64,000 nt of DNA from Eledone cirrhosa (taxonomy: Eukaryota). The notes under the pieces are model-generated. The model had not been told where the DNA came from. It did not search any database and saw nothing but the letters and a program-made list of their open reading frames with translations. The position numbers and the translations under genes were made by a program. The stretch covers positions 205,902,001 through 205,966,000 of the forward strand of contig OZ024742.1 in assembly GCA_964016885.1 (NCBI GenBank). The letters are read 5' to 3'. This document shows, piece after piece, positions 1 to 64,000 of the stretch. Each line of letters begins with the position of its first letter. Within the stretch, counting starts at the first letter, position 1.

Positions 1-1165
1 TTGTCCTCAGCCTCGCCTGACTGTGTTGGAGCATTTGCTCTTTTGCTTTTTGTAGAAGAGATATGCTCCGATAGTCAGGCAGTCCAGCTGCTGTCAACAC
101 TTGCTATGCTGAGCGCTGGGCATGCCATGACTCATGATGCAAAGACATGCGCTCAGTCTACGGCATCTCCATCTCATCCTTGATGGTGAACAGGTGTGGT
201 TGCCGTTTGCTAGACGCGTTTTCCCCAGCTCGTCTTCTTGAAAGAGTTGCAGACCTGGGTCAAGCGAAGACCAAGAGGGAATGGTTTGGAGACTGGAATG
301 TGTTCAGGTGCTCACAGCCCTCGACCAATCAGGTGATGCAATCAGTGGAAACTCCGCCTTGGCGTTCTATAGAGGGTTAGTGGAGGGAAAGAGTGACAAC
401 ATCATTGGGAAACTCTGGGCATTGACAAAAATCAACTGACTAATCTCTTTGGGAGAACTTTTAGGCCGGGGCCCATGGACAACTTCCAGAAATCCTTGGC
501 TTGGCAGTGCTACCGGGGAGCTTTGCCAGTTCGGGATAAACTCTACAGGCATGTAAGTGCTGTCAGCCAGGCTTGTCTGAGATGCACGAAACCATCCTGC
601 ACGCACTCGTCCAGTGTCCGAGCATTGCTGATTTGTGGGTTTATGTCGAACACCTGCTGTTGCCTGTAGAATGGATCTGGCTATCAGCTGAGTCCATAGT
701 GAGGATTGCCTCGCTGCTTTCCTTTAGCCGCAAAGGGCATGCAGTTTTTATCTGCCTGGTGGCCATGGCAAGCGAGGTCATGTGGTGGATGCTCTGATTA
801 ACTTTTTCATTTGAAAAGGAAAATCAAGGTGGAGAGGAAGTGCTCTCTTCCCAGCAATTTGTTGAAAGATGGGTGAAAGAGGCAAGCATGGCCAGAGTGA
901 ATGGGCCTGCTCTGAATATGTGCCTGTAGATTGGAGGTGAGAAACTGGGAGAGGGCACTTGCCCTGGTGGTCAGTGTCACTGTGGCTTTTTTAATGGTTT
1001 TTTTTCCATGAGTAACCCTCAGAGGTCTCCCTCCTATTGGGGAATTTTCCTTTGTTTAATTTTTTTTGTTACATACTTTGTTTTTTATATGTATATGTTT
1101 ATACGCAGAAACGCCCATTTGTACTATCCTGTGCCGTCCTGTGCTGTCTTTAATGTTATACTTTA
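1..1165 (+). mobile_element. Degenerate 3' fragment of a Tx1/L1-type non-LTR retrotransposon (C-terminal zf-RVT region plus T-rich 3' UTR)
   Basis: Frameshifted ORF pieces 475-669 and 573-797 join to give ...QKSLAWQCYRGALPVRDKLYRH...ACLRC..ETILHALVQCPSIADLW, the CxxC..E..H....C zinc-binding motif at the end of L1/Tx1 ORF2. Confidence 0.7.
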
Positions 1166-1169
1166 TGTC

Positions 1170-2966
1170 TCTGTTTGTCTCTAAAATTTAATTTTTGATT
1201 ATTGGATTTTTGCCTTGTGTTAAATGTTCTACACATTTTTTAAGCTATATTGTACATACATGAAGTATGTGTTGTTCACAAAGACCAGAAAAATGTGATA
1301 AATATCAAAAATTCCCACAAGGGGCTGGTGTGATTTTAAACAAGTGTTTTAAGTGATATCTCACATATAATCCAAAGGAAAACAGTAAAATTTTCTAAAT
1401 ATTTTGAAAGGTACCAGTTTATCTTTAATGGAACCAAAACTTTTCAGATAGTGAGGGGAAAGTATTCCACCATTATTTTCCATGGTGAGAAATAGACTAA
1501 ATAATCATTCTACATTTCTGTTCTACTTTTATTAATGAAAGCCATTGTATTAGTTGTTGCTGTTGTTGTTTCCTTTATAAACAGGGGCATGTTTCAGTTT
1601 TCAAAGCAATAATGGAAAATGCCATAATAATAATAATTGTTTCTACTTTTTGGCACAAGACCAGCAATTACCCAGTGCATTACTGGTACTTTATTTTATC
1701 GACCCCGTAAGGATGAAAGGCAAAGTTAACCTTGGCGGGATTTGAACTCAGACCATAAAGGGGCATAACTCTATGCTGCAAAGCATGGCATCTGACCCTC
1801 TACCGATACTGCCAATCCACCTGTTTCTACATTTGGCACAAAGCCAGTAATTACCCCAGTGCATTACTGGGACTTTATTTTATCAACCCCGTAAGGATGA
1901 AAGGCAAAGTTAACCTCAGCGGGATTTGAACTCAGAATGTAAAGGAATAATAATTGGTTCTACTTTTGGCACAAGGCCAGCAATTATCTCAGTGTATTAC
2001 TGGTACTACACTGGGATAATTGCTGGCCTTGTGCCAAAAGTAGAAACAATTATTATTCCTTTACGTTCTGAGTTCAAATCCCGCTGAGGTTAACTTTGCC
2101 TTTCATCCTTACGGGGTCGATAAAATAAAGTACCAGTAATACACTGGGATAATTGCTGGCCTTGTGCCAAAAGTAGAACCAATTATTATTCCTTTACGTT
2201 CTGAGTTCAAATCCCGTTGAGGTTAACTTTGCTTTTTATCCTTATGGGGTTGATAAAATAAAGTCCCAGTAATGCACTGGGGTAATTACTGGCTTTGTGC
2301 CAAATGTAGAAACAGGTGGATTGGCAGTATCGGTAGAGGGTCAGATGCCATGCTTTGCAGCATAGAGTTATGCCCCTTTATGGTCTGAGTTCAAATCCCG
2401 CCAAGGTTAACTTTGCCTTTCATCCTTACGGGGTCGATAAAATAAAGTACCAGTAATGCACTGGGTAATTGCTGGTCTTGTGCCAAAAAGTAGAAACAAT
2501 TATTATTATTATGGCATTTTCCATTATTGCTTTGAAAACTGAAACATGCCCCTGTTTATAGAGGAAACAACAACAGCAACAACTAATACAATGGCTTTCA
2601 TTAATAAAAGTAGAACAGAAATGTAGAATGATTGTTTAGTCTATTTCTCACCATGGAAAATAATGGTGGAATACTTTCCCCTCACTATCTGAAAAGTTTT
2701 GGTTCCATTAAAGATAAACTGGTACCTTTCAAAATATTTAGAAAATTTTACTGTTTTCCTTTGGATTATATGTGAGATATCACTTAAAACACTTGTTTAA
2801 AATCACACCAGCCCCTTGTGGGAATTTTTGATATTTATCACATTTTTCTGGTCTTTGTGAACAACACATACTTCATGTATGTACAATATAGCTTAAAAAA
2901 TGTGTAGAACATTTAACACAAGGCAAAAATCCAATAATCAAAAATTAAATTTTAGAGACAAACAGA
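1170..2966. repeat. Large inverted duplication: arms ~1170-2007 and ~2130-2966 with a ~120-bp SINE-derived spacer
   Basis: ctgtttgtctctaaaatttaatttttgattattgg at 1171 is the reverse complement of the sequence ending ~2965. The arms match throughout with scattered substitutions. Confidence 0.95.
1632..2510. mobile_element. Cluster of tRNA-derived SINE copies (family S1; A/B boxes plus Meta-like central domain)
   Basis: Repeated unit tggcagtatcgg (A box)...gagttcaaatccc (B box)...ttaactttgcctttcatccttacggggtcgataaaataaagtacc...agtagaaacaattatta on both strands. Confidence 0.85.
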
Positions 2967-3039
2967 CAAACAAAGTGAGTTATTTTTTTCTAAAATGTGT
3001 GATAATTCTAGAAACAAAACAAGTCACTTGTAGACTATT

Positions 3040-3212
3040 AATTGTTTCTACTTTTGGCACAAGGCCAGCAATTATCCAGTGCATTACTGGTACTTTATTT
3101 TATCGACCCTGTAAGGATGAAAGGCAAAGTTAACCTCAGCGGGATTTGCACTCAGAATGACAAGGGCCGTAACTCAATGTGTCAAAGCATGGTGTCCGAC
3201 CCTCTACCTTCT
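3040..3212 (-). mobile_element. SINE family S1 copy
   Basis: Reverse complement of the S1 unit (ttgtttctacttttggcacaaggccagc...ggatgaaaggcaaagttaacc). Confidence 0.8.
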
Positions 3213-3989
3213 TGTAGACCATTAATGGCAACGAGGTAGTGGTGGTGGTGGAGGTGTTATAATGTGGTAGTGATGATGAACGGTATTCCAGTCAGGTCTA
3301 GCCTGTCTTTTTAGGAATATATATAACTACATTATCCAATGTATGCCTTCATTTTTCAAAATGTTGACATGTAACTAGATGAAGATTTGACTGTTATTTC
3401 TACCATATGAAACAACTTCATAGAATGCTTTCTCACAGTGATGGCATTGTTGTGATATGGTAGTGAAGATGATGGTGTTGTGCCAGAGTTAGTGGTTATG
3501 ACAACTGTTAAGATAATAATGATAGAATCATGGTTAGTTAAAACAGTATTATGATGTAATGGAATAGTGATGATAGAGTAGTGATATGGTAATGGGTTCT
3601 TGTGTTTGATTGAGAGTAGTACTGTGGTGTGTTAATAGTGATGGTTATTATTATTGCTGTTGTTGTTTAGCCCCAAGTCAATCCCGATCAAATTGTCTTA
3701 TTATGTTCATTATGTATGTATGGTCTTGTAACTCCTGATAGAGTCATAGGGATGCTGTATTGACATATGGCATTTCTTAGGCATTTAAAGCCTGGCAGAG
3801 CTCATCCCTCTCCAGGCCTGAGTACAGCAGATTTCTGACTGATACTTTTTTTTATCGACCTCAAAAGGATGAAGAGCAAAGTTGGCCTCTGTGGAATTTG
3901 AACTCAGAGAGCTGGAATGAATACCATAAAGCACTCTATCCAACCTCACAACTACAAGTATTTTGTTCCATTCTGTCATGCAGTGGTGA

Positions 3990-4300
3990 ATTATATGGCA
4001 TACAGATGGAAGTGTTGTTACATGGTAGTGGTGATGATGTAGTGATGTGGTAGTACTGTTGTGATGTGGTACTGACATTGTAATGTGTTAGCAATGGTGG
4101 TGTTGTGATGTGTTAGTGATGGTGATGTGATGTGGCAGTGATAGATGTGTTGTGGTGCATTAGTAATGGTGGTGTTGTGATGTGGTAGTGATGCTGGTGT
4201 TGGAGTGGTAGTGTTGTGATGATGGGAACAATAGGGATTATATAACAGTAGCAATGGTGGCGTTGCTTGTGAGAGTTGTGATAGTGGTGTTGTATTTGTG
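3990..4300. repeat. Degenerate low-complexity (GTG/GAT/TGT)-rich simple repeat
   Basis: Repeated gtgatgtggtagtg-like units. Confidence 0.7.
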
Positions 4301-4387
4301 CCAACAATGATCTCTACTATTAATTATGACACAACATAACCATGAATATCTCATAGGTAAGTGTTAGTTGATATCTGAAGAGTAAAA

Positions 4388-4608
4388 ATAATGATTTCTA
4401 GTATAGGCACAAGGACAGTAATTTGGGGGGAGCAGAAAGTCGATTAAATCAACCCCAGTTCGTTACTGGTGCTTTATTTTATCAACCCCGTAATGATGAA
4501 AGGCAAAGTTAACCTCGGCGGGATTTGAACTCAAACCGCAAAGGGACGTGACTCTAGGCTGCAAAGCATGGCGTCCGACCCTCTACCGATACTGCCAATC
4601 TACCACCC
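4388..4608 (-). mobile_element. SINE family S1 copy
   Basis: Reverse complement of S1, head-to-head with the copy at 4645-4833. Confidence 0.8.
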
Positions 4609-4644
4609 TTTGAAGAGTAAAAATAATAAACAATGACAATCATT

Positions 4645-4833
4645 GCGGTGAATTGGCAGTATCGGTAAAGGGTTGGACGCCATGCTTTCTAGCATAGTTA
4701 CGTCCCTTTACAGTCTGAGTTCAAATCCTGCCGAGGTTTACTTTGCCTTTCATCCTTATGGGGTCGATAAAATAAAGTACCAGTAATGTACTGGGTAATT
4801 GCTGGCCTTGTGCCTAAAGTAGAAACAATTATT
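4645..4833 (+). mobile_element. SINE family S1 copy
   Basis: gaattggcagtatcgg...gagttcaaatcc...gcctttcatccttatggggtcgataaaataaagtacc...tagaaacaattatta. Confidence 0.85.
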
Positions 4834-6976
4834 AATGATAATGATAACTAAGAGAAAGATAAAAAAAAACAAGAAACTGTTCGCACTCTCTTAAACAGTT
4901 CTTGAAAATGAGATCTTATTTGCCCAATTTTCTTCGTTAGAGTGATAGAGTATTGTTTGTTCATTACTAATTTTTAAGGCAAGTAATAGATTTCCTTATT
5001 TATTGCCATAGAAGCAGGGTTTGGAAAATTTCTGTTCTAAATTATTGAATGTGGAAGGTATGTAATAAATTTGGATCAGAATGGTATGGAGGGAGACTAC
5101 AGCTTCAAACTAAATCAAATCTATTTCTATTGTTCATTTTAAACACAAACAAGTTATAGCAATAATTTAGCCAGACCATTTACTGTCTTGGCTACCTCTT
5201 CTATCAATATGAGTCACTGTAGATACTTGTATGAAATTACTTCTCTCATAACCTCAGCCAACATCGAAAGATAGGTAAATGAATACAACAAACCTAAACC
5301 AACCATGACCCACCACACAAAATACAAATACTTAGTTATAAATATCATGGTTAACAGTTAATTAATTATCTTTAACCATTTAACAATATATCAAACCCTT
5401 TGTGTATAGGCCTGACTTCAGTCTTTGACTCATACACAAGTAAATACTATTTGCAACTTTGTTTGCATTTATTTAAATAAGAGGTTCTCAAAGTGGGCAC
5501 GCTACCACCCCCTGGGGTGCACTGGGTCCTAAGCGGGAGGTGGTGAAATAATCCCAACCATTGCAAATAGAGTCTAGCAAAGGCCTCAAACCATAGTTAT
5601 TGTAGCAATATGTTTCTATGGTCTATACCTGAAATAAACAGTTTAATCAATTGTTTTGAACAGCCATTTCTGATTGACTGACAATATATGAACATCTAAT
5701 AGGCAGTAAGAATTACAAACATTCAATAGAAAATTGCATATTTTATTTTGCATATGTGGAGGTCATTATATATAAATTCATGAGACTGTGTATCGTCTTG
5801 AGGGCTTTTGTTTTGTAGAACTAAATTCTGCTTAAATAGCCATTTTTATTTTTGTGTGCGACGTCATCAACATACATTTGTTTACAATGCTAATATTCAT
5901 ATAGACCAAGTCATATAGACTCAGTCTATATGACCAACCTGTTCTACTTATTCAACCATTTGCCAAGGTTTAATAGATAAGCCGGCAACAGTTTTCCATA
6001 CCCATGTTCCAAGGTGTTCTTCACTTTTTTAAACAGTAGGGTAGGATTTAAGGGATATTGGGCTGCTATTTCTAACATTGAGTGATGACACAGAAGCTTC
6101 TCTCACTAGCTGATTGTTGCTACTGTTGTTGCAGTCACTGCTGTTGTTATTGTTATTGGCATTACTGGTTTTGCTGTTTTGATTACAGTGGTATTTTCAT
6201 ATTTGTTATTGTTGCTGTTGTTGTTGGTGGTAGTGTTTTCATTTCTCTTATTTGTGAGACTACTAACTTCTTTTATTGTCTTATTATTACAGAATCATTA
6301 GAATACTGAGTAAAATGCTTTGCTGCATATATTTATGGCCCTTTACGTTCTGAGTTCAAATCTTGCCATGGTTAACAATAAAATAGTGGGCACTGTTTAT
6401 GAGTAGTGTGAGGAAGTTTGAGTATCATTGGCCTGGTAAATAATGTTATAACAATGAAAGAAATGTAGATATTGCTGATACTTTCCACTTATTGTGTTGA
6501 ACATTGCTTTTTATATTTTTCAACAATATATAATACAAAATGGGAAAAAAGACATCAATAATTGTGGCTATTGACTATTCTCTAAGAGTTAATTGTCTTG
6601 ATGTCTGCGTGTGAAGGAAGTTAATAGTTCTAGGGACTGCTGAGAAGGAAAAGGCTATTAATTCCGGTGTCTATATGTAAAGGAAATAATCAATAGTTCT
6701 GTCTGATGGAGAGGAAGTAGTTAATAGTCTTGTTGTCTGTTGGGAATGAATAAACGGATAGTCCTGATGGTCTGTTGAATGAAAGAGGCAGCCAATAGTT
6801 TTAGGGTGTGTATATTAATGAAAGAAAAAATAAAAGTAGATTCATACAATCATTAAACATAAAAAAAGCAAAGTAAATGTTCTAAGCTAGTTATTTCCTT
6901 TTCCCTCCTATGATACTTATTAATAGAATTATTGAAAAAAAGAATTTTTTTTTTTATTTCTATTAGAAATATAAGT

Positions 6977-7082
6977 AATAATTGTTTCTACTTTTGGCAC
7001 AAGGCCAGCAATTATCCCAGTGCATTACTGGTACTTTATTTTATCGACCCCGTAAGGATGAAAGGCAAAGTTAACCTCGGCG
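6977..7082 (-). mobile_element. 5'-truncated SINE S1 copy with apparent target-site duplication
   Basis: S1 3' half, flanked by the direct repeat gaaatataagtaataat (6966 and 7082). Confidence 0.8.
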
Positions 7083-9029
7083 AAATATAAGTAATAATAT
7101 TGTCTGGATAGTTGTCAAGAAGCTGGTGTTAATGGAAGGCTAAGAAAAACATTGTTAAGTGAACTTAACCTTCAAGAAAAAGATATATTCACAGTAAGAT
7201 TTGAGAGAATATTGAGTGGAAAGAAAGAAAATTTTAGATCGGTATCATAGGGTGATGATTTATAAAAGAAGTTATAGCTTTAGTATTTTGTTGGATGTTC
7301 TACTTATGATGAGAACAATGTATACAAAACTTGCTGTGATAGTCTGTAGCTGAAGACCAATTTAACAGCAATGTAATCAAAGATTTGTTATAATAGTTGC
7401 TATATTGGCAGTTAATATAAAATATATAAAGTGTTTATTTGTAAAAAGGTAAAACATACAAAATGAATTAAGGTCTTGTGAAGCTATCATGTCGAGTTAA
7501 TGGAATAAAGTTTAGCTGTATCGTACAGATCTAAAACATATTACTAGTTCAACATATGAGAAATAGGAGGTAATATCAATCCAGATTTTAGTGTTATATA
7601 CTAAAACTGTAGAAATTTATTCAAAATGAAATACAAATGAAAAGTTAAGAACAAGGATTTTCTATGATAAATCTTATCCGACTCTTTTTAAAAAGTTAAT
7701 TGAGGTTTGTTATAAAACTAAAACCCTTTAATCATGATTTTATATTAATGATAGGTGCAACCATGGCTGCGTGGTTAAGCATTTAACTTGACAACCATGT
7801 GGTTATGAGTTCTGTCCCATTGCATTATCCTGCAGGCAAATGTCTTCTACTATAGTGTATGGCTGACCAATGTCTTGTGAGTGAAATTCATAGACAGAAA
7901 CTACAAAACCTGTCATACGTGTTCGTTTATCTCTTTTTGCTTTGTATTTCACATCACTAACATAACCAGTAATGGTTGTTTATGTTTTGCATAAACAGAA
8001 ATCCTGAGGTTCAGTAGTTAGATGTATGAAGACACTACACCTAACTTATAAAATTACTGATAGTTAGCATTAGTAAGAGCATTTGACAGTAAAATTCGAC
8101 CCCAAAAATCTCATCCAACGCCTGCCAGCATAGAAAAACAGACATAGAAACAATGATGATAATGAAGAAATCTAGTGAATTGTAGAGCAACTCGTTACTT
8201 TATAAGATATAAACTTATCAATAGAATTAAAGAAAACTGAGTTAGCACTCACTTGGAAATGTTACAGCAAAGCTGTATTTGTTGCCAGCACATTTAAGTA
8301 TTGATGAAATGTGAAAAGCTTCATAACCTCAAGATTAATGCCCAGCAACATCCAAGTGGGGTTGTGACCCCCAAGAATGACAGCTGTAGCAATGCTAGAT
8401 GTTGTCTATTGTAAATATATCAATCAAATCAATCTTGAAATTAATAAACTACTTTTCATAACTTGGATTTGAGCATCAGGTGATGGGTCACCAATAAAGC
8501 ATTTGATTGTTTGCCATATAATTGGTTGTTTTATACTTTGGTATGCATGTCACTCATAAAAGGTGTATACCGTGCTTAGTAAGCATTGGACATTACTTAA
8601 TGAATATTACTTAAACTACTAAGTAATTGATCATGAGCCAACAAGGATGCTTCAGCATGGTCATTTGACTTGCTAAAAATAGCAGCCAAATTACCTTTAA
8701 ATCACACACTAACATCTTAAAGAGGATGGCATCTAAGATTACAATAGATAATGTAGTATTAAATAAAGTGTCAAACGTCTAAATTTTGAGGATGAGTTAT
8801 TGTAAATGTGATTAACATTTTTATATATGGCAGTTACAAACTGAATGAATATGTAGTCATCATCATCATCATCCTCGTTTAACGTCCACTTTCCATGCTA
8901 GCATGGGTTAGTGTAGTTGTAAATATAAAATCATGCTTAATATCTAAAGATAATGTTAATAGCATGGAAAAAGGATAATTGCATTGATAACTAATAAAAA
9001 ATAAAAAAAATATAAGATGGTCATAGGTA

Positions 9030-12000
9030 TGCTCACCAGGACTGATCTATGACAAAACAATAATCTATGATCATCATGGCTGATCTATGACTAAACAATG
9101 ATCCATGCTCACCAGGACTGATCTATGACTTAACAATTATCCATGCTCACCAGGACTGGTCTATGACTAAACAATGATCCATGCTCACCAGGACTGGTCT
9201 ATGACTAAACAATGATCCATGATCACCAGGACTGATCTATGACTTAACAATGATCCATGATCACCAGGACTGATCTATGACTTAACACTTAACAATGATC
9301 CATGCTCACCAGGACTGATCTATGACTTAACAATGATCTATGCTCGCCAGGACTGGTCTATGACTTAACACTTAACAATGATCCATGCTCACCAGGACTG
9401 ATCTATGATTTAACAATGATCCATGCTCACCAGGACTAATCTATGACTAAACAATGATCCATGCTCACCAGTCCTGATCTATGACTTAACAATGATCCAT
9501 GCTCACCAGGACTGGTCTATAACTAAACAATGATCCATGCTCACCAGGACTGGTCTATGACTAAACAATGATCCATGATCACCAGGACTGATCTATGACT
9601 TAACACTTAACAATGATCCATGCTCACCAGGACTGATCTATGACTTAACAATGATCTATGCTCGCCAGGACTGGTCTATGACTTAACACTTAACAATGAT
9701 CCATGCACACCAGGACTGATCTATGACTAAACAATGATCCATGCTCACCAGGACTGGTCTATGACTAAACAATGATCCATGCTCACCAGGACTGGTCTAT
9801 GACTAAACAATGATCCATGATCACCAGGACTGATCTATGACTTAACAATGATCCATGCTCGCCAGGACTGGTCTATGACTTAACACTTAACAATGATCCA
9901 TGCTCACCAGGACTGATCTATGACTTAACACTTAACAATGATCCATGCTCACCAGGACTGATCTATGACTAAACAATGATCCATGCTCACCAGGACTGAT
10001 CTATGACTTAACAATGATCCATGCTCACCAGGACTGGACTATGACTAAACAATGATCCATGCTCACCAGGACTGGTCTATGACTAAACAATGATCCATGA
10101 TCACCAGGACTGATCTATGACTTAACAATGATCCATGCTCGCCAGGACTGGTTTATGACTTAACACTTAACAATGATCCATGCTCACCAGGACTGATCTA
10201 TGACTTAACAATGATCCATGCTCACCAGGACTGATCTATGACTTAACAATGATCCATGCTCACCAGGACTGGTCTATGACTTAACAATGATCCTTGCTCA
10301 CCGGGACTGATCTATGACTTAACAATGATCCATGCTCACCAGGACTGATCTATGACTTAACAATGATCCATGCTCACCAGGACTGATCTATGACTAAACA
10401 ATGATCCATGCTCACCAGGACTGGTCTATGACTAAACAATGATCCATGCTCACTAGGACTGGTCTATGACTAAACAATGATCCATGCTCACCAGGACTGG
10501 TCTATGACTTAACAATGATCCATGCTCACCAGGACTGATCTATGACTTAACAATGATCCATGCTCACCCGGACTGATCTATGACTAAACAATGCTCCATG
10601 CTCACCAGGACTGATCTATGACTTAACAATGATCCATGCTCACCAGGACTGATCTATGACTAAACAATGATCCATGCTCACCAGGACTGGTGTATGAGTA
10701 AACAAGGATCCATGCTCACCAGGACTGATCTATGACTTAACAATGATCCATGCTCACCAGGACTGATCTATGACTTAACAATGATACATGCTCACCAGGA
10801 CTGATCTATGACTAAACAATGATCCATGCTCACCAGGACTGATCTATGACTTAACAATGATCCATGCTCACCAGGACTGATCTATGACTAAACAATGATC
10901 CATGCTCACCAGGACTGATCTATGACTTAACAATGATCCATGCTCACCAGGACTGGTCTATGACTTAACAATGATCCATGCTCACCAGGACTGGTTTATG
11001 ACTAAACAATGATCCATGCTCACCAGGACTGATCTATGACTTAACAATGATCCATGCTCACCAAGACTGGTCTATGACTAAACAATGATCCATGCTCACC
11101 AGGACTGGTCTATGACTAAACAATGATCCATGCTCACCAGCACTGATCTATGATTTAACAATGATCCATGCTCACCAGGACTGGTCTATGACTAAACAAT
11201 GATCCATGTTCAGCAGGACTGATCTATGACTTAACAATGATCCATGCTCACCAGGATTGATCTATGACTTAACAATGATCCATGCTCACCAGGACTGATC
11301 TATGACCAAACAATGATCCATGCTCACCAGGACTGGTCTATGACTAAACAATGATCCATGCTCACCAGGACTGGTCTATGACTTAACACTTAACAATGAT
11401 CCATGCTCACCAGGAGTGATCTATGACTTAACAATGATCCATGCTTGCCAGGACTGGTTTATGACTTAACACTTAACAATGATCCATGCTCACCATGACT
11501 GATCTATGACTTAACAATGATCCATGCTCACCAGGACTGATCTATGACTAAACAATGATCCATGCTCACCAGGACTGATCTATGACTTAACAATGATCCA
11601 TGCTCACCAGGACTGATCTATGACTTAACAATGATCCATGCTCACCAGGACTGGTCTATGACTTAACAATGATCCTTGCTCACCGGGACTGATCTATGAC
11701 TTAACAATGATCCATGCTCACCAGGACTGATCTATGACTTAAAAATGATCCATGCTCACCAGGACTGATCTATGACTAAACAATGATCCATGCTCACCAG
11801 GACTGGTCTATGACTAAACAATGATCCATGCTCACTAGGACTGGTCTATGACTAAACAATGATCCATGCTCACCAGGACTGGTCTATGACTTAACAATGA
11901 TCCATGCTCACCAGGACTGATCTATGACTTAACAATGATCCATGCTCACCCGGACTGATCTATGACTAAACAATGATCCATGCTCACCAGGACTGGTCTA

Positions 12001-12315
12001 TGACTAAACAATGATCCATGCTCACCAGGACTGGTCTATGACTAAACAATGATCCATGCCCACCAGGATTGGTCTATGACTAAACAATGATCCATGCTCA
12101 CCAGGACTGGTCTATGACTAAACAATGATCCATGCTCACCAGGACTGGTCTATGACTAAACAATGATCCATGCTCACCAGGACTGGTCTATGACTAAACA
12201 ATGATCCATGCTCACCAGGACTGGTCTATGACTAAACAATAATCTACATTAATCAGGACTGATTTATGACTAAACAATGATCTATGATCACTAGGACTGA
12301 TCTATGACTAAACAA
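9030..12315. repeat. 38-bp minisatellite array, roughly 85 units, with 45-bp variants
   Basis: Unit acaatgatccatgctcaccaggactg(a/g)tctatgact(a/t)a repeated head-to-tail. Some units carry a 7-bp cttaaca duplication. Confidence 0.98.
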
Positions 12316-13906
12316 GAACAAGAACAGCAACCTAACTGTTCAATATAAAATCCAGTGAGAAGGGAATATAGTAAAATGGATATTTACTAGAACTTTCTAA
12401 GAAAATTTACTCTGAAACATTTTCAAAATTATTTTCTGATATTCATAATAATTGTTTCTACTTTTGGCACAAGGCCAGCAATTAACCAGTGTATTACTGG
12501 TGTACCTATTCTAAATTGGATACACAGCAATATTACCAATATATAGTATATTTCTAGAAAAATGAATTGGAGAAAAAATATTGAAATTTCCTGTGAGATG
12601 ACTATAATTTCAATACCCTTTCAGTAATATTATAAGAATAAATACTATATATATGAGAGTTAGAGTTCTCTGAAAATATATGCAAGTCTTTCTAGCTGCT
12701 TGCATACAATCGTATTTCTGTTTCCTTACTCAATTGTTTCTCTTTTTACATCATGTATTGATTAAATGCTACAGACAATATTTCCCAGGAATTGCTACTG
12801 ATAGCTACAGACACAATCTGCCTGGTCTTACACAATACAATATTAATGTATTCCTTAATCGCACTTCTAGCTATCTTTTTAAGCCACTCTTGTAGGAAGT
12901 AAATGTAAAAATCTGCATGAACCAAAATTTTGCATTAGTAATTTTAAGGAGCAGAAGGATTAGGTTGCAAAGAGCCTTGGGATTTATTTATATATTTATT
13001 TATTCAGTCATTTTCATTTTAGGTTTAAATTCTTACCAGATTAAGTCTAGATTCTTGATGAAATGACACTTCTTTCATGTGTCATAAGACATTAAAGATA
13101 CGTTATAAATGATCTATATATTTGAAAATATGTATTTGAACATGAATTTGCACAGAAATTGTATGTATATATGAGGCATTCAATTTCAAATGGCTTAGTC
13201 ATTTATATTACATATATAGAGTATATCTTTCATTTCACATCTTTAAACAAATAAAACTCTTACTTGTCTATGCAAAAACATACTTACACAAACTCTCACA
13301 CAAACTTATACAAACTCACAGGCACACACATATGAGAGTCAGTTGAAAATTTAATATGCTGACTATGAAGGAGTGATGCTAGGGTTGTGAAATCTTGCTT
13401 GCATTAATTCCAACTCATTTTATTAATAACTGCATTGTTTCTTCCAGGGACTATATTGAAAATTAAACCCCATTTGGTCATTCTATGAGAGTATCTTGGT
13501 CAGCCTATGAACTTTTCAGCCTAGGAACTTTTAAACTGACTCTTGTATGCAGGCAGGGCTGTATCATAATTTCACAACCATATAATTTTGGTTTCAGTGG
13601 CACTACATGGCTCTTTGGGAAAGTGCCTTCTACTATAGCCCCAGGTTGTCTAATGCCTTGTGAATGAAATTTCTGTGTGTGTGTATGCCTGTGATGTGGG
13701 AGTAGGTGTATGTCTGCATTTATGTTGACACTGTTTAACAATCAGTGTTGTTTATTTATGTCTAACAATCAGTATTGTTTATTTATACGTTAGGGTCCCA
13801 TTGAGATAAATAAAGTAAGTACCAGACATTGATCAACTGAACCATTGAAGGTAATGTCTCACTATTGCCTGGTAAAGGAATATATATATATATATATACA
13901 CACACT

Positions 13907-13943
<37 letters not shown>

Positions 13944-13944
13944 A

Positions 13945-14215
13945 CATTCATTTCATTTTTACGTCCGCTTTTTCCCTGCTTACAAGGGTGGGGCGGGAAC
14001 TGATGCTGGCTTGATTTCTACAGCTGGATGCCCTTCCTAACACCAACCTCATTTACAGTGAGTGCTGGGTGCTTTTTTTGCGTGGCACCTCCACGACCAC
14101 TTTGCAGTGGAATGATAGGGACCCCAGTCCCTATCATCTCATTTCTACAGCTGAGTAAACTGGAGCAATGTGAAATAAAGTTTCTTGCTCAAGGAAACAA
14201 CACATCACCCGGTCT
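13945..14215 (-). mobile_element. SINE-like element sharing sequence with the RTE 3' UTR
   Basis: Reverse complement matches 43675-43935 and the RTE 3' UTR block gttggtgttaggaagggcatccagctgtagaaatcaagcc (48260-48305). Confidence 0.75.
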
Positions 14216-14218
14216 GAG

Positions 14219-14252
<34 letters not shown>

Positions 14253-14278
14253 TCATCATACATATATATATATATATA

Positions 14279-14426
14279 CTGTATTTTCTGGTGTCAAAGA
14301 CGCTACTTTCTTCCTAAAATAAGTCTCAAAATCTACCATGCATCCTGGAGGCCGAAGGTTGTTTATTATTTTTTTTCAAATTTTTGGTTGTCAAAATCAG
14401 GGTGTGTCTTCGAGGACGAAATACGG
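14279..14426. mobile_element. MITE (Tc1/mariner/pogo-type) with TA target duplication
   Basis: TA|ctgtattttc ... gaaatacgg|TA terminal inverted repeats. Confidence 0.65.
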
Positions 14427-14529
14427 TACATACATATTTATATATACATATATGTATATACATATATATATATATACACATACATATACAGTATATATAC
14501 ATATATATATATATATATACATATATGGA

Positions 14530-14710
14530 GTCCACACTGTTAATGTGGTTGGTGTTAGGAAGGGCATCTAGCTGTAAAAAAACCTGCCAGGGACACTTCC
14601 GTACAAGCGAGACACGGTCGCCTGACCATTCCCGCATCAAATGGAACAAAACCGTCTAACCCATGCTAGCGTGGAAGATGGACGTTAAATGATGGTGATG
14701 AGGACGATGA
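14530..14710 (+). mobile_element. RTE-tailed SINE fragment
   Basis: gtggttggtgttaggaagggcatc...cccatgctagcgtggaagatggacgttaaatgatggtgatg, the same 3' end as the RTE LINE. Confidence 0.75.
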
Positions 14711-15189
14711 TATATACATATATATATATATATTTAATACAATAACAGAGATAGTTTAAAGCTAAACTCTGACTGGTAACCATCTCACTCAACAAACATT
14801 AGGTTATATTTAAATATAAACCCAATTTAAGTGTTTGGGGTGCTAACAATATGTATAATGTGGAAAAACCAGTTGTATTATTTTATGAGATATAATTAAA
14901 GTTAAAGTATATCTCTCTTTCCAAACAATTGTTTCATTATAAGTTTTCTACAAGTTGGGAGAATATTTCCAGTTTATGTAGAAGCCTAATATATATTCAT
15001 GTAAGAATATATTTAGGTGGGCGCTTATAAATCATCAGTGGAAGCCCATTAGACTTTGATATAAGAAAGAAATTCTTACCGCAGTCAAAAATCGTGTCTG
15101 TTAAGTTGCTCCTTCTCCTTTTCATACATATATATGCAAAGTAGAAAGTAGGAATGAGGCTAGGACTGTACTATACCAACAGGGAAGTG

Positions 15190-15665
15190 GCCATGCTTTG
15201 TATGAAGAAAAGGAGTTGGTAGGAACCCATACAGTGTACTCAGTGTGAGCAATGGATGCACAATATGTGTAGAGGGATTATGAGTTGGCTGACAAGGGAA
15301 GGTAGATTTATCTGTGACAAGTGCACAATAATAGTCAACCAGGAAATAAACTCCCTCAAATGCTTAGCATCTGCACTAGAAGAAGTAGATAGCTTTTGAT
15401 ATCTAGGTTACTTCATTAGCAGTGGAGGTAGATGTACCAAAAGTGGCGTGGACAGAGTGAAAATGGGATAGAAGAAATTCAGGGAGCTGTTACGTCAGCT
15501 GGAAATAACGAGCTTCTCTCTTAGAGTGAATAGTAGATTATATGATGTTTTTGTTCAAATTGCTATACTACATGGCAGTGAAATGTGGACCATGAGTACA
15601 GAAGATTTGCAAAAGCTGGAAAGGAATGAGGCATGCATGTTCTGCTTGATGTGTAATGTTAGTGT
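15190..15665 (+). pseudogene. Old degenerate RTE ORF fragment (zinc finger to C-terminal RT region)
   Basis: Translation RLYDVFVQIAILHGSEMW...EDLQKLERNEACM aligns to the C-terminal part of the 45008 ORF. Confidence 0.75.
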
Positions 15666-15700
15666 AATGCATCAATTGAGTTTTACTTTGGTTGTTATTA

Positions 15701-15873
15701 ATCGGTAGAGGGTCGGACGCCATGCTTTCCAGCATAGTTACGTCCCTTTACGATCTGAGTTCAAATCCCGCCGAGGTTGACTTTGCCTTTCATCCTTACG
15801 GGGTCGATAAAATAAAGTACCAGTAATGCACTGGGTAATTGCTGGCCTTGTGCCTAAAGTAGAAACAATTATT
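15701..15873 (+). mobile_element. SINE S1 copy inserted in a fold-back MITE-like element (~15667-16002)
   Basis: S1 unit. The flanks atgcatcaattgagttttactttgg (15667) and ccaaagtgaaactcaactggtgcat (~16002) are inverted. Confidence 0.7.
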
Positions 15874-16312
15874 AGTTAGATAACTAATCCATTCATTGGT
15901 TGGTTTAGCAAAACCATTCATTGGTTGGTTGCTAAACCAACTGGTTAATGGAATTTTTATCTCACTAATAATAAAAACCAAAGTGAAACTCAACTGGTGC
16001 ATATGTTTTTATTGATAGCATGACCTTTCCAATGAATAACAGACTTAATTAGGATTTTATCAGAAATTACACTGGTCTACAAGGTTTTTGGTGTTTAGGA
16101 AATAGACATCATTCCTATACAAAATCGGTCTCCTTATTCCAAATATAACCTTCTTTTTGATCTATCAGATCTAGTTTTTAAGTTATTGAACATCCCTATA
16201 GTCACTATGTATGTGTGTACGTCCAGTACGCAGTGTACTTACCTTATTCTAATTCTATTTTTTTTTCTTTTTCCGTACTTTTTAGATGTTGTGGTGAACT
16301 AAGCAATAGAAA

Positions 16313-17482
16313 ATGAGCAAGATGTCCTCTTCAAGAAGGTGTTGCGTTAATTCTCCAAATGTGTTTTGTTATGTTTGTGGAGAATACACATTACCTGAAA
16401 ATCGAAAAAACATCACTGATTTTATTGAAAGAGCATATATGGCATATTTTGGACTCAAGCTGGGAGACCAAGATAAATATTGGGTACCGTATAGTGTCTG
16501 CAAATAATGTACAGAACATTTGCAACAATGGACTAAAGGGACAAGGAAAAGTATGAGGTTTGCTATACCAATGGTATGGCGGGAACCCCATAATCCTGTG
16601 GAGGACTGCTATTTTTGTAACCTAAATTTGAAGAGTATTAACCGGAAAATTCGACAAACGTTTGTCTATCCTAATCTTGCCTCTGCTATTAGACCGGTTC
16701 CACACAGTGAAGAGTTCCCTGTTCCTGTCTTCAATGTCTTGCCTCAGATAACTTTACCCTCAACCAAAGAAGATTCATCACCTGAAGATGACACTACAGA
16801 CTTTACCTCAGCTATTCCCCCATGTAGAGCTTAATGGTCTAGTTCGTAATTGAACCTCCCAAAAATGTCTGCAGAACTGTTGGCTTCTCGACTGAAAGAG
16901 AAGAATCTTCTAGCGAATGGTGTTCATATAACCTTTTATCGTTAGAGTTGCCAATATATTGGAAGAACCTTTAGTTGAGCGAGATAAGATCATTTGCACA
17001 TCAAACTCGGATTGATCAAGCAATTCGTCAAAGCTCTTGACAAAAATGGGGAGTGCTTCAAATATATCTGCAGTGTATTTCCAGTCTTGACGATTGAAAA
17101 ACTTAAAGCAGGGATTTTTGATGGACCACAGATCTGTAAGCTCTTGAAGAACACAAATTTCGTGAAAACGATGAGCGAAAATGAAGCATCAGCTTGGCTA
17201 GCCTTTGCAGAAGTAGTACAAAATTTCCTTGGGAAATACAAAAGTGAAAACTATAAAGACCTTGTTACCAACTTGATATCAACTTTTCGTGATATTGGCA
17301 CGAATATGAGCCCCAAAATGCATTATCTTTTTAGTCATCTTGATCGTTTTTCTGAAAATCTCGGAGATGTTAGCGATGAACAAGGCGAACGATTCCATCA
17401 GGACATCAAGGAGATGGAAACTCGGTACCAAGGATGTTGGCACGCTGTGATGATGGCAGACTACTGCTGGTGTTTAAAATGA
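16313..17482 (+). pseudogene. Disrupted Chapaev3-like transposase
   Basis: Motifs CVNSPNVFCYVCG, LGDQDK.W, PMVWREP, DCYFC, LHIKLGLIKQFVKAL, SDEQGERFHQDI and MMADYCW, split by stops, frameshifts and a deletion. Confidence 0.8.
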
Positions 17483-17642
17483 GATACTCCTGTTGCCCAA
17501 CATTCACGGTGCTCAAAGAAGCGTAAATTTATTCCTTGAATTTTCTGCCAAAAATCTTTGCCAATGTGCATTTTCAATTTTGAATTTTTATTTGTACTTT
17601 GTTTTGTTTTGTATTACGCTCTCTTCATTGACTTATATTATA

Positions 17643-17747
17643 CTATCTGGCCCGTCCGGCTGGCGCCCGGCTAGGTATACTGGCATTTTATCTTTTCAGG
17701 AAACCCCCTTCACTCCAGTGCAAAGATACCGCACGCCCTCTCAGGTC

Positions 17748-17804
<57 letters not shown>

Positions 17805-18916
17805 GTGTGTGTGTGGGGGGGGAGGGGGTTACGTGCTCTGATGTTGGGTTTGAATAGTTTTTAGGATTCCCCAGTTCAACAGCCAGTACGTTAAAGAAAA
17901 TTGATAGTTACAACAATAAAGGCTGAACAGAGAACACAATTTTTAACAAACTTTACAATAATTTGTACAACCATAATGGAAATTCCAAGTAACAGAAAAT
18001 ACATAAATTACATTGTTCGAGCTTCAGAGTATACAATATTTTTTGTTCGGCCCTCGGGAGCAAAGATGAAGAGATTGTTTGGCGAGCTCACCCTAGAACA
18101 TCCTACATACAATTGACCATGGGAGAAGCATGGTTTTCCCAGATGAAGGGCAGCCACTTTTAGGGTTTGACCCTGAACTTTGTTGATGGTAAACGCGAAG
18201 CTTAGTCTCTCTGTTGCTCTAGTAACATTTTGTCTTCTGGAAAATCTGATCTTGAGGCAAGGCTGAGACGTTTTGGGTGGCATATCGACAGTAACAATGA
18301 TGATAAGCCGTCTGTGCTTTCGTGAAATAAATACGTTTGTTTATATTTTGTTTTTATGTATGCAAAAATATCTGTACATGAATATATAATTATATATATA
18401 TTAAAATAACAGATTAAAGTTTAAGCAAAGAATCGCTGCTTTCACCCTTAACGGGATCTTCTGAAACTAAAAAAATCAATCTGTGAACGCAGAAGTAAAT
18501 ATTTCGAAAAACGTTACAGGGCGTGAGGTATCTTTGCACTGAATTAATTAAAATTTGGTTAGAAGCGAAGTCAATGCAGACAGGCAGCCAGACAGACAGA
18601 TATTATAAGCGTGTAACGTTATAGCTATGTATCTAATGCAGAAAGCCAGACATACAGAGACATATTATAAGGGCGCGATGTTATAGCTATGTATCTATCT
18701 AAAAAGACAGACTAAGAAAGATAGAGGAATGTCGTATAACCGGAAGTGTTGACATATGAAAACTTTAAAGAAGTGAATATTTAAATAAACGATAAAATAT
18801 CTTTAATCTTTTAACGAAATTTAGAAGACAAAAATACTCTCACTTTCTTACTTAGAAAAAGTTACATCTATGGTGCTTTTAGGTCCAGCCGTTTGGCGTC
18901 AGCTTTATAATATAGA
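17643..18916 (-). mobile_element. Non-autonomous Helitron H1 with PIF1-like helicase C-terminal remnant (18008-~18205)
   Basis: Minus-strand 5' TCTATATTATAAAG at 18916, GC hairpin near the left end, inserted at A|T. Translation FAFTINKVQGQTL...PCFSHGQLYVGCSRV. Confidence 0.8.
18402..18520 (-). mobile_element. Fragment of Penelope family A pLTR with hammerhead-like motif (18418-18468)
   Basis: Near-identical to 22203-22320. Confidence 0.8.
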
Positions 18917-19693
18917 TGCCCCTTGTATGAATAAAATGCTTACTCTATCTAGTGTAGTCAGAAAACTAGATTTGATAGAGAAAAGCTAAAGTTATCTTTG
19001 AATTTAGCAAGCAAAATGACTTAAGAATCCGTTAAAATACTCTAGGCACCAGACAAAAGAAAATCTTTTTTTGTTGTCCAGTGTTATATTTCTTTTAAAT
19101 TATCACAAATCCGCATATGAGCGCAAATATTTTACATATCACTGTTATGTCCAACTCAATTGATTGAAGTTAATGGCATGAATAAACTGAAAATATTCTA
19201 GAAGATAACCCTAGGCTAGGCTGCTTAATGTGGTTTATGTCTGAAAGGAATCAATTGAGTTGAATTTGTAACAAAATGAATGAAGGAAAGAAAAGTTTAA
19301 TAAAGAAAAAAATTTGTTCTGCGACTTGTAAAGTAGGGGGAATGTCTGTTTGGTTTTCTCAAAGGCATTAGCAATATATGTGAAATGAATTATTTCTAAC
19401 TAGGAATTGAAACTTAATTACAGCTTAACAGGAGAAAGATAACAGTTAGAAAAGATCTTGTAAATGATTGATATAAATATTAGCAGCAATAGTAGTAGTA
19501 ATAGCAACTACAGCAGTATAACAACAGAACCTGAACATTCACTTGATTCACAAACAGCAGCTGCATTAGTAGAAGCAGCTTTCTCAACATTATAGGTTAG
19601 CACCATTATATATTGTATGTATATATATACACATAAATATATATATATACACATGTGCATAGACATACACATATGCATATGTATACTTAAACG

Positions 19694-19725
<32 letters not shown>

Positions 19726-20277
19726 TATATATATATATATACACACTAGCAGCAGGACCCGGCATTGCACGGGGGAGGAAACGTGAAATAGCAACACGCA
19801 TATGCAAAGATTGAGGAATGTAGCTGTGTACTTTTTGAATTCCCTTATTCTCAGGGAATGATTGTTCATCTACTGGAAACGTAGAACACCAGCAGGCCCG
19901 AATCCTGAAACATCTGCATACATGTGCAAAATCTGAAAAAATCAGCTGGATACTCTTTAAAGGTACTAAATCTTAGAGTATGATTTTTCTTCCATTTGGA
20001 GAAAATCGGTTAGGTACTTTTCGAGTTTTATAGATTCGCACCCAGTCATTCGGACAGACATCATCAGTTATGTCTATTGCACCTGCAGGATTACTGTACA
20101 GAGTAAAGACTGCAATGCTTGAGTAAGACATATCATGCAACCGCACAGCATGTTGGGCCTTCCCCACAGGAGAACATAGCCTCTTCGTAAATCTACCCAA
20201 TCTGATATAGACCGAACTGTTATATCTGATGCCGAACGCTTCGGAGTTACTATTGGGGTCATCATCAACAATTTCAA

Positions 20278-20336
20278 GTGGGGGCCCTAAAAAGGGCCTT
20301 ATGTGCGTTCAGATGTAGCCCTTAAAAGGACTTTGT
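20278..20336 (-). promoter_or_regulatory. Two histone-mRNA-type 3' stem-loop motifs in Helitron H2
   Basis: Minus strand AA-GGCCCT-TTTT-AGGGCC-CCCA (20283-20298) and CAA-AGTCCT-TTTA-AGGGCT-ACA (20317-20332). Both are 6-bp stems with a 4-nt U-rich loop. Confidence 0.6.
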
Positions 20337-20653
20337 TCACTGGCAGCCCTTAAAAAGAAATTGGTTGCTTTCCCTGGCAGCCCATAGAATAACTCTGTAT
20401 ACGTTCAGAATTTGTTCATATACCTTAAATTGTCGCGCCAATTGTCAACCAATGGAGGGTTTCTTCTCTGCAGGTGTTCACCTTAAACCAAAGGAAACAG
20501 ACGTTTTGTTAAGAAACAAAAGTAAAAGTAAACCAGGCTTGTTAAAGAAATGGCGATAACGTACCTACCTCCTCGCTGTTGCGCTTATAACACTGTTATA
20601 TCGGATGCTGAACGCTTTGGAGTTAACACCGGGGTCGCCGTCAACAATTTCAA

Positions 20654-20712
20654 GTGGAGGCCCTAAAAAGGACCGTATGCGCGTCCACTTGTAGCCCTTA
20701 AAAGGACTTTGA
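20654..20712 (-). promoter_or_regulatory. Two further histone-type stem-loop motifs in Helitron H2
   Basis: AC-GGTCCT-TTTT-AGGGCC-TCCA (20659-20674) and CAA-AGTCCT-TTTA-AGGGCT-ACAA (20693-20708). Confidence 0.6.
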
Positions 20713-21758
20713 ATGCGTTCACTGACAATCCTTAAAGAGATTTTGTTTGCATTCTCTGGCAGCCCTAAATGTATGTCGTATGTCTGTTCACGAATTACGT
20801 CATGGATGGGGAACACATGTCAGTCTGAATGTGCGACGTAGTCAATTGTGTGAAAACCAAGTAGGGATGTACGTTTAAGTAGGGATATTGAGATGCTGAA
20901 ATCAGCGTGGAAACGTAGCTGCAGCAGAAGGGGATCATAGTGCAATTAGCACAAATGCTGGGCGGCACTAGTTGCACTGCGTTTACACAGCAACAAAGTT
21001 GCGACAAAAGAAGGCACCACGGAATTAGCACAACCACTGTTCGGTGTGCTTGCGCAGGGCGTTCATACTGCAGTGTAGGTGCAGCAAAAGGGGTCTTAGT
21101 AGAAGTAGCACAGATGTGAGTTTTACGGTGTCAATAACACGGCAACGTACACAGGACCCGGATTTGCGCGTGATGAAAGCACGAAGCGTCAACAGAGCAC
21201 CGACAAAAATTTTAAGGTCCTCCTCATTTCCTCAATCCCTGAAAATGGTTCTGCATAAGAGTAAGTAAGTGTTGTGTCCTCTGTTAAATAAACCAAATTT
21301 TTAACGAAATATTATACGCTACATACGATGTTTAAGTAGCGTTTATATTGAAAATGAAAATGACATGTAATGCCCAATGTTAATTCATAAATATCCTAGA
21401 AATCACTGATGGAATCGGAAATTTTTTTCCCTCACTGCAATGGAAGGGGACTAACTAATGTGTGCTGCAAATTTCGAGGAAATCGGCTGGATTATCTTTA
21501 ATTTACTCCCCAAAAGAGCCTAAAAATGCCTTTAAAATGCGTTTTTTGCCTAGGGTAGAAAAAGTTATTATTTTTTAGCCCATTGCACTTTAAGAAATAT
21601 AAGTAATGCATGTGTAAAGTTTTGAAAAAATCGTTCCGGTACTTATCGAGTTTTATGGATTTACACAGACAGACATCCTCTATTATATATATATATATAT
21701 ATATATTATAATGAAATGACAGGAGGCTGGATTTATGTAAATCCTTGAAAGGTTTATT

Positions 21759-21816
21759 ATACTATGATCATTTCAATGACCGGGTTCCGTATGAATCCGG
21801 TGACATCATCAGGTAT
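21759..21816 (-). ncRNA. Type I hammerhead ribozyme motif in a short (TA)n-embedded element (~21708-22050)
   Basis: ATAC CTGATGA T GTCACCGG...CCGGTCATT GAAA TGATCA TA GTAT followed by AATAAA. Stem I is ATAC/GTAT and stem III is the palindrome ATGATCAT. Confidence 0.7.
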
Positions 21817-22050
21817 TCGAAATATAATACGTGAATGTATTAGATAAAATCCATGGGGCTGAAAATCGAGGACCCGAGGGTGACCGCTATTCTGTTCCTT
21901 CAACCTCAGCCGGTCGCCCGGATATGTTGGTATTTGTGTTTATCAAATATATTAATTTATATTAACTTGTATTACACGGCTCAGAAATACTTCTTTCTTT
22001 GAGGTATTTCATTGTAAAGGACTGCCTGAGTTTTGAACTCATTATTAATA

Positions 22051-22112
<62 letters not shown>

Positions 22113-22218
22113 ATAATAATAAAATTGAAGACTAAAATCCAAAGAGGGCTCGATAAGGAAAATATATATCAAATATATAAGAACCGTAGAGCAAATATTT
22201 ATTAAAATAACAGATTAA

Positions 22219-22269
22219 AGTTTAAGCAAAGAATCGCTGCTTTCACCCTTAACGGGATCTTCTGAAACT
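22219..22269 (-). ncRNA. Variant type I hammerhead motif (CAGAAGA core) in family A pLTR
   Basis: AGTTT CAGAAGA TCCC GTTAA GGGT GAAA GCA-9nt-TGC T T AAACT, followed by AATAAA. All three stems can form. Confidence 0.6.
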
Positions 22270-23196
22270 AACAAAGTCAATCTGTAAACGCAGAACTGGA
22301 TATTTCAAAAAACGTTGCAACCGGAGGAAGACAGGAAGACGATATTTTGGTTCGTGGAAACGTTCGCTGGCAAAGAACGTGAAAAAACGAATAATACGTC
22401 ATTAATAGGAGCGGTGAAAAACAATTACGCGCAAAGACAGAACCACGTTTATGGTATAAAAGAGGTCGTAGACTAATGTTCTCTTAGGTGGTGCATAGAG
22501 ACGTTCTCTGGCAATGAACGAAAAAACGAAGATAATAAGTCATATGTGGAGCGTGGAGAACAAAGCACGCAAAGACAAAACCACGTAAATGGTATAGCAG
22601 AAGTCGTAGACTAAAATTCTAACTAGGAGACCAAATGAATCTCCGCTACAGAGTTAAGAACAAAGTAAATAAATACAATACAGAAGTAATAGAAACAAAT
22701 AAAAACATACACGCAAACAGATACGTACATACACAAGCATACGCAAAACCTTACCATAGGTATACAAAACCACGCACATATAAATATGTGTGTGTGTGTA
22801 TGCTTGTGTACAAATAAATAAATAATTATATAAACGTATATAAGTAAATAAATACGTATATAACAAACGCACACACATACCTACAAATAAATAGACGAAT
22901 GTTCGGGGACGTAAGTCAACTAAAACAAGAAGTACACATATACACACACCCACCATACGTACGAACCTGCATACTCACGCAGACGCACAACTCCCGTATA
23001 CACATAGCCAAACCCTAAATACCAGAATATGTAAAAATTATACGTCATAACAGTCAAATATACGTACGAGAAGGTATACATACCTTCACAAAACATACGG
23101 GTAATATATACTTACCTATGCAAATAAGTAAAGGAATAAACAAAACATATACTTAGCTCCCACATCAAGACGTAAAATATCCACGTATAGATCGTG

Positions 23197-24378
23197 CTAT
23201 CCGTTAGGGTATAACGTGGGGCTGTAATACAGGAAAGTTTTGTGCAATTTATGTTTACAAGCCGAAATTGCCTCAGATTTTTTGTTTAAGATGTGGTCTG
23301 TGGCGTAGAGTATTTCCAGGGCCTCAGCGGCGCAGAGGTCACATGGTCTTTTATTTCCGTAATACGATCTAGCCCTAGCTAGGATCTCCCAGTGTAACTT
23401 ATATTGGGTGTGGTTGTCTTTTAGACTCCAGATATAAGCTGAAAGTGACGTCATATTCCTTCTTAGAGGGTAACGAAAAGAATGGGTATGCATGTAAAGA
23501 CGCTGCTTGAAACTATTGGCGGTTAACCCTATGTAGGCCCTACGGGACGTGGGTGTTACAACCTTACATTTGTAGACAATGTTACTAGAGAGGCATTTCC
23601 CGGATAGGGGGCAATCAGCCCGATTCCTACAATTACAGTTAGTACTAACTACAGGGTTGCACGTGTTCCTACGGCTAGGTAGTTTAGCTAAATTTGAAGC
23701 TGTGATGTTATGTGCAAGGTTAGGAGTCGTAGAGTAAGAAATTTTAATAGTATTTCTATTAAAAAGTTTACTATATTTATGTGTAGGGGGAAAATGCTTC
23801 GTAATAAGGGAAAGAAAGATCTTAGCTAATGGTGTGGCCACCTCCATATTATATGGTGGGTTAAACCAACAAATGCGACGGGATCTATTTCTTCTAGGTC
23901 TATTTTCGTACTCTGTATAAGCTACTTTAACGACAAATCCACTTCGAGCAAGAGCTTCATTGTAATAAGTGGAATGGTCGTTGAAAATGCGCTCGTTGGT
24001 GGAAAGACGGGAAAGCCTCAACGAAACGTTTTTTACCAGGTTCTTGGTTATGCTGGCAGGATGGTTGGAATGCTTACTTATGTAATTAAGCGTATCATTC
24101 GGCTTTCTATACGGGTAATACAACCCCTTCAATAAATTGAGGGTAACGTCGAGGTAATTAACGACCGAGAGATTGGCCTCAACCTGTATAGAGAGGTTGA
24201 AGCCTTTAAAGAAGGCTGTGAGTTCTTTTCTGAACCTGTCGCAAGCACGAGGTCCGCACTTAGTCATGGTCAAAAGACCATCGTCACGGTACAAACCACC
24301 GCCCGCGTTGGGGAATTCGTCCTTGATAGAGAAAAGGAGGAAAAGGCCAATAAGTTCAGTAACTCCGCAGTTCTCCAA
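23197..24378 (-). CDS. Truncated PLE polyprotein: RT C-terminal half (YRDD), CxCx5C linker, GIY-YIG endonuclease; probably Hydra-clade-like
   Basis: GLYRDDGL, YLDVTLNL, WFNPPY, CNCRNRADC, IVYKC...YIGLT...FKQR...H. The first ~13 aa of the ORF track come from the inverted pLTR. Confidence 0.85.
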   Translation of the reverse strand: MENCGVTELIGLFLLFSIKDEFPNAGGGLYRDDGLLTMTKCGPRACDRFRKELTAFFKGFNLSIQVEANLSVVNYLDVTLNLLKGLYYPYRKPNDTLNYISKHSNHPASITKNLVKNVSLRLSRLSTNERIFNDHSTYYNEALARSGFVVKVAYTEYENRPRRNRSRRICWFNPPYNMEVATPLAKIFLSLITKHFPPTHKYSKLFNRNTIKISYSTTPNLAHNITASNLAKLPSRRNTCNPVVSTNCNCRNRADCPLSGKCLSSNIVYKCKVVTPTSRRAYIGLTANSFKQRLYMHTHSFRYPLRRNMTSLSAYIWSLKDNHTQYKLHWEILARARSYYGNKRPCDLCAAEALEILYATDHILNKKSEAISACKHKLHKTFLYYSPTLYPNG

Positions 24379-24660
24379 GCTCCACATATGACTTATTATC
24401 TTCGTTTTTTCGTTCATTGCCAGAGAACGTCTCTATGCACCACCTAAGAGAACATTAGTCTACAGCCTCTTTTATACCATAAACGTGGTTCTGTCTTTGC
24501 ACGTAATTGTTTTTCACTGCTCCTATTAATGACGTATTATTCGTTTTTCACGTTCTTTGCCAGCGAACGTTTCCACGAACCAAAGTATCGTCTTCCTGTC
24601 TTCCTCCGGTTGCAACGTTTTTTGAAATATCCAGTTCTGCGTTTACAGATTGACTTTGTT

Positions 24661-24711
24661 AGTTTCAGAAGATCCCGTTAAGGGTGAAAGCAGCGATTCT
24701 TTGCTTAAACT
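24661..24711 (+). ncRNA. Variant hammerhead motif in the inverted family A pLTR
   Basis: Identical to the reverse complement of 22219-22269. Confidence 0.6.
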
Positions 24712-24734
24712 TTAATCTGTTATTTTAATAAATA

Positions 24735-24767
<33 letters not shown>

Positions 24768-24822
24768 ATGTATGTGTATATATGTATATATGTGTATAGT
24801 GATATATGTATATATGTGTTGG

Positions 24823-24945
24823 TGAAGGCGTGTAGCTAAGGGGTTAGAGAATTGGATTCACAATGTTAGGTTGTGAGTTCGATTCCTGGACCGGGCGATG
24901 CGTTATGTTCTTGGGCAAGACACTTTATTTCACGTTGCTCCTTCT
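24823..24945 (+). mobile_element. tRNA-headed CORE-like SINE (5' part)
   Basis: ggcgtgtagctaaggggttag...gagttcgattcc (B box)...ttcttgggcaagacacttt. Confidence 0.7.
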
Positions 24946-25065
24946 ACCTGGAGTTGCGACCGATAGATAGTACTAGCAACTGGAAAGACCAACGGAAACA
25001 TTGTTTCAGTCCGATTTGACGAAAGTCGATCGATCCTAAAAAAAATATATATATATATATATATA

Positions 25066-25920
25066 CAAAATTAAGATAAATCAAAATGAATTTAATCTAA
25101 ATCAAAATTATGGGTGTCATGCCAGAAAGACATGCGCCATATCACCCGTAAAATAAGCTCTAAGATTCTAATGAATAGGTCCGAGCATTTTATAACAACT
25201 AGAAATTGATTAACATATAAATGAACATATGAAACAATCACAGGGGATAATTTGTACAAGTGTGTAAGCACACATAGCTAGGTAGGTAACTAAATAAAGT
25301 TAACTAGAACTTCAAAATAGATACCTTATAATATGATTAATCTTCCTTGTATATATTCCATTAAAGAAATATATTTCACCAATTAATCGATTGGTAAACG
25401 ACAAAGGCCGGTACTTGGATTCTCAACACGGAAGAAGTCCAGCGATCTGTGTTTACGCATTAAGTTCAAATCAGCGACACGTGCTGTATCTACTAGAAAT
25501 ACACACATCATACCAGCTTCGTCCAAGTGAAAGGACTTGACTGCTGTTTCTAGTTGTCGATAACCCTATTCACGCCACTGGGACGAAGCTGGTATGATGC
25601 GTGTATTTCTAGTAGATACAACACGTGTTACTGGCCAGTCGCTGATTTGAAATTAATGCGTAAACACAGATCTCTAGACTTCTTCCTTGTTGAGAATCCA
25701 AGTACCGGCCTCCGTCGTTTACCATCGATTAATTGGTGAAATATATTTCTTTAATGGAATATATACAAGGAATATTAATCATATTATAAGGTATCTATTT
25801 TTGAAGTTCTAGTTAACTTTATTTAGTTACCTACCTAGCTATGTGTGATTACACACTTGTACAAATTATCCCCTGTGATTGTTTCATATGTTTATTTATA
25901 TGTTAATCAATTTCTAGTTT
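25066..25920. mobile_element. (TA)n-flanked fold-back element (family E), ~335-bp inverted arms
   Basis: 25197-25530 is the reverse complement of 25577-25920, with (TA)n on both sides. Confidence 0.75.
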
Positions 25921-25992
25921 TTATATATATATATATATGTATGTATATTTATGTGTATATATGTATATATGTGTATATATATATGTGTATAT

Positions 25993-26063
<71 letters not shown>

Positions 26064-26075
26064 ATATATATATAT

Positions 26076-26935
26076 AACTTATTTAGGTTTCGAGGTTCAA
26101 ATTCGTCTACAGAACGGGTTTGAATTTTGAAATTTAAATCTGTCCAGGAATCATGGCGGTTGCCAATATAAGCTTGTCTTTATTGACTTATATCGAGACA
26201 GACAAATTGTATTCACTTTAATTAGTTTATTTCATTAATAGCTAACTTTGTCTGTTGCAATGTAAACACATTTCGTGTTTATCATATATTTTAATGTATT
26301 TAACTGCTCGGAAGAGCCCCTTTTCCTGGAGCTTAATTATTGTAAACGACTGAGAGTTTATTCTCAAAATATAATATAGTGTATGGCTCCTTTATTGTAG
26401 AGCTGATCCTTAATCCTGCATAAGCGGCTGTTATTTCTAGCACCGTGAATGTGGGACGGCTAGTTTTGGCCTGCCTACACACGTGTAGTCAGACCTGCAA
26501 AATTTTTGATGTGAGATGTACTAATTTTACTGGATTCCTGTTGATAAGCACAGAAGATTTGGATATTTCACTTTTTTATTTCTATTCCATTTCGCTTCTC
26601 TTTATTTTTCAATTCACATACCACCGTTGCGAAACTTATTTAGGTTTCGAGGTTCAAATTCGTCTACAGAACGGGTTTGAATTTTGAAATTTAAATCTGT
26701 CCAGGAATCATGGCGGTTGCCAATATAAGCTTGTCTTTATTGACTTATATCGAGACAGACAAATTGTATTCACTTTAATTAGTTTATTTCATTAATAGCT
26801 AACTTTGTCTGTTGCAATGTAAACACATTTCGTGTTTATCATATATATTAATGTATTTAACTGCTCGGAAGAGCCCCTTTTCCTGGAGCTTAATTATTGT
26901 AAACGACTGAGAGTTTATTCTCAAAATATAATATA

Positions 26936-26937
<2 letters not shown>
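26076..26937. mobile_element. (TA)n-flanked element with ~300-bp direct terminal repeats (family F)
   Basis: 26077-26380 is nearly identical to 26633-26936, around a ~250-bp unique core. Confidence 0.8.
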
Positions 26938-27028
<91 letters not shown>

Positions 27029-27126
27029 TACACATAAATATACATACATATATATAGAGATATGTATAGAGATATATGTATGTATATAGTGATATATGTA
27101 TGTAAACATATACATACATGTATATG

Positions 27127-29770
27127 ACACGGGGAACACTGTGACGGCTTCTATGGAGTCCATGGAGGCTACGGGTTTGGCACAAGAAATGAAGAAGGTT
27201 TCAGGCTTCTGGAATTCTGCAATGCCAATGACATGTCGATATGTAACACAAACTTCAAAAAACCCAACACCCATCTGATCACCTATAGATCAGGGGAGCA
27301 TTCTAGTCAGATAGATTCTATCCTCATCAGAGGATGAGATAGATGGACGGTTGTAAACACAAAAGCCTTCCCTAGTGAGGAATGTACCTCCCAACATAAC
27401 TTAGTTGTCAGCGACCTCATTGTCAGAACTAGATGAACTTGGAAACAGAAGGCAACCTGGAGAAGAAAGATCTGGAAGCTGAAAGACCCCTCAGCCAGTA
27501 ACAGATTTAAAGATATCTTACTCGACGTCTATGACAGTAAAGAAGAACAGATAGAGATATTCAATCTAGAAGAACACTTGGAGTTCCTAAAAAATAACTT
27601 ACTAAAGGCGACGGATGAGATTTGTGGTTTGAGCAAGATCACAGGCAGGAGGAGAGTGACTTGGTGGTGGAACAATAAGGTAGATGAGGCAATTAAGGCT
27701 AAGAGACAGGCATGGAAAGAATGGAAGAATGAGGGAAGTAGGGTACATTACATAGAGACCAGGAGGGAAGCTAGGCGACAACTATACTTAGCTAGAAGGG
27801 AAGTGGAGGATAGAAAATTCAAGCATGTTTTGCAGCATGAGGACCAGAAAAAGAGGTGTTCAGGATTGCGTGGCAGTGTGTTAGAGAAAATTGTGATGTC
27901 ATTGGAGAGACGTGTATCCAGAATGATAAAGGTGAGCTTGCCCGCACAAGGGCTGAGAAGAAATATGCGCGGAAGAGCCATTCTGAAAGGTTACTAAATG
28001 AGGAGGATGCATGGGAAAAAGAAACCCTACCCAGTACAAGTCAGCAGCAGCGTAGTAAGTAAGGCAATTAAAGATATGAAGACTGCGAAGGCAAGCGGTC
28101 CATCAGGTATAGCTGCCGAGATGCTGAAGGCATCTGGGTCGGTAGGTCACACCATAACCACACGTATTTTTAACCAGGTAATACTAAAGGGTATCATACC
28201 AAATGATTGATGCAGCAGCATCATTGTCAACTGCTACAAGGGTAAAGGTGATAAACTAGATAGAGGAAACTATAGAGGTATAAAGCTGATGGACCAGGTC
28301 ATGAAAGTAACAGAAAGAGTTATAGCACAGTTGATTAGGGACTGGGTAAAACTAGCTGAGATGTAATTTGGGTTTGTGCCAGGAAAAGGCACCACTGATG
28401 CCCTCTTCTTTGTGAGGCAGTTACAGGAAAAGTACCTAGCTATAGTAATATAGCGAGGAATTTAGCATACAGGTCGGTATCCACCAGGGCTCTGTTCTTA
28501 GCCCCCTCATGTTCATTATAGTATTGCAGGCAATAACAGAGGAGTTTAAGATCGGATACCCATGGGAACTCCTACATGCGGATGATCTCGCACTTATAGC
28601 TGAATCTATGGTGGAACTAGAGAAGAAATTCCAAACATGGAAGCAGGGACTAGAAAGAAAGGGTTCTCAAAGTCAACCTGACAAAGACTAAGGTCCTCGT
28701 AAGTAGACGAGAAAACAGAGCCCAGATCCCATCAGGCCTTGCTCAGTATGTAGGAAAAGTGTAGGTAGGAACTCCATCCTCTGCCCCAAATGCAAACAGA
28801 GGGCGTGCGGTATCTTTACACTGGAGTGAAGGGGGTTTCCTGAAAAGATAAAATGCCGGTATACCTAGGGTACACAAGAGATGTAGTGGGATCTCAGGAA
28901 GCTTAGCCAAGAATGTAGGCTTTACATGTAGCAGTTGCACCGGGACAGCAAGCAGCAAACGGCTGCAGGAAACAAGCACCACCAAACTCTGGGATGGCTC
29001 TGTAGAAACAGTAGACAGCTTTTGCTACCTAGGTGACCGAATTAGCAGCGGAGGTGGGTGTTCGGAAAGTACAGTAGCCAGGGTAAGATGTTCAGGTAAG
29101 ATGTTCAGCGAGTTACTGCCACTGCTAGCTGCAAAAGGCTTTTCCCTCAAAATGAAAGGCAGACTGTATGATGCTTGCATACGAACAGCAATGTTATATG
29201 GTAGTGAGACTTGGGCGTTGTGTGCAGAAGACTTGCGTAGATTAGAAGGAAACGAAGCTTGCATGCTCCGATGGATGTGTAATAGTAATATACATGAATG
29301 GCAAATCATAAAGATATTGAGAGACAGACTGAGCATAAGAGGAATCAAATGCTGTGTGTAGGAGAGGAGGTTGCGTTAGTATGGACATGTGAAGCGTATG
29401 AAGGATGACAGCTGCATAAAAAGATGCAGAGCATTAGAAGTCGATGGAAGCTGTGGAGTGGGGAGACCTAAGAAGACCTGGGATAAGGTGATAAAAGCTG
29501 AACTTACCCAATTGCACCTCTCAAAGGCGATGACACAGGACCGTGACCTCTGGTGTCACGCAGTAATACAGAGGACCTGACATCCCATGGGTACTAGCCG
29601 AAGCTGAAGCATATAGACAATATGCCCCCACCCCTCCCACAGCAAGGTGGCCGTGGAGGTGCCACGGCAAAAAGCACCCAGTCTACACTGTAAATGAGGT
29701 TGGTGTTAGAAAGGGCATCCAGCTGTAGAAATCAGACAAAATCAGTTTCCGTATGAGCAAGACAATGTCA
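27127..29770 (+). mobile_element. 5'-truncated, internally deleted, degenerate copy of the RTE LINE
   Basis: Colinear with 45560-48340, with stops, frameshifts and a deletion spanning RT motifs. Confidence 0.92.
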
Positions 29771-29832
29771 GCCGACCGGGCAGTTGAACTTAACTTTACT
29801 TGGGAGTTGTCTTCTACAGATGTCGAACCGAT

Positions 29833-31654
29833 ATACCGACTGGATCGCCCACTCTGTCCACCGCCTGCAAACCGTGAGCTTGAAGAAAAACTCTCGAGGC
29901 TAAAACATTCCGTACTTAACATCTTACGGAAACAGAAGAAGATAGCCCCAAACCTCTCCAGGACACAACAACTCGTCCTGAAGAACCTGCGGAATAGGGA
30001 ACTTATATACTTACCATCCGACAAAGGTAAAGAGTTTTGTGTCATCTCTCAAGCCACATACAACAACCTAGCCTTTGAACACCTAGGCGACAACGAACTA
30101 TATACAGAGATGCCGGAGATGACTGCAGCCCAGATCGAAAAACAGGCCAACTCCATCTGGTTCGACATCTGTAGGAGAAGACAATTCCCAAATAAAGTTA
30201 AGTTCAACTACACCACTAGAAATAGCAGACTGCCCACTTTCTATCACCTCATCAAGACCCACAAGAATAGTACTAAGAGACAAATAAGACCCATCGTCTC
30301 TAGCATAGAAGGACCCCTATACAAAATCTCCTGGCTCCTCTCCCAGGTCCTCAAACCTCTACTCTCCACCTTTCCCGGGCATGTCAGTAGCTCTGACGAG
30401 GTCATACGTAGACTACACCAACTCCAGCCAGAACAACTTAAACTAAATAGATACGCCTTTAGCCTCAACGATGTCTCCCTCTACACTACAGTCCCCGCTC
30501 ATCCAGCTGTCGATTTATGGACGGACTGCGTGGTCGCAGAGGACATCCACTGCTACGGCCTCCATCCGACGGACATACACCAGCTTTTGTCCTTCACAGT
30601 GGACAACACGTACTTCACCTTCTACCACCACACATACAGACAGACAACAGGATTACCCATGGGATCCAGCCTATCGGGACTGCTGGCCATCACCTATATG
30701 AACCAGCTAGAAAGCCGAGCCCTCAACACCTGCCATTCCTATACCTTCTTCACTCGATATGTAGATGACATACTCATCCTTACATCATCCCGTGAGGAGG
30801 AGGATAAAATATACACGACATTCTCCAGCATGGACGCCAGTATAAAGTTCAGCATGGAACACCCCGAAGACCGCGGATCCCTATCCCTACTGGACTTCCA
30901 ACAGAGGAAGGCAACATCCACACCTGCTTCTATAAAAGAGCCGCCAGCAGGGACCTGCTCGTACATTTCAGATCGGTCCTCTCAGCCGGCGCTAAGTTCA
31001 TATACATAAGGAACGAACTACACGTATCTGGAACAATGCACCGACGCAAGAGACTGAGACACACACACCACACATTTCCTGGAAGTACTCAAACTGAACG
31101 GATACCCGACGTCCACCACGAACCGTGCCAGAAAGAACAGAGGACACCACACCCGAGGCACTAACACCTGCTTCATGAAGCTCCCACACTTCAGTGACGA
31201 AACAACAACAGCCATCCGCAGAGCTATCAGACGAGATGGACAAGATATCCAACTAGCCCACTCAGGACCTTCTCTACGCGGACAGCTAACAAAAAGACAC
31301 TCCACCAGACATGACAGCCGCTGCAAGCTAGCCAACTGCCCCATCAACGAAACAGACCTATGCCACCAGGCTTACGTCGTATACAGATTAGAGTGCGACA
31401 AATGCAGCAATTTCTACGTAGGTAGCACCACCAGACCACTTCACATAAGAATAAAAGAACACCTCAATACTAACGCTTCCCCATTTAAGAAACACCTAGT
31501 GATATGCAAAAACAGCGACAAAAACATAACAGTTAGGATAGAAACTAAGGAAAGAAACCTCGGCAATCTTAGAATTAAGGAAACACTGATTATAGACAAA
31601 ACACAACCACCAATCAATAATAGACTAGAACTCAACACCCAATTTATAACATGA
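29833..31654 (+). pseudogene. PLE polyprotein with one frameshift near 30900
   Basis: SDKG, KTHK, RPIVS, DVSLYT, QTTGLPMGSSLS, RYVDD, then VVYRLECDKCSNFYVGSTTRPLHIRIKEH (GIY-YIG) in the second frame. Confidence 0.9.
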
Positions 31655-32032
31655 TAGAGCACCTAGTCCCACACTTACACCCCGCTCTCACACACACGCA
31701 CACGCACACACACACGCTTACACCTCCACTTATTTTCTCTCACACACACATAAATACCAGTTTTAACACGATAGAGCATCTAGCCCCCACATTTACGTAT
31801 AGACATATCTTCTCACATTCTCTCTCACACACACACACATGCATACTTACGCCTTCACATATTCTCCCACACACTTAAACATACATGTACAAAACCCCTT
31901 TTAAAAGGAGACTACTCTTTATCCACTTAACCGTCACTCTTTGACATTAGAGATAGAATGGAATCTCTATACCATTTCCTGTCAGCATGACTTGGCAAGC
32001 TAATTAGAACACTGGATTAACCACTTTACTTC

Positions 32033-32067
32033 CCTCCGAAGAAGAGATATTACCTCGAAAATTAAGG
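32033..32067 (+). ncRNA. Minimal hammerhead-like motif (CCGAAGA core) in PLE 3' region
   Basis: CCT CCGAAGA A GAG ATATTAC CTC GAAA AT TA AGG, with AATAAA at 32075. Confidence 0.5.
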
Positions 32068-32183
32068 ATATTTAAATAAATTTAAAGTAAAAGACTAATT
32101 TTCAACAATATCTTTTGCATTTGCATTTATATTCTATATCCATACCTGTATTGTCTTGGCCTTACAACTCCAAACATTTATAC

Positions 32184-32226
<43 letters not shown>

Positions 32227-32230
<4 letters not shown>

Positions 32231-32791
32231 ATAATAATAAATGTGAAGACATAAATCCAAAGAGGGCTCGATAAGGATAAGTATATATCAAATATATAAG
32301 AACAATAGAGCAAATATTTATTAAAATAACAGATTAAAGTTTAAGCAACGAATTGCTGCTTTCACCCTTAACGGGATCTTCTGAAACTAAAAAAAATCAA
32401 TCTGTGAACACAGAAGTAAATATTTCGAAAAACCTTGCAACCGAAGGAAAAAGGAAGACGTTTCCTGGCAATTATTCTTAACTCCGAAGCCAAGAATCAC
32501 TCGGTTTCCTAAATCTAATATTAGTTACGACTCCCTTTATACCATAAACGTGGTTTTGTCTTTGCGTTATTTATTCTCATCGCTCCACATAATAACGTAT
32601 TATCTTTGGTTTTTTTCCCGTTCATTACCAGCGAACGTCTTCACGAACCAAAGTATCGTCTTCCTGTTTTCCTTCGGTTGCAACGGTTTTCGACATATTT
32701 ACTTCTGCGTTCACAGATTGATTTTTTTTAGTTTCAGAAGATCCCGCTAAAGGTGAAAGCAGCGATTCTTTGCTTAAACTTGAATCTGTTA

Positions 32792-32797
<6 letters not shown>
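32227..32797. mobile_element. Non-autonomous fold-back derivative of PLE family A with two hammerhead-like motifs (32338-32388 minus, 32730-32780 plus)
   Basis: The left part matches 22110-22340 and the right part matches 24470-24730. No ORF; (TA)n flanks. Confidence 0.85.
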
Positions 32798-32877
<80 letters not shown>

Positions 32878-33046
32878 AAAAAAAGGAAAAGAATGATTTC
32901 ACTTGTAGTGCTAAATAATTTGATTTAATTTTATAATATTATAATATTATGAGTTGGTATATCTAGTAAGTTCTTTTTTTCAAATATACCTAACTGTACC
33001 AAGGATCTCACACATTTTCCAATATATATATATATATGTATGTGTG

Positions 33047-33171
<125 letters not shown>

Positions 33172-33223
33172 AGTAAGTATGTTTTGAAACAGTGAGCAGG
33201 TTTGAAATTAGAAAATAGAATAG

Positions 33224-33405
33224 CTTTCACCGTATTTTTTAGTAAAGGAATTTTAGTCTGATAATGGGGTTTAGAACCCTCAGATAAATGGAAAAAGATG
33301 AGTATTGACGTACATGTACGTCAATACTCATCTTTTTCCATTTATCTGAGGGTTCTAAACCCCATTATCAAGCTAAAATTCCTTTAGTCAAAAATACGGT
33401 GAAAG
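33224..33405. repeat. Spacer-less 182-bp palindrome within a (TA)n-flanked element
   Basis: Centre gacgtaca|tgtacgtc at 33314/33315. The arms pair out to ctttcacc/ggtgaaag. Confidence 0.95.
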
Positions 33406-33430
33406 ATATATATATATTTTTATATATATA

Positions 33431-34286
33431 CTAGCAGTAAAGCCCGGCGTTGCTCGGGGTCGCTCAGTAGCTGTGTTAAAGTTACAATGTTAAGTTTCTT
33501 TTTTGGCTCAAAAACTGTAGTGTCTACTGTGCAGACTTGCATGTGGTGTTTTTGATTAATATTCCCTCAACCAACAATATGCCTTATGAAGTTAAGAAAA
33601 CATAACGATAACCCGAATGTTATAACAAAAGAGGTTGCTGGGGATAAAAACTGCACTGGTTATTTATTAACAAAGATCGAAAATGTAAACACTGCAACGC
33701 AGAGAAAACCATTAGCGTAACCAAATTATCAGTTATGTCTGTCTGCACGCCTATATCACCTCTCTGCACGACTGTCTGTCTGCACGACTGTCTGTCTGCA
33801 CGCCTATATCACCTCTCTGCACGACTGTCTGTCTGCACGACTGTCTGTCTGCACGCCTAACGACGAAATATTTGCTTGTTTTACGTAGTCTTTAAATAGA
33901 CTTGTTTTCAAGTAAAAATATTGTTTTAAAATGCTTTTAAATGGAAATAAAGCAAAACGGAAGCTTAGTGTTCGAACTGATGAATTTTGCAGGTCAATAT
34001 TTTGCTGGCTCGACAACTGTTAAAGCCAGCGTAATTTTTTACGTAAGACGCTCAATGTAAACAGAACAAAGGGAAATAACTGATCACTTACGCTCAAAAA
34101 TCGATACATTATATTCGATTTCGTCACATAGGGTGGGTCAATTTGAAATTTTTTTTTTCCGATGTCTTCGCTAGGGCGCAATGTACAAGTATAGCAATTT
34201 CGGTGCAATTCCGTGAGAGATTCTAAGAGGAGATGTGTGCCAAAAATCGATAGACAGACAGACAACCACAGTTTTATATATATAGA
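33431..34286 (-). mobile_element. Non-autonomous Helitron H3
   Basis: CTAG (33431) plus hairpin cccggcgttgctcggg. Minus-strand 5' TCTATATATATAAAAC...gtctgtctgtct at 34286. Confidence 0.8.
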
Positions 34287-34289
34287 TAA

Positions 34290-35195
34290 GACAATGAGAT
34301 TTTTTTTAAAAAGGGAAAAAAACGAGATGTCCTACATGAGTGAAAGTATAAGGAAAAAAGATGAAATCGAAAATGCAACTGGAGTCTTTCTAAGAATATT
34401 TATTAGTTTCTTTTACCGGTTTCACAGCTCTTAAGCTTTTCAAAAGTCGAATTGAGATGGAGGGTTTGTGGTTTTTCTCACATCTGGTTTTATTTCAATA
34501 GAACGTCTGAATTTTGACACCTGTGCACATCAGCCAGAACAAATCATTGAACCAGAACAATTCTCCCCATCCCTTTTTTCTTGACCATTAGCTTTTGTTT
34601 GGCACAAAACTCTCTATGACAAATCATGTGACTGTGAAAACGGCTACGAAGAACCCCCAAATACGAACTGGCGGCACAGAATTTAATGTACTTATTCACG
34701 TGACAGTCATAACCAATCAAATTACATTTATAAAAAAACAACATTTTTGAGCCTCTTTTTTAACTGAAAAGGACAATAAAGAACCCTCAATCACGAACTG
34801 GCACACAAGTTGATGTACTTATTCACGTGTCTGTCATCAACCAACCAAATTTCACTTATATATGAAAAAAACAATCTGAGCCCCCCCTTTTTTTAAAGGC
34901 AAATACGATAAGAACTTTGTAACACGAATGGGCACAAAAATGTATTATACTTATTCACGTGACAGTCATCAACCAACCAAATAATTTTTCTAAAAAACCT
35001 AGCATTTCGAGCCACTTTTTTCCACATAAAACAGAAGTAACATTTGAACACCAGCCAGATGCGAGAAAAACCACGAACCCTCCAGCTCAATTTGACTTTT
35101 GAAAAGCATAAGAATTGTGAAACCGGTAAAGGAAACAAATAAATATTCTTAAAAAGATTCCAGTTGCATTTCGATTTCATCTTCTTTCCTTATAT
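34290..35195 (+). mobile_element. Non-coding 3' portion of a Neptune-like PLE (family C) with inverted terminal copy
   Basis: 34345-34488 is inverted relative to 35055-35195. The interior matches the reverse complement of 50465-50990, which lies 3' of the PLE ORF at 51240-52518. Confidence 0.8.
35096..35131 (+). ncRNA. Hammerhead motif with U3-A8 compensatory core (TTGAAAA)
   Basis: CTT TTGAAAA GCA TAAGAAT TGT GAAA CCGG TA AAG then AATAAA. Inverted copy at 34410-34446. Confidence 0.55.
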
Positions 35196-35362
35196 ATATA
35201 TATATCATCATTTCATCATCATCATTTCATTTTACGTCCGCTTTTTCCCTGCTTGCAAGGGTCGGACGGGAACTGATTCTGGCTTGATTTCTACAGCTGG
35301 ATGCCCTTCCTAACACCAACCTAAAAGTCATATTACATTTATATATATATATATATATATAT

Positions 35363-35735
35363 ATAAATGTAATCTAACTTTTTCGAATATTAATAATATT
35401 CGATTCGTTTGCAATTATGCAAACAAGCGTCAATTTTATAGCCATGTCAGTAGAAAGAACCCTTCATTCTTGCTCTTGGGTTGGCATGTGAACAGAACTG
35501 CAGACACTAATGTTTCTGGGTATCACCTTTCATCAGTACTGCTCACATACCCAGAAACATTAGTGTCTGCAGTTCTGTTCACATGCCAACACACGAGCAA
35601 GAATGAAGGGTTCATTCTACTGACATGGCTATAAAATTCAGGCTTGTTTGCATAATTGCAAACGAATCGAATGTTATTATTAATATTCAAAAAACTCAGA
35701 TTACATTTATTGTATTCAGTCATGTAGAGCGAAAA
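35363..35735. mobile_element. (TA)n-flanked fold-back element (family G)
   Basis: 35364-35523 is inverted relative to 35547-35709. Confidence 0.8.
35500..35539 (-). ncRNA. Type I hammerhead motif at the fold-back centre
   Basis: GTA CTGATGA AA GGT GAT ACC CA GAAA CATTAGTG TC TGC, with a GUC cleavage triplet. Confidence 0.55.
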
Positions 35736-35785
35736 TTTTCTTTTTTATATATATGTATGTATATATGTATGTATATATATATATG

Positions 35786-36388
35786 TCAGGTCACCAGTTG
35801 GTGCTACTGGTAACATATATGCCAGTACAACCTGTCTCATGGTCAGGTCGTTGGCGACTAAACTGGCAACCCCACCAAGGTTTCTTGGTGAGGAGGGTGA
35901 CTTTGGACATCCTGCAGGACTAAAAACAAAACCTGTCAAAGGGCAAAGGAGCTCTTAAGAATCAATGGCCATCCAAAATCACCGGGAGAGATGACCCCTT
36001 AGCCTTTGTCAAGGCAGAATTCTAGGAGAAGGAAAACTCTGATATAACACCTGCAGCTCTGATGGTATCCAATGATGTTGACTTGTTCTTCTTTTTGGTA
36101 AATATCATCTTGGTTAAGAGAGTGGGACTGGCTTTGTGCAGTGCCTTTGCTCACTATAAACGCTTCACGGCACAGGCATTGCTTTATATCTGGAGATCTC
36201 TCTGCACTTGTCGTCACATGGTACCATGGGCCCAGCACTATGTGTCAGTAATTGTCACAAGTGTAGTGTTTGTACCAGAGTTTTCAAGTCGCTGGCTGGA
36301 CTAAAATGTCACTCGTTCAGTGCATCGGTAGGAGTTCTCCTACATGGATATAAAGTAGTGGCCGTACTCGAAAACGAGTTGGCAGTCA

Positions 36389-36390
<2 letters not shown>
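35786..36390 (+). mobile_element. Internally deleted non-LTR element (probably a second RTE/BovB-like family): 5' UTR joined to C-terminal zinc finger and 3' end
   Basis: The 5' block is repeated at 52533-52722. The 3' part encodes CSVCTRVFKSLAGLKCH (C2H2-like). Confidence 0.55.
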
Positions 36391-36447
<57 letters not shown>

Positions 36448-36448
<1 letters not shown>

Positions 36449-36622
36449 TAATAATAATAAATGTGAAGACTAAAATCCAAAGAGGGCTTGATAAGGATAA
36501 ATATATATCAAATGTATAAGAACCCTAGAGCAAATATTTGTTAAAATAACAGATTAAAGTTTAAGCAAAGAATCGCTGCTTTCACCCTTAACTGGATCTT
36601 CTGAAACTCAGAGTTTCAGAAG
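36448..36622 (-). mobile_element. Short PLE family A terminal fragment with micro fold-back
   Basis: Matches 22113-22269 and ends tcttctgaaactc-a-gagtttcagaaga. Confidence 0.8.
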
Positions 36623-36629
36623 AAATATA

Positions 36630-37195
36630 TCATTATCATCATCATCATCATTTTATGTCCGCTTTTCCCTGCTTGCAAAGGTAGGATGGGTCCTAGTCAG
36701 CACAGCATCTCTCCACTTGTCACAGTCCTTCTTCATCGTCTCTGTGAGCTTCAGGGATCTGAGGTCTGCTCTCACCACTTCCATCCATGTTTTTCGTGGT
36801 CTTCCTTTACTGCATCTTCCTTCTACTGAGATTTCTTGGCACTTCTTTACCCAGTGATCATCCTCCATGCATATCACATGCCCATACCATTGCAGTCTTC
36901 TCTCCCGCACACCACAACTTATCCCTCTTATACACAGTTTCTCAACTCATCTATGCTTGGTTGTTCACGCACATTGACATTGCACATCCAACGGAGCATG
37001 CTTGCTTCATTTCTCTTCAACCGTTGCATATCCTCTGCAGTTGCTGCCCATGTCTCACTATCATGCAGTATCGTGCATCTCACACAGGCATCATATATCC
37101 GGCCTTTCGTACGCAGTGAGAAACCCTTCTTTGTCAACAGAGGAAGCAGCTCTCTAAACTTCTTCCAACCTGTCCTTATTCTAGATACTATGGCC
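36630..37195 (-). mobile_element. 3' fragment of a related RTE subfamily with (GAT)n tail
   Basis: KGFSLRTKGRIYDACVR...RLQWYGHV...GRPRKTW, with a catcatcat tail at the left end. Confidence 0.85.
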
Positions 37196-37651
37196 TATAT
37201 TTACATATATATATACAAATGCAAACACACACACATATATTTATGCATATTTAAATATGTTGCTTTCTTATTTAAGATGGTAAGGTGTGATTTGATGAGG
37301 ATTTGGCTGCTATCTCTAGAAGTTTGGGTGACTATGTAGAGTATTGTGGCTCTGAAATGAGAATAATACTCTATGTATTCAGAGGATAGCAAAGATACTC
37401 AGCATAGAACTAAATTGCAATTGCTGAACTCCTATAGAGTGATATCATTCTAATGCTTTCTGCACTCTAACTGAAACTCATGTAATTTTTTATGTTTTCA
37501 TGTCCTCCATTAGTTTACTTACAAAATCTGCATAATATCATTATGGTTGGACTCTATTCTTGACGCCACCCTCATTTAAACTTTTTACACAGCAATGTTT
37601 CTTATAGGTGTATCATGATTATTTTCATTCTCATTAAGATTAAAATAATTA

Positions 37652-37862
37652 TTGCCAGTATCAGTAGAGTATCGGACAACATGCTTTGCAGCATATAGTT
37701 TTACGAATCTTTATATTCTGAGTTCAAATCCCACCAAGGTTAACCTTACCTTTAATCCTTACGGCGTCGATAAAAAAAAAGCACAAGTAATGAACTGGGG
37801 ACGATTTTATCGACTTTCTCTCTCCCAAAATTGCTGGCCTTGTGCCTAAATTAGAAGCCATT
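37652..37862 (+). mobile_element. Diverged SINE S1 copy
   Basis: ctgagttcaaatccc...ccttacggcgtcgataaa...ttgctggccttgtgcctaaattagaa. Confidence 0.7.
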
Positions 37863-39209
37863 ATGTGTAACAATATCAATATCATTTTAGATATATTTTC
37901 CCATGATGACTATGATTTATTACTGCATGATATCTCACAATTTTGAAAAACTTTCCATTTAGACTTCATAATAACAATTTCCTTCTCGCTTCATCCATCA
38001 CTCACCTATACTATATACTTCATATCTATCATTCTAGTCCACTACTGCAAGGTTACTGCTTTACTGACTTTCTTTATTTTGATAATGCCATGTAGTAGCT
38101 GGTACTCACAAAAGTGTCCTTCAATTGATACACAACCCTTTTGAACCATATTTCTTATAAAAAATATTGTATATGATTTCCAAATAATTTTGAAAATAAA
38201 ATTTGAAGGTATTCAGTAATACAACTAACATTCTCATTATTTAGCTGGTGTTTGGAACATAACAGAATTTTTACAAAGAATTGTCATGAAAAGTATTTAC
38301 ATAGCTATAAACACTTTAAAACACAGTCTAATATTGTAGAACCAGGGTGGTTCCAAGCAGTTTGGTATCAATAGGGTTAACCCATGCTTATTACTTTCAA
38401 CACTTAATTAGATTATTTTGGAAGTAAAGACATATATTCCTAGATTATTTTGGAAGTAAAGACATATATTCATAGATATTTGTCTGACCGTTTTCCTGTT
38501 CAGAATGAAGGTGACTCTTTTTGATTTGAGGAAATATCTATACCATTTATGTGTAGTGCTGGATTTTCACCTGCTGAAGCCCTAAGCTATATGAAATTTC
38601 TCTAAAAAATTTTCATAATTATACATGACAATTATGTATTAATGATTACAAAATGAAATTATATTAATGGTAATGATAAAGAATAAATAATATATATTAA
38701 GTTAAGGTCTGAAACACTTGGTTGAGGGGAGGGGCCTTCTTATCTGAAGACTTTTTACTGTCCAGCACTCCTGAACATTTCTTACTTCTATAATTTTTGA
38801 TGATTAAAGAATTAATGATAAAATAAAACTATATTTTAAAAATTTAGGCTCCCTAGGGTGTGTAGCTCTAAGCCATAACTTATTTAGCTTATAGGTATGT
38901 CTAGCTCTGTTCATGTGTGTATTGATGTTCTCAGTAGTAAAGCATTTAGAGTGCTCAAGATACTATCTTTAATGAAATGCTGTCTGGTTTTTAACACAAT
39001 CAATGGAATCTATGATTTTTTAAGAACAAAAAATGTTGAAGTAGGCAATTCTTCAAACAAAATATTTATACATATATTTCTACCAAAATAGTTTGTAGAG
39101 TGCTTGGATAAACTAAATATATGTGATATATTATGAACAATTCTTTGCATTGTCATTATTTATTATTTCAGTTCTATGCACAACTAGCTTTTGTATGAAA
39201 TGTCTGAAT

Positions 39210-39400
39210 AATGAATATGCATGTGTATGTAAGTGTGAAATAGTGTATATGTACATGTGTATGTGGGTGTGAAATAATGTATATGTTAGTGTGAAATAAT
39301 GTATTTGTGCATGTATATGTGAGTATAACACAATAGATGTGTGCATGTGGGTGTGAAATAATGTATATGTGCATGTGTATATGAGTGTGAAATAATATTA
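39210..39400. repeat. Short degenerate tandem repeat (gtgtgaaataatgtatatgtgcat units)
   Basis: About six imperfect units. Confidence 0.7.
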
Positions 39401-40545
39401 TTAAAAAATAAATAAAAGAATTAAAAGAAAGAAAGAAACATTTTCAGTTGGAATCTATAACTATAAATGACCTAGATTTTTGTAATTTTACTTCAGGTGC
39501 TAAATATAGAAATTATGAGATTACTAAGTAGTTAAAACAAAATTGCAATCTAAGGCTATTATCAGCAGCATCTTCTTGCTGAGTATCAAATAGACAATGC
39601 CAAGAAAAATAGAAAAACAAATAAATAAATAAAATTCTGAATAGCAAGTAAAAATAATTGTCTTTTATTGAAGGGCCTCTCTTGGTGCAAGAATAATTTC
39701 TAGGCTTGGAATGTATTCAATGACTGGATCAGTTTATACAGCAGCTGACAGAATGGCTCACAAGAGCAATAGATACTATAAAATTTTACACATAAAAATC
39801 AGCCAGTCACTTGTTTTCATTGTCTTATTGTACAGTACATATTTGTGTGTATGTGTGTCTGTGTACTGACCTCCTCTCATAGCAGTTGTTAGATAACTGC
39901 AGTGCAATCACTTCCTTCTATTTTTCACTCTTCTTTATAGAGTCAAGTTAAACATGTTCAAATTGAATCAGAAGGAAATAAAGGAAGGAATTACATAGAT
40001 TTACTCTTACTTACATAATTATTATTCCTGTAACAACATTTCAATCTAATGGGAACATTTTCTAAGGAAGTAAGTCAACACCTGATAGATAGCAACACTG
40101 TAATAGAGGGTAATGGTGCCATCTTAGAGAATCTACCTGTCAGCAATATCTGTGAAAGTATATTCCAATGAACTAGTTAGTAATATATTAGTATTTGTAC
40201 TCCTACTATACTGTTCAAAATTATGTTTCTTGATTTAAAAAGAATTAACAAGAAACTGGAGATGTGATAGAAAAACAAGGGAAAAGAAATGTGAGGGTAG
40301 TGGTTTGAGAAAATGGCATTATGGGTTAAAAGGATTTATAAGGAAGTGAAGATGTTATAATTCTTAGTGTATTGTTTGTATTTTTGATAAATGCTATATC
40401 TTTCTTAATATGTATCATCTGGAAGTTGGAGATCCATACTTACACTCTGCTTGACATATTGGCTCACTTCTGTGAAAGAGAAAGTATAGCAGACACAAGA
40501 GAGAACTGATGCTATAGATTGAATAAAGTGGCACACTAGGTAGAT

Positions 40546-41865
<1,320 letters not shown>

Positions 41866-42554
41866 TTATATAAGCAACTTGTGCAATAGGTTAGCAGAAG
41901 GAGATTTATAATTAAAATTCCAACTGGGCAAATTTAAGGTATATATGTATAACCCTTTGAATATAATAAAACTTATTTTAAGTTTGTGTATATAGCAAAT
42001 ACATCACTTCATAATGAGGATTATAATGATGTCTAATTTTAAGGAGGTGGGGGAATAAAACTTGAACATACCACTTGTTTTGTACTTTATTTAATCAACC
42101 CTGGTAGGGTTTGAAATTTGAATGTGAAAGGATGCACTGTATATCCTTATGTATAACACAATCTGAATATAAGCTGATTCATCCCTACTTTATGTTTGTA
42201 AAATAGGCAAAAAATCCAACTCTGTTTATAAGCTCAGGCATCTAATCAACACATTACGTTTAGATGGTTCAGTTTTGTAAGTTCCTACAAGTGGAAAATA
42301 GTTTTATGAAGTTTTAATATTTTCATATTTAAAATGGTTTTAAGTGTCCTTTAAAGTATAGGTTTTGTTTCACAACTTCATTACATAATGATTTTTTACC
42401 ATTTCATCTGTTTTCTAAAGTTTCAACAAGTTTCTCAAACTTTTGTTTACTTTCTTTTAGCAGACAACTATAGCAGCATCTTCTGAATGTAATAGGTTTT
42501 TATTCAACATGCAAATAAAATGTAACATGTGTATGTATACAATATATATATATA

Positions 42555-42815
42555 TCATCATCATCATCTTCATCATCGTTTAACGTCCAACTTCTACGCT
42601 AGCATGGGTTAGACGGTTTTATTCTATTTGATGCGGGATTGGTCGGGAGACTGTGTCTCAATCATATGGAAGTGTCTCTGGCAGGTTTTCTACGGCTGGA
42701 TGGCCTTCCTAACACCAACCACCTTTACAATGTGGACTGGGAGCCTTTTTACCGTGTCTCCTACATGACCATTTTACAGTGTGTACTGGGTGCTTTTTGT
42801 TGTGTCACCGACACA
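42555..42815 (-). mobile_element. RTE-tailed SINE copy
   Basis: catcatcgtttaacgtcc...catgggttagacgg...ccttcctaacaccaacc. Confidence 0.7.
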
Positions 42816-42899
42816 GTGGACGGGAATGAGAGGATGGAGAAGGGTGTGTGGGGTGGGGTGTATATTGAGTTAAGAGGTGCCTGTATATTGGGTTAAGAG

Positions 42900-43520
42900 G
42901 TGACTGTAGGTTTGTATCTGTACAACTGCATGGCGCCAAAGATCTCGATCCAGTGTCATTGTCTTAGAGAGGTGTGGGTGAGCAAGGTCGGTTTTTATCA
43001 GCTCATCCCAGGTTTTTCTTGGTCTACCCACTCCGTAGCTTCCATCAATTTTCATTGCTCTGAACTTTTTTATACAGCTGTCGTCCTTCATATGCATCAC
43101 ATGTCCATATAAACGCAATCTCCTCTCCAGAACACAACATTTGATACCTCTTATGCTCAGTCTCTCTCTTAATTTGTTTATGCTTTGCCAATCCTGCACA
43201 TTACTATTACACATCCATCGGAGCATGCACGCTTCATTTCTTTCTAATCTACGCAAGTCTTCAGCACACAATGCCCAAGTCCCACGAACACGTAATATTG
43301 CCGTTCGTATACAAGCATCATACAATCTGTCTTTCATTTTTAGAGAAAAACCCCTTGTGGCCAACGGCGGTATGAGCTCTCTGAACTTTTTCCATCCCGT
43401 TATAACTCTGGCTACTACACTTTCAGAGCACCCTCCTCCACTGATGATTTTGTCACTCAGGTAACGGAAAGTGTCTACTACTTCTATAGAACCACCTGGG
43501 CAGTTGAAGGAGATAGCATC
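42900..43520 (-). mobile_element. RTE ORF 3' fragment
   Basis: IEVVDTFRYL...GWKKFREL...RLYDACIRTA...GRPRKTWDE. Confidence 0.88.
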
Positions 43521-43626
43521 TAAATATATAATTCGTTTTTGAATTTGTTTGGCGAGATTTCTTATCTGAAAATGTGTGTTGAAACAGATATTGTTATACT
43601 TTGGCAACATGACCCTCCCAAAGTAT

Positions 43627-43674
<48 letters not shown>

Positions 43675-43680
<6 letters not shown>

Positions 43681-43933
43681 TCCTTGAGCAAGGCACTTTA
43701 TTTCACATTGCTCCAGTTTACTCAGCTGTAGAAATGAGATGATAGGGACTGGGGTCCCTATCATTCCACTGCAAAGGGGTCGTGTAGGTGCCACGGCAAA
43801 AAAAGCACCCAGCACTCACTGTAAATGAGGTTGGTGTTAGGAAGTGCATCCAGCTGTAGAAATCAAGCCAGAATCAGTTCCTGTCCCACCCTTGCAAGCA
43901 GGGAAAAAGTGGACGTAAAATGAAATGATGATG

Positions 43934-43992
<59 letters not shown>

Positions 43993-44155
43993 TATATACT
44001 GTAAATGTGGTTGGTGTTAGGAAGGGCATCCAGCTGTAGAAAACCCGCCAGACAGTCCTATGCGAGCAAGACAATCACTCTTGCCTCAAGTGGGAAAACT
44101 CCCGTCCAAACCCATGCAAGCGTAGAACACGGACGTTAAACGATGATGATGATGA

Positions 44156-44158
<3 letters not shown>
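43675..44158 (+). mobile_element. Two RTE-tailed SINE fragments separated by (TA)n
   Basis: CORE-like ccttgagcaaggcacttt start, RTE 3' UTR block and ggacgt(t)aaa..(GAT)n tails. Confidence 0.75.
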
Positions 44159-44189
<31 letters not shown>

Positions 44190-44216
44190 GCATGTGTGTG
44201 TATGTGTGTGCGTGTG

Positions 44217-44500
44217 AAGGTGCATGTCTTTCTGGTTAGGGTATTTGGCTCATAATCATAAGGTTGTAAGTTCCTAGCAGTACAGTGTGTCCTTGAGCAA
44301 GACAGTTTATTTCACGTTGCTCCAGTCTATTCCGTTGGCAAAAATGAGCTGTACCTGTAATTCAAAGGGCTAGCCTTGTCACATCCAGTTCCATGTTGAA
44401 TCTCCCTGAGAACTACGTTAAGGGTATGCATGTCTGTGGAATGCTCAACCACTTGCACGTTAACTTCATGGGGAGGCTGTTCCATTGATCAGATCAATGT
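44217..44500 (+). mobile_element. tRNA-headed CORE-like SINE
   Basis: Same family as 24823 (gtgtccttgagcaagacagtttatttcacgttgctcc). Confidence 0.65.
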
Positions 44501-44699
44501 TTCAGTATATTTATAAAAGTATGTATGTAAGTTTTACTATCTATCATAAAAGTGTTTCAGTGGGCAAGATAGATATATATGTGTATGTGTGCCTAACTAC
44601 AGTGTACTGCCCTCATCTCAATTTGTTTCCTCAATTTTCCCTGCTGTATTAGCGATAAATTTTCGAGGGTTTCTCTTAGTAGTTTTTTTCATGACGTTA

Positions 44700-47600
44700 T
44701 TATTGTTAATTTTACTGATGTAGTATTAACTTGGATATTTACCATGCGACCCTCAGTTCCTACCTCACAATTTCCCTCCCCCCCACCCCCACACACCACC
44801 ATAGTCTATTCGACCAATCAAACCTAGCATGCCATTTCCACTGCTGCTGCTGCTACTACCTGCCTAACTAACTCTCTCCTCCTCTGGCGCATCCCAACAC
44901 ACCCTGCCATTACCCCACCACCACTGTCCTTCTAGCCCTCAATTTTCCCACCGTTATGGATGGATGAGCTGGGAATACACGAGCAACTCTGAATCAATAG
45001 ATGAAATATGAATCTGCGAGCTACCAAGCACCCACGTGAAGCGCCAACCCAGAGACCCTCCCCTACGAGTGTCGACAAATGCCCAAAACTCCGAGTTGGT
45101 ACCATCAATGTAGGCTCAATGAAAGGAAGAGCAGGAGAAATCGTAGAAATGCTAGAGCGAAAGGAAGTTGATGTATGCTGTGTGCAAGAGACTAGATGGA
45201 GAGGAGGGTCTGCTAGAGTCCTTGTAGGAAAAAGCCAGTGCTACAAATTTTTCTGGGTGGGAAATGACGATGGGATGGGTGGTGTAGGTATACTATTAGC
45301 TGACAAGTGGGTAGATAAAGTAATCTCAGTGTACAGGGTAAATGCAAGAATCATTAAACTCAGACTAGTCCTGAATAAGACAATTACCACAATAATATCA
45401 GCTTACGCACCCCAATCGGGGCTGCCAGACGAACTTAAGGATAGGTTTTACGAGTCCCTAATACACACTACTGCTCTAACAGACGACAAGGACTTCCTAA
45501 TCATTGCAGGAGATTTTAACGGACACGTAGGTAAACACTGCGACGGCTTCAATAGAGTACATGGAGGCCATGGAGTTGGCACAAGGAATGAGGAAGGATT
45601 CAGACTTCTAGAATTCTGCGACGCCAATGACATGTCGATATGTAACACAAACTTAAAAAAACCCGACAACCACCTGATCACCTATAGATCAGGGGAGCAC
45701 TCTAGTCAGTTAGATTTTATCCTCATCAGAGGACGTGACAGATGGACGGTCGTAAACACAAAAGCCTTCCCTAGTGAGGAATGTACATCCCAACATAGCT
45801 TAGTTGTCAGCGACCTCACGGTCAGAACTAGACGAGCCCTGAAACAGAGGCCAACCTGGAGAAGAAAGATCTGGAAGCTGAAAGTCCCCTCAACCAGTAA
45901 CAGATTTAAAGATATTTTACTCAACGCCTACGACAGTAAAGAAGAACAGATAGAGACATTTAACGTAGAAGAGAACTGGGAGTTCCTAAAAAATAACTTA
46001 CTAGAGGCGACGGATGAGGTTTGTGGCTGGAGTAAGACCTCAAGCAGGAGGAGAGTGACTTGGTGGTGGAACAATAAGGTAGATGAAGCAGTCAAGGCCA
46101 AGAGACAGGCATGGAAAGAATGGAAGAACGGGGAGAGCAGGGTACATTACATAGAGACCAAGAGGGAAGCTAGGCGACAAGTATACTTAGCTAGGAGGGA
46201 AGCAGAGGATAGAAAATTGAAGCATGTTTTACAACGTGAGGACCAGAAACAGGAGGTATTCAAGATTGCGAGGCAGTGTGTCAGAGATAGTTGTGATGTC
46301 ATTGGAGAGAAGTGTATCCGGAATGATAAAGGTGAGCTTGCCCTCACAAGTGCTGAGAAGAAAGATGCATGGAAGAGTCATTATGATAGATTACTAAATG
46401 AGGAGAATGCATGGGAAGAAGAGACCCTACCCCACGTAGACCCTATAGAGGGACCAGCAGTACAAGTCAGCGGCAGCGTAGTAAGTAAGGCAATCAGAGA
46501 TATGAAGATAGGGAAGGCAACCGGTCCATCGGGTATAGCTGCCGAGATGCTGAAGGCATCTGGGTCTGTAGGTCACACTATAACCACACGTATCGTTAAC
46601 CAGGTAATACTAGAGGGGGCCATACCAAAAGATTGGTGCAGTAGCATCATTGTCAACTGCTACAAAGGTAAAGGCGATGCACTAGATAGAGGAAACTATA
46701 GAGGTATAAAGTTGATGGACCAGGTCATGAAAGTAACAGAAAGAGTTATAGCACAGCTGATTAGGGACCGGGTGAATATAGACGAGATGCAATTTGGGTT
46801 TGTACCAGGGAAAGGCACCACTGATGCGCTCTTCCTTGTGAGGCAATTACAGGAAAAGTACCTAGCTAAAAGTAAGCCACTCTACTTGGCATTTGTCGAC
46901 CTTGAGAAAGCCTTTGACAGAGTTCCACGTGCAGTAATCTGGTGGGCTCTTAGAAAACTAGGAGTAGATGAATGGCTTGTGAAAGCGGTACAAGCCATGT
47001 ATAGAGGAGCAGTCAGCAAAGTTAGGATTGGCAATGAGTATAGCGAGGAATTTAGCGTACAGGTTGGGGTCCACCAGGGCTCTGTTCTTAGCCCTCTCCT
47101 GTTCATCATAGTCCTGCAGGCAATAACGGAGGAGTTTAAGACCGGATGCCCATGGGAACTCCTGTATGCTGATGACCTCGCACTCATAGCTGAATCTATG
47201 GTAGAACTAGAGAATAAATTCCAAACCTGGAAGCAGGGACTAGAGAGAAAGGGCCTCAAAGTCAACATGACAAAGACTAAGGTCCTTATAAGTAGACGAG
47301 AAAACAGAACCCAGATCCCCTCAGGGAAATGGCCTTGCTCAGTATGTAGGAAAGGTGTAGGTAGGAACTCCATTCTTTGCCCCAAATGCAAACAATGGGT
47401 ACACAAGAGATGTAGCGGGATCTCAGGAAGCTTAATTAAGAATGTAGGATTCACATGCAGCAGCTGTGCTGAAACAGCAAGCAAACAGCCACAGGAAACA
47501 AGTACCACCAATCTCTGGGAGGGCCCTGTAGAAACAGTAGACAGCTTCTGCTACCTAGGTGACCGAATTAGCAACGGAGGTGGGTGCTCAGAAAGTACAA

Positions 47601-48428
47601 TAACTAGGGTAAGAACGGGATGGAAGAAGTTTAGGGAACTACTACCACTGCTAGCTGCAAAAGGCTTCTCCCTCAGAATGAAAGGCAGACTGTATGATGC
47701 GTGTATCCGAACAGCGATGTTGCATGGTAGTGAGACCTGGGCGCTGAAGGTGGAAGACTTACGTAGATTAGAGAGAAACGAAGCCTGCATGCTCCGATGG
47801 ATGTGTAACAGTAATATACGTGAACGACAAAGCATAAATGAATTGAGAGAGAGACTGAGCATAAGAGGAATCAAATGCTGTGTGCAGGAGAGGCGGTTAC
47901 GCTGGTATGGACATGTGATGCGTATGAAGGATGACAGCTGCATAAAAAGGTGCAGAGCACTAGAAGTTGATGGAAACCGCGGAGTGGGGAGACCCAAGAT
48001 GACTTGGGATGAGGTGATAAAAGCCGACCTTACCCAACTACACCTCTCAAAGTCAATGACACGCGACCGTGACTTCTGGCGTCACGCAGTAATACAGGGT
48101 ACCCGACCTCCCATGGGTACATGCTGAAGCATATAAACAATATGCCCCCCCCCCCACCGCAAGGTGGTCGTGGAGGTGCCACGGCAAAAAAGCACCCAGC
48201 CCACACTGTAAAGTGGACGTGTAGGCGCCACGAAAAAGCACCCAGCACTCACTGTAAATGAGGTTGGTGTTAGGAAGGGCATCCAGCTGTAGAAATCAAG
48301 CCAGATCAGTTCCTGTATGAGCAAGGCATGGTCAGCCGACCAGACACTGCCCACAACAGGACAACCCGTCTAACCCATGCTAGCGTGGAAGAACGGACGT
48401 AAAACGGTGATGATGATGATGATGATGA
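44700..48428 (+). mobile_element. Apparently full-length RTE-clade LINE with (GAT)n tail; 5' boundary uncertain
   Basis: Single long ORF, ~280-bp 3' UTR ending ggacgtaaaacggt(gat)n. No TSD recognised. Confidence 0.9.
45008..48127 (+). CDS. RTE ORF: APE endonuclease + reverse transcriptase with inserted PHD-like C4HC3 finger (1039 aa, uninterrupted)
   Basis: GTINV, VQETRW, SAYAP, GDFNGH, LDFIL (APE). NYRGIKL, QFGF, FVDLEKAFD, GVHQGSVLSPLLF, LYADD, FCYLG (RT). Confidence 0.96.
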   Translation: MNLRATKHPREAPTQRPSPTSVDKCPKLRVGTINVGSMKGRAGEIVEMLERKEVDVCCVQETRWRGGSARVLVGKSQCYKFFWVGNDDGMGGVGILLADKWVDKVISVYRVNARIIKLRLVLNKTITTIISAYAPQSGLPDELKDRFYESLIHTTALTDDKDFLIIAGDFNGHVGKHCDGFNRVHGGHGVGTRNEEGFRLLEFCDANDMSICNTNLKKPDNHLITYRSGEHSSQLDFILIRGRDRWTVVNTKAFPSEECTSQHSLVVSDLTVRTRRALKQRPTWRRKIWKLKVPSTSNRFKDILLNAYDSKEEQIETFNVEENWEFLKNNLLEATDEVCGWSKTSSRRRVTWWWNNKVDEAVKAKRQAWKEWKNGESRVHYIETKREARRQVYLARREAEDRKLKHVLQREDQKQEVFKIARQCVRDSCDVIGEKCIRNDKGELALTSAEKKDAWKSHYDRLLNEENAWEEETLPHVDPIEGPAVQVSGSVVSKAIRDMKIGKATGPSGIAAEMLKASGSVGHTITTRIVNQVILEGAIPKDWCSSIIVNCYKGKGDALDRGNYRGIKLMDQVMKVTERVIAQLIRDRVNIDEMQFGFVPGKGTTDALFLVRQLQEKYLAKSKPLYLAFVDLEKAFDRVPRAVIWWALRKLGVDEWLVKAVQAMYRGAVSKVRIGNEYSEEFSVQVGVHQGSVLSPLLFIIVLQAITEEFKTGCPWELLYADDLALIAESMVELENKFQTWKQGLERKGLKVNMTKTKVLISRRENRTQIPSGKWPCSVCRKGVGRNSILCPKCKQWVHKRCSGISGSLIKNVGFTCSSCAETASKQPQETSTTNLWEGPVETVDSFCYLGDRISNGGGCSESTITRVRTGWKKFRELLPLLAAKGFSLRMKGRLYDACIRTAMLHGSETWALKVEDLRRLERNEACMLRWMCNSNIRERQSINELRERLSIRGIKCCVQERRLRWYGHVMRMKDDSCIKRCRALEVDGNRGVGRPKMTWDEVIKADLTQLHLSKSMTRDRDFWRHAVIQGTRPPMGTC

Positions 48429-49149
48429 CAACTTCTGTAAAATTGTATATTTTGTAGATATATTTTTTGAATATGTGCATATGACTATGATGATGAAAGC
48501 TTTTAAAATATTGTCATTTTTACTCAAAGAAATTATTGGAAGTATCCAGATATTCTGGTACCTTTTAAAAGTAGATGTTGAAGTTGGTGAAAGTCAGAAA
48601 AATATTGACCTCGTATTGATATCTACCTCCATCTTAACAGTGATTTTTTGTCACATATTTCTTGAATTATACTTGAATACATACAATAACTATATATTGT
48701 GAGGTTTTTCGCCAGGCACTCTACTTATTTGGTGACAAGTCACCTTGATAATGACAACAATGTCAGACTCTTAGAAAGATACCTCCTGACACACACAAAC
48801 ATTATATTATATTGTATAATATTTTATATTTTATTATATTCATTGGGTTTGTTTTATTTTTAGGACTTGTACTATCATTTTTATCAAGACACCTGAAACA
48901 TTGTACATCACAAAAGATAGACAGGTAGACAAATAGGGTTATAAATTATTTACTGGACATATTGTCTTTGTTGATTGTGCCAAGCAAAGATCTCTTGTCT
49001 TCACTATCTCTTCCAATCTGGCTATATTCCCTATAAGCAATTGATCTAGACGAAAAGTATTTTTACAGTCACATGCTTCTTTTATAAATAGTGACAATCT
49101 TTTCTTTTAAGTACAACAGAACCATATAATATAAACTTTAATATATATA

Positions 49150-49350
49150 TAAAGAGTGGTGTGCTTCAACATGTTCATGCTTCGAGATGCTAAAAAGTAG
49201 CTTATAAAATAAAGCAAAGACCTTTAGAGATGGAAAAAGAAGATGCCATTGTAGTGGCTGATGGGAACTTCTTTTTCCATCTCTAAGGGTCTTCACCTTA
49301 TTTCATAAGCTATTTTGTAGCATCTCCATGTATGATCACACCACTCTTTA
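49150..49350. repeat. Imperfect ~200-bp palindrome adjacent to (TA)n
   Basis: taaagagtggtgtg...gagatggaaaaagaag / cttctttttccatctc...cacaccactcttta. Confidence 0.8.
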
Positions 49351-49754
49351 TATTAACTTTATCTTCCCAGCGCTTCGTAAAAGAACGAGAGATTGGTTAC
49401 ATATATTTAATATGTATATTAAATGGGATTAGGCATAGCTGAGTGTTCAGAAAGACTTAGTTTTGCAACCACCTTGTGCCAGGTTCAACCCTACTGCACC
49501 ATACATTCAGTGTCTGTCTGCCCAATAACTCATCTATGGAAGTTTGTTGATCCCCATTGTATATATGTTTTTTTTTATTGAAGAATAGTAACAATGAAGA
49601 ATAGTAACATCAGCAAAAAATAAAGAAAAAAGATAAAGAAAAAACGTACAAAGCGAAACCTACAGTCAGTAGGCACCTCTAACAAAATACCCCCCCCCCT
49701 CCATTCACACCACCCCCTTAAATGTGAAGTTATGTTGGTACCACAACATCCAGT

Positions 49755-50012
49755 CCGAAACAAATGAGGTCGTGTAGGTGTCACGACAAAAACACACACA
49801 GTCCACGCTGTAATGTGGCCGTGTAGGTAACACGGTAAAAACCTCCCAGTCCACACTGTAAACGTGGTCGGTGTTAGGAAGGGCATCCAGCCGTAGAAAA
49901 CCCGCCAGACAGTCCTATACGAGCAGGACAACCAATCTTGCCTCAAGTGGGAAAACTCCCGTCCAAACCCATGCAAGCGTGGAAGATGGACGTTAAACGA
50001 TGATGATAATGA

Positions 50013-50015
<3 letters not shown>
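49755..50015 (+). mobile_element. RTE-tailed SINE copy
   Basis: Matches 43998-44158 and the RTE 3' UTR; (GAT)n tail. Confidence 0.75.
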
Positions 50016-50055
<40 letters not shown>

Positions 50056-50056
<1 letters not shown>

Positions 50057-50443
50057 CGTTTCTGAATTTGTTTAGCAAGATTCTTTATCTGAAAACGTGT
50101 GTTGAAACCGATATTGTTATGCTTTGGGAGGGTCATGTTGCCAATAAGAAACTCACGCACCAGTTGCTTTCACTTCAATTTATTAGAAATTAAATTTAAA
50201 AATTTCCGGTTGGTTGGTTGGTTCCACAACCAGACGATTGTTCATATATTGTCAAAGTTCTTTCGTCACACATTATGTGACCTCTTTAGTGACTGGGGAT
50301 TCTTTTCTTGTGCCTCTCCTTTGTTCTGTCCTACGCCATCTTGTTTTCCTAAATTTATAAATTTAATTTATAATAAATTGAAGTGACACAACTGGTGCGT
50401 GTGTTTCTTATTGGCAACATGACCCTCCCAAAGCATAACAATA
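50056..50443. mobile_element. (TA)n-flanked fold-back element family B (related copies at 43530-43632 and 53560-54131)
   Basis: Shared end ...gtgtgttgaaac.gatattgttat.ctt.g.gagggtcat and its inverted copy atgaccctcccaaag.ataacaat. Confidence 0.7.
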
Positions 50444-50459
50444 TATATATATATATATT

Positions 50460-51027
50460 AGAAAGTGAGGTTTTTTTATAAATGTAATTTGATTGGTTAT
50501 AAATGAAATTATGGCTGTCACGTGAACAAGTTCATTAAATTACGCACCCGTATTTGGGAATTTATTTTGTAGCCTTTTAGAGAATTTTATGACAAACAAA
50601 AGATAATGGTCAAGAGAGATGGGATGGGGAGAGTTGTTCTGGTTCAGTGAATATGGTAGGTTGTTTTTTCATATATGAGTGAAGTCACGTGAATATGCAG
50701 ATCAGCTTTTGCGTCAGTTTGTTTGAATTTCTTTTTACTTTAAAAAAAGTGGCTCACGAAGGCTTTTTTTAAATAAATGTAATTTGATTGGTTATAAATG
50801 AAATTATGACTGTCACGTGAACAAGTTCATTACATTTTGCGCCCGTATTTGGGAATTTATTTTGTAGCCTTTCAGAGAATTTTATGACAAACAGAAGATG
50901 ATGGTCAAGAGAAATGGGATGGGAGAATTGTTCTGGTTCAGTGAATATGGCTGGTTCGCTGAGGTGTCAGAATTCAGACTTTCTATTGAAATAAAGAAAA
51001 TAGAGATATGTATCTTTATTTGTGTGC

Positions 51028-51104
<77 letters not shown>

Positions 51105-52518
51105 GGAAGATGATTCTATTAGTAGAAATGGAGGAGGGAGTTGCGTGTGTGTGGGGTGCGGTGTGTGTGTGTGTGTGTGGGGGTTATGTGTGTGTGTATG
51201 TGTCTGTTTGGATGGTTAGCATGTTATGGTGTTGACATAATGTATATTAAACCATATTTAATGCTGGTATATATTTTTGAATAAACATATTTTCCTTATT
51301 TATTCGTATTTGTTCTGTTGAATTGTCAGCGCAAAGGTAAAATGGAAAGACTTGGAATTTGGGTGTCTTATTACTTGCGCATATGTCTAGATGTGCACTT
51401 AGTGGTATCTGTCTCGTGGTTGGATCTCGTAATTTGTTGGCGATGAACTGTCATTCTGTTTCTGAGTGTGAGTTTAGTTTGTCCTATATAATCTTCATTG
51501 CATCCTTTACATTTAATGGCATAAATTAGATTTTTTGATGAGCAAGTGAACTGATTTTTTACAGCAAAATTTTGTCCTGGTTGAAATGTATACGTGTTGC
51601 CTTCAATGAGGTGAGTGCAGGTTCCACAATTAGGGCGACCACATTTTTTGACAGTTGGTTGTGGGTTTGTGGTAGGTAATTTGGCATTGGTGAGTAATGT
51701 TTTCAGTGATTTCGGTTGTCTTTTGCTTTTGATTATTTATTGTGTTTCAAGGGCTTTTTTCATTCTTGGGTCTTGTTTCAGTAGTGGGATGTTCTTGTGA
51801 ATAGTGATGTAAGCTTCCGCATTTCTTGGGTTGTGTGTTGAGATATATTGGACGTACTTTGAATTTGTTTCTGTTTTCGTAATTACTCAATGCCTATTGT
51901 TTTAGCCCTTTCTATTCCATTATTGGTGGGTACTGTTTTAGCCCTTTCTATTCCATTAATGGTGGGTACTGTCTTTCAAGTAGAATTTCCTTTAATTCTT
52001 GAAGTCTTTTATTTCGCATTTCATAATTGGAGACAATTGTGCAAATTCTTCTTGCTAGGTTAAAATGAATGTTCGTCTTCGTGTGCTTTGGATGGTTGGA
52101 GGTGAATAGCAGGTATTGTTTGGAATCTGTTGGTTTGTAGTGTATGTCAGTTTCAATATTTGTGTTTTTTTTTTAGATTAAGATGTCCAGAAATGGGAGT
52201 TGTTCTTGTGAATTTGATGTGGTTATTGATGCCGTTAACTAAATTTTTGAAATCACTCAGTTGGTCGAGTGTGTGGGACCAAAGAATGAGACAATCATCC
52301 AAGTAGCGTTTCCAATTCTTTGATAAATATTTGTGGAAGTTCAATCCGTATTTTGATTTGGACTGTTCATATATCTGGACTGCTAAGTATGCCATGACTA
52401 AGTTGGCATAAGTTGGAGCGGCTTTTGTACCCATCGCAGTCCCTGATATTTGCTTGTAAGTACTGCCATCGAAATCAAAAAAGTTGTTCTGTAAGATAAA
52501 TTTTAATCCCTCGGTGAT
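50460..52518 (-). mobile_element. Degenerate Neptune-like Penelope element (family C)
   Basis: RT QISGTAMGTKAAPTYANL...WKRYLDD; linker CGRPNCGTC; GIY-YIG NLIYAIKCKGCNEDYIGQT (~51480-51540). The 3' UTR has (CA)n and a ~295-bp-offset direct repeat. Confidence 0.85.
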
Positions 52519-53125
52519 TATATATATATATTGTCAAGTCACTCTTGAGTGCTACTGGTAACATGTAACCCAGTACAACCTGTCACATGGTCGGGTCGTT
52601 GACAACTAAACCAGCAACCCCACCAAGTTTACTTGGTGAGGAGGAGGATTTTGGACACCCTGCAGGTCAAAAAACAAAACCTGACAAAGGGTGGAAGAAC
52701 TCATAAGAGTCAACAGCCATCGAAAAGTGTGTAAATATGTATATACACATGTACATGTGTGTGTATATGTATATGTGTATATGCATGGGTGCATGTGAAT
52801 GTATATGCACAGGGACATAGAAATAGTCGGGCTGCACATAAATGGTATAGATATTTCCTCAAATCAAAAAGAGTCACCTTCATTCTGATCAGGAAAACAG
52901 TCAGACAAATATCTATGAAGAGGAATATATGTCTTTTCTACTTTTGGGGTTATAGCTACTGTCGCTCAGAGAGTGGGATTGGCTCAGTGCACCGTCTTTC
53001 CACATTTTAAAAAATATCTTCATGCACAAGCATTGCACAATAGAATTAATTAATAATTATTAATAATGGTATATTGTGCAATGACTATACTCGATAACGA
53101 GGGGGCAGCCATCATATATATATAG

Positions 53126-53316
53126 TAATAATTGTTTCTACTTTAGGCACAAGGCCAGCAATTACTCAGTACATTACTGGTACTTTATTTTATCGACCCC
53201 GTAAGGATGAAAGGCAAAGTTAACCTCGGCGGGATTTGAACTCAGATCGTTAAGGGACGTAACTCTTTGCTGGAAAGCATGGCGTCCGACCCTCTACCGA
53301 TACTGCCAATCCACCT
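53126..53316 (-). mobile_element. SINE S1 copy (young-looking)
   Basis: Full reverse-complement S1 unit within (TA)n. Confidence 0.85.
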
Positions 53317-53326
53317 ATATATATAG

Positions 53327-53505
53327 TAATAATAATAATAAATGTGAAGACTAAATTCTGAAGAGGACTTGACAATGATAATATATATATAAAAATATAT
53401 AAAACCATAGAGCAAATATTTATTAAAATAACAGATTAAAGTTTAAGCAAAGAATCGCAGCTTTCACCCTTAACAGGATCTTCTGAAACTCAGAAGATCC
53501 CGTTG
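53327..53505 (-). mobile_element. PLE family A terminal fragment with hammerhead-like motif (53440-53490)
   Basis: Matches 22110-22269. Confidence 0.8.
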
Positions 53506-53796
53506 TTATTTCTTTTACATACATATATTTTAATTAATATATATAAATATATATATTTTTTTTGTTTTGCAAGGTTTTTGATATGAAATCGTGTGTCGAA
53601 ACAAATATTGTTATACTTGAGGAGGGTCATATTGTTGAAATAATATTGCCAGAAATAATAACAGAACACACACACTGTTTAGTTGGTTTTCGCTTCTGCA
53701 TCTTTTATATCTCCATAGTTAATTTATTTGGCAATCAATGTTTATCATTGACTGACCAACGGTTAAAAATAAAGATTTAAATATATATATAAAGTC

Positions 53797-53840
53797 TAAC
53801 AAAGTTCTTTCGTTGCACATCTGCAACATCATCAGTGGTA
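53797..53840 (-). ncRNA. Type I hammerhead motif in a ~145-bp fold-back insert (53791-53935)
   Basis: TACCA CTGATGA T GTTGCA GATG TGCAAC GAAA GAAC TT TGTTA, with a perfect 6-bp stem II. Confidence 0.7.
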
Positions 53841-54125
53841 TTATTATCATGTTTCCTCCTATTCTGTTGTGTTTCCGCCATTTTTATTTGGCGTAAACAC
53901 AACACAATAGAAGGAAACATGATAATAATACCACTATATAATACTATATATATATATTTATATCTGTATTTTTAACCGTTGGTCAGTCAATGATAAACAT
54001 TGATTGCCAAATAAATTAACTATGGAGATATAAAAGATACAGAAGCGAAAACCAACTAAACAGTGAGTGTGTTCTGTTATTATTTCTGGTAATATTATTA
54101 TAACAATATGACCCTCTTCAAGTAT

Positions 54126-54171
<46 letters not shown>

Positions 54172-54172
<1 letters not shown>

Positions 54173-54460
54173 AAAACGAAGAATCAGTGATGCATCGAAA
54201 CACAATTTATTAACATATTACAATTGTTTCTCTGGCGACCAGCTCGAGGTACGATCTATTTGTGGATTGAACCTGACTCTGGATTCGCAAGTTCCTCAGA
54301 TACATCTAGTGACTTTGAAGCAAATCCTCTGTCTGAGGAACTTGCGAATCCAGGGTCAGGTTCGGTCCACAAATAGATCGTACCTCGAGCTGGTCGCCGG
54401 AGAAACAATTGTAATACGTTAATAAATTGTGTTTCGATGCATCACTGATTCTTCGTTTTC
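54172..54460. mobile_element. (TA)n-flanked fold-back element with a long-stem-II hammerhead in each arm
   Basis: Arms 54172-54300 and 54332-54460. CTGAGGA...62 nt...GAAACAATTGTA...AATAAA on both strands. Confidence 0.75.
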
Positions 54461-56295
54461 CATATTATTATACTCTGTTCTGGAGGAGCTCAACTGGCAT
54501 ACCACCTATTGATGCATCTAAGCAACCATACTACATATATATATATATAATAATAAGGGGCAGGAATGAAGTATCAATATAGCATCACTATGTTTATTCA
54601 TGTTATACACCAATAAATTATGCACACACATGCATATATTTATATACACATTCTGAAGTTTGCAGTCTACTTTGTCTGAATCAAGGTATCATCATCATCA
54701 TCATCGTTTAACGTCCATTTTCCATGCTAGCATGGATAAGACATCTAAGTTGTAGAATTAAAGTTTTAATCACTTCAATAATCGATTAGATATACACTAC
54801 AATTATTGAGCATTCTTATGAAGTTCTTGAGAATAATTGATATACATTATACCTATTCTCTCTCCCTTACACACACACATATATACTCTCTCTCCCTCAC
54901 ACATACACTCACTCTCTCTTACTATATATATATAATAATAACTCTGAGAATACATGTCTAAACACCATTTTAATACGGCTTTGAAAAAAAAAAGCAAATA
55001 CACTTAGAGTTATTATAGTTAAGTGTCTTTACCAGAAAAACTATTGCAAGTGAAGCAATATCAAATATTAACCCTCTAGGGGCTTGGTTAGAACTCAGAC
55101 AGCTGTGACTCTATACACATACAAATTGCTGACAATAGAAAAATCCATTGATAATGCAAATGTGTTAAAAATTATGCTCAGTTATTTAGAGTTGGTAGAA
55201 ATTGCTGGATTATCTCAAATTTTTTTTCTTACTCCATCAAAGATGCAATCACTTTAAAATGTTTGCTTCTCTCATATTTATTGTTTTATCCATAAACAAT
55301 CTCCCTCACCACCTTGCTTTCCTGCTTGTCTTTGATGGTATTTATCTTATCTAAAGATATTGCTGATCAATAAGACCTGGAAAATATTGAAAATACAAAA
55401 TGATTGCTAAATTTATTATGGTTTGCAAATACATAATAGTTTGCTTGTTTGGAAATGCATATTAATACAGAACAAATACCTTTTTGAAAGGTAGCTTCAA
55501 ATTAAGTGTAACAAATTATTGATTTAACGGGAATTTCTGAAAACTATTGAAATAAAAAAGAAAAAGAAAGAAGAATTAAGAAGAATACAGAAAAAAGAGA
55601 ATATTCTTTATCAGCAGAAATATAACTGAATAATTCATGTACATTTTACTTCATATTTCTTTAACACAATGTCTTTCTTGTCCTTCTGCACTAACACCAT
55701 TTCTATTATACCCTAACCTTTACTCTTCTTTTCCTGATTATTCATCTTGTCTTCTATCTGTGCTATTTTATTTTACAATCTTTATTTCCTCCAAATATTC
55801 AAACCTCTCTCTTTCTCGTATCCACTTTGCTTGTTTTAGTTTTCATACCGTTCATTCTTTCCCTTCATTTCCACCATGTGAAATATTAAGAGAAAAAAGC
55901 AAAAAAAAAACTGTTGCTCTAATTTATTAAAAAAAAATGCCAGGGGAAATATTTAGAAACTCTATGCAACCATGAATGCAACATGTATTGTATGGTGGGA
56001 GTTAAAGAATATTTGAATAATTACCATGTACCTTAAATCTATCTGGTGGAAATTCTTATCATGATCAATAGAAGATAACCATAAGTATATTAAATATCTA
56101 ATTATAGAGGAATGGCAGAGGCTAAATAACTTAAAGCATTTTGTTTTGTCTTTCTACATAATATATTCAAAACTCTTCAGAATTGCCTTTGTCTTTCTTT
56201 TGTTCAATGTTGAATCAACTAACCAAAACTGGTTTTTGCCTTTAAATATTGGATTTTTGTGCATCATAAAAAGAAATATATAATTGTAAAGTAAC

Positions 56296-56411
56296 ATCAT
56301 CATCATCATCATCATCATCGTTTAACGTCCGTGTTCCATGCTTGCATGGGTTTGGACGGGAGTTTTCCCACTTGAGGCAAGAGTGGTTGTCTTGCTCGCA
56401 TAGGACTGTCT
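56296..56411 (-). mobile_element. RTE-tailed SINE 3' fragment
   Basis: Reverse complement of 44048-44158. Confidence 0.8.
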
Positions 56412-57612
56412 GAAAAAGGTTTGTGATATTCATTTGAAATATTTATCCCCGTGGGAGAGCAATAACTTAGTCTGAAGTTTGAGAGTTTTAGTTCCTAGTC
56501 GAGAATGCTCAGACTTAGTGCAACTCTACTTTCTTTTCCAACAGTAGATTGTGGTATTTGGCTTCTATTTTTAATGTGCCATATGATCATACAAAGTCTC
56601 CCTTCTTGACCTGTTAAATATTAATGTGGTTTTATTAATGTTCATTATTTATCATCACAGAACAACATTAAAAACTGAATTTAATTGAATATTTGTATTC
56701 ATATGGGTTGTATTCTTGGTAGCAGTTAGTGCTGGATTTACCATTGTGCTTAGATGTGCTTAAGCGCAGGGCTCCTTTGGCCAGGGGAATGCCCATCTTC
56801 CTGCAAAAAACTTGTTTTACCTCTTTCAGGGCCCAATCAAGGAGCTTCATAACTTAACTAGCACAGGGCTTCATTTATCCTAAATCAGGCACTGGTAACA
56901 GCTTATAAATTTGTTCTAGACTTTGCTTTAAACATTGCAGCATATGGAGAAGACATCATGAGTGAAAGTTGTCAAATGTTCCACTAATAGGATAGATTGG
57001 TTAGCAGAATTAAAATTGGTTCTCTGGATTCTGAGTTTAAATCCCACCTTGAATGCTAATGGATCCATATAAAATGTGTTTATGTATCACAAAGATACAT
57101 TTAATTTGTGAGTATTTTAAGCTGTGACTATATTACAGTTATTTCAGTTTGAGATTGAGAGCATATATAACATATATTTCAGAGTTTTATTCTTTGTCAG
57201 TACTTGCTTGCTTGAGTCTAGATACCAAGGTATGGAAAACAGTAAAAATATAGATTTTTGGAAACAAACTATTTTTGTTGAAAGCTTATTTATATATAGT
57301 GCAAGTTTGACAGGCTGGTATTAGTTAGCAATAGATAGCACTAACATGGTGTGATTCAGAACAAAGGCATATATGGCCACATATACAATATGTTTATGCA
57401 TAATAAACATATCTTTAGTCTCCTTGTGAGTAATGTTACTCTTCATCAGTAGTAACAGAATTTGGAAATATTTTTTGTGAAAAATGGAAAAAGTTTTTTT
57501 CTTTACATAAAGCAACAATATCCGAATGACACTATTCCTTGTGAGTGCATTGAAGAAATCTATAATATAGTTGACCAAAACAGTATATTAGAGTCAAGAC
57601 ACCAGAAAACAC

Positions 57613-59098
57613 ATTTTTACATGTTTTTATTTACAACCGAATACAACAGTTAAGCAGGCATGCGGTTCAAAAAGATACAAACAAAATTAAGAACCAAGAA
57701 GTAAGAAAGGTGCTGTGCCTGGCCTAAGGAGGCCAACAGGCCAAAGTGAAAATCTCACCATTACATAATAGTGTGTTTTCCTTTCCACAATTAAAGCACC
57801 AACTGAGATAGTATTACCCAAAGTAGCGGGAAAATCTTTGTTTGGGCGGAAGTTGGTATATATATTCATGCGCGGCTTATGATTGGCCTGACTTAGCCAG
57901 ATCACACGCGAATAGCTTATCAATACGCCAAAAGCAAGCAGCATCGTTACAATACTCCTTGGACGATAAATAAGAAAAAAGTGAATTAGGACAGGTCAGC
58001 AGTATGAAAACACTGAAAAAGAGCACATCAATGAAAAAAAATGAATGCAAGAAAAAAATTGTGAATGAGGCTCTAAGGGGCCAGTGTTATGTATGCCGAT
58101 GTGTCAAATGACTAGCTGTTTGCTATTTATAACGTGACCTCCCGGGATCTAATAGAAAACAAATAAAGTCTGACATGGACGAAAAATGTGCGAAATGTTT
58201 TTAAAGTTGCTGTTCTTGCATTGTTTATAGCTGTAGTTGTGGTAAATGTTTTACCAGAGCTGATGTCAATGATGATGCTGTTCATGGTAAGTAGTTAATC
58301 AGAGCTGTTGTCAATGATGATGCTGTTCATGGTAAGGGGTTTACCAGAGCTGTTGTCAATGATGATGCTGTTCATGGTAAGTGGTTTACCAGAGCTGTTG
58401 TCAATGTTGCTGCTGCTGAAGAGGAAGTTGTCGGCCATGTTGCTGTTGATGTCGGTACCGGAAGCCATTTTGAAAAAAACATTTTCTTGAGTTGAAATAC
58501 TACTAATAATTTTTTTTTTTAAAGGAATGTTTCCTACGGCGGTTTCACCAATTTTTAGTAGAAAAATAATATTATGCCATGTTGGCATAATATTAATAAG
58601 AAAGTTTATTTATTGCCATGTTGGCACAATAAGAATATTGCGTGTTGTTTTTAGAACACGAGGAGTTTTGCTAGAGGAGTATTGTTAGAAATGTAACATA
58701 TATTATGTGTGAGAGAAGTGAATGTTTGTTGAAGTAGTTGTAAGTCTTTGATAATATTTTTACATGTTTTTATTTTTATTTACAATTGAATACAACAGTT
58801 AAGCAGGCATGCCATTCAAAAAGATACAAACAAAATTAAGAACCAAGAAGTAAGAAAGGTGCTCTGCCTGGCCTAAGGAGGCCAACAGGCCAAAGTGAAA
58901 ATCTCACCGTTACATAATAGTGTGTTTTCCTTTCTGCAATTAAAACAGCAACTGAGATAGTATTACCCAAAGTAGCGGGAAAATCTTTGTTTGGCGGAAG
59001 TTGGAATATATATTCGTGCGCGGCTTATGATTGGCCTGACTTAGCCAGATCACACGTGAATAGCTTATCAATACGCCAAAAGCAAGTAGCATCGCCAC
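57613..59098 (-). mobile_element. Small non-autonomous LTR-like element (direct repeats ~57613-57951 and ~58757-59098)
   Basis: Highly similar ~340-bp direct repeats starting TGT on the minus strand, each with AATAAA. A purine-rich aaggagtat precedes the downstream repeat. No gag/pol. Confidence 0.6.
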
Positions 59099-61997
59099 AC
59101 ATTGGTTTCAACTACGAATAGAATAGATTTGTCAATAGCAAGAAGGCAAAGTTTTTCTATATATCAATTTGAATATTTTGAAGAGTAGAAAAAGTAGTAA
59201 ATTTCTTGTTTATTGACCTATGAATTTTTTCTTAAAATTTCTTTTTAAAAGTAGAAATTTTAAGGGACTTAAGAGAAAGGAACAATGGCATCAGATGTTA
59301 TTTTGTGGTCTTGAATACAATAACCAAATAAATTGATTTGCTGTGAATCTTTTTATATTTTTTAATGAATCTATATTCAACTTAGTTTCTCCTCATCATG
59401 CATAGAAACTTACAATCTTTCATATTTATGGAATAATCTATATATATAAAACAGAAGGTGTCTGTCTGTCTGTGTAATCATATGCATTTCTACATTTTAC
59501 AACCGATTTGCACCAAATTTCATACATAGGTTTCTGAAGTCCTATTACGCGTTATAGGCTATTTTAATTTTCCATACATCGATTGTGCCCCCCCCCCCCC
59601 CGGAACAGATAACCCCCTTAAGCCTCTCGCTTGGAGTCAGCAGTACTGCTGCATAAAGGCCCCATAATTTCTGCAGTTTGCCTCCCATCTTCACCAAAAT
59701 TAATCTTTTGTTTTGCTTATGGCCTACAAATAAATTTGCAGGCATGCACTTGCGCATAAATTGGGGTAGGGGACCTCTTGGAGGGCAGTAAACCGACTTG
59801 ATGAATGTTGAAGTTGATATCATCAATGCAACAAAACGTCATAACTGCTTGAGTTGGTGTTTGGTTTTCACGAAGCGAAACGTATTGGTTACTCATGGCT
59901 TATAAAGGAAGATGAACACATGAAATTTTACTTGAACTTATCAAGGAGACTCCTGGGTAGGGGGGGGGGGGAGGTAGTAAGCCCCTTCGACTTATCTATT
60001 GAAGTTCACATTAACATTGTATTAGTACCTGATAACTTTTGAAGTTTACGTTCGATTTTAACTTTACCGGGCGCATTGGTTACCCATTGCCTAAAGATGA
60101 TGTTGAAGACACTGTCTATACCCAGAACAAGCAAGGGGACCCCCAGGGTGCAGTAAGCCCTGGCAAGTCATTTATTGTATTTGGCTACTGTAATGCAGCA
60201 AAGCGTCATAGCTTCGACAATTGGTAGTCCAATAAAATGAATTTCGACTTAGTTGTTATTCATGTACTATAGATGAAGATACAGTGAGACACATTTACTT
60301 TCATTTCAATTCAGCAAGAGGACCCCTTTGGGGACAATGAGCCCAATTCATTAAGCTATACAAGTTCAAACTGCCACAATAAAAAAGCACCATAACCTCG
60401 GGAGTTTATACTTGATTCTTACAAAAACTAAACAAAATGGTTATTGCAAGGGAACGCCCTAGGGAGGACAGTGAGCCCCTTTGGACCACTTTTAAAGTTC
60501 ATATTATGGTTGCAGCAAAGCATTTCAACTTCTGGAAATAAAAGTCAATTTAAACAAAAGTTGACGCATCGATCCTACAAATGGAGTAGCGAATTTTTAA
60601 ATCCCCCTGACTTAACTTTAGTTTGTTTAGTTAACTTTAGGATGATTGAATTTAATTTTGCACCCAGTTGTCTCCCCTGTGTAATTGCACCACAATTAAG
60701 TGCGGAATGGGGAGTTAAATTTTTTTCCTTGAACTTTGGCATCATTTCACACTCCTAACCAAGAAAGCGCGATTTAACCCAGGTGTAAATTTTAACGCCT
60801 ACTGTATGTGGATTGTGCTATTTCCCACTCATGCCTAAACTGTGCGAACAATTGATTAGTTTTTGCACCCAGTTAATTGCACCTCAATTAAGTGCAAAAT
60901 GGCGACCTCTGGCTAACCACACACCAGTGAGTTGTGTTCAGTAGATTTCATCACACTTATTTGTATTATCTAACCAATCAGACAACTCGAGTGTTGTTTA
61001 TTGAGCGAAATCACTCCTATTTATATCGGTCAAGTCCGACCTAGGATCACACTTCTTTTTTGGCTTTTGACAAGTGGTAGGTTTTTTTTACATACATACT
61101 AATTGAAATGGTTTCTGAAACGCATGCTTCTTCAACATTTATCACCTTAAATGAGGTTTAGTTAATGTGTTTATGGTCATAAGGTTTCAGTTTATCATGC
61201 TGTGATTTTTCGGCCATTTTTGCCTGTATCATTTCAATGATTAGTACTTACTTATTGCTATGTTCGAACTGAACAAACATAGTGACACTTATATACCTAC
61301 CACTGTAGCCACACTATTTAATTTCCTTTATCACAGGTAGTCTGTACGCTGTGTTGCCCCTAACTTAAAACCTGAAATTTGATTGGTACACAAAATCTTG
61401 CAAAACATACTCACTTTCTCAGACCACATAGATTTATCATTTTTGCACAATTTATATTTGTCTTTAGATTTGCTTACTTAAACGTCATTTGTCCACTATT
61501 TATCGTTCTCCCTGGTTAATTTTCTAAAAACAAAGCCCCCCAAGAAAAGAACTTTCATTGGTTGATTATCTAATGATGCAAGTAGGTCTAAGAGAAGGTG
61601 TCTCACCAAAGATGTAAATGCGACTACGATCAGGCTCTCACAGAATGCTGTGCAGACGGCAGCTGCTCGTGCTTGAGGGGATGAAGGCTGTTCGATGAAG
61701 CAGGGACGCTGCTGCAACATTCGCTGCTCACGTGCGAGAGGATGAAGGACAACGCGCCATTCGATGAAGCAGGGATGCCACTGCAACATTCGCTGCTCGC
61801 GGTCGAGAGGATGAAATACGACGCGCCGCATCGAAATACTGCTGCTGGACGAAATACTGAAAGCATAGAGCAATGACATGGCCGACTTCTGCAAAGTGAA
61901 CAGCGGTGATCATCGTTATGTGGCATTTCTAGGACTTGCAATTCACGATGGTTGTTGAAGGCCTTTAACTACGACCCCTCCTCCGACTACGCTGTGC

Positions 61998-62520
61998 TTG
62001 CCTGGAAACTTGCACGTTTACAAGACCCTTGACTCTATGGCTGATCCGGATGAAGTTGTTAATTACCCCACAGAATTTCTTAACTCCCTAGACCCTCCCG
62101 GATTGCCACCACACTTACTGCGACTTAAGAAAGGTGCCTTGTCATACTCCTCAGGAATTTGGAACCCCGAAGGCTTTCCAACGGCATGCGTCTGGTCATC
62201 CAAAAGGCGATGCCTCATGTTATTGAGGCAACAATACTTACAGGATGTAGTAAGAGAGATACTCTCTTCATACCAAGGATACCTCTCATTCCATCCAGTA
62301 AAGACATTGCTTTCACATTCAGAAGGCTGCAATTCCCTCTTTGGCTCAGTTTCGCCATGTCAGACGCTGACGGTCATAGAAGAATCGTAGAAAAACCGTG
62401 CTTCTCCCATGGTCAACTATATGTTGGCTGCTCTCGAGTGGGGAGCCGACATAACCTATTTGCTTTTGCAACTCGCGAGAAAACCCAAAAGTATTGTAGG
62501 CACCCTCTCCGCCAACAAGT
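61998..62520 (+). pseudogene. PIF1-like Helitron helicase C-terminal fragment (frameshifted)
   Basis: [63 protein letters not shown]. Confidence 0.9.
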
Positions 62521-62768
62521 AATCGCTGTTTTTTTTGTATAAGTGCTTACATTTGCTGTATACGTGTGCTATTTTTGTCCCTTTGACAATACCATGTACA
62601 CCTCTGAGGTTGCTGTGGCTATACGTTATAAATGTTAAATGTCTCCGTTTTCCACATTTATATGTTGCTATTACGCTTTCCTATCGATGTTCCATAGTTT
62701 TAGCCTAATTAATCTACTTTTCCCTACATCTTATTTACACATTTTTTTGACATTCCAGCATGATCTTG

Positions 62769-63067
62769 CTAAGGCCGTTTTTGTGGCCACCGACTGTTAC
62801 ATGCTTTTCTAGGTTACAATCTCAAATAACAAGCAAAGCAAATATGACACACCAAAGTGGTGTGAAGGACTTCTTAAGGGCCACCACCTCTAATCGGAGT
62901 CGGCTTTGCTGGCAGCACCGCTGCTGAGACTTTTAAGAGTGAACAATCCAAGGCTCTCTTCAGGGCCACCAACTTTAAATTGTTACCATCGGATTCGTCT
63001 TTGCTGGCAGCACCGACGCAGAGACATTTCAAAATGAACGTTCAAAGACCCTCTTTAGGGCCAACAC
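62769..63067 (+). promoter_or_regulatory. Four histone-mRNA-type 3' stem-loop motifs downstream of the Helitron helicase
   Basis: AA-GGCCGT-TTTT-GTGGCC-ACC (62773), AA-GGACTT-CTTA-AGGGCC-ACCA (62867), CCAA-GGCTCT-CTTC-AGGGCC-ACCA (62952), CAAA-GACCCT-CTTT-AGGGCC-AAC (63047). Confidence 0.6.
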
Positions 63068-64000
63068 CTATAAATTGTTACTTCTATAGTCGTGTTTAAT
63101 GGAAGTCTTTTGGTTCATTTGAACGACTACTCCATTGAGAGTTATACCGGTCAACGCCGGGTACCTCTGCTAGTTTTATATAAATTGACTATACACTGAT
63201 TATTACAGTCAAGCTTTAACATTCTTTAAAAACAACAATTATCTGCAAAGCCTTGACTACACATACTCCTTCTTTCCTCTGTTTTCATTCAAAACACTAA
63301 CTATATATTGCCATTTAATTTTTAGTCAATTTAAACTTCAGAATTTACTCTTGTCCTTCATAAAAATTCATTAACACTAACGATTCTTTTTTTCATTAAG
63401 GGTGTAATTTCAATAGATAAACACAATTCTGTTTTAGCACACTACTTTAAGTATGTTAGCTTCCATTCAACTTAATATACAAGAGCTCAAACTGAACATA
63501 AGCCACATTAATCTTACACATTTATACAATCTTTCTGTTAAGTGAGGCTTGAAAAAGTTATTGATACCTTAGACTAATAAAACAAAACCTCTATAAATTA
63601 TTACTGGGGTTGAGATGGGATACTAACAAAACATTGAAAAACACAAATAAAAGGTAATAAAAGGATGATGATGATGATGGTGGTGGTGGCAAGGTAGTGA
63701 ATTAGGAGGAAGTAGATGCTATTTTTATACATTGTTAATTTTTCTCATCTATAAAGTAATTGACTCATCAATTGATTAACTCCTGAAATAAATTTGGTAA
63801 ATGGTTGTTTTAAATTGAAAATTAACTGCCAGATTTTAACATATTGCTATAAATAAATCTATTCAGAATTGCATGTTAAGTTAAATATCTCGATTTCAAT
63901 GTAGGTAAAAGGAAAAATTACATAAAGAATATCAAACAAACAAAATCACCACCTGTACAACCACCAACTAATCACCATGCCAGCACCACCACCACTACCA

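Follow-up and report, generated by a model that had tools for sequence, protein, structure and literature searches.

Two clusters of histone-type stem-loops lie in the tail of H2, a gene-less Helitron in the 64,000-nucleotide stretch of Eledone cirrhosa DNA analysed here (the window; contig OZ024742.1). They belong to a module of ∼48 bases, made up of GTGAACG, a histone-type stem-loop, ACCA and AAATTGTT. Tail alignments and helicase relationships show that the module has a shared origin in M/H2/L045, in H5 and in the H4 lineage, where it is represented by a half-site. We tentatively suggest that the module is a histone-style, SLBP-binding RNA 3'-end signal on the sense RNA, kept by one clade of Helitrons as their tails diverged. 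The best explanation for the window copy H2 is that it merely inherits the hairpin module.

The hairpin clusters of H2

Both clusters lie on the minus strand, and every H2 hairpin, half-site and downstream motif reported in an earlier note on this DNA is present there. Stem-loop A of unit 1 (20283..20298) reads GGCCCT TTTT AGGGCC (GGCCCTTTTTAGGGCC) and is followed by CCCA, and stem-loop A of unit 2 (20659..20674) reads GGTCCT TTTT AGGGCC (GGTCCTTTTTAGGGCC) and is followed by TCCA. Each unit has in addition a stem-loop 0 (20317..20332 in unit 1, 20693..20708 in unit 2), AGTCCT TTTA AGGGCT (AGTCCTTTTAAGGGCT) followed by ACA, in which, for unit 1, the basal pair is A-U and the pair at position 3 U.G. 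Decayed half-sites, AGGGCTGCCA, are found at 20341..20350 and 20757..20766, with a shorter one, GGGCTGCCA, at 20375..20383. In unit 1 the motif AAATTGTT occupies 20267..20274 (+9 to +16 counted from the stem), in unit 2 it occupies 20643..20650, and CACTTGAAATTGTT is found downstream of both full H2 hairpins.

The spacing of 376 bp between the clusters, also reported earlier, is that of a direct repeat (20216-20335 versus 20592-20711, 86% identical), unit 1 (20216..20420) being the 3'-proximal copy and unit 2 (20592..20790) the upstream copy of a 376-base tandem duplication. The replacement of the basal G-C pair by A-U in stem-loop 0 had been read as a compensatory change, but it is probably a single event common to the paralogous units. 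Comparison by eye identifies the spacer between the clusters (20401..20591, minus strand) as what is left of the final codons of a helicase (..GTGTTATAA) with the proximal 3' UTR, matching the sequence directly after the stop codon in autonomous relatives (L045 6640-6830; M copies L076/L078).

The H2 hairpins are genuine, and chance would produce far fewer of them. The pattern GGYYCTTTTNAGRRCC, allowing at most one mismatch, matches the window 3 times where 0.02 would be expected, and none of 100 shuffles reached 3. The Rfam family Histone3 (RF00032) matches 20259-20303 (minus strand) with 23.1 bits (E 8.7e-4 in 1 kb; gathering score 34), and no Rfam family reaches its gathering score in the whole window. 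Stem-loop A of unit 1 forms in both the minimum-energy fold and the centroid of the RNA, with the fold stability of the hairpin cluster no greater than that of shuffles (z 0.21).

H2 itself (19746..21710, minus strand) is, from alignment to other genomic copies, a member of a ∼2-kb gene-less family of canonical Helitrons. Canonical Helitrons possess a RepHel gene (a Rep domain plus a Pif1-type helicase) and a 3' subterminal hairpin plus CTRR, and insert at A|T. The 3' terminus of H2 (19745..19763, minus strand), GCCGGG-N7-GCTAGT (GCCGGGTCCTGCTGCTAGT), likewise combines a subterminal hairpin, CTAG and the adjoining host T, and runs into a (TA)n/(CA)n microsatellite. The H4 and H5 termini are of the same kind, and the terminus pattern has 15,510 matches genome-wide versus 8 for the reversed control. 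This 3' end is exact; on the 5' side the copy is delimited only by the point where similarity to other copies ends, by a (TA)n run: the other copies align from 19607-19776 up to 21675-21713, and no TC end beside a host A could be fixed. No helicase was found in H2 by tblastn, and 20780-21710 has no helicase similarity, so the window copy lacks RepHel. It is found in relatives with an H2-type tail, such as L045, which has ORFs of 310, 666 and 508 residues beside a Helitron_like_N match, and relatives with Helitron_like_N and the Pif1-type helicase, gene-less derivatives and multi-end arrays all occur here, as in canonical Helitrons. Helitrons habitually carry captured fragments; the cargo here differs in being a 48-base signal-like module instead of a gene fragment.

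A shared module in Helitron tails

Two further Helitrons of the window, both on the plus strand, carry the module or part of it. In H5 the decayed C-terminus of the helicase (62004..62499, stop ∼62497-62499), recognised by tblastn, the Pfam Pif1 2B domain and its sequence, is followed by an array of four hairpin units (62773..63062): a at 62773-62788, b at 62867-62882, c at 62952-62967 and d at 63047-63062. As the earlier note had it, units c (GGCTCTCTTCAGGGCC) and d (GACCCTCTTTAGGGCC) are each followed by ..AAATTGTT (62977-62984 and 63072-63079); the terminus, from its sequence GCCGGGTACCTCTGCTAGT, is at 63156..63174. H4 (41232..41750) comprises a helicase C-terminus found by tblastn and sequence (stop 41505-41507), a 240-base tail and a terminus at 41732-41750. 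Its previously reported half-site TCAGGGCCACCA lies at 41605-41616, ∼100 bases past the helicase stop, and recurs in two other copies, L132 and L134, so that all three copies of the H4 lineage have the half-stem only.

Genome-wide, TTTTWAGGGCC-N7-10-AAATTGTT has 83 exact matches and the stem-loop plus ACCA 129, with none for either control, and 29 of 30 sampled matches to the latter were Helitron modules. When only the flanks GTGAACG and AAATTGTT were fixed there were 426 matches against 41 for the control, a stem-loop-like insert being present in 95 of the first 100 listed (hand count). The autonomous relatives L045 and M (copies L076 and L078) have the same cluster on the sense strand, 290-510 bases past the helicase stop and upstream of the terminus. 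The hairpins do recur in Helitron 3' tails, all in sense orientation, as the note had claimed. Its description of the carriers as otherwise dissimilar holds for the tails, which cannot be aligned outside the module, but not for the elements, which form one clade and are not independent.

The module is nevertheless rare and prone to decay. Of 20 long-ORF Helitrons only one has it, and the 19 without it include L046, which is intact at 1718 residues; among 30 randomly listed Helitron termini a strict stem-loop was found in none and a decayed cluster in one, the cluster being missing from four of the five M-type termini in this sample. Units have decayed at the family level in M (stem-loop 0), in the second L045-type unit, in the H5 d unit (variant GGCCAT), in the H4 half-site and in a third unit of the H5 type that is confined to longer arrays, and in the L045 type ACCACTTG has been lost behind the best stem-loop. 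Helitron tails in this genome are built of tandem duplications. Since only one of 20 long-ORF Helitrons has the module, H4 keeps a half-stem and copies decay freely, an essential role is argued against. At the gathering level Rfam found nothing in 14 Helitron loci, and hence no hammerhead in those families; AATAAA or ATTAAA occurs 0-1 times in the tails against 0.2-1.1 expected.

Short tandem repeats inside rolling-circle elements, spread genome-wide, are also seen in the Helentron-type non-autonomous elements of oyster, from what is accessible of their description (PMC7492417). The carriers here differ in being canonical Helitrons with CTAGT ends, and the repeat in lying in the tail of a transposase gene and having a histone-type hairpin as its core.

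Comparison with host histone 3' ends

Replication-dependent histone mRNAs have their 3' ends 4-5 bases past the stem and are bound by SLBP, and this genome codes for an SLBP RNA-binding domain on contig C13. The 25 distinct host H3, H4, H2A and H2B 3' ends all have the stem-loop GG[C/T]CCT TTT[T/C/A] AGGGCC. The 16-mer of stem-loop A is identical to the stem-loop of host H3 genes in unit 1 and of host H2A/H2B genes in unit 2. Both (20283-20298 and 20659-20674) share the features of RF00032, namely a 6-bp stem with two G-C pairs at its base and U-A at its top, and a four-base loop in which the first and third bases are U. The H5 units depart from them, as the first loop base is C in every one, unlike all 25 host stem-loops. 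An ACCCA-like 3' flank and an A-rich 5' flank are also present. The Helitron family forms read ACCA after the stem, and for the CCCA and TCCA of the window, C and T at the first post-stem base both occur in host genes, CCC- being the start of host H3 3' flanks. In the 5' flank position -2 is A, although the sequences CACAT, ATAA, CCAA and CAAA differ from the host's usual AAC. The likeness extends to the sense orientation behind a protein-coding gene.

In other respects the modules differ from replication-dependent histone mRNA 3' ends. Their Rfam Histone3 scores (28.6 bits for the best M copy; 27.1, 25.3 and 21.3 for H5; 23.1 for the window) are all below 34, no Helitron module scored reaching the gathering score, whereas the genome's real histone genes score 36.1-42.4 bits. 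The Helitron stem-loops come as several tandem copies with no histone gene ahead of them, and GTGAACG, conserved upstream, has no histone counterpart. From stop codon to stem there are ∼270-550 bases in H5, M and L045, a distance that in the 25 host genes is 20-38 bases and that, in the accessible part of a recent preprint (bioRxiv 10.64898/2026.10.14.759114), is described as critical for stability control at 25-60 bases. The tails have no histone coding remnant, as tblastn with H3, H4, H2A and H2B gave only noise (E at least 0.5), and on this basis the capture of a whole histone gene was rejected. The identity of the module to histone flanks extends no further than 20-23 bases. Separately, another mobile repeat in this genome consists of a histone H4 3' end.

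The earlier note placed AAATTGTT about where a histone downstream element would be. Such elements are complementary to the 5' end of U7 snRNA and stand at a fixed distance. The motif does stand behind the hairpins, and is conserved in the M, H2, L045 and H5 lineages, but its GT is at +14 to +16 from the stem versus +18 to +20 in the 25 real histone 3' ends, so that it lies ∼4 bases closer to the stem than the host AAAGT core. Nor was similarity to histone flanks significant in the 34 bases downstream of the Helitron stems (best p 0.06 in 50 comparisons, uncorrected). Two genome searches for U7 (RF00066) gave one match of 29.7 bits and three of ∼23.4 bits, all below the cut-off of 34 and with no convincing 5' end or hairpin. 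A role for AAATTGTT as a histone downstream element is thus unproven.

Conservation, rival readings and possible role

The M/H2 and H5 tails align only in the 48-base module, with local scores of 44 and 37, whereas 200 shuffles averaged 22 and never exceeded 31. Within the module the M and H5 lineages are ∼80% identical, the identity being concentrated in four blocks while the internal linkers differ. An alignment of the H2 and H5 tails had been proposed as a means of exposing extended homology behind the motifs; none explains them, and the tails hold no remnant of histone coding sequence. In their C-terminal part the helicases of the module lineages are 61-70% identical, M and H5 sharing 96 of 146 residues and only 15 of 46 four-fold degenerate sites, which are thus saturated. 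That the module is the sole alignable part of the tails while neutral coding sites are saturated points to selection in active lineages. Columns within the hairpins and AAATTGTT hardly vary among M, the two H2 units and L045 (37 of 40 invariant, versus 49 of 133 elsewhere; Fisher p 1e-10, for blocks defined after looking).

The suggestion of selection on the element, made in the earlier note, is supported for lineages, in which the module is conserved above its flanks, but not for individual copies. Transitions among single copies (∼17 tolerated versus 20 disruptive by hand count, with three double compensatory changes) are near expectation, with no bias towards those that keep pairs, and the copies decay as neutral DNA. 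Paired stem cells number 87 of 90 in 15 units, although these units were chosen because they are hairpins.

Such decay is what would be expected if the module were a functionless relic, a histone-like fragment picked up once and tandem-duplicated, with its apparent conservation produced by recent spread or exchange between families. Tails made of tandem duplications, the loss of units at the family level in M, L045, H5 and H4, the many Helitrons (the intact L046 included) without a module and the mobile repeat derived from a histone H4 3' end all fit this account. We nevertheless consider it unlikely, as M and H5 are saturated at neutral sites and yet similar in all four blocks, and as recent exchange would have to have moved only 48 bases between tails that are otherwise unalignable; the lack of a histone coding remnant and the short reach of flank identity also count against it.

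Family-level U.G pairs are found for GGTCCT and GGCTCT opposite AGGGCC, AGTCCT opposite AGGGCT, and GGCCGT opposite GTGGCC. These pair in sense RNA; on the opposite strand each would become an A.C mismatch. As G.T pairs they are weak in DNA, which disfavours a different role in cis, whether as hairpins of single-stranded DNA in transposition or as a site for RepHel or a host protein set by GTGAACG and AAATTGTT, with the histone likeness incidental or convergent. Orientation cannot separate RNA from single-stranded DNA here, since the ORF sense strand also carries 5'..CTAG-3', and the conservation of GTGAACG and AAATTGTT without counterpart in the 25 histone 3' ends, together with the retention of two clusters by the gene-less H2 family, would be in keeping with a cis role. 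It seems quite improbable, however, because 16-mers identical to host histone stem-loops with ACCA behind the stem make coincidence unlikely, because the absence of the cluster from four of five M-type termini indicates it is not needed in cis, and because the true termination hairpin is located elsewhere, at the terminus.

In a quick, midpoint-rooted helicase tree, H2/M/L045, H5 and H4 form one clade, the carriers being grouped with an SH-aLRT support of 96 and H4 as their sister at 91. This single clade and the non-histone flanks common to its lineages indicate one acquisition, and make separate recruitment of histone stem-loops by unrelated Helitrons very improbable, even though the H2/M and H5 tails are unalignable outside the module.

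We return to a histone-style, SLBP-binding 3'-end signal as our preferred, if tentative, reading. The ancestor of the clade would have taken up, or evolved, a short histone-like 3' signal. Transcripts of the transposase gene would run into the tail, where SLBP may bind the first good stem-loop, and a cut a few bases behind the bound stem-loop would leave a message without poly(A), the stability and translation of which would follow SLBP. Such a message would be tied to S phase, being under SLBP, and this link would suit an element that copies itself via a single-stranded DNA circle and depends on host replication. The extra stem-loops may be spares from tandem duplication, decaying and being replaced. 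The fuller proposal, that a Helitron clade took over the histone-message machinery to cut its transposase message and rely on SLBP instead of poly(A), in S phase only, the time at which a rolling-circle element could be copied, as the first selfish, non-histone client of this machinery, we regard as doubtful.

To our knowledge, Helitron regulation is poorly known. Histone messages are described, in the part of the source accessible to us (PMC4604434), as the only cellular messages ending in a stem-loop and not a poly(A) tail. A literature search for links between Helitrons or transposons and the histone stem-loop or SLBP gave nothing on the subject, judged by title, and neither 'transpos' nor 'non-histone' occurs in the text of the preprint 10.64898/2026.10.14.759114. 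If our reading is correct, the histone 3'-end pathway is open to borrowing by a lineage of transposons, whose transposase gene would be followed by the pathway's signal, and Helitrons would be coupled to DNA replication in a simple way. A short and abundant module, accompanied in the same genome by bona fide histone signals, lends itself to direct tests of the idea. Were the module inert, it would still illustrate neatly how a short signal-like sequence can travel in Helitron tails, and would show that histone stem-loop searches can pick up transposons. A metagenome scan with the helicase alignment gave 21 loci (up to 57% identity, too distant to bear on the clade), none of which had a strict stem-loop behind the helicase (17 with at least 250 bases downstream), and in seven of these loci the stem-loop matches fall before the helicase similarity ends, those in six of the seven being codons for E-F-L-N-S.

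Histone-type hairpins in a gene-less Helitron

All sequences reported for this element in the earlier note were found in the window, on the minus strand. The two clusters of H2, a gene-less Helitron copy, contain the full hairpins GGCCCTTTTTAGGGCC (20283–20298) and GGTCCTTTTTAGGGCC (20659–20674), both followed 3′ by CACTTGAAATTGTT; they also contain two hairpins with an A-U base pair, both AGTCCTTTTAAGGGCT (20317–20332 and 20693–20708), and three decayed half-sites, all on that strand. A degenerate histone stem-loop pattern matches three sites in the whole window against 0.02 expected. Both hairpins of a cluster form in its RNA fold, whose stability is not out of the ordinary. The described 376-base spacing of the clusters proved to be that of a direct repeat (20216–20335 versus 20592–20711, 86% identity). 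The Rfam Histone3 model scores 23.1 bits at 20259–20303, below its cut-off of 34, and no Rfam family reaches its cut-off in the window.

The carrier (19746–21710) is a single copy of an interspersed family (486 candidates at first look, 45 matches listed), whose copies begin to resemble the window at ∼19607–19776 and cease at 21675–21713, and it shows no helicase similarity. Its Helitron 3′ terminus, GCCGGGTCCTGCTGCTAGT (19763–19745, minus strand), runs into a microsatellite. The pattern GCCGGG-N7-GCTAGT has at least 15,510 matches in the 3.0-Gb genome, versus 8 for the reversed control; these termini are of one type, with several subtypes by the seven variable bases, and in many the CTAGT end abuts a long (TA)n, (CA)n or (GA)n microsatellite (e.g. 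window 19700–19745 and 41751–41860, and 7440–7600 of the coding relative L045). In coding relatives, represented by L045 and by copies of family M (L076 and L078 among them), the cluster is in sense orientation between the helicase stop, which it follows at 290–510 bases, and the terminus; M is a sister of the window family and more abundant. The same architecture is found in H5 and H4, two plus-strand Helitrons of the window. Compared by eye with autonomous relatives, the spacer between the H2 clusters matches their final helicase codons and the start of their 3′ tail, so the duplicated unit comprises end of gene, proximal tail and hairpin cluster.

A fourth Helitron helicase C-terminal fragment (18020–18208, minus strand) shares 68% identity with the type represented by the intact L046, and its tail, interrupted by a (CA)n run, is without a histone-type hairpin. 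Inverted terminal repeats of ∼370 bases, 97–99% complementary, bound an element (22196–24734) enclosing a 411-residue open frame (23197–24432, minus strand) that has no Pfam match; a lone arm of this repeat lies at 18370–18518. The window also holds, on the plus strand, a Penelope-like element with reverse transcriptase and GIY-YIG nuclease (28449–31654) and a LINE whose 1040-residue open frame contains endonuclease, reverse transcriptase and PHD finger (45005–48127).

Kinship, conservation and census of the tail module

The Helitrons with hairpins, otherwise dissimilar according to the earlier note, are not independent: helicase identity and tree relate them, and the module is homologous. Over the C-terminal 340 helicase residues, L045 and M are 81% identical, either is 61–70% identical to H5, these three are 53–62% identical to H4, and all four are 33–57% identical to groups without the module. 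A quick maximum-likelihood tree with midpoint root joins L045 and M to H5 (SH-aLRT 96), with H4 as sister (91) and the module-less groups outside; the module-bearing families were found via module or tail, and close module-less relatives may exist unsampled. The ∼48-base modules share one layout, AAGTGAAYG, a 6–7-base linker, stem-loop, ACCA, a 4–5-base linker and AAATTGTT. As judged by alignment, the module is shown to be homologous across the lineages, including the parts absent from histone genes, and of single origin. The relatives retrieved from outside this genome are too distant to bear on this clade, and have short tails without hairpins.

Between M and H5 helicases 96 of 146 residues are identical, with 56/146 third codon positions and 15/46 four-fold sites, and neutral sites are saturated. 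In their tails (1060 versus 700 bases) only the two modules align above the shuffle range (null mean 22, maximum 31), with scores of 44 and 37; all other local alignments score 25 or less, and BLAST finds no match between the tails. When M, L045 and the two units of the window are compared, 37 of 40 columns within both hairpins and AAATTGTT do not vary, versus 49 of 133 elsewhere; these blocks were chosen post hoc. Conservation is thereby shown at the level of lineages, as would be expected from selection in active ones. The observation is thus confirmed and the earlier interpretation stands in part. The refuting condition named in the earlier note does not hold, since extended homology is absent and the module is conserved above its flanks; the Helitrons, for their part, are not independent.

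Genome-wide, the M-type hairpin with downstream motif has 83 exact matches, and stem-loop plus ACCA 129, each versus 0 in the control. Thirty sampled sites of the latter comprise 18 M-type modules, 11 H5-type modules and one unrelated repeat with its origin in the 3′ end of a histone H4 gene. A flanks-only pattern (GTGAACG, 29–33 free bases, AAATTGTT) has 426 matches versus 41 in the control, and by hand count 95 of the first 100 listed contain a hairpin-like insert. Among Helitrons of this genome the module is a minority trait, being present in one of 20 long-ORF Helitrons chosen by Rep-domain score and absent from intact L046 (1718 residues); among 30 termini taken in genome order, a decayed M cluster is seen at one, and at none is there a strict stem-loop within 1.5 kb. 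Four H5-type modules (L207–L210, G000:C1:163631077–163644311) lie 4,403–4,409 bases apart, which suggests Helitron copies arrayed head to tail; elsewhere modules occur up to four in tandem at 95-base spacing (C1:196239315–196239645).

Comparison with the host histone genes

All 25 distinct 3′ ends collected behind H3, H4, H2A and H2B reading frames of the same genome have the form GG[C/T]CCT TTT[T/C/A] AGGGCC, 20–38 bases past the stop. GGCCCTTTTTAGGGCC corresponds to the H3 form and GGTCCTTTTTAGGGCC is present on H2A and H2B genes, so both window 16-mers are the host's own. Directly 3′ of the stem, histone genes have ACCT, CCCT, ACTC and the like, ACCA in none; they carry a conserved A/T-rich stretch whose terminal GT (often within AAAGT) is at +18 to +20, whereas Helitron modules place the GT of AAATTGTT at +14 to +16; and the first loop base is C in all H5 units, unlike every host histone gene. 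The 34 bases 3′ of the Helitron stem show no significant similarity to any of the 10 histone flanks compared (lowest p 0.06, uncorrected), remnants of histone coding sequence are absent from the tails, and nucleotide matches to histone flanks are no longer than 20–23 bases. Histone3 scores are 36–42 bits for real histone genes and 21–29 for modules. By Rfam threshold and context the module is not a member of the histone 3′-end family, but a new variant with a mode of action that may be that of a histone 3′ end. The genome encodes an SLBP RNA-binding domain, and a genomic search for U7 gave no convincing candidate.

In several real histone genes (loci L056, L057, L070, L071, L073) the downstream element is AGT, 1–3 bases, ACT (e.g. 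AGTCGACT, AGTATACT, AGTCACT), a small palindrome that may fold into a hairpin or serve as a bipartite U7 site. A gene-less foldback repeat in dozens of copies (L014, L023, L024, L025, e.g. L025 1380–1720; many on C18) has two arms of at least ∼135 bases each, inverted copies of the histone H4 3′ flank (stem-loop and downstream sequence) that face outward ∼90 bases apart; it makes up the majority of the genome's 70 Histone3 matches above cut-off, and some copies adjoin real histone genes (L053, L058). Helicase codons for E-F-L-N-S form a hairpin (GAATTCTTGAATTC and variants; L175–L182, and L045 at 6193) that passes a loose histone stem-loop filter, so pattern-only scans of Helitrons can yield this false positive.

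Readings of the module

The module lies in a Helitron tail and its stems are identical to host histone stem-loops. We tentatively favour reading it as a signal in RNA of the histone style. The transposase transcript would recruit SLBP at its first good stem-loop and be cut 3′ of ACCA, and the message would then follow SLBP, hence S phase, while spare hairpin units would turn over through duplication and decay. We found no paper linking Helitrons with histone stem-loops or SLBP.

That the module is a neutral relic seems unlikely, being at odds with the contrast to saturated neutral sites, but it agrees with the decay of copies and with dispensability. The following findings argue against a strong role of the module, as do the H5 loop base and the unremarkable fold stability. 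Single copies decay like neutral DNA: by hand count of flanks-only matches, full pairing persists in 19 of 29 M-type hairpins, tolerated transitions are roughly as frequent among copies as disruptive ones, and the number of double compensatory changes, three, is close to that expected. Degenerate at family level are M stem-loop 0 (in the window, the hairpin with the A-U pair), the second L045-type unit, the third H5-type unit (longer arrays only) and the GGCCAT variant of the H5 d unit. The H4 lineage has the 3′ half of the stem-loop alone in 3/3 copies, and the best L045 hairpin has lost ACCACTTG.

Some other function in cis, on the DNA strand or via the GTGAACG and AAATTGTT blocks, we consider rather improbable. 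Orientation is the same for RNA and transferred DNA strand and cannot separate them; family-level G.U pairs alone lean towards RNA. In 15 units chosen for being hairpins, 87 of 90 stem cells are paired, with two pairs changed on both sides; the G-C to A-U change in the stem is probably one event.

Follow-up and report, generated by a model that had tools for sequence, protein, structure and literature searches.

A histone-type RNA 3'-end signal probably co-opted by one clade of Helitron transposons

To our knowledge, the stem-loop/SLBP/U7 pathway has been described as exclusive to replication-dependent histone messages. Why, then, does a Helitron carry an array of histone-type hairpins behind its RepHel gene, as is the case in the 64,000-nucleotide stretch of Eledone cirrhosa DNA analysed here (the window)? 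An earlier note on this DNA, made from the letters alone, had proposed that the transposon may have co-opted the SLBP pathway, and had added that this was not known to its author as a described Helitron feature. The latter point agrees with our literature search, which covered sources other than Repbase, Dfam, subscription papers and supplements and turned up no mention of histone stem-loops in Helitrons or in any other transposon. In the main text of a 2026 preprint (10.64898/2026.10.14.759114) neither "transpos" nor "non-histone" occurs, and "histone" does not occur in the accessible part of an Octopus vulgaris repeat paper (PMC13282606). Here we describe the sequence, strand, position and tandem amplification of the signal, its retention in four Helitron families and its loss in others, and we argue from sequence comparison that co-option of the histone 3'-end signal by a Helitron clade is probable.

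The array lies in a 3.7-kb Helitron of family A, in which an internal deletion joins 5' sequence to a helicase remnant (Table 1). The CTAG terminus is located where the earlier note had claimed it. The remnant was likewise correctly placed upstream of the hairpins, but it ends slightly before the suggested position of about 62520, at a TAG stop codon (62497-62499). In the relative P0001, the PIF1 domains PF05970 and PF21530 were found, and its nearest full-length relatives carry PF14214. Of 204 genome candidates, 40 were scored, namely the window copy and 39 others, which are 91-95% identical. In this genome of about 3.0 Gb, an H1 protein of the host has its highest identity (70-71%) with octopod H1, which makes a cephalopod host probable. 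Fuller relatives of about 5-9 kb have broken RepHel frames: an unbroken RepHel, and with it an intact autonomous copy of family A, was found in none of 20 long copies, the longest open stretch being 656 codons. Contigs under six other organism labels contain the hairpin region as well. The element in the window is itself a dead relic of a hairpin-bearing Helitron design.

Some other Helitron copies in the window are without the full hairpin (33400-34290 and 17600-18140 on the minus strand, 40580-41760 on the plus strand), and the one at 41 kb retains only a 3'-arm-like CAGGGCCACCA. The window also holds an unrelated 38-bp satellite of more than 80 copies (8900-12000) and an 848-nt inverted repeat with arms that are 99% complementary (1160-2976).

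Table 1. Positions of the Helitron features in the window, with the evidence or remarks for each.
Feature	Position	Strand	Evidence or remark
Decayed, internally deleted family-A Helitron	59437..63173	+	TC start, CTAG end, A-T target
Frameshifted remnant of RepHel PIF1 helicase C-terminus	61991..62499	+	Translation; alignment to family copies
Predicted 3'-UTR intron, GT...AG, T-rich	62519..62758	+	Donor in 26/30 copies, acceptor in 29/30 copies
Hairpin unit 1, diverged: UUUU loop, two G.U pairs	62773..62788	+	Rfam Histone3 15.5 bits
Hairpin unit 2, degenerate: fixed mismatch at pair 3, no fold in context	62867..62882	+	Family consensus, folding
Unit 3, full conserved block: GTGAAC upstream (62939), hairpin 62952-62967, ACCA, then downstream AAATTGTTAC (62977-62986)	62939..62986	+	Rfam Histone3 22.9 bits, E 0.009
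Unit 4: hairpin 63047-63062, downstream AAATTGTTAC (63072-63081)	63034..63081	+	Rfam Histone3 16.2 bits
Helitron 3' end of ordinary type: GC-rich terminal palindrome and CTAG	63147..63173	+	CTAG at 63170-63173
Second Helitron, non-coding B/C relative, with two exact host-type hairpins (20659-20674, 20283-20298)	20283..20674	-	23.1 bits

All four 16-mers listed in the earlier note stand on the plus strand exactly as claimed (Table 1), and their spacing, given there as 85-95 bp, measures 94, 85 and 95 bp. The array is real, but its members are copies of one tandem unit of about 95 bp rather than four independent occurrences. This unit has 201 exact matches genome-wide and none in the reversed pattern. 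Moreover, all 154 units in 42 family-A elements are sense and none is antisense, the motif always being in sense and behind RepHel. The number of units counted per family-A element varies from 3 to 6.

Folding of the window units gave a clean 6-bp/4-nt hairpin for unit 3 only, while unit 1 formed 5 pairs and units 2 and 4 folded otherwise. In the 30-copy consensus of family A, units 3 and 4 have perfect 6-bp stems and unit 1 has six pairs via G.U. The two mismatched stems pointed out earlier differ in kind: the mismatch of unit 2 is fixed in the family, whereas that of unit 4 is mostly decay of the window copy, in which the second base of the hairpin is mutated. Stem positions 1-3 of unit 4 read GAC in 3 of 26 aligned copies, and position 63048 is G in contigs of four other organisms. 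A G-C pair in position 2 of the stem and a U in position 3 of the loop are named as diagnostic in the accessible part of the 2026 preprint (10.64898/2026.10.14.759114). Unit 3 of the window, units 3 and 4 of the family consensus, and families B, C and D-long each have G2-C15 and a U3 in the loop, in a hairpin whose stem is 6 bp and whose loop is 4 nt long.

The covariance scan that the earlier note had suggested gave sub-threshold scores: Rfam Histone3 returned 22.9, 16.2 and 15.5 bits for three units, all below the gathering score of 34, and unit 2 was not listed. With the second Helitron of the window included, the hairpin copies range from 15.5 to 23.1 bits on RF00032. The comparison with shuffled sequence came out in favour of the motif, a one-mismatch host-type pattern occurring four times in the window, whereas 100 shuffles gave 0.04 matches on average and never more than 1. 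Two of these matches lie in the family-A element and two in the second Helitron at 20.3-20.7 kb, where each hairpin closes a run of degenerate units of about 34 bp.

The vertebrate consensus is the wrong yardstick for these hairpins, because the Helitron stem is exactly the one found in the histone genes of the host. The sequence of host histone ends is GG(C/T)CCT-TTTH-AGGGCC (38 ends in one table, 57 in another), which B, C and D-long match at 16 of 16 positions and family A at 15 of 16. Loop position 1 is U in all 57 distinct host ends, in B, C and D-long and in unit A1, but C in 128 of 135 family-A units. The C-starting loops remarked on earlier are a true departure of family A from the host. 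Human SLBP tolerates C at this position. For wild-type binding, two 5' adenines and one 3' adenine are enough according to the accessible part of a published study (PMC10388802), and units A1-A4 possess both 5' adenines and the 3' adenine.

A similar correction applies to the downstream element. The earlier note saw no purine-rich element, which is true of the vertebrate type; the host element, however, is not the vertebrate purine-rich motif but a WWWGT-like one, with G at +18/+19 in most genes, and it is matched in units 3 and 4. A WWGT motif with G at +17 to +21 is present in 46 of the 57 host ends, and H2A genes often have ATTGTT(T/A)ACC there. Behind the hairpins of units A3 and A4 stands ATTGTTAC, with G at +15, and the Helitron motif is similar to the one of host H2A genes. 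The downstream G of the Helitron units falls at +15/+16, whereas most host genes have theirs at +18/+19. When scored on a profile of the host element, A3, A4 and D reach 6.0-7.1 bits at a place 2-4 nt closer to the hairpin (random 95th percentile, 5.1), while B and C units reach at most 2.1 bits. Searching the host genome with the Rfam model for U7 gave a best match of 29.7 bits, which is below the cut-off and has a 5' end unlike the host motif; a convincing U7 gene was not recovered.

Genome-wide, there are 1010 exact copies of the host hairpin and none of its reversed form. Among the first 30 of these matches, all on contig 1, 10 lie in Helitrons (9 elements), 17 in Merlin-like transposons or their derivatives, 3 elsewhere and none in a histone gene; therefore, hairpin-based annotation of histone genes would mislead here. 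Eight of the 10 Helitron hairpins have a CTAG downstream on the same strand, the other two being assigned by likeness, and families B, C and D-long were defined from these Helitron members. Four Helitron families (A, B, C and D) thus have a sense-strand hairpin downstream of the RepHel stop codon, at 278-585 nt in B, C and D-long. In each of them at least one unit is near-canonical while others decay.

A helicase tree of 54 segments places families A-G in one clade (support 99), in which B and C group as sisters (100), E and G come next to this pair (88), F lies outside the other six families (71), and A and D are placed with a support of only 44. The hairpin is absent from E, F and G. In family D, 26 of 30 copies form a subfamily (D-short) with the hairpin deleted. 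The D-short helicase consensus is open over 479 codons and shows 23 silent and 20 replacement differences from D-long, the consensus of which is based on 4 copies only. A coding lineage has thus thrived without the hairpin, and the signal is dispensable in sister lineages. The conservation across families sought in the earlier note is accordingly found in the diverged A, B/C and D, but not in E, F, G or most D copies. The tree and this patchy presence indicate that the signal either was ancestral to the clade and was lost several times, or was gained more than once.

We ruled out the hairpin as a general feature of Helitrons. A sense hairpin behind the stop was found at only 1 of 40 other RepHel loci and at none of 81 loci in public contigs (80 metagenome, 1 viral), many of which have less than 500 nt downstream and many of whose hosts are probably non-animal. 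One metagenome locus (L264) holds a different Helitron with a 3' tandem array of non-histone hairpins followed by ACCA, so hairpin arrays in Helitron 3' regions may recur with other sequences. Another locus (L105:1147-6303) has an unbroken 1718-codon RepHel frame with STPR repeats and belongs to a family without the hairpin.

Fourfold-degenerate helicase sites differ by 71-73% between A, B/C and D (81-94 sites per pair), which is saturation, and by 33% between B and C. In each of the five UTR pairs compared across lineages, a block of about 50 nt around the hairpin nevertheless gave the best local alignment, and its scores of 44-65 exceeded the best of 200 shuffles (39-45) in every pair. When the block was masked, scores fell to 22-31, the level of the shuffles, and no other part aligned. 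Its parts are, in order, GAACG, a spacer, the hairpin, ACC, another spacer and AATTGTT. When A is compared with D, 40 of its 49 columns are identical; of the 9 differences, 8 are located in the spacers and 1 affects the hairpin, and the downstream motif is conserved at 10 of 10 bases. The full block was found in none of the host H1, H2A, H2B, H3 and H4 ends examined for a donor gene, one H1 end being faintly similar to it.

The stem changes tell the same way on the covariation check put forward in the earlier note. The 22 stem changes seen across nine diverged unit types disrupt 4 pairs, compared with 13.5 expected (simulated P 4e-5; 0.002 in a 7-unit subset), and the G2-C15 pair is never altered (P 0.01-0.03), the P values of the pairing test being optimistic because the units were chosen by motif likeness and are related by descent. 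Folding of full UTRs gives the canonical unit a probability of about 1.0 in A, B and D. This pattern of conservation points to selection. Since the hairpin was kept while the surrounding DNA diverged beyond recognition, these Helitrons likely borrow the end pathway of histone messages.

On the DNA, the hairpins of A-D lie 270-590 nt from the stop, outside the range of 25-60 nt that is described as critical for regulated decay in the accessible part of the 2026 preprint (10.64898/2026.10.14.759114); rapid decay at the end of S phase is therefore unlikely. Several families (A in the window, B, C, D and the hairpin-less F) have intron-like GT...AG segments that begin 15-60 nt after the RepHel stop, and in B and C the module of intron plus array is duplicated. 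Splicing of the predicted intron in the window would bring unit A1, and only that unit, to 33 nt behind the stop; the spliced joint of the predicted family-A intron was found at none of 488 loci. Such predicted introns in the 3' UTR would favour polyadenylation. Between stop and end, family A has neither AATAAA nor ATTAAA, whereas B and D have one or the other further downstream. A search for hairpin-terminated retrocopies found no element end marked by any of the 242 units checked.

The best explanation, to which we give an even chance on the sequence evidence, is that the RepHel message has a selected SLBP/U7 histone-type 3' end. An ancestor of one Helitron clade would have gained the end signal of a host histone message behind its RepHel gene, presumably by capture from a histone gene. 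SLBP would then bind the canonical hairpin unit of the RepHel pre-mRNA, U7 snRNP would cut a few bases behind the hairpin and upstream of the terminal palindrome, and the message would receive a histone-type end without a poly(A) tail. Selection would have kept the signal for use by SLBP and U7, acting on the RNA rather than on the DNA. SLBP is present only in S phase in cycling cells and is abundant in oocytes. A speculative benefit is that RepHel would be made in the germ line, or at a time at which the replication enzymes of the host can complete the copied strand.

The conservation evidence would be the same if the hairpins were selected SLBP sites within a spliced, polyadenylated RepHel message, aiding its export, storage or translation (in oocytes, for example) without U7 cleavage. 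Several hairpins per element, the long distance from the stop, the intron-like signals, the poly(A) hexamers of B and D, and B and C units that lack a well-placed host-type downstream motif would all suit such a message. However, binding alone needs no downstream motif, and yet this motif is kept in full between A and D at roughly the right place; family A is, moreover, without a canonical poly(A) hexamer, and we consider an internal SLBP site quite unlikely. The hairpins might instead act as DNA on the displaced top strand during peel-and-paste transposition, as pause, binding or alternative stop signals for RepHel, in which case the likeness to histone ends would reflect their origin only. 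The sense strand is the displaced strand, so strand bias and the direction of wobble would not separate RNA from single-stranded DNA, and pairing between the complementary motifs AACGAT (upstream) and ATTGTT (downstream) could give rise to an outer stem, as it does in one fold. Such an outer stem was ruled out as inconsistent across families. A DNA hairpin would have no need of the host loop and ACC flank that are exactly retained, the elements end in the usual terminal palindrome and CTAG common to hairpin-less families, and the position of all 242 units away from element ends also makes a DNA role distinctly improbable.

A neutral history would involve one capture of a histone 3' end, its amplification as a minisatellite, and swaps of 3' modules after the helicases had diverged. 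Helitrons do capture and shuffle sequence, and they commonly contain tandem repeats internally as well as pieces taken from the host. A relic would fit the recent capture of an H4 3' end by a DDE transposon of this genome, unrelated to Helitrons, as well as the loss or absence of the signal from D-short and from E, F and G, and the variable number of units. A recent swap, however, predicts matching flanks and even divergence, while only about 50 nt match and the spacers differ where the hairpin does not; stem changes, moreover, preserve pairing and spare G2-C15. A neutral relic is thus unlikely. With these alternatives weighed, a selected SLBP/U7 end remains the reading that we prefer, in which the hairpin signal likely works as a histone 3' end carried by an otherwise ordinary Helitron.

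The DDE transposon (L349:248-1749; L482-L487) is about 2 kb long, with inverted ends and an ISXO2/Merlin-like frame (PF12762, E 8.7e-19). About 140 nt behind the frame it carries the host hairpin and downstream element in sense, and a second copy is inverted upstream. Over 64 nt, the captured end and the end of one H4 gene (L036) share 97% identity, and this recent event shows that accidental capture of histone ends does take place in this genome. The Merlin-like element may also be a second co-option of the histone end. We raise as a tentative possibility that two unrelated classes of DNA transposon independently wired their transposase messages into the SLBP/U7 pathway, the Helitron clade anciently and with its signal under selection, so that transposons would be a natural non-histone client of the pathway, with copying timed to the germ line or to DNA replication. 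The Merlin-like element also has a relative in a fold-back repeat (L032-L060, many on contig C18), which has two outward-facing H4-type hairpins about 46 nt apart and is the source of most of the top Rfam Histone3 matches in the genome.

If the RepHel message does end in histone style, it would provide the SLBP/U7 pathway with a natural non-histone client and the transposon with a means of matching the timing of its enzyme with DNA replication or with the oocyte. Histone-type RepHel transcripts would then be missed by poly(A)-selected RNA-seq. D-long versus D-short and B/C versus E/G are natural comparison pairs for this idea.

Several known systems can be set beside these elements. Family A shares with the canonical Helitron (Helitron1 type) the 5'-TC, the 3' palindrome with CTRR and the AT target, and the window element also shares RepHel with a PIF1-type helicase, here as a remnant; families A-D differ in having what appears to be a conserved signal for a histone-type RNA end 3' of RepHel, of which our literature search gave no published case and which was absent from the other Helitron families of this genome and from the 81 loci of public contigs. 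With the histone mRNA 3' end (RF00032), B, C and D-long share the identical 6-bp stem and 4-nt loop of the host. G2-C15, loop U3, the A-rich 5' flank, the ACC 3' flank and the position on the sense strand after the stop codon are also shared, and A and D additionally have a host-like downstream motif, although 2-4 nt closer to the hairpin. The Helitron hairpins differ in that they follow RepHel, come as several tandem units, score below the Rfam cut-off in the window copies, have a predicted intron upstream and lie 270-590 nt from the stop, compared with 10-114 nt in host genes. The histone loops of C. elegans given in the accessible part of a published study, CTTT and CTTA, start with C like those of family A and unlike those of this host (PMC1924863). 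Finally, the Merlin/ISXO2-like transposon resembles Helitrons A-D in having a gene followed by a sense host histone hairpin and downstream element, and differs in its unrelated cut-and-paste transposase and in its recent capture from a near-identical H4 locus.
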